A stretch of DNA of 64,000 nt from Catajapyx aquilonaris. Taxonomy: Eukaryota. The notes beneath the pieces were generated by a model. The model saw only the letters and a program-made list of their open reading frames with translations, was not told where the DNA came from and did not search any database. The stretch is taken from assembly GCA_000934665.2 (NCBI GenBank), contig KZ538142.1, positions 1 to 64,000 of the forward strand. The letters run 5' to 3'. The translations under genes were made by a program, and so were the position numbers. Below, in pieces: positions 1 through 64,000 of this stretch; position 1 is the stretch's first letter, and every line of letters begins with the position of its first letter.

Positions 1-294
1 TGCCTCCACTCGCTGCCAATGTCCAGGAACTTCGCCACCGCATCACAATGGCTGTCACAAACTCTCAATGATTGACCTAACAAAAATTTACTCCATTGCG
101 TATGGGGCGAAATGGAGTATCGGCTAGATGTGTGCCGCATCTCCAGAGGAGGACACATTGAACATTTGTAATGTGTGTTTAAAAAAACTCGAATCCTTTC
201 TCGCTCCTTTGGTATATTAATTACAACTATCTGTTGTGTAGTGTATTTTTGGTGAATTTTAAAAATAGGGTCAAGGCTTATGAATAGCCCTGTA
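1..294 (+). mobile_element. 3' end of a decayed Tc1/mariner-superfamily DNA transposon (transposase C-terminus plus right TIR)
   Basis: Translates as PPLAANVQELRHRITMAVT, then after a frameshift/stop LLHCVWGEMEYRLDVCRISRGGHIEHL* (TAA ends at 171). This is the typical 'GGHIEHL' C-terminus of Tc1/mariner transposases. The element ends ...TTATGAATAGCCCTG followed by TA at 293-294. Confidence 0.8.
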
Positions 295-982
295 ACCCTG
301 TACACAACCGCAGGATCGGCCATCTTGGCTGTCACCTGCCAACACTTTTATCTGCTGCTAAGAGATGGCGGGACCAGCACGGGGCGCGTCGTAATGTAAC
401 TGGGCTTTGGGTCGAGCACGTCTGAAAGCGCGCTTGGGAGGAGCACGCTTCGAGCGCGTTTGGCTAGTGTAACTACACCCAATGTAATTGTTGACATTTG
501 ATTGTTGGCACTGTTCGATTAATACTGTGCATGTGCCCTCGGTGATGGAATTGCATGCGCATGCGCAGCTGGCGTGGCGGGATACATATCACGCATAAGT
601 TCGAATTTGACGTACAAATCGATATGGAACCAGTCCTCTTTCCCACGCTGAAGCACAAGTCGTAGCTTCAAGTCGATATGAGTTTAGACCTTAAGATTAA
701 TTGTAACTTGCAACTTTTCATGGCTTTGCTTTTTGCACCATTGCATATGGGTCGAAGGGCATGGGCCCATCTCTTCTTTGTAAAGACAGACAAAAGAGGC
801 CAACAATGTCAATCTGTACGTTGCAAATGTGCATTGTACAATTTCATGCGATATCGCCTACATGCGCACCCTTAATTCCACGCCATAGTTTGGCTGTTAC
901 TGAACCGAATTCTCTTTGCGAGAATTACAAGTCAACACCCAAACGTCCCCTGCAGTCCTTACGCAAATACATGCCCCTCCAC

Positions 983-1166
983 CTTTGTCGCTCTTCTTCT
1001 TATCCTTCCCCTTTGCATAGAACCGCACCAGCTGCGCCTGCTCCACCGTCGCTCCCACGCACATCGCATCCGGCTTGAGCCTGGCAGACTTGAACGCTGA
1101 GCAGCTCCAGACCCTCAGCTCGGGGCGCAGCAGGACACGACTCGCCCGACACAGAAACATGGCCAT
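983..1166 (-). CDS. MRRF: First coding exon of a probable mitochondrial ribosome recycling factor; the gene continues off the left edge
   Basis: Acceptor ttttcag at 1173-1172 (exon starts 1171), ATG at 1166. An Arg/Leu/Ser/Ala-rich presequence-like N-terminus leads into RFYAKGKDKKKSDK, which resembles the conserved 'YAKGKDKKKEK' start of arthropod MRRF. Probable donor AAAG|GTGGAG after 983. Confidence 0.65.
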
Positions 1167-1268
1167 TGCACCTGAAAACTACTGATGAGCACATCGCAAA
1201 CATGGTTGAATACAAAACCATTTGGACACCAGGCTGTCTTTTCAAGCCCTGACCAGATGACCTCTCAC

Positions 1269-1480
1269 CTTCCAGCCAACCACCCTGTGCCCGTTGACCC
1301 TCTCAGAGCCCGCCAGATTCCAGTCAAAACCTCCAGGAAACGGACCAAATAAATGGAAACACGTTGTGTTCGTCGGCCATTTTGAAATCCGTGGGGGGGG
1401 GCGAAGAGAAGCCATTTCAGTAGGACTCACTACCCAAATGGCTTCTCTTCGGCGGCAAGCTATTTTGGCGCCGAACTGTC
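1269..1480 (-). promoter_or_regulatory. Promoter / 5' UTR exon region of the MRRF-like gene
   Basis: YY1-like GCCATTT/AAATGGC motifs (about 1376, 1411, 1436) and an E2F-like TTTTGGCGC (about 1463). Minus-strand donors AAG|GTGAGA (GT 1268-1267) and GTA|GTGAGT (GT 1430-1429) could splice to the acceptor at 1171. Confidence 0.4.
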
Positions 1481-4400
1481 TAGCTTCAAAATGAGGAATA
1501 CTGCAATGAATGTTCTGTGTAATGGACAATATAATTAGCATGTACACTGAGCAAATGTACATTTTTGAAGGTCAGATAAAGATTTTTTGCAGGCATTTTA
1601 AAGGGCGGGTATACACTCAGCCTATAATATTAGCAGCTTACTGTGCAAATGTAACTGGCTGAAAATAATATTCTTATTGATCAAAATTTCAAGTCATTTG
1701 TGAGATAAATTGTTCTGCTAATGTTATGCAAATTGTATGAGTTTTGCAATGATGTGATTTTCATTCTGTAATAATGGTTTGCGAAATTGAAGTTAAGAGG
1801 AAAATGCATTTATTTTTGTAATTTTTTATTACTTACCATTTACCTCTTTGTCCGACACACATATTAAATGTGCTTGTCCATTTAAAAAATGCAAATTAGT
1901 CGTATTTTCTTGGTCCTTCAATGAAACTGTACTTTCTTATATTGTGAGAAAAGTATTCAAAATTTTGGACATAATTTTTCACATAAAAATTGCAAATTCA
2001 CTGCAGGCCTAGTACTGCATTGTAAAATTATAATTTAATTATGTTAGAGCAGTTGTAGCATAGAAAGTATTAATATTGAACGAGTGACCTTCCACGCAAT
2101 TTCTGCGCCCAATTTGAGCAAGCCAATCAGCTCTTGTAATGTGCTGTACAATCCGGGGGCGTATTGATCGTGTAATTAGTTTTATGGGAAGGCCAGCATG
2201 ATGGCACGGGTATGTTTTAACTTTTTGGAATTTTCATTGTTGCTTTCACTACACCCCACAACCTACCTGCTAAATTATTTGTCACCATATATTGTGCCCA
2301 CTATCAGCGCACACATTGATGGCAGGGAAGGGCGACAAAAGTTTAATCTGCTTTTTGGGGTGTGATCAATATGTTGTAATTAGGCCGGCAATTTGTAGTT
2401 AGTTGCATTATCACATTGCCAGTGACACTCCCCCGCAGCTTTTCACCGACCATTAATCTCTTACACAACAATACAGCTTCACTTCACTATATTTCAGGAG
2501 GCTTCACCCACATATGACTGAAAGGAAATGTTTGTTGTTGTTTTTTTAAATAGAAAAATTGAAGACAAAATTCACACTGTGTTTTTAATAAAGTTCAGCA
2601 CTTTTTTTAAAGGGGGGGGGGGGATATTTTTTTGAAATAAAAGAGAGCTGCGTAGAATCCTGTACATGACAGATCGTTCCTCCTTTATTTTCATGCAACT
2701 CAGAATGTCATGGACCATGCTCTCTTTGATTGCCTACGATAAATCAGTTTTTTTGAGAAGGAAAAAAGCAGTTCTTTTTGGAGGGGGGAGGGCTATAAAG
2801 CCTAAGAAAATGGCTGCAAGGCTTCGAGGGGGGCTGGGGGCGGGGGTGTTTTTTTTTCTTCAAGGGGAAGGGAAGGGGGCGGAAGAAACAGCCCGCAACT
2901 TTGGTGGGGATTTTTCAGAAAAACAAAAAAAATTGTATTTTTATTATATTTTCGGTTTTTAAAGACATTCCTTGGGATTCTTAATTATTGCCGTAACAGG
3001 TCACTTGCGCCTTCCACCAGCACAGTGATAACACACCAGATGTCACTAAAAATTAGAAAGCTCTGTTTATAATGTTGGTTTTTATTTCGTGTCGATTTTT
3101 GTTACGCGCACATGATTCCGTTTTTCATTATTTATTTTTTTTATTTGTTAATATTCTAATGGAAGGGAAGAGTCGCCTCAATGTGAAGGTTCAGTGGAAT
3201 TTGGGGGATTTAATTGCACACATATATTATTTTTCTTAAACACAAATTAAAATATATTATGCAATAAGTACAAAACTTTTTCAATCCCAAGATGGATTTC
3301 AAATGTGCCATGGAACCCATTTGATATTCGACTGGGATTTATTCAAACATTGGCTGGAAAACAGACATTTCGAGTAGATAAAAAAACAATCGTTCGTATT
3401 GCTCCTTTGAAAAGGTGGATTTAAAAGAAAAACAACAACATCAAATCCGACAAAATTCCGCCTGCACCTCACTTTGAAATACGGTTTTTTTATTTATTAA
3501 TATTTATTTTTTTGTGCTAACAGTTCGAAGAGGGTATAGTCACCAAAGTCCTCGTTCGCACAAAACCTAGTCAGATCTATTTGGGGATACAAAGTACAAA
3601 GATGAAGTATTGTAATCCAATTATTATTATGTTGTTTTGTCGTGCCCACAGAGGTTCAACACCACCAGCATCGTTTTTTAAAACACCCTACATAAACCCG
3701 TAGTTACTTACGTAGCTCATTTTGGTCACAACCTTTTGCAATTTTTTTTTAAATATTCTTCCACCTATCTGAATCACTGGTTTTTTAATAAGTTGCATAG
3801 AACCACAGAGGGGAAAAAAACTTAAAACGTGTTTTTTTTCCATTTTGTACAGAATCCGTCCCGTTTCGTGAATTCTGCACAGCCCACTAGTCCATGTTAA
3901 CTTTTTAATATCTTTTTTAAATATTAATACTTCAAAAGGGGGTAGAGGGGTGGTAAAAGTGTGGGTGGGAGGGTGTAACATTAGTCAACATAATTTTAAA
4001 GACTAGAGATCTGTGCGAGAATATGCCGAGCCAAAGGGACGGAATGGGTTTGATGGAGGAAAAAAATGGAGAATTTAAAATAATTTATTATTATTATTAT
4101 TTGCCAATCACTGCAACGCTATTTTAAATTTGCCTTCGAATTTAGTCTCGTTTTTAAAGCAACAATCGGGAGGGGGGGGGGCTGATATTGTAGGTTTTTT
4201 TTGGTCAAATAATTTTGTCAAAAATCTGTGCCGCTCAATTAGTGACATCTGGTCGTATATAGATATCTTATTTATATATTATATAAGACTTGCATCGTTC
4301 AACAGAAAAATGGAGTTGTCTTTTTTTCAGCAACAATTGTAAATAAGTCTTCAACAAAGCACTTTATGGCCATTACTACATTGTACCTTAACACTCAAAT

Positions 4401-6659
4401 AAAAAAAGCTCTAAGAGATTCGAGCTCCCACAAGTGTTGTTGTTGATGTTTGTTGTTGTTGTTTATCATAACTCTGTTTTATAATATTATAATTTTTTTC
4501 ACTCATCCCAACAGCTGCACCGTAACGCTACCCAACCACTGATCACAGTCTACAACCGACATGCCAGCGTTATACTGTGGAAGAAATGGGTACACGATCA
4601 CACACAAGAGGTAAACTGGTGGAATAAAACCCCCTTTTGATTAATTAATTTTTTGTTTTCGTCTAACTACTTAAACCCTTTTTTATACGCACCTACTGTA
4701 TGGAGAATTGAGCACCTGAAGGATAGTAGCTTTTACATCACAAGTACACAAATTATTGAAAATCATATAACATGGATCGTTATTTTTTCTGTCACAGGAT
4801 TATTTTTAAAAGATCTCGGAGGTTTCTCTTTTCTTTTCCTGTGCAATTATATTATGCTTTTTAAAACCCTTTTTTATTGTTTAAATAATTTTTTTTAGTA
4901 ATCTTCGTTATTTTTTATAGCCTAATATTATTATAGGTATTGGATTCAAGAGGCTTCGTGACATTATTATGAATCTACTGGAAACTTTTTGGCAGTGTGG
5001 AATAACCTTGCATCTCACACATGCGAATACGAGAATTTTCCGTGACTTTTCTTCTCTTCCCATATATATAATTGTATATATATAATAATATTATGTTGTA
5101 TGTATTTTTTTATTTATTTTTTGGTTCACGGAGAAAAAACGTCCCCAGGCTTCGCTGCATGATGGAGTGATAAGAACGTGCCACAAGTCTAACGCGTGAG
5201 TTATTTTGAAAACGCCCAATTGTCTTTTTTTCCATCAAAGACAAAGGGCGGTAGTTCCAAGCGTAATCAGTAGTCACTATACAGTAGACAAGGTTGAAGG
5301 CGCCGTGCTCTTTTTTTTTTTTCATCCTTCGAAAATTGTCCATTTTTTTTCTTTTCTTTTCAAAGTTGTCCATGTTGTCGTAGTCGTTGCTGTTGTTGTT
5401 GTTGCTGCTTTTTTTCTTTTGTAAATATGTTGTTGCTGCTGCTGCTGGCTGCTGCGCTGTTTCCGCGCTGTTCTTCCATTAATTATTATTTTTTTGGTTG
5501 AAAAAACTGCATATGTCAAGAACACGGGTAAGGGGTTAAAAGGGATTTAAAAGGGTCAACAGGTCAAGAGGTGACGAGAGAGTGGTCAGCACGCGCGCTT
5601 TTTGCCGGATCCGGACCCCTTTGAGCAGAACGATTAGTTAAGTTATGAACACCCGTTTGGTCTCCTCACAGTTCAGTCTAACTTTTTTAGTTTTTTTTTT
5701 AACGAGATACACCTCCACGTGTGGGGGGGGCAGGGGGGTGGGGGGTGGGGGGGAAGAAAGAGAAGAGATAGATAGAAGAAGAAGAAGAAGAAGAAGAAGA
5801 GAAGTCAAAGTGTGATGGCCTATTGCCCCGTATTTTTGGTGGCCCCGTATTTCCCCCACTTTCAATTAAGCGTTTGCAGGGCTTCGACGGTCCCAAAAGA
5901 TTTGCTAACTCCCGTTAAGAAAGTTAAAGTCGGGAGCATAGCCAATAGGTCAGGGGTCATGGGTTAAAGTTAACAACAAACAAACAAAAAAATTGTTCCA
6001 GTGGGGGGTGTAAACTATGGAAGCTCTTGTAAAACGTTTTGCATGAAGGTGCGCTTCCACTGTCGAAGAACTGGGGCCAAATAGGTCACACTATTTTGGG
6101 AGGGGAGAGGTCAAGGGTTAACAACAACAGGTGAAGAAACAACCCCACACACCCCAAGGTCTGTGGTGTACGCACTGTGGGGGAGGGTGTCCCGAGTTTG
6201 GGGAAGGGGAGGGTGGGTCGAAGGTTTGGGGGGTTCCTTTTCCGCGCAAAAGGTCGTTTTTTTAAAATTATTAATTAATTAATTAATATTTTTTTTGCTA
6301 ACTTTCTTTTTTTGAAAACAGGGCACTGGGAAAAAGTTCCTGAGACGGCCGCGCCAGAGGGTGTGGGTAAATTTGTAAGTTTGATGGTTTGTCCATCAGT
6401 GGGTGGGGTTGAGGGCGTGGCTTCTGAGGCTGGTGCGCAGGAAGCGTGCGCAGGCCTTTCCGCGACGGAGGATGAGCTTGGCCAACTCCCGCTCCAGGCC
6501 ACGGTTCAGCAGGCTGAGTCCGGCTGCGATTGGCCCGTTGGCGACGGGGGGAGGAGGGGGTTGGAATGAGAACTGGGGAGGAGGGGGGAGGAGGGGAAAC
6601 GGAAGTTGGGGCGGAAGTGAGGGAGGGGGAGGAGGAGGGGGGGCCGGGACTCCCCACTG

Positions 6660-6829
6660 TCAGACGGCGTTGTCCTGGTACAACGGCAGAGAGTAGGCTG
6701 GCATGAAGGGCACCGGTGGCGGCGGCGGCGGAGGCGCCGGAGGACTCGTCTCGCGTTGCGACGACCGCTCAGACGCGGCTGGTACGCGGAAGGAACCAGG
6801 GTCATTAACGGGTGGCCGGAGTCGCAAGG
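6660..6829 (-). CDS. Glut1: Glut1 terminal exon, distal acceptor: ...[14 protein letters not shown]...[21 protein letters not shown]
   Basis: cctcctcag|CC TTG, phase 1, open to TGA at 6662-6660, GC-rich and coding-like. The C-terminus resembles the 'PLYQDNAL' ends I recall from insect Glut1 isoforms. Confidence 0.65.
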
Positions 6830-9800
6830 CTGAGGAGGTTCATGCAGCGGATTTCAGGCGGTGGATTCCCAGTGGAGCTCCAAAAAATGATGGGCTGATC
6901 TTTACTACGCGACGAAGTGTCGGGAGTCGGGGTGGGGCGCTTGGGGGTACTGTCGCTCTTTGTGGCCCCGTCAGGCACGGTCAGTCCATTAGCATGATAA
7001 TCTTAGTTAACTGCGGAGCTGGGAGCTTATTGTGGGTAACATCTATAATAATTACTCGAGAGAGGAAAGTCACCAAAGTCGGACCCCTAGCTTACTATAC
7101 GTCTAGGTGATGCAGACCAGCAATGAGTTCATAAAGACGGCCTGAAGTAATTAGATATAAAAATTAAGCCGATAATGATATAGCTACTTCTTACATAACT
7201 AATGAAAGAATCTTTTGACATCTAGAAATTAAGTGTAACTTTAACATTTAGGAAGTTATACAGGAAAAACCAATTGGGGGGGGGGGGGGTCCAACTGTGG
7301 TGACTTTCCCCCTACTTTCTGTGGTGCCGCAGGCCAACGAACGTTATTGTAGCTTTGCCACGGTGAGATGAACTACGGCGTGACATGCATTCGGTCCACC
7401 CGTTTGGACACGCTCTCTGGACTGCTCTATCCCTTCACCTCGACTCCCTCCACTTCGTCGCGTAGTGAAGATCTTCCAAAAGATGTGCCCAAAATGCCGA
7501 GTGACCACTAGACACACGCGGGACCACGCCCAAAAAGGTTGAGGAAAAACGTGAATGAGGCTAAGATGCAATATGGGTTGCCGTGTGTGTCTATGGGCAC
7601 TCTTGGTACTCCCACATTTTGGACTTATTTTGGTTAGGAATCCACTGCCGTCTCTCTGATTAATACACATGGGGCGAGGTTTTCCTTCTTCTAATAAAGC
7701 TTGACAGCAACAATTAATTACCACTGAATTAATTAAGTTAATACCATATCACATTGAAGCAGTACACACCCTTCATTTGTTACCAAGAGGATCATTATTG
7801 TTGCTAGCAGTTCAGCAGAAGAACGACATAACTCGCCCAATTTATACACTTTACACATCTCAATCGTGAAGAAACTTAAAACATAAATACGAAGGCCACT
7901 TAGGTCGAGAACGCAAACTGTGATTTTCTGTCTGAAGAGGACATATCGCGTTTTAAGTTAGGCAACGTTTCTGACTTCAATCCGTCCTTTTTTTATGATC
8001 GAGGTAAATGGCAATGTAAAGGTCTGAGTTGGAGTATATTCAGAGCAAGTTTAGTGCCTTTCAAACTTAAACCCTTCCCCGAGTTCTTTGCACTGTACGT
8101 ATAGCAAAGTTAGGAAACTGCCTTCAGGTCCTTTCACCTTGCTTTTGGAAGAGGTTAAGCACATCTTTAGATAATGATGCAATAACGCCAACTGCTGTAC
8201 GTGGCATTGTCAGTGTCTAAAAAATTGAGCAGGCAGAAGAGAGAGGAAGCTGCAGCTTCAATCTCTCAAAGGAGTCTCAATAAAACACGCGTCTTCCCGA
8301 AGAGTTCAAGCCTTCTCTTGCACACTGCCCTTCCTTTCAAATTAGATTTCCTCCCTTGAAATTGCGGCGATGTTGGGTGACTAAGGCCAAAATTGGCTCA
8401 AAAATCGAATTTTACGACCTGGAATATGCATCCACCTGATCTATACAGGGAGACGAGGTTGGAAGAAAAAGAGACGACGGACAACGAATGTGCCAAACAC
8501 TATTTCCAGACCCTGGCTGCGTGTTACGAAAACCTAATATCTCGATCATACCCTATTATTACATTTTTGGCAAGAATATCGGAAATTTGCTTGTAGTAAT
8601 CTGGTCCATTACAGGAGCGAAAAATGCAAACTACCTTGGACGGGAGAAGCACACAAATATTTGGCCAAAAATGTGCGACATAAGACAATGTAAGACAAGA
8701 ATAATCAATATAACGAAGCGGATCGTATTACATCGCCAAATTTTGTCGCAACAGAAACTGGAGAAGGTCAAAGAAAATTGTTATTTATAACACAGAATCT
8801 AGGACAGAGGAGCGATTCCCCCCCGGAGGAGATGAACTTACATGATTCCGGGTGAGGCTTTTCTTCCGTTATGAGTGCCGAGTGCTCAGGTTGCAGAGGT
8901 TGCCCTAGGGCATTGACACAGTTTAACATGCTCCTGAAAGAGGGGGGTTGTCATGACTGGTTGAGGCGTATGGATCCTCGGAGGCAAGAGAAGAAACCCT
9001 CATCACATTTTATCATCTCGATAATTATTATTTTTTTGATATGGACAAAAAAATGGCACGCACACAATGGTGGCCAATCTTTGTGTGCAGTAAAAAATAT
9101 TGTGGCGATAAATTACGTTAATTCTAATTTTAGGCCACGATCAAGTAAAATTGAAAAGTACACTCACCTCGGTTTATGCTTAAGTAATTACACCACCTTC
9201 CGCGGCCATTAGCAGTGATAATTTACTTTTATTTCTTAAAAGGTGCACTGGGACGTCAAACTGCACACAAAATCTCTACGTAATTAGTGTTTTTTTGAGA
9301 TCTTCGATTTTTTAAAAGCCTTATTTTGAGTTTTTCAAGGGGGGTCTTACAAGTCTGGCAGAAGATTATTTGTTTGTCCTCGGCAGCCACAATGCAACAA
9401 TAAAACTTTTTTTTCCGTCAGTCTTGAAAGATCAGCCGCCCAACTCGTGATTATAAAAGGGGGAGCTTTTTCGCAAGCAATATCATGCAAATACAAAAAC
9501 ACACAAAAGCTGTTCTCTCTCTCTCTCCCTCTCTTTCCCCTCTCTTTTTCTGTCTCTGTTCAGTTTTCTCAAGCAGTCTTCTCGTTTTCCTTCAGGCACA
9601 GTCAGCGAGCGCAGGTGGTTGTTCTATATACTGCCATAAGTAGTACTGGAAACAACGGCACATGGATCAAACATGAGAAGAAGAGAACGGAAAAGGCAAG
9701 ACTCTAACGGGCGTTGTCTCAAATTCATGCCTCTATCAAGGGGAAGGAAAACAAACAAACAAACAAACAAACAAACAAACAAACAAACAACACAAAATTT

Positions 9801-12800
9801 TTTGCAAACCAAAAAGTGATGCAATGCTTCTTTCTCCTTGCCTTTTCCAGCAGCTTCGTGCTAGCGAGGTCCTTGCAATGTGTGCGATTCAGGCAGGATT
9901 AAGTGGAAGCCATGCACAATTCATGCAATAAAAAAGTACAAAATAGAGGTCGGTCATACACTCAGCACATACAGATTGCTTCATAATGTATCAGACAAAT
10001 GGTAAGCTCACAGAGTCTTGTGCATACTTGGTAATTACCTAGATCTCTAGTTGGAATTAAACCATAAAGTGAAAGAATACAGTCTACAACACTTCCATCG
10101 TCTTAGACTGCCTGCTGCACCTCATTTATTTTATTTCAAATGAAAAAAAAACGCTGAAGAGATGCATATTTGCCAGAATATGTATTAATTCAACATACCC
10201 AATATTTTCCAGGATATTTGAAATTTTTTGACTATTACTTTAAATGTTCTAAAAATTTCAAGGGATATTTACGAGCCCATTATCTCATTACCGGATTCTC
10301 CGGTGCGGAGTTCACCTCTGAAGTTTGTCTGATTAACTATGAAACTTCGTGCGTTTTGCATGAGTGTCGGATGGGCGTAAAAGACCGATCCATTAATTAA
10401 TTGCAGGTGAATATATTATATATTTTTTTCATTTCAAAGTTTGGCAACCAATCTAGTGCTGTGATTTTGCGGAACCAGAAGGTGTACCTCCTCCTCCTCT
10501 TTTTATCCCCCATTTTTTGTGGTGTGCACAGAAGTGAAGTGTGTGTTGCAAACGATACGCGCAAACCGTGTTAAGTGAGAAAGTGAGCTCCATTACAAAA
10601 GAGGGAAACAAGATGTGTGGGTGTAAAATTCGTTCATTTTTAAAAAAGACATTTCTTGTGCCGGAAAAAAAGTGAGTGAAGGTTTTATAAAAATGAAATG
10701 CCTTGAGGCAAAAAGGACACCCATTTACCCGTACTCCACAGGGTGACGACCAATCAACAGTTCTGTGGCACTCTCTGAGGCATGGTTGTCAGCACGAATC
10801 GCGTCACCTCCATGTGTTCTCAAGTAATACCTGGTACCGGCAACGAAAGAAAAAAAACCAACATTCACCTTTTTGGGAGCTAAACTTCTGTATTATAAAA
10901 GAAGGTGTTTCTAACTAGTTCTACATGTCAAAAAAATAATGTTTAAGACTACATCAGCACTCTAGTAATGCTGATTTTTCTTCCTTACTTTCACCTGTCA
11001 TGATTGATGATTATTCGACAAGTTTTGTGTATCAAAAGAGAGAGAGGAGGTCATCGCCTGCCCTTTGGAGACAACGTAGAATTTACCCAACATTTCCCCT
11101 TGACATCAGCGGGTTCAGCTTATCAAAAATGCAGCCTCCCCTCTGTAAAATTTTCTCACACATCTGATGATCATACAATCAAACCCAACGCAATGTGTAA
11201 TCTACCACTACAATCAAGGGTGTGAAAGTCCAACCCTCATGCCAAGCATTGTCGACTCCTAACTCACAAAAAAATGTCTTCAAAACAAGAGGGTGGGTTT
11301 GTCACTACTTTTTTCAGTTTTTATTTTTAAAAATTGAGGGTGGAGAGAGTTTTTTTTAAAATTGAAAAGCGAGATGCAGGGAGATACGAACTCAGCTTAT
11401 TTTTTTTCTATGATATAGGTGACCCCCAGGACAATAGTAAGGCAGAAAGAAGGTTTTGTTACTCACCCATATAACCTACTGTCTTCTGCATTTCCTCTAT
11501 GGTTCATATGAAAGGACAAGGAGATGAGGCACATGTTTGTAGAATTTCTCATCCGTTTTTTTTTTTTTGGTTGCAAGTCTTGCAACTTGGTAAGGCTTTC
11601 TTACTCTTTATACGAGGTGGTCCAACAAGAATAAGCGTTAATTATAAAAATTAAGGTTATTTAACGGTTTTGCATTAAACAGATTGTTACATGTAGCTGT
11701 TGTAAGTTCAACTGCTGCTAGTAACCCAATATATTCTGCTTCCTAAAAAACTGCTAAATATGCAGAATTTTTATAAGCTTTTCTTTTTGGAATACCATGC
11801 AAATTTTTTTTAGCGATATATTTTTGTGCACTGAATTTTGTAAATAGTTAATTTATCATCGTATTTCGGTTCCGGATAATGAAAACAGGCAGAGTTAATT
11901 AACCAAAATAATGAATAATTAAATACTTCAAAGAGCACACAACGAGCCAATAACATTGCTGTACCAATATTTGCAATAAAAAAACATTTTACGAGTAAAA
12001 ATGCCATGCCATGCGGTCCATTAAAGCACAGAACGATATTGGGTAAAGCTGACTAAATTTTTTGGGCACTCATTTTCTGTAACATTTACAGCCAATTACA
12101 TGCTTATACACATCGGCCTGGAGCAAAAAGGTGTGACAATATTTATTTAAATTTTTTTAAAAAAAAGATTACCCAAATTGATGTTTATGAATTAATTTGG
12201 GGTTACAGTACCTTTCACTCCTTTCCCTAAACAGAGCCGCAATTTCTTCGAAGGTTTTGTTTTTCGTTTCTGGAACTTTCTTGTAGGTGAACACCCAGAA
12301 CACAGCCAAAAAGAAACTAAATGGAAGAAAGGTGTAGTTGTCCAGAGGTCCCTGCGGCATCAAGAGAAGAAAAAAAATATTTGTCAATCGATGTTACACG
12401 TGCACACTTTTTTGGATATATATTTTTTGCATTACCATCCCCCCCCTCCCCTCCCCATCCCCAGGACACAATTTCAAAATCGGGACCCCATGAATTTTAA
12501 TACGTGCCACGAATCGTTTCCAAATGGCGCCACTCACGAGAGAGAAAAATTGCCAATACATGACGGGATGGGAAAATGGAAGTGGAAGCATCGACTCAGG
12601 GCCTAAGGGTTAATGCAACGTCAACATTATTTCTCTCTGCTTCTTCTTTTTTTAAACCGTCGAGCAAATACAGACACCCAATTTCGGGTGAGTGTCCAGT
12701 CTTAAGTATTGTTGTTCATTACAAAATGCACTTACGTTTATTTGGTGCTGATCATGGTCAATTTTGGATGTATCTCCATAATATTAAGCAGAAAGTTTGT

Positions 12801-13469
12801 CTGTATGGCCGGGACACCTAACCCACTTTCGGACTATTGAGAGCCCTGAAACTTCACACACCAATGTCGTATAAATATCTTTCATTTATCAATCCCCGTG
12901 CGAAGAACGGGTCCCCTGCTAGTCTTTCATAATTTTTTGTCCAGTGTTGGAGATACTGACCCTCATAATAGGGAAACCAAGTCCCACGAGGAAGTTGGCC
13001 ATCCAGTTGATGAGGACAGCTATGGACATGGCAGCAGGACGCGGCCCTTGAGAGAACAGCTCGGCCGTGATCATCCAAGGAATGGAGCCGGGTCCCAGGG
13101 CAAAGAAGGTCACAAAGCACAACGTGGAGGCCACGGCCAGGTAGGTCATCCAGCCGATCATCTCCTGGAACAGGGAGAAAAATTCCTGAGAGAAGCGGGT
13201 AGTCTCAGGTTCTTTCTCGACGCCTCTTTTTGCAGAGAAGAGGGAACCGGATACGCCTTAGTTGGTCATGCCTTTTTTTTGAAGTGTTTACGAGGTTTGG
13301 CGGTTGCAAAAGCATGCTTTAAAGGGTTCCCTCTTCGCTTTGAGGCCGAGAAAGAATTTTTTGAGGAACAGAAAAAAGGCAGGCAAAAAAAGAAGCAAAT
13401 AAAAAGGAAATATGATGCATGCACTCTATACTCTTTGGAGGTATGGTTAACCCACTGTCAGCCTTTTGC

Positions 13470-13558
<89 letters not shown>

Positions 13559-16500
13559 CCTACAGTATAATATGTTGTGAGGTCGCAAAAAATTCGCAAC
13601 AAGGAAAGTGGCAAGAATGCTACTAATCTCTGTAAAAGGCAAAGATCGCTTGTTTGCTTGTTTGTCTGTCCAGGTTTGGTTTCGTGTTTCAATGTGCTTT
13701 GTGCAGCTTTAAATCTGTAATTACGGTGCTTGTTATAAGCGTAATTTGCGAGCATTAATAAAATGTAATTTCTGACGGTACAATAATTAGAAGACAAAAA
13801 TTCATGTGCTGTATTTTTAATGATGTTTGTTCCGAATAATACTGTATATTATGAGCCAAGTTTTGAGCCCTGCAGGTTGTGTAACACTATAAACAGTCGG
13901 CTAATGAAGCGGCGCGTGACGCCTTGATTCTCCTGGCCACAGTGGGTTAACGTCTACTGAGGCAGATAAACAGGTCTATTCTTGGCATTGTGCTTTCCTG
14001 TTGCTTCAGGATTTATCAAGACGCCAAGTTTCTCCCATTGCTGCTGGCGGAGGAAGGAAGAGATCACTCTCTCTCTCTCTAAACCCTCCCCACCATTCAG
14101 AAAATGGGTTTTCCATATTATCCATTGGGGGGTAAGTAAGGTAAGGGGGATCCGGTGCAGAGCTCCAAGGGACTAGCATCGTTTTGAGGTATTTGTGCTG
14201 CTGGATTGGGAAACAAGTCGCCTCAAGGTGTATCTGTTTTGAAAGCAAGGTATATAATAGTCTGAGGGAAAGCCAAGGCAGGCAGCCAGGCAGCAAACTG
14301 CTAAATCAGGCTCATTGTCTAGCTTCCAGAGAGCCTGGAGTCTCGCTTTTGGCAAATCAACTTTTCCCTTCTAAATCAAACAGCAACAGAAACTAGAAAT
14401 GATGCTCGAGCAAGGTTGAAAACGACGTGCGACAATGGCTCCTGGAATTAATTTGGTCTAATACTGGCGAATATTCGGAGCACATTTTTGCTGAAACCAA
14501 TTTGCAAATTTGTATACAGTTATTAGAATGAGCGCAGATGTGACTTTCCAAAGAGCTGTCAAACTGGACTTGACGCACCTTGACCAACATGGAGATGGTG
14601 ATGAATATGGAGAAGATGAACATGCCGCCGAGGCCGTAGAGGTGTAAGGTCCTTCGTCCAGCGCGGTCCATGAGCGGGATGGAGATGATGGTCATGGCCA
14701 CCATGATGGCTCCTATGCCTATGGTGGCGAACTTGGCGCTCTGGTCGGGCAGACCAGCGCTCATGAACAGTGTGGTGGAGTAATACAGCACCTGGGGAGG
14801 AGAAGAGGGGTTGGAAAAGCAAATTTCATTCCCCGTCGGCCTCATAAATACACATTAGAGTAACAAGGGTACTTTTTGGGCCACCCCACCCCACCCCCTT
14901 TTCCGCAGACTGGAAATGAAGTGGAGGGGGCCTGAGTCACATGAATAATTGTACCTCCCACCCACCCCGCAGAGGAGGGCCAGGCTAGGCAGCAGCAGTG
15001 AACTCACAGCATTGATCCCTGATAACTGTTGCGAGAGCTGCATGACGACGCCGATGACGAGCGGAGTGCGCAGAGTGCGGCATCGGATCAGCTCCAGCAT
15101 GGAGACGGCCGCCTCGTCTGCCTGCGCCCTCTCCTCGGCCCTCATCTCCTCTATGTCCTCCTCTACTTGGTTCGACGCCCGTAACCTCCGCAAAGCTGAA
15201 ACACAAAAAGAATTAGGTAAAGCCCGCTCTGTACACAACAACTGCTGTCCCAATGAGAAGCGCCCTATCTCCAACAGGGCGTTTCTCCTTGGGACAATTC
15301 GCGTGGCTCACCTCTCCTGGCTTCTTCCTCCCACTGCTTGGTCATGAGGAGATACCTGGGCGACTCGGGACAGGCCGGAAGCAAAACCAATTGCAGGATG
15401 GCTGGACAAACGGCTAAACCTGCGGAGAGAGCAATGGGCAGTGGGTCACACCCGGTTGGCCCGCAATCAATGTTTGGCTGGAAAATAAAGTGGCGGGTCC
15501 AGCTTGTTCTTTCCTACCCAGGAGGACAGGCCATCCGTCGTCGGTGCCCAAGAGCTGCTCGATCCCCAGGACTTGCGATACCAGCAGACCCACCGTCACC
15601 GCCAGCTGGTTCACAGTCCCTAGGCCTCCCCTCAGGTTCAGCGGAGCTATCTCGGACACATACATCGGAACTAACGACGTGTTCAGACCTGTAGGAAAAA
15701 AAAAAATAGCGATTTATTTACTCGCAACTTTAATCGACACTGCTATTCTACGACTAACAGTGATCACTACGACTGGAGTAGTAGCACTGAGCAGTGTTAG
15801 GGACTACTAGTCACTGTTACTATTTGTGGCAGTGATTAGTCGCTGTTAGCCGGCTAACACTGATCACTGCTACTATTAGTAGCAGCGACCAGTGTTAGTA
15901 GCTACTGATCGCATAGCCGTGACCAGTTAGTTGTGTTAGTAACTGCTAGAGCTAGGTGATCACTACTACTGAGAGTCGCAGTGAGTAGTGTTCTCTGAGT
16001 GTACGCGTGGGTTTTCTCGGGTTTCGTCAACGCCATTATCCTGAGACTGCAACCTCGCAAGTTTAGGCTCCTTCCTCTGCACCCTTTTGAGAGGGTGGGG
16101 GTAGAAGTGAGGGGGGGGGGGCTAATGAGCATCAGCCGCCCCCCCTCCCCCTCTTGCTATCCTCATCATCCATTCTGTTTGCTTCTATTCCTCTCAGGAA
16201 ATGACAGGCCTTTGCTCCATGCTCCACGGATCAAAAGCTTAAAAGGAGGAACTTTCCACCCTCCTCCTCCCCCTCCTCTCTCTTCCTCCTCCACTCTCTC
16301 CTTTTCCATTCCGCCACAACCCTTCCTCCTTCCAACTCCGCCCCCCCCTCCCAAAATAAGGATTACTCCGCGAATTGGCAGCAGCATTTTGCTCTGCGTC
16401 TTGTCCGCAATTAGTATTAATTCCTTTGGTAGATAGGGCTTATCCATCCGGAACAACTTGTCAGTGGGCACAACCGAAAGAGACGAGGAAAAAAAAAAAA

Positions 16501-19500
16501 ATGTCGAGCGGAATTAACTTTTTAATCAATGCTAGTTTCTTTCTTGTGCAAGTAGTTGGAGGGAAAAAAATCTATTAATATTTTGAGTGGAATAGTTTTC
16601 TTTGAAGAATCTGCTTTTAATCTGGCCACGTCACCTTTCTTTTAGCTCACTCAGCACAGGTATTCCGAGAGCGGTGTACAAACTTGCGGGGGGGTGTTGG
16701 AGAAAGGATTGAAACGTTGTGAGGCTAATGCTTCCTAGGATTACAGTGTTCGCTAGTAAATAATCCAGCTGGGCAGAAACAGTGTCATCGCCCTTTCTAT
16801 CCCCTCCCACCCACCCAGAAACTCACCGCAGTTCACTCCTATAATGAACCGTCCCAAGATGAGCATCTCGTACGATTTGGACATCTTGGTAAAGCCCATG
16901 AGGCAAGCCCCGCTGATTCCCAGCACGTTGTTGAGTAGTAGGCCTCCTTTCCTGCAAATGGAGATAACCTCGGGGTTAACACAGGGGGTTGTAATGACGG
17001 AGGCGACTCAGAGGATCACTTTGAGTACAGGTGTCAGTTGGTGTCGGAAGTTACCAAGATAGTGGAGCTTCAAACACTAGTGAAAAATATCCTGTAACCT
17101 AACCTATAACCTAACCTAACAGTTAGGTTAGGGTTTGCATAGGTTAGGACCTAATCTAACCTAACCCAGTCAACCAGACAAGACCTAACCTTAATCTAAC
17201 TTTACAAACACACATTTATACGCAGCAAGCGATGTCTAATGCCAATTATTTCGGTTACGATGCTTCAGACACTTAAACGACCAGGACAAGTTTGTATAAA
17301 TAATTATGACACCCTGTGTAGTACAGTAGGCTCCGTCCTGTCCCTGCTTGCTGCTTAGCCTCCCTTTCCTCCGCACAGCCATCCAAATGGCAGCCATATC
17401 GATTCTCAACACTCTCGGCAGCTCTAATGGCACAATTCAACCCCCCCCTTTCCACCCAACCTCCCCTTTAGCTGCACCAGGCCGTGGCATAAACATGACG
17501 GAAGGTGTCCTTTGCAGAGACGGACACCGCCGACTTAATGTGGGCCCTTGCCTGCTGGTCCCATGTTTGCACCGAGTTGTCATCACGTCACCGCCCTTAC
17601 TAAACATGTTGTTGGGCTTGCCGACCAGAAGGATATGTCAAGTTGCGAAAAATGTTGGGAACCAAGGCTATGTGTAATAACGTATTATTAGTATTAAATC
17701 ACGCCACTACCACGCAGTAATTTATTTCAGATATTTCCAGCTTTCTCTTTTTTTTCTCCAAGTCCTTAAGGGGCAACACTTGTATCCTGACAACAATCTT
17801 GAAGCTATGAATTATGATCGGGCCAATACTATCGTTTGTCATCGGCAGGATACTGAACGTGTCCGAACCACTTTGCCTCGACCTATAGCTACCGGCACAC
17901 AAATATTGATTCGGTTGCCCCTCTCAAAAAATTTCTGTCGTAAATCTACGGGTTGATCCTGCCCAACTTTTTTTCTTTATTTGTAAAAGAAAAAAAGTCT
18001 GCCACAAACATTAGGCTCGGAAAACCCGCGAATCTAACGTGGAAGGAACAAGACTGAATCCATTAAAACCCTTGGCCCCGTTTTTGGCCCTGGTCTCCAC
18101 CCCTCTCTGATTTGTGGGTCCTCTTGTTAAGGAACCGGACTCCCGGAGAAATAAATCTTATCTTTTTCCAACCCCCGGAGTTTTAAGGGTGACCGCTGTC
18201 CCGATGGTTAAAATCAGTTTGGCAAGGCTTTTCTGACCCTTCCTTCAACCTTACTGGTCTCACTTGGGTAAACCATTTCTCTCAGCTGAACCAAGGCGAT
18301 GGAAGTGTCGTATGCTGTATCCGGCCACTACTAATTATCAGAGAAACCAGTATGGCATCAGGAATTCAGGTCCGAATAAATTTTGAAGCACTGCACACTA
18401 CTTGCCTTTTGAGCAGCAGAGTCCTTATGTATTTTGCAACAAATGGCTACATTTTAGATGGGGTTTCGCACTGGGTACAGTGGTTGGCCCAACACCGCCA
18501 CTGTGGCTTTTCTCCCTAAATTTTGGATCCCCCATCCCTCTCCCAGCATTTATGCTAATTGTCAAAACCCTGCTAGTGTCCGCCAATAATCAGTGCAAGA
18601 GGGTCGAACCATTTCGAGGGTTTTAGGAGCCGGAGGAACTCCTTGGGGGGGTTTGCCCCCTCCAAAAAAATAAAAATAAAAGGAATGTGGTGGCAGAAAC
18701 GTGATGTAGTAAAACAAGAGGAGGGCCACGCACCCCTGGCTCGTTACGTCACGCTTAAGTCTCATGTCACGAGCCGGGGCACAAGTTGAAGGGAAAAGGA
18801 GTCATAGGCGGGGATTATCCTTCCGCAAAACGGCTGGCACAATCCCGCGCTCAGAAATTTCGCAAAAGAAAAAGAAAAAACATTTTCCACCCCTTTGCAG
18901 AACTTCCGGTGATATCTTTCCGCTCAGACTCTGTTTGCAGACGTAAAGTGGGCTTGGCTCCAAAAGTAACGGGGGGGGGGGGGGGGTGNTGGGTGCTGTT
19001 CTTTGTTGTAATAGGTCGGATTATGGAATCAACCCTGCGGCGGGGAGAGTGTTGAGATGATAATAACAACTTGGGAGGGGGATTGCGAGGTCATACTCGG
19101 TTTTTTGGGGGTAAACTTGGTGAACACTCACCGTCCGAAGCGATTGGCCACCAAGGCTCCACTGAAGCCGCCCAGCATTCCTCCAATGGCGAAGATGGAC
19201 ACGGCGATGGAGAACAAGAACTTTACCTGTTCTTCATCAATCTCTTCCTCGTAGCGACTGAGGTACACCTCCTTCAGAAATTTCTCGATGTTCTGTTGCG
19301 AGAGACAGAAAATTTATGTAATATTGTTTCATCAATTTGATTTGAGTATCGTCGATGAGTGACTAACCATTTCCAGGCAACTTACCAGTTCAGGAGCATT
19401 TATTACCCCAGTGTTGTAACCAAACTGAAGCATCCCGAGCACAGCAGCAAAGATGGCGTACGAGAGGAAGCAGGTCAGACCCTAGAAGGAGAAAACGACC

Positions 19501-22500
19501 ATAGAAATCATAGTTTCAAAATCTGCACCATTTTCTGCCTTGTCCATTACAGGTCCTTTAAATACATGTCAAAAAAAAGGTCAAACGCGGTGCTGCTCAA
19601 CTATCTTTTTCTAAATGCTGATGGTTGCATATTATGGAACACTTTTCTTTGACATGTATCCCTGCTTGTGGTTTAGAGTGAGCCGATACACACCCCCAAA
19701 TTTTGTGTCAGATGCAACAATTAAACACGGTACAACAGAGAGTGGGTGCTTTGACACTGCTACAGTGTGTTTAACCTCCAAGCATGAGTTAGTGACGGCC
19801 ATTTTACGACCTACAAAAGACGAGTGAGAGAAGTGACACATCGAACAGAAAGAAATAAAAATGAAGAAAATTTTTAAAAAATAGTGCGACGGTGAGTGAA
19901 AGGTTTTTTCTCTTCTCCGCATAATTATTTTGATGACTTTTTGTCGTTCGTTGTCTACAAAAAGGAAAATGCTTGACACAACAAATTGGACCAACACGCG
20001 TGGTTTTTCCAACCATCTCTTTGTTGCTGAACCAGAGTCTGCTGTGCACAGGTCTTGCTGAGGGAAGGAATGTTGGGGATGGGGCTCAATTTCCTATGTC
20101 TGGAAGTTTTGGGGTTCTGAGGAAAAGGGAAGGAGGGGCCCGTCCTTGCAGAACTTGCACAGTTGTTGGGTCGGATTTCTTCTCAGGGGGAGCCCCCCAA
20201 TAGTTAGTTAGGATGTTGGAAAACTCAATCAATTGCCATTCAAGAGTAGTAGGCTAGGAACTATATCCACTTGAGAAGCCTCAACGCGTCCATTCCTCTC
20301 CCCCCCCCCCCTTCTCGAGATTATTACCTCACACATCTCAAATTCCATCAGAATGTGACCCTTTCTGAGAAGCCTCTGAGTTGGATCAGTTTGTTACGCA
20401 TTGAGAAGTTGGAAAGACGGGAGGAGGTGATGGCGGTGGTGAAAAAAAAAGATTCGGCTTTTTTGTGTGCGAATATTGCATCTCCTCAACACCAACTTTG
20501 GAGTTGAGAAAGGAGGCTGTGAGGCGCTATTATTCGGACGGCTTTTCATTGTACATCAGACGTACGCCTCCTAGGTTTCGACCGAATATCATTCGCCATT
20601 ATGAACTGGCAGGATTCAAATTTGGCAGAAATTGTATGACGGTGCCCTATGCGTCCAATATTACGTAGAATTGACTAGGCGAGACCATGTTTGTCCATGA
20701 TGACCCATCACCAACGTCCATGCAGTACTACCTTCCAACTGAGAGTGGCAGTAGTGTGCAGAGAGGGAGCCTGTGCGCCACCTGGTAGTGGGGGAGAGGG
20801 CCAGGCAGTGTTGCCAAGTGTTGGCAACTTTTGTTTAACATTACAAAATATAAAATATATAACGGTATTATTCCATTGTCGTTCGGGTTTCTGCCAACAA
20901 GCCAGCCCTTTTCAGCCTGGATTATACGTCATGTTGTTCGTGGAGTGTGAGCATAGGTGTCTGTACAGTGTCCTGCTGTATAGTGTAATGAGATCCATCA
21001 AAGGACCAGGCTGCGAGGCTGCACGGATGCGATGGAAGCGTAATTGACATTCTTTGGCGACGCCTCACCCGATTCCTCTCTCTCTCTCCCTCTCTCTGGC
21101 CTCGGACTTTATGAAATTGAGGATCAAGTTCGGATTGCTCTGTCCCCCAGACTTCTTTTCACTTTGGCCTCCTCTGTCCCCACACCTAAACACCATCGCA
21201 AACGTGACAAAGTGACTCGCATGAAAAAAAAGACGAAAATTGCAGACGGAGGATCAAATATCGTTTTGTCATTTCAGGACAACTATGCGGGGGTTTCAGA
21301 AACAAAGGGGCGTGTGAATCACCCTGTGTCCTTCATTCATGTGTCGTGTTGGTGAAGGCAAGCTAGTTCTTGCCAGAAATTACAGCGTTTGCTCTGCACA
21401 ACGATGGCTTTCAGTGCTCACTCATTACCATGGTTAACGATCCCTTCTGTCCACTTGGCATGACAGGAAAATATTGTCCTATGAAAACGACAAGGGTCCG
21501 CCCCTCTGCACACAAGACATTTTTGAGGGGGCTACACCACACACACTTTCTTGCACTACAGCACAATTATTCTCTTCAGGATAACTCACACCATTTTATA
21601 CCTGGCGAGACCACCCAATATCTTCAGGGCAGTGGGTAAAATTCTTGGCACACGTCTCCCTGAGCAGCCAGCATTGATCTGGCTGGCTGGCAACCCCCAC
21701 CTCTGGGGTCTAGGTGTTTGTAAAGCATGCTCTTCCAGCAGGCCTCCACCACACACACCCAAAACCCGTCGAGCAGAGCAACCCTCCCACCCTCAAACAA
21801 GCAATGCACTCCAGGGAATTGGTTTTGTCAGACGCCCGCCTTGCATGTACCTACAGCACCACCAATCAAATTCGCTCGATTAGTGGTTAATTGGTCAGCT
21901 GGAGCGAGAGAGAGGAGACCAGGAGACAAACAGCTGCTGGCGTGTTCACTTTCTCACCACCAACTGGGCTGGCATCCTCTCAAACCATCGCAGGTTTGTT
22001 TGGAAGCATTCAGACCACGTTCGACCCTTGTTTTAAACAGCTATTTACGACGGTCTTGAAGCATAACCAATTGAAAAAAAAACTATGCCGCTCCAAAAAA
22101 AAAAAGTAGGGTCGATTTTACGAGGCGGCTCTCGGGAGGTGTTGAGTGCCAGAAATAAATGAGGGCCCAAGTTTGCCAAGTAACACCTCACAGAAGAGGC
22201 CAGTAAAAATTGCGAACTTTTTTCCCACCACAAAAATGAAAGCAACACCACTCTGTATTAACTGTTAGATCAAACTGGCCTCAAGCAACATGAGACTGCT
22301 TGTTTCACTTTAAACCAATCAACATCCATCCAAATTATCCTTTATCGGTCCGCTAATGAAAGCAACTCTAAAAGCGACGGCTCGCTATCCCCGCTCACTC
22401 ATAATTTGCGCGCTTGACATACGATGCTCGCAGTTAATTCTGATAATTGAGGAGGAATGACAGTGTACAGGTTACTAATAGAGCTATCTTTTGAGGAGGG

Positions 22501-25500
22501 GAAAAGTCAGACGATTTCAATGGAAATCACTAGGAGAAATCTTGACGAAAAATCGAGTCACCACAACAGTCCACACCTTTCTCCAGAAAAAGCTTCTTGT
22601 TTTTATGAGCATTCTACTCTCCATAATAAACGCCAAACGCCTCCAGGCCTTCCAACCCATCTAGTTATTTCAACTATGCTTCTTCCTCTCTTGGAGGGAG
22701 AGAAAAAAAAAAACATTTTGGAAGAAAATAAATAAGGCACTCCAGAGAAACTGGAACTTATGGTTGTGGAGGCCACGGGAAATGGTCATGGTGAAAATCC
22801 CCGTCTTGAACAGTGCGGCAAGAAAGCAGCCGAGGGAAATGGCGTCGCTCATTGTCTTGCTAATATGTGTTTCTTTTCTTTTCTTTTCTTTTTTTCCAAG
22901 TAAGGGTCGTTTTCCAAAGAGAAAGCTCGTCCATGGGATTTACTGTTCCCCCAAAAAAATTCCACTCAGAAAAAGGCTACCGCACTTACCGTGCGGTAGC
23001 GTTTTTCTGGGTAGAATTTTTTTGGGGAGAACAATGGCCAATGTGGGTCATTTGGCTGCATCTGATGGACGCTGCCAACCGCACAGAAACTGGACCAATT
23101 CAAGCCCTTCCACGCAAAACTTCCTGTAGCACCATATTCCTCCCATAGATGACGCATCCTCCCTCCCGTCGAGTGATAGTGGCACCTAGCTGATGACTCA
23201 CCCCAGACAAACAGATTCGCATATTCAAGCAGTTGTATGAAAGCAGCGGAGAGTACCAGAAATTATTAGTCAAGCCTGGTCGCGATCGAGACGATCAACT
23301 TTATTTTTGAGACCCATCCCCATGATTGTATTGATGAAATGGATAACTTGGCCACCGCGGGGTGACTCGTGCGCACAAGTCCTTAATCTTTTTACTGGAG
23401 GGGGAGTCCTCCTTATCTGCCAATGGCGTTTAACCAATTTAGTTCGAAAGCAAACTGCGGAGACTCCAAGGCGCAAGATAAAGGAGGGTTTTATGCTGCG
23501 TTGGCCCATTCGGACTAATGGAAACAAAGCGGGGGATCGTAGTTTCAGGTTGCCGTAAAAAAAATATACAGATACGGGCCACCGATGAAATCAGGGGAAA
23601 GGTTAGACCAAGGGTTAAAGAGTTCGAGACGACAGATAATTAATCAGGAAACTCTCTGAGAGTTGGCCAAGAACTCTGCTAAATCAGGGAATCCCCATCC
23701 AGCGACATAGGATTCTCGATAAATCGAAATATTGCAAACTACAACAGATGAAATTTTTGCAGGTGCTACTTCCCTTTTTAGCACACAACGGATCAGGGAA
23801 AATTTGTGGAAAAAAAGTCCAAATGAGTTGGCAAAAATCTCCCAGACCCGCAGCGAATCCCTGATTACACGCCAAACCCTCTGGAGATAAGCGGCGCACA
23901 AACTTTCAGCCGGATGATGTAGAACCGGCTTGCACTTTATCACTCCCAATGCCAATGGATGGAGGAAGAAAAATCTGAGGAAATCGGTTGCGTTCTTATT
24001 CCGGTTTTAATTGGACTCGACCACCACGTGTTATCAGATCCAGAGAGAGAATATCCTGGGAGTCAGGCGGCCCGTTGCACAAGTAAGGCGAAAGGGTAGC
24101 CCTGCACTGTCAGGATAAACCTTACCAAAATATTTTGGAGATTTTCTGCCTTGCATTGTAAGGTTGTAAACTGTGGGTGGTTTCGTTATTAGAGCAGAAA
24201 AACCTCAGGCATCACGAGTGTTATCACTCAGCAGGGTGGGTGGTTGGGTGGATGGATGGATGGCAAAAACCGCAGCAGCTGCAGACACCACCCCTCTTAA
24301 GACAGCCTGCATGTTTCACGTCCCTTCTCTCTTTCCACCCCCCAGGTGACAAATGATATTAATCAAAGGCAGCGTTGTCGCCTGCTCGACAAATCCTCCC
24401 TTCATCGATTTTGTAATTTTGATTGTGATTTGTCACAGGGCCTTTGCTTCATAATCTACATCCGCGAGCATCATTTCGTCTCGCCCTTCCCCTCCTTTTA
24501 GCCTCCACACCATCGATTCATTCCTTCCCACTACTCTTCTCAATTTCTCTTCTTGTTCACCCCGACTGTCCACGTAGTACCTTACTTCGCTCATAGATGG
24601 CGGATCCTCCCTCTCTGCCCACTCCCGCCACGCTCGACGGGTAGTGGCACAACATGCACCTACTTGTGCACCTAGCTCTAGCCACAGACGAAGGGTGAAG
24701 AGCGGTCTAGACTGCATGTAGCTCTAAATAAGCTTTGAGATGACTTGAAGGGTGGTTCCGAGTAGAGGCAGCGGAGTGACGCAAAATAAATGAAACAAGA
24801 GGGCTAGAAAAATGGCTGCGCATGGAAAGCAGAGATAAGTGTCGAGGGAAGAAGGGTGGGGGTTGGGGGGGGGGGGGAGAGAGAGAGGCTGCCATTCGTC
24901 TCTCCCTCTTTTGCCAGGGTCAATTACACAGAAATTGAGATCGTAAAAACTGAGCCTCCCCGGAATGTCTGTCTTCAAGCGCCGCTGCCCAAACTAGGAA
25001 GACGATCTAAGGTTGAGTAAATCGTACAATTTTCTTCGGGGGAACGGATGGACCTCCGCCTCACTAAGCAGGTGGGGAAGTCTCTATGTTTGGAAGCAAG
25101 GCGCACACAATAAAGGCGAGAAAAAAGAAGAAGAAGAGAGGTAGAGAGGGTATAGGGAGGATGAAAAATCGAGCGTCGTCGTTTCTCGCACTTAATGGCC
25201 CGTGTCAGTGTGGTCATTAAGCTCTGATCATCACTGGCAGCCCGGAGACCGCTCGTTGATTTACAGGCGACAACGCTATATTTCCGCAGCAACAAACAAG
25301 CTCAAATGAGCATGTAGCACCATACCCCTCGCAGACATGTCGCAGCACACTACTGCCACTCTCAGTATCGTGCGAGAGGTAGTGTTACTATTTGTTAGTG
25401 GTACTGTTAGTAGTGTTACTGTTAGTGGCCTTGTTATAGTAGTGATACTATTATAGTATTATGGGGGATACTGTTAGTGGTACTGCAGTATTAGCAGTGA

Positions 25501-28500
25501 TACTGTAAGTAATGGTACTATTAGCAATAAGCCTAATACTGCTAGTAGTGGTACTATTAGCAATAGGCCTAATACTGCTAGTAGTGGTACTATTAGCAAT
25601 AGGGCTATTACTGTTAGTAGTGGTCCTGTTAATTAGTGGTACTATTAGTTAGTGGTACTATTAGTTAGTGGTACTATTAGTTAGTGGTACTAGTAGTTAG
25701 TGATAAGTACTATTAGTTAGTGGTGCTATTAGCAGTGATACTGTCAGTGGTGGTACTAGTAGTTAGTGATACTATTAGTTAGTGGTGCTATTAGCAGTGA
25801 TACTGTCAGTAGTGGTACTATTAGCAGTAGTCATATTAGTAGTTGTACTATTAGTACAGTATAGTGGTGCTATTATAGGAACTTTCTTTAAAAACTGTTA
25901 CTCTGCCCTTTAAATGAAGGCATAAATTTTAGAGTGGCGAGGGTTGCCCTGCAATGGCTTTAAAAGATGTTTACTTTTCCGGGAGGTACCAAAGTGTGTG
26001 TGCAAACTGAGTTCGACCCCGGAGGGGGGGGGGGCGTCCCGGAAAACTCTCCCGGAAATTCGCCCCCGTCTCTCTCTCACCAAGTGCGGAAGTACGCCAT
26101 TAATTAGAAACATCAGGTGTGTTCTGACGGATAATCTCGTTACCAAAAACCCTCCACCCCCCTTTTCCTATTAGTCCTAAATCGCCGTTAATTAAGATTA
26201 CCCTTTGGTGGGGACCAGGGTGCAAGGCAGAAGCTTAGCAGCGTCTAATAGCACTCAGGGTGATGTGCGGAGTTGACAACTACTCCAACTATTACGCACG
26301 GGGTGTCTCGTAATGAGTCAAACAAACTCGTTGCTGAGCATATGATCACTTTATGTACAGCTGTCATACTTCGTTACAGAGATAATGGGCATCAAACAGG
26401 TAGGCCTACTGATGCACATAAACTTTCTCTGAATCATTACGAGACACCCTGCCTGTGTAATATCCAGGGAGCCAATCCGGCTCTCCTGGACCAACCAACA
26501 CACATCAGATTGAGCGTCGTTTGATCGCGATGCACAACCAGAGTATTGCCTGCTGTAAACCGGATGGCTGTTACCCCCCATACAGGTCCCCGGATTGAGG
26601 GGGGAGTCCGGATCGAGATTTCATACATACGGAAGTGAGGAAAGGGATCCGGAAAATTCGGACGGGAGTAAGGAAAAGTAGAGAGTTTTACGGGCACCAA
26701 ACCCATCCCTCTCTTCTTCGGTTTTTTTTTTTATTCGGGAAGAGTCAGCCATCAACTTGTGACGGTTGGAAATATGTCGGGTCTGGGTTTATATACATTA
26801 AAGGAGAGGTATGGGCTCTGGAACATGTTTTGCAACAATTATTTATTGCAGGCGGTGCGCATTGCGACTTACGTAGCCTCGACTTACGTATATGATTCCG
26901 AGTTATACGTATATGATTCCGAGTTACGTATGAAGTTACGTCAGTCGGAGGCTCTCGACTTACGTATAACTTACGTAACCTGGACTTACGTATGTATAAG
27001 GTTCCGACCTGCGTAACTTACGTATAATATTACGTAAGTAGGAGGCTTTCTGTAATTTTGAACGATTTGGTCCCACTTTATACCGGTAATATACGCAATA
27101 TGGTATAATAGCCAACATTCTTGAAACCCTCCGCTTCTTAGCACCTTAGCTAAGTGCAACCTAGAGTTTGAATCACCATGCTTTTGTACCAGTTAGTGGC
27201 CCGCAAAATGGTAGTGGTAGCGTCCGCATCCTTAAGGAAGAAGGGGGGGAAAAAGTGGGCGTATCTTCACCATTCCGACCAAAACATCTCTTCCATACAT
27301 TGCGGTAATGACTCAATTTATCCCCCCTTCCAAAAAGTGAGGCCGCGCACAAAGGGGGGCAAGCAGATGGCCACTCGCACTTAAGAGAGAGGAGACCTTA
27401 ATCCTTCCGAGTGCTGGAGAAGAGATGGGGGGGCGTTGTTATCGAGCAGTCTGGTCCGGTCGAAAAAAAATCTGGCAACCCCGCCTCGGAATAAGAATCC
27501 TTTGCTTATGAAACCCGGTTTTCCGGAAATGGGTCTCTGGTTAGGTCAACCCCAAAGCGCACTCACTCTTTTCCTTCCTTCCTTCCGCTGCCAATCCTAT
27601 ATCCATGATGTTTATTTCCCAGCGGGGATTGGGGGTGGGGGAGGGAAGGGTTTGGGGAGGTTTTTTGGCAACGAGGGAGGGGGGGCGGGGGGACTAGGGG
27701 GAGCAGGCGCCATGCCTTTCCCAATCCATTATGGATTGGCTTTTCCCGGGGAACTCCATCTCTCTGCCGCTCTCGGGGCCTATTTTTTTCCACCGCACTA
27801 CGCCCTTTTAATCGTTCCTGGGCACAGCCGAGTTACAGATTCAGCCAACATCTCATCGGATCAGGTTGGCCAACTTTGGTGGTCAATCACAATGGCGCCC
27901 AGCGTGTGTCGCGTGAGAGACGATACTGCTGTAACGTTACAGTCGCGTTTGCTTATTAGTCGTCATATTTTTAAAAGAAAAACTGGCGGTTTATGTCTAG
28001 GTAAAGGTTTTGCAGATAGTGCGTGTTTCCTTGGGACCAAGTCCGACTCGTCCCAAAGAATAAGGCCTATCTACAAGTTGGAATCCGCGAATTTTTCCCC
28101 CTGATTTTTGAGTCACCTTGCCGAATGACCTAACCGTTCTAGTTTCCATATTTCAGCGGAATTTAATGAGTAGAAGTACAATATTTGGTGTCGCAGCGCT
28201 GAGGAGATATGAACGTCAGCATCGGCCTAGTTCTCTCTCTTCTGTGGACTGACGTCACGGGCAGGGGGAGAGAAGCGATAGCGTCATAGGATCGATTACG
28301 TTGAAAGTCATGTGCGGTAAAGCTAAAAGCACGAGTTCATGTCTGACATAAAGATGTCGCAGCATCCTGCGTATACGTTTCCTCTATACAATCTCTTGAT
28401 AGACGTTGCTGGATCATGAGGAACTGAATGTGGAATACTAGTAACAGTAAGTGTCGAGAAACAATAACTAATATGTATGCTAATTGAACTGTTTGGTTGG

Positions 28501-31500
28501 TTGACTTTTCGAGAGCCAAAAATTTGGTGTTACTATTTTAGCCCGGCAGGTTTACGTAAACTTTTTTTTTGCTATCCAGCGAAGGTTTGCGTTACGCTGC
28601 TGTGTTGGTGTCGCTTAACCCACTAATTTTTTTGCAAACTAGCAGCGGGTAATCACCGGATCATTTTTCCACTCTATCCATTGTCTAATTTGCCAACACA
28701 AAAAAGAGCCTTTCCCCCAAAAGAAGTATTCCCCCCAGCGACGCGTCAACGTTCATGTGCAAATTAACAAAAATGATTTAATTTCACGCCCATAATTTTT
28801 TTTGGGAGAGAGAGTATAGGGGGGGGGGGGGNNNNNNNNNNGCATGAGCTCTTTTGTGCTGGCAGCTTTTTCACTGCCATGAACCGTCGCATTAGTCTTA
28901 TCTTAGGCTAATTAGTTGTATGCCAGATGGCTTTTTATCGCTTTGGAAAATTGCTTGCCCTTCATTCTTCGGAATCATGCGAGTCTATTGTCGAACCTAA
29001 TTTTACTGTGTCGAGGCACACGATTTCCAGTGGCCCCCATTGCGAGAGGTATAAACAGCGTTTTGGGTTAATCTCCCCCCGCAATTAAGCGCTGTAATTA
29101 GGCTTAAGTCTAACGCTTTTCTGGTCAACATTCCCCTCTTTCGGGCTTGGGGGACCAGGCCCATTTCAGCCAGTCTGACGCACACACAAAAAAATTTGAA
29201 CAGGGTGTACCAATTCAGTACAGATTATTGCAGACTGCATATAAACCATCTTTGAGTATATACCGGCCTTGCAAATAATAAATAGGACAGGCGGATTTAT
29301 CTGCGTTCAGTAATGAAAAGAGAAAAGTACATATTTTCGCGTTCACAGGAAACGGGGCAGCCTCTTTCATCTCCATATATGATTATTTTTCCCAAGGTGC
29401 TGAAGAAGAGAGAATGCGAGAATGGATTTTTCTTGCAGGGAAGCAATCTGCTCTTGGGGTGGGATGCGCCGGATTGTCTGTCACATTTTCAACACCCAAC
29501 CCACCCCTTCCATTCCGGGGAAGACTCCTCTTTTAATATTCGGGCGTTCCTTTGCTTTTCTTACAGGAGTCAATAAATCACACCCAGGGAATATTACACG
29601 AGTGGCGCAAATCAAAGTTGAGCTGTGCCTGAGAGAAGCGCGTGTCCAAAGTCAAAGGCTTCTCTCTCCACCACCTTCCACAGGAAATTCCTCCTGGACT
29701 CCGGAGCTTTCCCTTTGAATTGTCCTCGGCCCAACTCTGCTCTCCGGAGCCTCTCCCTCCCTCCCTCTCCTTTGACAACAATTCTTCAGCGGCGACTTTT
29801 TAAGGTGCCGTCCGGAATCGATTCCCGGAGTCTGAGGATTCCCCGGATGGGAAAAGAAGACCTTGCAGACAGAGCCAAAACCTCTCAACACTCACAGCCG
29901 CAGAGAGAGAGAGAAGCTACAGTCCGGGCCAAAAACTCTCTCAGTACTCCGGATATGCAACTGTTGGCCCAAGCGTAGATCCGGGTATGTCGAATTACGT
30001 ATGCAAAATTATGGCCCACCGGGTTATCCAATAATACAATAAATATTGACAAAATACAGCCGAAGAGCTGTTATTACTTTCGAATATACTGAACAGTAAG
30101 TTGCACATTCAAACTGACTTTTTGTTGTTGCGATTCTTTTAATGATTTTATGTGATTAGTCAGTAGCCCTCGAAACCTTGTAATAAGCAAAAAAGAAATT
30201 GTACCAGTTCGGCAATGCAGGTACGGAAAAAAAAATTTGCTCCAGATACTGTGACCTTAAGACGTCTCCAAGACGCCACATCTTCCACCACGAAATAAAA
30301 GTCAGCTTCCATTCCCCGGATTTTACAGTTATGAGCTTCATTAAGGGGGCTTGACACTTCGCTCCTTTATATATATATATATATTAAAAAAACCTTCCGA
30401 GCCTCTGAGTAGGTCAAGGTCACACCCTAAAATTTTTCAAAACCTTTCCCCGCATTGCCGAGCAATATAATAACCGTGCTTTGTGCTGCCACCTATTCCT
30501 ATTGACACTACATTGTTCCACACTGCAACACAACGCCATGCAACAGAATTCGCTCTCTAGAGAATTCCAACACTGCCTCTTAATCTACATCTCACTCTAT
30601 TTTCTCTCCACACTAAAACCGTGTCCATGTCACATGCCTCATGTTATTCCCCGTCTCCAGCATGTTTAAAAAAAAAATTAGCATGCTTCATGGCATGGGG
30701 AATTTCGGGAGGGGAAATAGCATTGTTAATGTAGATTCGAAGTTCAGCAGCAGCATAATTCCAAACCACACGTTTTTGGTTTAAAAAGAGAGACCCTATA
30801 AGTACATGCAATGGGAGGAAAGCATGCGCGGAAAAGTCAGAGCCAACCAAGCTGTTCAAATATGCTTTCTTATTTTTTTAAATCTCCCAAAAATCCACAA
30901 AAATTCCTTTTTGGTGAGACTGGACTAAATATATAAAAAAATACACGTTCATTGTATAGTCTGCTGAGTTTCCAAATGCAAAGCGGCGCGCGCAGTTCCA
31001 ACAAACTTTTCCATTCCCAGCTAAAAACTTTCCAAAAAAAAAAGAGTACGGGGAAATAGAGCTAGTTTTCCTAACATAAAAATTGGAAAACTATTTTTTT
31101 CACACTCTCTCACACACTCGCACATATTACATATTTTTTGTTGCTCACTCTTGTCATCTGCCTGGAGTAACAAAGTAACGCCTAATGACAAAAGCAGACT
31201 CGGGAGCAGAGACCACACTAATTTTATTTCCCCGTACAATATGTCTGGCGCAAGCAAATTTTGTAGGAAGGTTGGTTTCATGTGATTTTGGGTGGGGAAA
31301 AGGTTTGGAAGGGACAATCATTTATATAGTTTTTTTTTTCAAAACAAATGCCCAGCCGCAATGATTTGTTCTCAAACCATAGGCAAAAAAGTAAGCATAT
31401 CTAGCGCGTTAGTACCGTCCAAGTTGCACTTTGTGCTCGCCATACATTTCATAGAAAGGGGGAGGAGCAGGGCCAAAAATTTAGGGGGGTCAGGGGGTCA

Positions 31501-34500
31501 AAATAAATATTTAAATAATATGAAGGTCGGGTTTGAAAAGTACGAGAAGGGGAGCCTGTAGACAAACCTTCTCACGGCCCCTTTCGAGAGCCCCTGCTCC
31601 ATACGATAGCCACTATAATAAGAAGAAGAAGGAACAAAAATTTGGTACGGTCCCATCCCCCAGAAAAAATATATATATATTTTTGAAACTGTTGGGAAAC
31701 CAATGCTCATTTTTCGTGCCAGTTATTGTTGCATAACTGTCGCTTAGTAGGCCACCGCTCTAGATGTGGAATTAATATTTTAAAAATTACGTACTGTTCG
31801 TTTCAGGATAATACGATCGTGTTTCCAGCAATATTTTTCGACAATTTTTCTTAATTTTTTTAAATTTGATACAAATTTCTAACAATATTTTACTACAGTA
31901 GTAGTACTACTACACTTTACTACTACATTTTACTACAGTAGTAGTGAAATATTGTTAATAAAAAATGAATGAATTTTCTGACGAATATCCGCAGCAATCT
32001 TTTCAACTGCAGTAGTATGAAATAAATCATAAATTGTATATTCATCGCAAGTTCATCAGAAAATTCATTTCTTTTGCTTTCGAAGTGTTCATACTTTTCC
32101 TAAGGAAATTCCACATTTAGTATGTGGCTCTTTTCGTCATGCTGGCGTTTTTTTGGCATATTACAGGTCGGCACATGTTACTTCCATGCACGCCTCAACC
32201 CAAAAATTTCTGAACACACAGATTTTTACCTTAGCATTTTTTTTGCTCAATGTACGACTGATGGACATGCATTTGAGAGAGAGAAATTGGGATCCCCACA
32301 TGCAAACCTGCACCGAAAGACCACACACAAACACTGGGGGGTCTTTGGGTGGGGGAAAGGGCTTATTTTTATTTTTATTTTCTGGGTCATTTTTGAGCAA
32401 ATTTTTGACGTGCGATGCATTTTTTTGTCAACGAGACTGTACCTGTTCGAGAAGCCTGAGCTTGCGTCGTCTGCTCTGTTCCTCCAGTCGGTCCACGCAT
32501 TCTCGAAGCTCCTCGATCTCTTCCTTGACCTGCTGCACCACGTCCAGCTCGTGCCTGATGGCCACCATGTCCCGCTTGACCTCAGAGACCTCGCTCTGAC
32601 ACGACTCCACCGATTTGGTCAGCTCCTGCAGCTGGCTCCTGATCTCGGACAGCGCCACGCTGGTCTCCAGGTGACGGTCGCCCTGCAGCTCGTCCAGCTT
32701 ACTGCTCAGGTTCATGCTCATCACTGCCACCTGCTTCTGCAGACTGCAGGCCAGGGGGGTCAGGGGGGAACCAGGGGATTCGGGGCACCACCAAGGGTAA
32801 CCGAACACAAATCACCAGCACAGAAATTATATCCAAGGGGCGGTGGGCCAAGGGGCAAAGAGAGGCGGAGGGTAGCAAAAATGCATGTCCATGGTCGTCA
32901 GGCAAACAAATTTCGTCGGGGGAGTTAACATATTGGTGACAATAAGGAGAAGGGTTTAATAATTGTCCCCGATTTTTTTGAGGGGGAGAGAATAAGGATG
33001 GAGAAGGGAGAAGAGAGATTCAAATATCACATTACTCTTTCATTTCCAAAGTGTAGGGTCTCGCAAAAAATATGGCGATAAAAAGTATTCATTTCTGCTC
33101 AGCATTGCAAGTGGTTATCAATCTAATTACAGTGGGCGAATTCATTAACCTTGATTTTGGATAAGAGAATTAAAAGCTGAAAATAGTATTTAAAAAGTCA
33201 GTGCGTTGCATACACTTGACTCTTCAGTTATTTCATGGAGTGTTACTCAAAGTACATGAAAGTACATTCTAATGCCCATGATTTTTCTAGAAGCTTATTT
33301 CCGTTCATTAAAAAATCTTGTAAAATTCAATCATAATTATGCTGAAGTACAAAATACTAAAAAAAATCATTCAATTGGGCAATGTTCGAGTGCACACTTT
33401 TGGATCATACTTCATAAATCATCTCAAAATTCTTCAAGGTCGCTAGACTGGAGCATGTGCCGAAACTGTTTCAGGACAAGTATCGAATGCTTTAAATCGC
33501 CATTAAAACACACCATATTTTCAAGACATCGACAGGAACAGGCCTACAGGGGAGTTTAGAAAGCTTGTCCACTAAAAAGCCTTGCAGGCAGCGCAAAATC
33601 CATTGCGGTTTTAAGGGAGGTCAAAGCAGCTTCATTTTGCAGCTGCCAAAAAGAATAATACAGCGTAGACAGAGGAAGGGGCCAGGAATATGCAAACCAT
33701 CATTTTTTGACCAGACCGAGGCCAGTGTCACCTCTCTGTGTGTACGCAATTCCCAGACGTTCCTTCCCCCCTCAAAAAAATAAAAAATAAAAAATAAAAA
33801 CGTACACAATGCAGTCCATCATGCATCATCGCATCTTCACATAAAAAAATAAACGCAATGTTTCTCACCATGCCACAGTTCTTGTCGAGTTTGTAAAAAC
33901 AAACATGCAGTTCGCTCACTCTTGGTACAAAAATTTCCACGCATTGTTTTTATTCCGGGAGTATTAATGGCTAATGAATCCTGCTTAGTTACGAAAAAGG
34001 AAGGACGAGGCAGGGGGAAAAAAGGGTTTTTTCTTCTATCCCCCAACCCAAGACTTCAATAAGTTCTCGTTATAGCGCCAAGAGAGAAAAATGTGCCGAC
34101 TCTGTGATTCTTGAAATGTCTCAAGGAAGCACTTGGCGAGTTTTTGAGAAGACAGTCAAGCCTGCATCTTCTCTACCCCACCCCACCCCCCAAAGTCGGA
34201 GGGAACATGACTTGCTCTGATTTGAATTACAAAGTGGAACGTGCTTCGGAATACATTGGGCACCAACTCTACGGGACAAGAAGCCGTGAGGAAAGGAATA
34301 TCATGCACACCGAAAATATATAATATGGACGAATAAAACTTGGTTTGAAAAAAAACAATTCCGGACCGAGTTTTTTGGGGGGGGATTTGTTTGACTTTCT
34401 TTTTTCTCACTATCGAACATTGGGTCAAACATGTCGCGGGTATGACACCATTTCGAGCACAACTCGCGGTTGACAAAACACACATGTCCCCACGAGCATG

Positions 34501-37500
34501 AGTTTTTTCGGGGGGCATGCTGTACAACAAAGTCAACATGCAAGGAAAAGGGGCAAGCTGTTCAGTCATGCAGGCATCAATCCGGGCCATTCCCAATAAT
34601 ATAAAAAAATATATATGTCAAACTCATAAAAAAGCAGTTTCTTGTCAAAGCAGCCATCAGTAATGGACATACAAAATTTCCACGTCACTCAAAACAACGC
34701 GGATGATTTTGTAAAGTTGATATATTTACCCGTAATCCATGCAGCCTCCACTAGATGGTTGCGGGAAAAGGCAAAAAATATAAATAGTTTAGAAATCCAA
34801 ATTTTCCAAAAGTTCGTAACACTACCAGAAGCAACTGTCAATCGCTCTTTTTTTCCTATTAAACTTTGCGAAATTAGTTTGACCAAAACTGTCAAAAAAT
34901 AGTGGGTGCATGTTATCCGCCTAGAAATTGACAGCCCTTCGAGCAATGTTTTTTTAAAAAGCACACCAAATGTAATTGTTTGGAAATATTTGCCAGTATA
35001 ATTTTTTTTTCTCTCAACCTCAGCCAAAGTACGTCATACTCAATTGCACTCGAATTTTTGCACCCACGGTTTTTTTCGCGTTATAAAAAGTGCTTCGGGA
35101 GTATCGTACTTTGGCAGTTGAAACGTAGCAATCCAATTTGAAAGCTGCAGCATTACGTTTCGGGGTTGCAGAAAAAAATACGAAACAATTGTAATTAATC
35201 TACTGCCAACTCACCGTGGAATGACCTACAATATAAAACAATTTTCTGTTGTAGTTTTTTTTTCTTTAAAAACTTATGAATAAATATTAACCTAAAAGTA
35301 AACCTGTTCGCAGCCCAAACGAGAGCCAAGCATGCTTTTTGTATTAAGTTAGAGGAATAATCTAATAAAATAAGCGAAGGCATATTGTCTGCTGTTGTTT
35401 TTTTAAATATGTACATATAAAATAAGTGGGGGGACGGTACATTCTAGCCCAGCAATTCCGTCTATTGTTTGTAAAACACCACCTGACAAAACACCTTTGC
35501 TTCTTCAGGCAGTAACACTTGCACATCAGTATTTCAGAGCACACATTTTTGCCGTTCAAACTACGATTTTCTCTCGTGAAAAATAGCGCCCATGCACTTT
35601 TTTTTTCTCCCAACTCTTGTAGCTATTTGAGAGGGGAAAAAACTCGCCGAAAATCACTGTACTTTTTTGGACGTCCATTATTCAACATTTTTTCTCGGGT
35701 GTGTGTTGTGTGTAAGGATTTTTTTTTTTTTTGAAAACACACTCACGCACAAACTGAAATAAACACTCGCAAGGCAGCCAGCTGTCATGCAGAACTGCAT
35801 CGTTTAGAAGAATAACGCTATAGCCAAATAGCAGCAGCAACAACAGCAGGTTAGGACCCACCTCTCCAAAGTGTACACACAACCCAAACACGCACACACA
35901 ATACATCTCGTGAAACACATCCAAGCATGATCTAATAATAGCGTGTTTTGTTTGCTAATTATTTTTAAAAAAATAGCAATAGCAGCACTTGTTAGAGCAG
36001 GGGTTTTCAGCAGCCAGCAGTCTATGCAAGAGGATGTTTTTGGGATAGATTAACACTACGGAGGAGCTCCACGGGGACAGACATACAGAGAGGTGTCGCT
36101 GGAAACCTCGAATACAAAAAACCGGTACAGGTCGCTCGTTGTTTTATCAGAAAATAATAAAATAAGTCCGATGCAAAGCGAAAATGCAGTACTTGACACA
36201 TCTGATTGGACGGTTTGATTCCTGGCGAATTCTGGCCATTCGTAGCAAAAAAGCCGCATCTGTGCAGTTACGACCTTTTTACTAAGGAAAGTTGCAGTTA
36301 TGACCATCTTGCATAAGAAACCTAGTGGTCTCTTGAAAGCAATTATTTTATTAAAGAGTAATACAATAGCCTATACTTGTTAGGTCTCATGTTAGGTTTA
36401 TGGTTAGGTCCAGATTATATGGCATCAAAAGAATAGCAAAATAACCAGTTACACATATGGAAAGAAATTACAGCAGTTGCGGAGTAGAATTCTGCAAGTT
36501 CACGCTTTTTGTTGCAATATTTTAGTGGACGAGAGACTGCGGTGGAATAATGTCCCACTTGGCTCGCCATTTTTGTTCCGTCTTCGGTGTCCCACTGCTT
36601 TTTCGCTTTGCTGTAGGTAAGAACGCACTAAAGGTCATGCGGCCTGGACACTACAGCTACTTGCTCTAAGTCGCCCGTGAACCTCTTGGATTTTCTGAAG
36701 GGGGGTTTGGGGGATGCGTGCTGGTTTATGCGCACGCAACGCACGCCAGATGTGTGGTGTATACATGCGTATAAAGTAGGTCAATGTCCACACACACAAA
36801 AATGTTTCGGACAATAATTTTTCCTGGCGCAACCAGCAGCATTCCAGCAAGGTGAACCCACAGTGTCCACTTTCTAGCTAAAGTGCTGAAGCTGGCCTAA
36901 CACTAGAGCTTGCGTTTGTCCGAATTTTTTTTTTGGACATGCGTAGTCTGTTCTGATTGAAGATGTTCATAGCGGTTAGCAATTTTTGAATCTAATATTC
37001 TTATCCTTAACAACAATTTATTTTTATGGAATATCAAAAATATTAACTGTTAATATTAGGTTGCACCTACAGCTTATGTTACGCTTATTTATTATTATTA
37101 TTATTATTATTATTCTCGGTTTGCCACGCTTTTCATTTTAAAGCTTCATTACATGATTTTCGTGTAATTTCAGTCAGTTACATTAGTTTTAAGCATAATT
37201 TGTCTTACAAAATAATAAGTGGAAAGTGGCATTTCCATGCATATGGGCGATGTTATACATTATGATATGAATCCACCAGAGCAGCTGATATGAATCACAA
37301 CTCTTAAAACAATTAATTTAAAGTAACAGCTTAAACTCGAGCAGCTTGGTGCCAAAACCTATATCATATATTAAAGTAGCAGTTTCCGAGTAACGGTTAA
37401 AATAACGGTTTAAGGCGCAAGTAATACGTCCGATTTCTTTATAAATAGCTGCTTAAAACCAACAGTTTAGTGCCCAAAAATTGCCAACCATTATGAACAG

Positions 37501-47798: not shown

Positions 47799-49816
47799 TT
47801 AGTTATTTCATTCATTTATAATACTTGTACATCCATTATATATGTCTTCATTTTTGCATTTATTTATGTATGTATTTAAACTGAGTGTATTTGTGTCGGA
47901 TCTCTCAAAGGTAATGGGAGAAAAATTATGGGAAAAAACGGTTTGAAATTTCACCGCCGAATTATGGCACGAAAAAAAAAATATCCCCATCAGAAATTTG
48001 TCCATGCAAATAGCATGAGTGTAAATGCTGTGTCACCGAAGCGGGACGGACCACGCACACACACACACACAAAATACGAGGCATCGCAATACACCTGCAG
48101 GGTGATCCCCAAACTAGGTCCAGGCAGCGGCTCTTTAAGCCCATTAAAAAACTGTGACAAAACTAACCGAGCCTATCCAATGGGCCAGCATGCCATCATG
48201 TGAAATGGATCGGCACACGTATTAATTTTGTGGATCGTATTTCTGTCAAACTCTGGGGCGCATATGAGCAGTAATTGTGCTTTCCACAATAGGTTCATTA
48301 GCTCGTTATGCAATCACTCCGTATACCGAGAGGGGGTGGGTTTTTTTTTTTAAAAAAAAAAAAAAAGCTGGTTGGTGGGAAGGAGAGAAAAATCTGCTCA
48401 AAAGTATACATGCCTGGAAAAGTAGCATGTACCGCTTATTACAATTAAAATTAATGCAGATATGCTTGATGTCCTACATACTTGTGCAGTTGTTAGATTT
48501 TTTTACTTACATTGTTGTGTTAGTACTTCATTCGCTCATAAAACAAAATCATGCAAATATAAAAGGCAAAGTTTGTTTGTTTGTTTGCTTGTTTGTCCAT
48601 GACAATGTTTGTTTGTCTCATTTCATACCAATTTTATATCCATTTCATACCATCAACAAGTATTTATCTAACTAAGGCAAAGTTCGTTTGTCTGTTTGTC
48701 CATTTTCTACCAATTTAATATCAATTTCGTACACATTTTATACCCTTGCGAAACACTGTGGTTCTTCTCTAGTGTTACATATAGCGGGGAAATTTTGCTT
48801 CTTTGTTTCTTTGTTTGTCCATGGCAACGTGTTACCATCAAAAAACAATGACTGATTGTTTTTTTTTATTACATTTCCATGGAAACAGGCTGTGTGATGA
48901 ACGGGCTCCGCTGCTAGTATTTTAACAAATTCAACAAAAACATCGTTCAGATATATCTGGGTTAATGTCAACATTTAACCGCAACAATGCAAAAAAAAAA
49001 AGCCCAACCGTTTTATATGTCTGCCTTTTCTGTGTAGCTGGGTTTTCCTCCAGGGAGGGGTAAGATTCCAGGTGGGCGATAAACTACTCTTAATCGTAAT
49101 TAGATGATTGCGGGGAGGATTAAGGGGGGGGGGGGAAAGAGGGGGCAGGGAAGGTTGAAATTTATGTGTCGCGTCGTTGTGCGAACGCGAGCGCAAACTT
49201 GCGGAGGCGCCCCAAATTATCCAAGGTAGTACCGCTAATCCATACCACCGGAGAGTTTCTGCAGGAGAGTAGTTTTCTCTGCAAAAAAAAAACACGCATG
49301 CACGCAAAACACGCACACGTGATACTTGGGCGCTGACCTGACTTTTTTTTTTGATGTGAGGAGAGTGCGTGTTTTGTTGCAGCGGGTCCGACGGGTCCGG
49401 TGTACAACGTTGTTTCTTGTCAATCTAACCAGTCCGGGCTGTGTTGTAGGCGGAGTGGAGATAAGGAAGGAAACAAGCCCGGGTCGTACACTTGGAGGTT
49501 CTGTACCAGGTTATAGTTGACATGGAGACAACGACATGCACAAATTGCTTTGTTCAGGGTCGGTTGTTCAAGAACTGAAGGAGACAAAATGATGCAAAAA
49601 TCAAGCGGACCAACAGGGTATCAATACTTCCCCCAAAAAATTCGCATATTTTGAAAATTGCACTAAAATGAATATATTGTACCTATTATATCTAATAATA
49701 ACAGCTAATTTTGAATTCGAAAATAACGCATCAAGAATTTCCCATGTCAAACATGTTGCCATGATAACAAACCCTGGACAAACAGACAAACTTTGGCTAT
49801 TATATTAATAGAGATT

Positions 49817-49930
49817 GGGTGGAATTTTCGTCCCACTGCTATAGTTACTGCTAACTTAGCAGCACCATTTCCCACTGGTACTGGTAATAACTTAGCAGTA
49901 ACTATAGCAGTGAGACAAAAAATTCCACTC
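49817..49930. mobile_element. Palindromic MITE family A, copy 2
   Basis: GGGTGGAATTTTCGTCCCACTGCTATAGTTACTGCTAA ... TTAGCAGTAACTATAGCAGTGAGACAAAAAATTCCACTC. Confidence 0.8.
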
Positions 49931-50399
49931 ATTGTTGCACAGTAAAAAAAAAAAATCATGTCAAATCTATAACAGTGTATTTCCCCATCGATTTTATCAC
50001 CGTCTCATTTTAATGGCGCATCAGACACGTATTAGTGACATTTTGGACCCAGCCAGTTACTAATATTAGCTAACCAGTCCCGGATCGAAAAAAAAGTAAA
50101 AGAAAAACTAATAATAAACAGCATGAAAACAAGCGCTGAATTTCCCCGTCGATTCGAAATGGCAAATTATGACCCGGCAATCACAGGGGGCGGATTTTGA
50201 ATTATTTATCAAATGGAGGGGTGGGGAGAGGGGGAATGTTTTGAGTGTAGAATATTATTGTAATGCGGCGTGTAAACGAAATTGCAGCGTTGTAATTATG
50301 TCGGTGCGCCTATCGAATTTGCAGCTATATCTCTCGCCCAGTTCTGGGACAAAATAACGTAAAATCTGCACCAATTAAACGACACGTAGGCAGACAAGG

Positions 50400-50750
50400 T
50401 TGTAGCTAAATTATATTACCAGATAATGTTACAGCTAATACCGTAGCTAATTTTACAGCTAAAAATTAGTAGCAACTGTTGCTTAAAAAACACCTCATGG
50501 TTTAGCTGAAATTAGCAACTAATGTTGCAGCTAATGTCGTAGCTAATGTTACAGCTAATGTCGTAGCTAGCTCACATTAGTAGCTGTGTTATGACTTATG
50601 TAGTAGCTAATATTATAGTCAATGTTGTAGCTAATCGACGCCTAAGAATGATATTGTCGTATGTCCAATGGAAGTCCATTGGACATGCGACAATATAATT
50701 CTTAGGCGTCGTAATGCTATAGCTGAAATTAGCAACCAATGTGGCAGCTG
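50400..50750. repeat. Degenerate 12-bp-period repeat (GCTAATGTCGTA/GCTAATGTTACA)
   Basis: Tandem AGCTAAT-containing units. Confidence 0.6.
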
Positions 50751-53700
50751 TGTGAGTAAGATAGTAACATGAATTCCTGCTGCTAACCCGATACAAATGC
50801 AATAAATGACTCGTGTGAATCCATCCCGTCTTGAATGATTGAGTCGTATGTCGGTGGGGGTGTTGTAACGCAATGAATTGCGAATGTGTCCCACAGCATA
50901 TTGGCGGAATGGGGCCACCACCAAGGGCGCTATACAGATATGTATGCTGGGCCCCCCTCCCAGCATTTCACGGGTTAGAACCGCATTCGGACGGAAGTGA
51001 TGTTTCCTATGCCAAAACTTTCATTTTGTTTTTCTCTTCTCGACACCTCCCCTTGCCCTGTATAGAATGACTTTATTTCTCAATTTCGACGCAAGTCTCC
51101 TTCCAGTCAGACAATCCTATTTTTCCTTGGATTTTTACTACTCCTAAACTCTGGAGAGAAATGCGATGAACCATGTAATAAACGGTAGGGACATGACTTG
51201 CTTGCAGACCATAAGAAGTGCGACAGTCGGATGAAATGGGTGAGACAGAAGAGATGGAAAAGGGGGAGGGGATTACAATTATTCAATGCTCCTGATCTGA
51301 AAATGTTTTTTACACCCCCTGTGCGCACGTGTTTTTTTCTTTACACCTCCTCAATAAATAGGAACGAGCGCTCGTCTGAATCCTGATGAAAAACAACTGG
51401 TATGTAGGGAACAAAATGTGCAACGTTTAGAAGGCGACTCGGTTAAAGAGCACTTATCGCAGGACAATGTTGGACATCTATTGGCTGGCTCGCAACAAAC
51501 AATATCTCTGAAGCCTTTCACTGAAGGGTCACCCAATTACAACTGATGGCGCCTAGAGGATTTTAAAAGAAAGGAAAAAGGAGGCTGAACAAATAGAGAG
51601 CAAAAAAGAGGCGATCTCTGCACAAAACTTGCAGGTAGACCGTTCGGCCAACGATTGAAGAATTACAGGAGTCTGGCAGCGTGGAATATCGAGAGTCGAT
51701 AATTACATTCGCTCCACTGATGAATGGAGACGGAAGTTTTCCGACTGGAAGAGGAGGGTTGGAGGGGAGGGGGGGGGNNNGGGGGTGCTTCCAGTCGTTA
51801 TAAGATTCAATTTGTAAGGCAAATATCCTTACCTGTGAAAGGATTACCCCTGGAGTCAGTAGAAAAAGATGAGGAAAATGGAGAGAGAAAGAGAGTTACC
51901 AGTGGACCGAGTGCCGCTCACTACATTTTTTTTTCCTTCTCCTCAGCAAAAAGAGAAGCCCTTTTTTGCATCATTGGATCAGAGCCGGAACCAACCCTGT
52001 TTCCACACTGTCAATATTTACCAGGGATGTGAGCACTCTTTCAAAGTTAATAACGCTTTAGTTATCTAACCCGGCTCTGTGCTTGGCTTTGGAAGAGCGC
52101 AGGTTGTTTGCATAAAGTATGTGCAGTCCGGGAGGATTGAACCCATCGAACAAAAGCTGTACAGGTACGCACAATAATGGAGCAGTTACCTCAGCATTCT
52201 GTTAATTAGCCAGGATGCCTCGGAAATTTAATGGCTTGGGTCTGTGCCTCTGTTTGTACGCGGTGAATCATCAGTAGCGTGCAAAGAGGGAGGATGCGCC
52301 ATCTATTAAAGAGATTTCGTAAGCTTCGTCAAAAAAAAACTCAAAAAATCAAAATTCTGGGCATTAGACTCAAAAAGGTGCGGTTTTCGCCATTTTTCTC
52401 AATCAGCGGCACGTACCACATAGGTGTGCCAAGTTTCAGCTCTCTCAGAGGTGTGGAAGTGGGTGAGGTAGCCGAGACATACAAACAAACACAGAAACTT
52501 TCTGATTTATGTAGACAGTATAAGATGTACGCTGTATAGTACTAGCCTTGTAATTCTCTGAACCAGCGCAATTTCGTATCAAAGTGTGCCCCATATGTTA
52601 TATAAAATTGCTTCTCGTAAACTAATTCAATGATACTTAATGGCCCTTATCACCCTCCCCCAAGTGTCACCCTTTTTTTTATTCTACGCCTATACACACG
52701 CCCCCATTGATTGTGGAGCAAAAGGTGTATTTCTGAGAAGTCGTAAGTATTTTTATCCGCCCGGTAATAAACTGAGAAGTTGGCATGAAACACCTTCGTG
52801 CCTCTTTCTTTTCTTTCTCTCNNNNNNNNNNNNNNNCCCCCCCCCCCCCCCAACAGAGATCAAAAACAACGCGAATCAGAAAAAAAATTCCCATTAAAAT
52901 AAGTGTTGCATGTCGACAGGCCTTTCACGGTAGGCCTATTGCGGCATATAGGCCTCACAGTAGTGACTTCCTCATATTTTTTGTTGCCTCTCGGTTATTT
53001 CACATCGACATAAAAAAAACTGACTGCAGGTGAGCACGTCACATGAAGCAATCTATCAACGCCAGTCGAGGTCGAGAAGAGAGAGAGAGAATATAATGCA
53101 TATAATATATAATATTGCGCCAAAAATCCGCGACACACATCGATGGGGTTACAAACCGAGAGGCACACTGCTTTAACACGCGATCAAAATCAAATTCCTG
53201 CATAAACGTCAGCGACAGCCAGGTTAGCACACTTTATGGTTTATGCCCGGGTGATGACACACAAGTCCCTCGTAATTTGGTTTGACGCCGGAGCCAAACC
53301 GTGTTCGCCATCAGCCAATAAAACCCTCCGGATTTTTGGGGGTCATCAACTGGGTCACACGCAAGTCCATATTCGACTTGGCTTATTCTTACAAACTTGG
53401 CAACACTGTTCACGTAAATGTCTCAGATAGATGGCGCACTACTGATGACTCACCGCGGACAAACCGAGTCACAGCTGGAACGTGTAAGCGACTCTTTCGT
53501 ACAATAATTTTAAAGTGGGGATGAATATACAGTACTAAGTCGACTTCTTCATCCAGGGGCCAGAAGCTTCTTGCAGAATTTAGAGGCTTCCTTTTTTTCT
53601 ATCTATCTCAGGTCTCCCCCCCCCCCCAGACAGACAGACCGCACCTTGCATTAACGTGAATATATATATAGAAAGAAGAAGAAGAAGTGCTCTTCACGCC

Positions 53701-54339
53701 ACTACACTTCAAAACGTTCGCTCCATGTAAAATGGAGGTGAGGATTTCCCCTTTGTAGAATCCTGATTGCTTCTGCTCCCCTTTGCCTTTCCGTCTGGGC
53801 CCTATGTTGTATTTAAACGCCAAAAAAGAAGAGCTTGTTCAGTGGTGGGGAAGATGCCAGACGCATGCTAGCTTCTGCCTACGACATATTTAACAGGACG
53901 AAGAGTTGACTCAAGATTCGCTTTTGGCGAAAAATGAGTCTTCAGAAAAGGGGGAGGTCCCTCGCAATTAATGGTTGGATATGTATGAAGCTTCGAGTTA
54001 CTCAGCCATTAGCGGAGCTGCAATTACAAAGGCGGGTTGTCAAAGAAGACCGAATTACTGGAGCTTGATATGTCTGACACCTCGTTAGGGATGGACAAAA
54101 ATTATGGGTGAAATACTGTACTTGAAAGCGTGTGACGACGGATGTAATTTGCCGCAATGATATGTTCAGTGCCCCTATTTCTGCTCGGTTCATCCAATAG
54201 GAAATGTAAGTCAAAATTTAAATTAATTTAAAGTTGACAACACGAGTCGAAACAGGATTTCCGCAAATTTGTTAAATGTTACTGTCGCATGTAACCTGAC
54301 AAACATGGGTATCCAAAACAATTTTGTCTAGAATATTAA

Positions 54340-54391
54340 CCCCTTGAGCCCAAGCCGCCTAGAATCTAGGCTCTGAAAACTGCTCAACGGG
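54340..54391. mobile_element. Miniature piggyBac-like element (52 bp)
   Basis: TTAA|CCCCTTGAGC ... GCTCAACGGG|TTAA; TIR 9/10 with TTAA on both sides. Confidence 0.5.
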
Positions 54392-57300
54392 TTAACAACA
54401 ATAATTGACGGATGTTTGCGGTACAAAATTAATGGTCTCTTTGTAGTTCACATTGCCAGCAATGATTGCAGTAATGATTTCACACTCAGTAAAATGTGTG
54501 CCCAAGTATGTTATTGCCGGAACAATTCAGTCAGGTTCTGAAATGAAATGTATTTAAAAGATAAACACATTGCCAGTCACTATTTTGAGGACAATAATAA
54601 TTGGACACATGTTTCAGGTAGTTTAAAAAATCAACTTAATATAATATTATCAACTAATTCTTATTGGAAAGTGACTGCTTCCAAACCAGCAGCTTCCTGC
54701 CACCATATCTCCCGATATCTCCAATGTGGTAAATTTAATTATTATAATAATAACAAATGATTTAATTATAAACCATAATGGAATATTTAATTGGAACTCA
54801 CTGCACTGACACATAATCCGAATAATCCGACGGATTGGTAGCCATGAACCTGACAACCACAATTATTCGGTTTTGGAAAAGTATGTTCCTATAACACTGC
54901 TTTAATCATAGAGCAAAATTGACGTCACAATCGGGCAACAATGTAACCAACAATATTGTGATCCATAAACCGATCCTAAACCGAGAAAAAAATAATTATT
55001 AAATTTAAAAAAAAGTCAGCAGCGATGATGCGATGAGGTGATAACTGTTCAGTGTGTGCAGGTCACCGAAGAGAAAACCGTTGCCCAGTAATGGTTTACC
55101 AGATATCGACCAAAAAAAGGTCCGGGGCACTGATTCATATCGGGTCAAGTGTGCAACAAATCAATTATGTCAATTCCATCAACCACAATAACATGGACGC
55201 GAGCACCGACTGACGTGTATTGATGTGCACAATGAAACAAAATCACACCCTGTTTGATGGGTAGGGGTTGAGAGAGAGACACATACACACATTTAATCAC
55301 AAACAAAACGTTTTTTTTTTTTGGCAAGGATAAGCTTGTAACACGCATGTAGTTCACGTAGCCTCTCATAGATGGCGCATTCCCCCTCTCTGTACACTCC
55401 TGCCACTCAGGGTCATGAGAGATAGAGGTACTACCAGTTCGGACAAACATCGGAAGGAAAGACTCGAGTCAATTAATAGGAAGATGACGGTGGGAGTAAT
55501 TTAAGCTGTCGAAAAATTATACCTGCTCAATTAACGAGCAGAAAACACTGTTAGGTGACAGGAAAAGAGTTGCTGTCAATTCGGCCTAGGATCAAAAGTT
55601 GCGTCACTCTCTCATGTGGTGTTTACGAATAATCGCGGACAAATATGAATAGCGGTGTGTACGTTGACATCGTGTAAATATTTTTTAACAAATTCCTGGC
55701 GCTCACTTTGGATCACGCTGCATGCAAATTGGCGCCCTCGGCCCAATTTGTCGACTTGAAATGCCGGGAGGTACAGTCCCGGGCGTAGTGAAATACTAAC
55801 TACTTTTTACCTATATACTGTAAGCCATGACCCAGCCAACCGAGAGAGACAGCGAGGCCAATTGGAGGGAAAATTGCGGGTTAATTTAGGGGGGCCATCG
55901 GAGGTCATCCAACCCTCAAAAAGTCTCAGGTCACTGCCACACTAAACGAAAGGATCAGTTGATCTAATAAAGGCATACTATAATGATGTCATTAAGCTAT
56001 CAATTTGCATAAAAATGCATGAATTATGTGAAGTGTCCGTTTCTAGCATTAATTGTAATCCAGGGCTGTTATTTACACTGAACCGAGTCACGGTTGGAAT
56101 AATGACCACACGACGATCCATCACATCTAAAATAATAATTCCACTCGCGACACTTTGTTTTCCTACCGTCGCGTCGTCCTCCCTTTTCTTCAGAAGTGTC
56201 CAAGTGTGACGAAGCTTTTCTTAGAAGTCGTCAGCCGGCAAGTCATGGTCGTCAAAGCAAAGGTAAGTAACCGGTCCTCTTATTAATTATTCCCAAAGGC
56301 ACACCCCTCTGTCCTCATTTTTTTGTGTGTGTTTTGCCCACCCCTCCCGAGCTGACCCTTTTTGCCAATATTGTTGAGGCTTTGCCTGGCTGCCTAACCC
56401 TAGAGGACATTGGCATTCAAATGGCAAGAGCTGCATCGATTCGGGACCGAGTGTGTATCGAGAGACAGCAGCAGACACATAGCAACTACAGGGTGTACAC
56501 TGTATAGCATTATCTGCTGGAAGGACAGAATTTACTGGAGGTTGGAAATTGGCTCTGTGTGGAAACTTGAGGTAACATGTTAGCCGCTTCCGACTGAGTG
56601 AAACTTGCTACACTAGCCAGAGCTCTAGAATCGATTGCATTGGACCTCCCCGGCAGCATCTCATTGGAATAATCATCCACACAACGTATCCTGCAGCTCT
56701 CTCTCGCTTCTCCCTCCCAGCTTCGTTATGGTTCTATAGAAACCCCGGGGCATAATCCGGCAGTGGATATATGATTGAAGAATGACAGGCTTGTTTGTAA
56801 AGGACGAGTTAGTGTGGGGAGGGAAAGAGCCGCAAGTTTGGGAAAAGTCGTTCCGGAAGCAATAGCAAAACCCGACCCCCCCACACAAGAACTATGATGT
56901 CGACTCGAAATGTAAGTCCTGGGGTGAAAAACACGGATAGTTCGCGAAATGTGAACTTTTTCAGGACTATCATTTTCTTGGCACGGCCAAAGGGGTCGAC
57001 GCCAATGTATAGGCTAAAGGTGCCGAAAGCCACGCAACATTTTGGGGCTCTTTAATGTAATGCAGAGGAAGCAGCTTAGGAGCAATTTCTGCAAGTTAGC
57101 TGGTGAGCACATAGCCTACAGCCAACAGTCAGTCCTTTGCTGCTGAAAAGCGAAGGAACCTGTATATTCAACCCCCTCCCTTCCAGGAACGAATTCATTA
57201 TCCAGCACCGACTTGCACGGCAGATTTACCTCCATTTTCCGATATGTTAATGTCTTCACCTGTGCCTCCCGGTGGCTGTATTAACGACGTTACATCACTC

Positions 57301-58249
57301 CGTTACAAACATTCCGTTTAAACACGATAGCGTTAGTCGTTACATGATAAGTCTTTCAGCTACAAGATGGCGTCATTCCGCTCCATGATGACGTCACACG
57401 TTTCCGCCATTGAGGCCCACATGAATGACCCATTTTGCCTGTCTTTTCGGTCGCCTTTTGACGCCTTCTCTGCAAGTCGACCGACTCCTTCCTCCGATAG
57501 CCTTTGGCAGTCGGAGGGCACTTTAATGGGCTCTAAGTGAGAACAGGTGCGGTTAAGGCAAAGAGCATCGGGAGGCGATGCATCTCGCGCGCCATCTACC
57601 CTCCTCTCCCGCCCTCCAGAGCACGACTGCTTCTGACAAGCCTCTATTTGTTCCCGGGGCTGAAGAGACTTTCAAGGCGTTCTTCCAGGGTACACTCGAA
57701 GCTTGTTGAATGAACCGCCACCCGAACGAGAGGTGGGGGGGAAATGGTCCTAAGGATAGCCACAAACCTAGAGAGATAAAAAACCATTTGGAAGCCTGCA
57801 TTTGACCAAAAACGTGCTTCAAGTATCATCTCCCACACTTTGAAGGAGACTCCACGTGGGTTTGCGGGGGTATATCCAAGGGCGGCGACGGATTAATTAC
57901 CCGTAGAACCTAATTGCAGTAGAAAGCGAATACTGCCAAGGCCGGATAATGGTACCATTAAACCATTTAGGCTAAAGGGAGGGGGCATGAATCGATAATC
58001 AAAGTGTTTTGACTCCGAGAGAAGGTTAGGAGGGGAAACGACAAATTGGTTCAGAAATTTTCCGCTCACTTCGCTGTAATTGGAACCTTGTTTCTCCGAG
58101 AGACAAAGGAAAACACTGGTAATTTTCCCTGCGTTTGACCTTTAAGGAAAAGCGCTGTTTGGAGCCACTCTGTTGTTCTTCCCAGGACTCCAATATAAAT
58201 TTTTGGGAGGTGCTTTTAACCCCGGTAAAAGCATGGTCCAGTCCATGCC

Positions 58250-58336
58250 NNNNNNNNNNNNNNNNNNNNNNNNNNNNNNNNNNNNNNNNNNNNNNNNNNN
58301 NNNNNNNNNNNNNNNNNNNNNNNNNNNNNNNNNNNN
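58250..58336. other. Assembly gap (Ns); shorter N runs at about 28832 and 52822
   Basis: N characters; the short runs sit next to G or C homopolymers. Confidence 0.98.
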
Positions 58337-59927
58337 TTTTTGAGGGGAAAAATATGAAGCTTACCTATCCCGGCGTTGCTATCTGCCAACACAACACAAT
58401 GGCCTTTCTTCAACTGGCACAGCGTTCTTCATGACACAAACATGTTGGCAGATTGTCTTGGGCCCTTCCGATAAAAAAATTTCCTAGTTGTTTAAAATAA
58501 ATGTTCAGGTTGTTCCCAAGATGAGCACACTTACACCACTTTTGATGAGAAAAACTTTTGAGTCATCCAACTACATCACTCCCGAAACTCACCGCACTGA
58601 ACCCGCACTTTTTTTTTCGCACACACACAAAAACCCGCGGTTAACCCCCCGAAAAAAAGGAAACGGAGTCAGGGTGGAAATAACAGGAGGCAAAAAAAAA
58701 GAGAGAAGAAAGCTCCGGCGATTGGGTCCGGAAGCTAACAGGAATCACGTGAAAGTGGCCGGTAGTGAGATTTCCAAGCCCTTCGCTTCAGGTAATCAAC
58801 GCCGTAACTTTGGAACGGAAGACATGTGACGTGCAAATCCATCTCTCTCCTTTCCTTTTCTCTTCCTCTGCAGAGTCGGCCGTTGTTGCACCTCAGGCTC
58901 CAGCAACTGTTCAAAGAAATTAAAAAGTATGAGCATCAGGTGTCCAACAATGATAAGCACTACACTTGCGTAACTTATGCCGTACAAGAATCCTACATTT
59001 TTGGGGTATAAACTTCAAAAAGTTTGGTTGGGTATCAGTGTGCAAAGGTTCATCACTCTCAGTAGTCCGGAAGTGGGTTGGGTAGGCCAGACATACAAAG
59101 AAACTTTCTTGTTTATACTATGAGAGATGCAACATTTCGTGGCTTAACCCGACATATCAATACTGGAGTTATTGGGGTCATACAGCGGATTAAATGACAA
59201 CGGTTCATACTATTTTTAAACATCAATACTGGAAAAAAAAATTGATACCGCAAAACGATCATTTTTTTGGCATAAACTGGCCGGGGTGTACAGTACAGTA
59301 GCCGACCGTTTCCTATAATTCAATAGAGTACCCGCTCTGCTACAGTTACCATATTTGCACATGCTCCATCAGACAAATTGCACTGTCGGCCTGTCATATT
59401 GCGTCATAAAAAGTGCGTTTCATTTTGTCCAGGTCGCGCCTGATGGCCATTCCGCTGCGGCTCGCTTTACATCCGAATGCTTCCGACTCCAGTTAGACTC
59501 CATTATAGGGGACACTTGGAGTCCATTTTACTCCCGGCACGTCTTAAGCCAGTGGTCACTGCCGGCTCCAGTGTGGCCAATGCGCCTTGAGGACCACTCT
59601 TCCCTGATTATCAAAGGCCTCTTTTCCTTTACACCCTGGCAAAACGGGCCAGGTTGATTGTGACAAGCACTAGCCCCCGCTGCTTGCATTCTGCTTGCGA
59701 ATCTCCGGAGGGAGAAAACGCTGACTCCACGACAAACTTTCCAATCGGTGGTCCTTCAACCGAACTTTTCGTCAATTACTCACTTTCAGTTTGATCAGGG
59801 TATCATCAGCTGCGTGAGCATTATTCTATCAGGTTAAGCAAGAATCGAAGCTAAATATGAATCACCTTGCTACGTGTCCGAAACAATTCATTTTACAAAA
59901 ATTTCCTTCTATACCGGTATAGATGAA

Positions 59928-60058
59928 GGGTATAGAATTTTTTTCGTCCCACTGCTATAGTTAGTGTTAACCGCTGCTAACTTAGCAACTGCCAACACTG
60001 GTACTCGTACAGTACTGCCAAGTTAGCAGTAACAAGCAGTGGGACGAAAATTTCACCC
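59928..60058. mobile_element. Palindromic MITE family A, copy 3
   Basis: TTTTCGTCCCACTGCTATAG ... AGCAGTGGGACGAAAATTTCACCC. Confidence 0.75.
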
Positions 60059-62444
60059 GAAGTCTTGATGAGCGCTACCGAGTGCTCATCCACACTCGCG
60101 CAGCTCCATTGTTTTGACGATAACATTGCAAGAATTACTTCCCAGAAGCCAAATTTACACCCGTAGCCTCTGGAGGTTAGTTCCGGAGCTTTGGCAACGT
60201 CGCAAACGTTGGCCATATTGTTTTCCCCAAAGTCGTAGCGTTGGAAATAAATGCCGCGCAGAACACCCACTATAGAGAGCTTACCACATACCACTGATAA
60301 TTCCAACCGTGCAAGCTGCGCGAACGGTGGTGCGCACTCGGGTGGGTTCGTTAAAAATGCATCTCTATCAGTTGATAAATCGCGATTTCTGACCAGGCGA
60401 CACATATCCGGGTCAGTTAAACGTTTCTGACACATCACCCTGTAATATACAAATGGCACTCTTATTCATACATGAGACTCTGGTTTTTGTTTGCATGCTT
60501 TCCCCATAAATTCTACCCACTTGTTTACGAACATTTGTTACCTATGTCACCGTTAATCTCGCACTCATTTCTCCAACCTATTTTTTTGTTATATATATTT
60601 TTGAAAAAGCCTAACTTTTCACCTCACACCCTTCTTTTCCTTCCAAGTCACCTAAAAGTTTTTTGTTTTGTTTTTTTGGAGGGGAGGGTCCTTTGCGTGA
60701 CCTGGCTCCAACCCTTTTTCATCATTCTCCGCGCATGTGGATCGGATTTTGATTGGAGGCCTCCCAGATTTATGTCTCCTCGTATATTTTGGAAAGCGCG
60801 TAAATAAAGAAAAGGAGACCCCAACCAGCGCTCTTTTCTTTTATATGGAGTAGCAGTCAGGAGAAAGTGAGAGGGACAAAAAAAATATGTGTATTGCTTC
60901 AACTGGAACACAATTTGGGCGAGGCGGCCTACTGAAGCACCAGAAACGAGATTTGATTGAGTCAGATGTGAAAAATTTCGGTGGATGCGTTAATCCACAA
61001 TCTGCCACGTACTGCTAGGCCTACTAAAAGTTGCGTTTTACGACTAAAGTTGGTCAATATTATTGATGTTGGTTAAAATAAAAGCGCTGTTGCTATTTTT
61101 AAAATAACTGCGACATTGCTATTTTAACAGTAACAAACGATATTGCTTTTTAAAAATAAACAGCCACATTAGCATTTTAAAATAACTGTGATCATGCTAT
61201 TGAAGGATAACAATGATTATAATATTTTAACTGATAGTGTTAGCCTATTTAAAATAAGTAAAAAACGCAATTTGACAAATAACAGCGATGTGGTTATTTT
61301 TTTAAAAAACAGCAGTGATCTATCAGACATGGGTGGACAACAGGTACGCTTTGATTAAGAGTGATTTACGACTAATATCTGAGAGCTATCTGTAGCAGTT
61401 ATTCTCCTATTTTTATACCTGTCAGATGACTTTGTAGTCATTACTCTCCGATTCACATAGGTCCGAACCTTTTGGGATATACATACGCCCGAGGGGATGA
61501 GTCGCCGCAAAATTAGTCCGGCCGGTATCGCTGGATTTCTCGAAGAAACATGCTGGTAATACATGTAATTCGAATGCCTAATTATCATGGGCAGCCCATG
61601 CGGTAGTCGCAGCGCTACACAAACTGCACATTTTGTTGTGAGGAGCGGTAGGTCCCGGCAAGGGGGGCACTACTTTCTGGCGTATGGATATCCAAAAAGG
61701 TTCAGACTTATGCGAATCGGAGAGTAGTAAGTTACGCTAACAAAGCTGCAATGTTGATGTCATTTAACACTTATTTTGACATATTGCGTACTTACTTCTA
61801 AGGTACATTCATTATAATAAATGCAGCGAAAATAATGACGTCAGTGTCAGTGAGAAAATAGCTGCTATGCGATATTTGACATTGCGCAGCATTATATAGG
61901 TCAAGCCGCATAAAAAAGAAGCTCCTGCAGAAGAAGAGGAGGGGGAAAAAAGAAACAATGGGTGGAGAAAATTCCGCAACTGGCAAAGTAAGCATCCCAA
62001 AATAGCGTTGAAGAGTTGAGACTTTTTGATGTGGAAGAAGAGAAGAAGAAGGAAGAAAAAAAAGGAAAGGGGGAAGGGTAGGGGAGTGGAGGGAGGGAAA
62101 TAGCCCCCGCCTGGCTGCATTGGCTTCTTGGCTCGATCCGCAGCTGTCAGGAAGCGAAGTTGGGGCCAACTGACAGACGAAAAGGATGTGCCCTCCTGCA
62201 TTTTTCGGACGCTTGTCTGCACCCAACTTGGGCCCTTCTGGAAGGCCATGGCGCCACCCCACCCCCCACCCACAACTTGGAAACATATCCAGGGAGAATC
62301 CCCATCACCACGAGTGTAATCTGCAATGTGCACCAAGCTTATACTTGGTGCAGTTGAAGCACCTCTCACTTGAAAGTCAATTGGCATCACTGCCACTCAC
62401 GCGAATCATATCAGCCGATCGTGATTGATGGTGTGACAAATCCG

Positions 62445-62755
62445 CGTAAGTCATCGAAAAACTTACTTAATTGACGCACTTGACGTAATCGGCATAATTA
62501 TTGTAGTAGGCATACCGGTAATTGAAGTACTTGACGTACAGGTAATTGGCATAATTGACAAACTGGACATTGCAGACAAAGGCTACAATAGATGTACTTG
62601 ACGTATTTTTCGTACTCGAGTTATTTGGAGTAATCAACGCATTTGATACATTAGGCGTAGTTTACGTAGTTAACTTAACCGACGTGGTTTGCGTACTTCG
62701 CGAAATCAATGTACTCGACATGTTTAACGTAATTGGCATACTTAACGCACGGTAA
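62445..62755. repeat. Degenerate 9-bp-period repeat (TTGACGTAA/C-like)
   Basis: Recurrent TTGACGTA / TCGGCATAA units; explains the periodic ORF at 62555. Confidence 0.55.
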
Positions 62756-64000
62756 TTTTTATAGCTAAAGTAATTTTCAACATTTTTTGCTGAAACGATC
62801 GACAGACAGTTGCAGATATTACGTGAAATTACGTAATGGAAGACATTTTACGAAGTTATTTTGGCTTTAAAAATGTTACCGCCTTAAAACAATGATTTCA
62901 AACAATTACAGAGACATGAAAGTACGCCCCAGTAATTAACAGGTATTTACGCTATCCCCTTTCCCTTTGACAAAAAATGTGTGCAATGTTTACTTGGCCG
63001 CAATTAAATTTTTAGAACCCAAATTAAATGCAACACCTCTCCTCACACAACTGGGCAATGAATAAATCTGTGACCGTGGTTTTGGTAAGCGACGCACACC
63101 GGCTCTTTTTTCTCTCTCCAACCATTCTATAGCCACTTTCTATTTTTTAAGACTCTGTAACTACAGGGTTCGAATCCCTCCTCCCTCCATTTTCAACCCT
63201 GCTAAATAATTCATGTGCTAAGCTGGTAGGAGGCCAACAAAGCCCCCCCTTTTCCTCCCTTCCACCGACCGACCGACCGACCGACATCCAAAGTCCTCTC
63301 GAGTGTGTTTCGCAACGATTAAATTTAATTCTGTTTGCACTGTGGCGCACACACATATGGCGAATTGACGTGCGGGATGTTACGGCCTGTGAATGGACCT
63401 CCTCTTGCATTCAGACCATGGAATATAACCGTTTTCCATCCTGTTGACCTCATCCACCCCTCCCCTCACAAATAATAATCGTTTCCCGCCTGTTTTCATG
63501 CCCTCTGAACGACAACTACTGACAAGGCTTCCCAAATGGCAAAAACTATTGTTGTACGCATGTCACTTGAGAAGTCGTTAGTGCTGCGTGAACTGACGTG
63601 TCCATTTTAATTAGTAATAATTGTTGTGCACCGATGTAAGCAGTTACATTTTGAACAGATATCGAAATGTGTTGTCCCAAAAACAAAGTTATAATAAACA
63701 ACAATAAATAGGTATACTAGAAAACCCTCTCTTCGCTCGCATTTTTCTAGGCCTGCGGCCTGCGGTGGTCGAGTACATATTGTTAATCGCTTTGGTTTTC
63801 GTAGATCCTGTATATCTCCCCCCCCCCCATCTCTCTCATCCTCTCTGGAAGCCCAGATTAACTTGTCATTATACAGCCAAACTAAAGAGATGGAGAAACA
63901 AATGTTATCCTGACCGTTCAACGCAACCCCTTCGACTCTCTTGAACAACTGGTTGCCTCACTGCCAGGATGTTTTGGCACAGATCCGTAACCTAAGAGTG

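Follow-up and report, generated by a model that had tools for sequence, protein, structure and literature searches.

Nested inverted repeats in the last Glut1 intron of an arthropod look more like mobile-element remains than a purpose-built splicing switch

The 3' end of the Glut1 gene

The stretch of DNA analysed here (64 kb in length, in the following referred to as the window) contains on its minus strand the 3' end of an arthropod Glut1 gene, in the last intron of which two nested pairs of inverted repeats are situated (Table 1). At this end the gene model is fixed, with an upstream mini-exon, a penultimate coding exon, and a terminal exon whose acceptor is 6829 or 6778. The donor following position 8842 (T/GTAAGT) is of phase 1, and both distal acceptors are compatible with this phase. 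The second of them, 6778, is in frame, was not described in the earlier note on this DNA, and appears no worse than 6829 (15 versus 14 pyrimidines in the 20 nt upstream).

Table 1. Features of the Glut1 3' end and of the inverted repeats in its last intron (positions within the window).
Feature	Position	Strand	Remarks and evidence
Upstream mini-exon	11466-11510	minus	splices in frame to 8934; matched by 36 insect C-terminal queries, best E = 2.6e-4
Penultimate Glut1 coding exon	8842-8934	minus	best E = 4e-7 in tblastn with insect Glut1 queries (39 proteins match)
Right copy of flanking direct repeat, TCCAAAAGATG	7475-7485		1 nt outside outer arm
Outer stem, far arm	7436-7473		5' arm in pre-mRNA; repeat search, blastn, fold
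Inner concentric stem, right arm	7286-7309		repeat search, fold
Inner concentric stem, left arm	7064-7087		22/24 paired; repeat search, blastn, fold
Candidate proximal acceptors	7042 and 7010	minus	in the 129-nt internal loop between inner and outer stems
Outer stem, arm nearest the terminal exon	6897-6934		3' arm in minus-strand pre-mRNA; repeat search, fold
Left copy of flanking direct repeat, TCCAAAAAATG	6879-6889		7 nt outside outer arm; possible target-site duplication
Terminal exon, coding part including stop	6660-6829	minus	acceptor 6829 or 6778; aligned with insect tails

The tail encoded by the terminal exon (ASERSS…poly-Pro…DNAV*) aligns with the insect Glut1 tail AGSERSS…PPPPLPPPRFPNSGV*. 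Following the SMLNCVNAL…PHP[DE]S exon, it exhibits the order of motifs A[AG]SE[RH]SS, a poly-Pro run, and a C-terminal N-x-[GA]-V (PAASERSS…DNAV* in the window). Judged by these alignments, the distal Pro-rich exon is a genuine conserved C-terminus of Glut1. Concerning the homologues, endings of the type N[SAN][GA]V are found in 28 of 120 and PDSL in 9 of 120, in addition to read-through forms with CK…, and insects, as far as these protein endings indicate, possess several alternative Glut1 C-termini (at least three kinds) behind one and the same penultimate exon. When the tail peptide alone was used in word-based searches, 24 candidates were obtained among longer proteins, none of them scoring, and no candidate among proteins of similar length. 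The terminal residues of the Pro-rich exon resemble a PDZ-type ending.

The earlier note had entered the Pro-rich exon at 6829, with a tail ending in PLYQDNAV*, and had named 7010 and 7042 as competing proximal acceptors. All three acceptors and their translations are correct (7010 leads to FN*, 7042 to YVTHNK…MD*), and it is the distal exon that is conserved in insect Glut1. Positions 7010 and 7042 are putative acceptors, the use of which is unsupported by the sequence.

Two concentric stems in the last intron

The outer arms are 38 nt long, complementary at 34 of 38 positions (89%), and separated by 501 nt (repeat search in the 64-kb window), with a perfect core of 16 nt, ACTACGCGACGAAGTG. 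On the gene strand (minus), two of the mismatches are of the A·C kind (A·C at 6903/7467 and C·A at 6930/7440), and the other two form a tandem G·A/A·G at 6920-6921/7449-7450. On the plus strand, both transition mismatches are G·U wobbles. A 23-nt arm pattern with up to three mismatches is found at two sites only in the window, whereas none of 100 shuffles yielded two matches, and the pattern had no match in metagenome contigs. In a blastn comparison of the element with the 64-kb window, the two arms recovered each other with E = 1e-8, and except for poly-G no other copy of the element was detected.

Inside the outer pair lies a second one, which the earlier note did not describe. Its arms measure 24 bp, are complementary at 22 of 24 positions, and lie 198 nt apart (repeat search; E = 8e-4 for the pair in blastn against the whole 64-kb window). 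The right inner arm is preceded by a G14 tract (7276-7289). The two stems are concentric, with centres at 7185 (outer) and 7186.5 (inner), and the spacers between outer and inner arms are 129 nt and 126 nt long, without reverse-complement similarity to each other (z = -1.4 and -0.6 against 500 shuffles). On account of these dissimilar spacers, a decayed long palindrome or foldback was rejected; repeated binding sites of the IR/DR type were likewise rejected, since the outer arms are unlike the inner arms.

In the predicted fold of the whole last intron (2.3-kb region), both stems form with a pair probability of about 1, in the outer stem except at the 4 mismatches, and folding is more stable than in shuffles (predicted z around -6). 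The duplex is thus predicted to be thermodynamically dominant in the pre-mRNA. The plus strand would fold more stably than the gene strand (predicted energies -236 vs -217.3 kcal/mol), because its transition mismatches are G·U wobbles.

These results agree with what the earlier note had stated about the outer repeat: its position, its 34/38 complementarity and its 16-bp core were recovered by the repeat search, and the types of mismatch on the gene strand (two A·C, one tandem G·A) follow from the sequence. The uniqueness of the arms holds within the 64-kb window (pattern search with shuffles; blastn), and the strong long-range duplex is borne out as a predicted fold. Also the distance of about 67 nt between the duplex and acceptor 6829 is right, the stems ending 67 nt before this acceptor or 118 nt before 6778.

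Origin of the repeat-bounded unit

The inverted repeat looks more like the remains of a mobile element than like a purpose-built splicing switch. We consider it somewhat probable that the segment of 577-585 bp (577 bp from arm to arm) represents what is left of a small non-autonomous DNA transposon, similar to a MITE, the transcript of which folds. The element would have been inserted into the last intron of Glut1, 67-118 nt upstream of the Pro-rich terminal exon, and the 38-bp terminal and 24-bp subterminal inverted repeats would belong to its ends and would not have arisen as stems in the service of the host gene. Since the element is transcribed together with the intron, a very stable hairpin of two stems is predicted for the repeat pairs in the pre-mRNA, and around 500 nt of the intron, with many cryptic AGs, would be pinched off by it. 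In effect, this hairpin would shorten the intron, and the segment could become a substrate of the double-stranded-RNA type.

A transposon relic is favoured for several reasons. The concentric pairs with their dissimilar spacers fit distinct left and right ends of an element; such a layout of terminal and subterminal inverted repeats is known from the Drosophila P element. The unit is flanked by a direct repeat, the two copies of which are identical at 10 of 11 positions, a match that is rare by chance (reached by 68 of 20000 shuffled flank pairs and, among control pairs taken within the window, by 13 of 1683; p around 0.003-0.008). Furthermore, the unit is small and has an AT-rich core (GC 0.23-0.38 at 7150-7299 vs 0.56-0.73 in the left flank). 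It is without protein homologue: insect Glut1 queries have no significant match inside it, no protein homologue could be mapped there, and the open reading frames across it are stop-to-stop frames only. It thus possesses the terminal inverted repeats at both ends and the small size without coding capacity that characterize MITEs. Other MITE-like units are found in the same window, namely at 61442-61726 (with TA on both sides) and at 42451-42737. The transitions, being A·C on the gene strand but G·U on the opposite one, do not favour pairing of the transcribed strand, and this also counts for a transposon.

A further argument for the transposon relic is the recurrence of hairpin insertions in Glut1 introns of other arthropods. 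Fourteen arthropod Glut1 loci were fetched and 5 of these 14 were scanned for inverted repeats; in 3 of the 5 scanned, the same penultimate exon is followed downstream by a long non-microsatellite inverted repeat. One of the three is a foldback of 510 bp in a Glut1 intron of the termite type (loci L007 and L006; L007:8655-9164), which is flanked by TGTACA and which 5 related loci (L005, L008-L011) precisely lack; in L007 the foldback consists of contiguous arms of 262 nt with 95% complementarity. In other arthropods, Glut1 introns contain hairpin insertions that are lineage-specific. Like the window element, this foldback is hairpin-forming and lies in the orthologous gene, in the intron that the corresponding penultimate exon precedes; unlike the window element, it has long contiguous arms, TGTACA as a clean duplication, and empty sites that can be demonstrated in the 5 related loci. 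At the nucleotide level, the region 6500-7600 exhibits no similarity beyond poly-G to any of the 14 arthropod loci.

Despite the general similarity to MITEs and internally deleted DNA transposons (short and non-coding; long inverted repeats at the termini and a second pair equidistant from the ends, with unrelated sequence between; AT-rich core; direct repeat at the flanks), there are differences that speak against a transposon. The direct repeat is imperfect and displaced by 7 nt on one side, such that a gap separates it from the left arm, and an exact target-site duplication abutting both outer arms was not seen; a length of 11 bp is moreover unusual for most DNA transposon superfamilies. 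Within the 64-kb window the element is single-copy, without a second copy of any part of it, and no transposon family or transposase assignable to it was recognised. The stems are 89-92% preserved, which is much more than might be expected for unmaintained sequence, but a young insertion explains this equally well. Finally, the element sits where a splice-regulating stem would be useful, beside an exon that is alternatively spliced in insect orthologues. The transposon origin, which we infer (as we would any splicing effect), does not exclude an acquired function.

Alternative explanations

Alternatively, the repeat might constitute a functional RNA structure of the kind known from Drosophila Nmnat, where two complementary boxes in intron 4/exon 5 (boxes 1 and 2) pair around the proximal acceptor, such that the distal acceptor is favoured and protein isoforms with different C-termini arise (Raker et al. 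2009, PMC2724269). These boxes had come to light through their conservation in 12 Drosophila genomes, the mechanism was proven with disrupting and compensatory mutations, and the catalogue given there comprises 202 conserved box pairs; Glut1 is not mentioned in the main text (PMC2724269). Applied to the window, the stems would, irrespective of their origin, be maintained on account of their effect: they would loop out the proximal acceptors, bring the 8842 donor near the distal acceptor, and favour the isoform whose Pro-rich tail ends in DNAV. The geometry is the same as that described for Nmnat, with complementary boxes hundreds of nucleotides apart surrounding a proximal acceptor, and the window stems share one feature of the class treated by Raker et al. 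2009, namely boxes in a single pre-mRNA that are complementary over 9 nt or more and can pair stably (predicted pair probability about 1). The window stems are, however, longer (38 and 24 bp) than the Nmnat boxes as described there, and no poly(A) signal is seen that a proximal terminal exon could use.

We regard such a splice switch as possible but unlikely. In its favour, both stems are predicted to pair almost invariably across 2.3 kb and well beyond the stability of shuffles; they enclose the in-frame AGs and leave the branch-point region of the distal acceptor free; the tandem mismatch on the gene strand is of the stabilising G·A/A·G type; and the distal tail is conserved, in a gene that in insects has at least three kinds of ending. 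On the other hand, 7010 and 7042 are only two among 36 AG dinucleotides in the loop, and their pyrimidine tracts (12 and 13 of the 20 nt upstream, respectively) are weaker than that of 6778. From 8900 to 5118 the gene strand contains no poly(A) signal that would serve a separate proximal terminal exon, and only on this strand is the duplex weakened by the two transitions. Moreover, the symmetric layout of terminal and subterminal repeats and the flanking direct repeat play no part in such a switch, and the intronic hairpins at the same position in other arthropods are lineage-specific insertions. No literature on long-range RNA structure in Glut1 was found.

Long-range intronic base pairing is shared with the docking site and selector sequences of Dscam1, the pairing of which decides splice choice in pancrustaceans, as outlined in PMC12962786. 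That system, however, needs one docking site and many competing selectors in a cluster of mutually exclusive exons, whereas the window arms have one partner each (arm search with up to 3 mismatches, 64-kb window), and no tandem exon cluster is present, such that the stems do not belong to the docking/selector type.

It is improbable that both repeat pairs were made in place by a local rearrangement (a small inverted duplication, or a template switch in replication or repair) and are devoid of function. Such an event would agree with arms that are single-copy in the window, with the lack of a clean target-site duplication abutting both of them, and with the failure to recognise a transposon family. 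A single inverted duplication should, however, leave similarity along the entire arms, not two short islands kept apart by spacers that are equally long but unrelated; the direct repeat at the flanks would also be unexplained.

There is also a slim chance that both a transposon and a switch are involved, in that a transposon-derived two-stem clamp was co-opted as an RNA switch in this lineage. Folding would then sequester cryptic acceptors brought by the element and join 8842 to the ancient Pro-rich exon, whereas melting, or editing at the two A·C sites, would lead to truncated transporters with a short tail. The C-terminal tail of this major sugar transporter is a region by which recycling is controlled in mammals (PMC5695913), and a co-opted clamp, if true, would constitute a new lineage-specific tuning of Glut1 trafficking via the C-terminus. 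If the stems steer acceptor choice, this would be a young, transposon-born case of an Nmnat-type mechanism acting on the tail of a sugar transporter. If the repeat is instead an ordinary transposon relic in an intron, which seems more likely, it illustrates that long intronic inverted repeats beside alternatively spliced exons need checks of copy number and of empty sites before they are read as regulatory.

That the repeat is mainly a source of double-stranded RNA, its duplexes being edited by ADAR or diced to small RNAs, is hardly to be expected: the predicted duplex is long and stable and has two A·C mismatches on the gene strand, a context that ADAR favours, but both arms are intronic in the conserved gene model, such that editing would not recode the protein, and an Rfam scan of 5500-9500 yielded nothing beyond one hit far below the gathering score (E = 0.39), which lies outside the element.

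Motifs of the insect Glut1 tail can be read on the gene strand in both outer arms (RSSLRD in the far arm, PHPDS…FVA* in the near one). A derivation of the outer arms from Glut1 coding sequence was nevertheless judged to be a chance resemblance, because comparable words of the Glut1 tail occur by chance in the window (around 9 other 6-mers and 153 5-mers), because the tblastn matches are weak (E between 0.6 and 1.6), and because the true RG…DSRLYG mini-exon is situated at 11466-11510.

Two concentric inverted-repeat pairs in the last Glut1 intron

The inverted repeat between the penultimate and terminal exons of Glut1 is as the earlier note described it: its arms are 34/38 complementary with a perfect core of 16 nt, lie 501 nt apart, and are each single-copy in the window. 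With up to 3 mismatches allowed, a 23-nt pattern taken from the arms matches at 2 places only in the 64-kb window (two matches in 0/100 shuffles) and had 0 matches in the metagenome contigs, while blastn of 6860-7510 against the window returned the arm pair at E = 1e-8 and, besides poly-G runs, no further copy. Inside this outer pair the inverted-repeat search found an inner pair (22/24 complementary), absent from the earlier note; the two are concentric (centres at 7185 and 7186.5; spacers of 129 and 126 nt). Since neither the spacers nor the central 198 nt show reverse-complement similarity (z = -1.4 and -0.6, 500 shuffles), and the outer arms are unlike the inner ones, a decayed long palindrome is ruled out. 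The unit has an AT-rich core (GC of 0.23-0.38 over 7150-7299) with two separate inverted-repeat pairs arranged symmetrically about it.

A direct repeat matching at 10/11 positions (TCCAAAAAATG and TCCAAAAGATG) brackets the unit; an equal match was reached by 68/20000 shuffled flank pairs and by 13/1683 control pairs taken at the same spacing within the window. It is suggestive of a target-site duplication, not a clean one because the left copy is situated 7 nt from the outer arm.

Translation of the gene strand gives RSSLRD in the far arm (at 7457-7474) and, in the near arm (at 6923-6937), PHPDS, then RHFVA*, both motifs of insect Glut1 C-terminal regions and an odd coincidence for complementary arms. 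We regard these matches as fortuitous, with tblastn E-values of 0.6-1.6 and about 9 further accidental 6-mers elsewhere in the window.

Location of the features discussed, in the window and in arthropod Glut1 loci from metagenome contigs (L002, L007, L012)
Feature	Position	Strand	Size	Remarks
Mini-exon	11466-11510	minus		found with C-terminal queries
Penultimate Glut1 exon	8842-8934	minus		donor T|GTAAGT, phase 1
Outer arms	6897-6934 / 7436-7473		38 nt each	
Inner arms	7064-7087 / 7286-7309			
Direct repeat	6879-6889 / 7475-7485			
MITE-like unit	61442-61726		~285 bp	51-nt terminal inverted repeats, 88% complementary
MITE-like unit	42451-42737		~285 bp	54-nt terminal inverted repeats, 81% complementary
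L002 inverted repeat	downstream of penultimate exon		40-nt arms	90%
L007 inverted repeat	downstream of penultimate exon		262-nt arms	95%
L012 inverted repeat	downstream of penultimate exon		55-nt arms	87%

Glut1 gene model and C-terminal endings

The minus strand of the window encodes an arthropod Glut1 (818/904 candidate proteins with E <= 1e-10). Insect Glut1 proteins are the best matches, at 77-87% identity across a single exon, and ant isoforms reach a summed identity of about 78%; the database searched contains no protein of the same species. With the 120 homologues listed, tblastn placed exons between 32754 and 12208 and recovered the penultimate exon as well. The unannotated-looking mini-exon is the counterpart of the insect cassette RSSLRDSRLYG / RGSLRDSRLYG and is joined in frame, in phase 2, to 8934. 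Just upstream of the acceptor at 8934, the intron reads RGSIRLNQS* (8954-8980, minus), which weakly resembles the RGSLRDSRL mini-exon, perhaps as its degenerate duplicate or else by chance.

In insects the penultimate exon leads into several kinds of endings: PDS|L* (PDSL terminus in 9/120 homologues), PDS|CK…, a read-through of the GTAAG donor, and PDS|FVFAAGSERSS…PPPPLPPPRFPNSGV* (N[SAN][GA]V terminus in 28/120). The distal frame of the window aligns motif for motif with this Pro-rich insect tail, which establishes the distal terminal exon as real and ancient and bears out this part of the earlier note. It can be reached from two in-frame acceptors, 6829, the one chosen previously (14/20 upstream nt pyrimidines), and 6778 (ttccttccgcgtaccag|CC; 15/20); the latter gives PES|SASERSS…, nearer to the insect junction than the product of 6829. 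The translations formerly given for the proximal acceptors 7010 and 7042 are correct. The loop contains 36 AG dinucleotides, of which these sites are two; they have 12 and 13 pyrimidines upstream, and neither AATAAA nor ATTAAA occurs on the gene strand from 8900 to 5118. At best, the two sites would act as alternative 3' splice sites for a single long terminal exon.

Annotated insect isoforms differ in which of two frames they use for the terminal exon (L002:12703-12848; L006:6850-6957; L007:9976-10083), the first giving …AGSERSS…PPPPLPPPRFPNSGV* and the second …CVCSWIRALFRRSRS…LSEQRCLTTGNSSS*. The NSSS terminus of the second frame is found in 10/120 homologues; in the window, this second frame meets a stop after 3-8 codons.

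Transposon relic or splicing stem

Concerning the nature of the unit, we lean, with modest confidence, towards a MITE-like relic that lies in the last intron and, once transcribed, forms the predicted two-stem hairpin, with an effect on splicing that is possibly nil. A mobile origin is favoured by indirect evidence, namely the repeat layout, the flanking direct repeat, the AT-rich non-coding core, the MITE-like units nearby and the insertions in other loci. Terminal-plus-subterminal repeats with unrelated ends are known from DNA transposons such as the P element, and the unit is similar to these in layout.

For the comparison with other arthropods, 14 Glut1 loci were taken from metagenome contigs via the conserved penultimate exon and their C-terminal exons mapped; five (L002, L007, L009, L010, L012) were searched for inverted repeats, leaving aside L001 and L003 (duplicates of L002), L006 (a duplicate of L007, 99.9% identical) and the remaining loci, which have little downstream sequence. 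Long non-microsatellite inverted repeats were present in 3/5, and L009 and L010 contained TA-microsatellite palindromes only. The L007 repeat, whose arms are 95% complementary, is a 510-bp foldback in a termite-type Glut1 intron (L007:8655-9164; also L006:5522-6045), bordered by a TGTACA duplication and cleanly missing from L005, L008, L009, L010 and L011 (95-96% identical), where the empty site reads GATGTACATAAAC. Arthropod Glut1 thus frequently carries hairpin-forming insertions in this region, and they are lineage-specific and demonstrably transposon-like; the hairpin insertions of the fetched loci share no sequence with the window.

That the stems are instead maintained for splicing, as in Drosophila Nmnat, seems unlikely to us, even though their position is exactly right and insects have a concentration of alternative C-termini at the orthologous exon junction. 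For Nmnat the mechanism is proven: PMC2724269, echoed in PMC4674693, describes boxes around the proximal acceptor that are required for use of the distal one, the C-termini being different. The predicted duplexes are also unusually strong. In a partition-function fold of the pre-mRNA (6650-8950, 2301 nt), pair probability is about 1.0 at all complementary positions of both stems, the candidate proximal acceptors fall within the 129-nt internal loop separating them and the sequence preceding the distal acceptors is part of neither stem, so that the geometry of the earlier note, in which folding hides the proximal acceptors and switches Glut1 from a short to a Pro-rich C-terminus, is physically plausible. 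Among the gene-strand mismatches, the tandem G·A/A·G (6920-6921/7449-7450) is of the stabilising type, whereas the two transitions, A·C (6903/7467) and C·A (6930/7440), weaken pairing on the gene strand alone. Both are G·U wobbles on the plus strand, whose fold is the more stable (-236 vs -217.3 kcal/mol; z about -6 for both strands, 20 shuffles). As a splicing stem, the unit would have no use for its symmetry or for the direct repeat. Still less probable is a local, non-mobile rearrangement as the source of the repeat pairs, and a repeat serving mainly as a double-stranded-RNA or editing substrate would be very improbable.

Other repeats in the window

The MITE-like unit at 61442-61726 can be read as CTCTCCG…CGGAGAG with TA on either side, in the style of Tc1/mariner-Stowaway elements. 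A large imperfect inverted repeat at 37924-38348, in which (GGT/GCT)n tracts are opposed to (CAG/CAA)n tracts, probably represents low-complexity sequence or coding triplet repeats. The 64 kb further contain 10 poly-G/poly-C tracts of 12-16 nt (2612, 7276, 18971, 20300, 24865, 28819, 41162, 49124, 52837, 53616), which seem to break the assembly, since several adjoin N runs (18989, 28832-28841, 41175-41176, 52822-52836).
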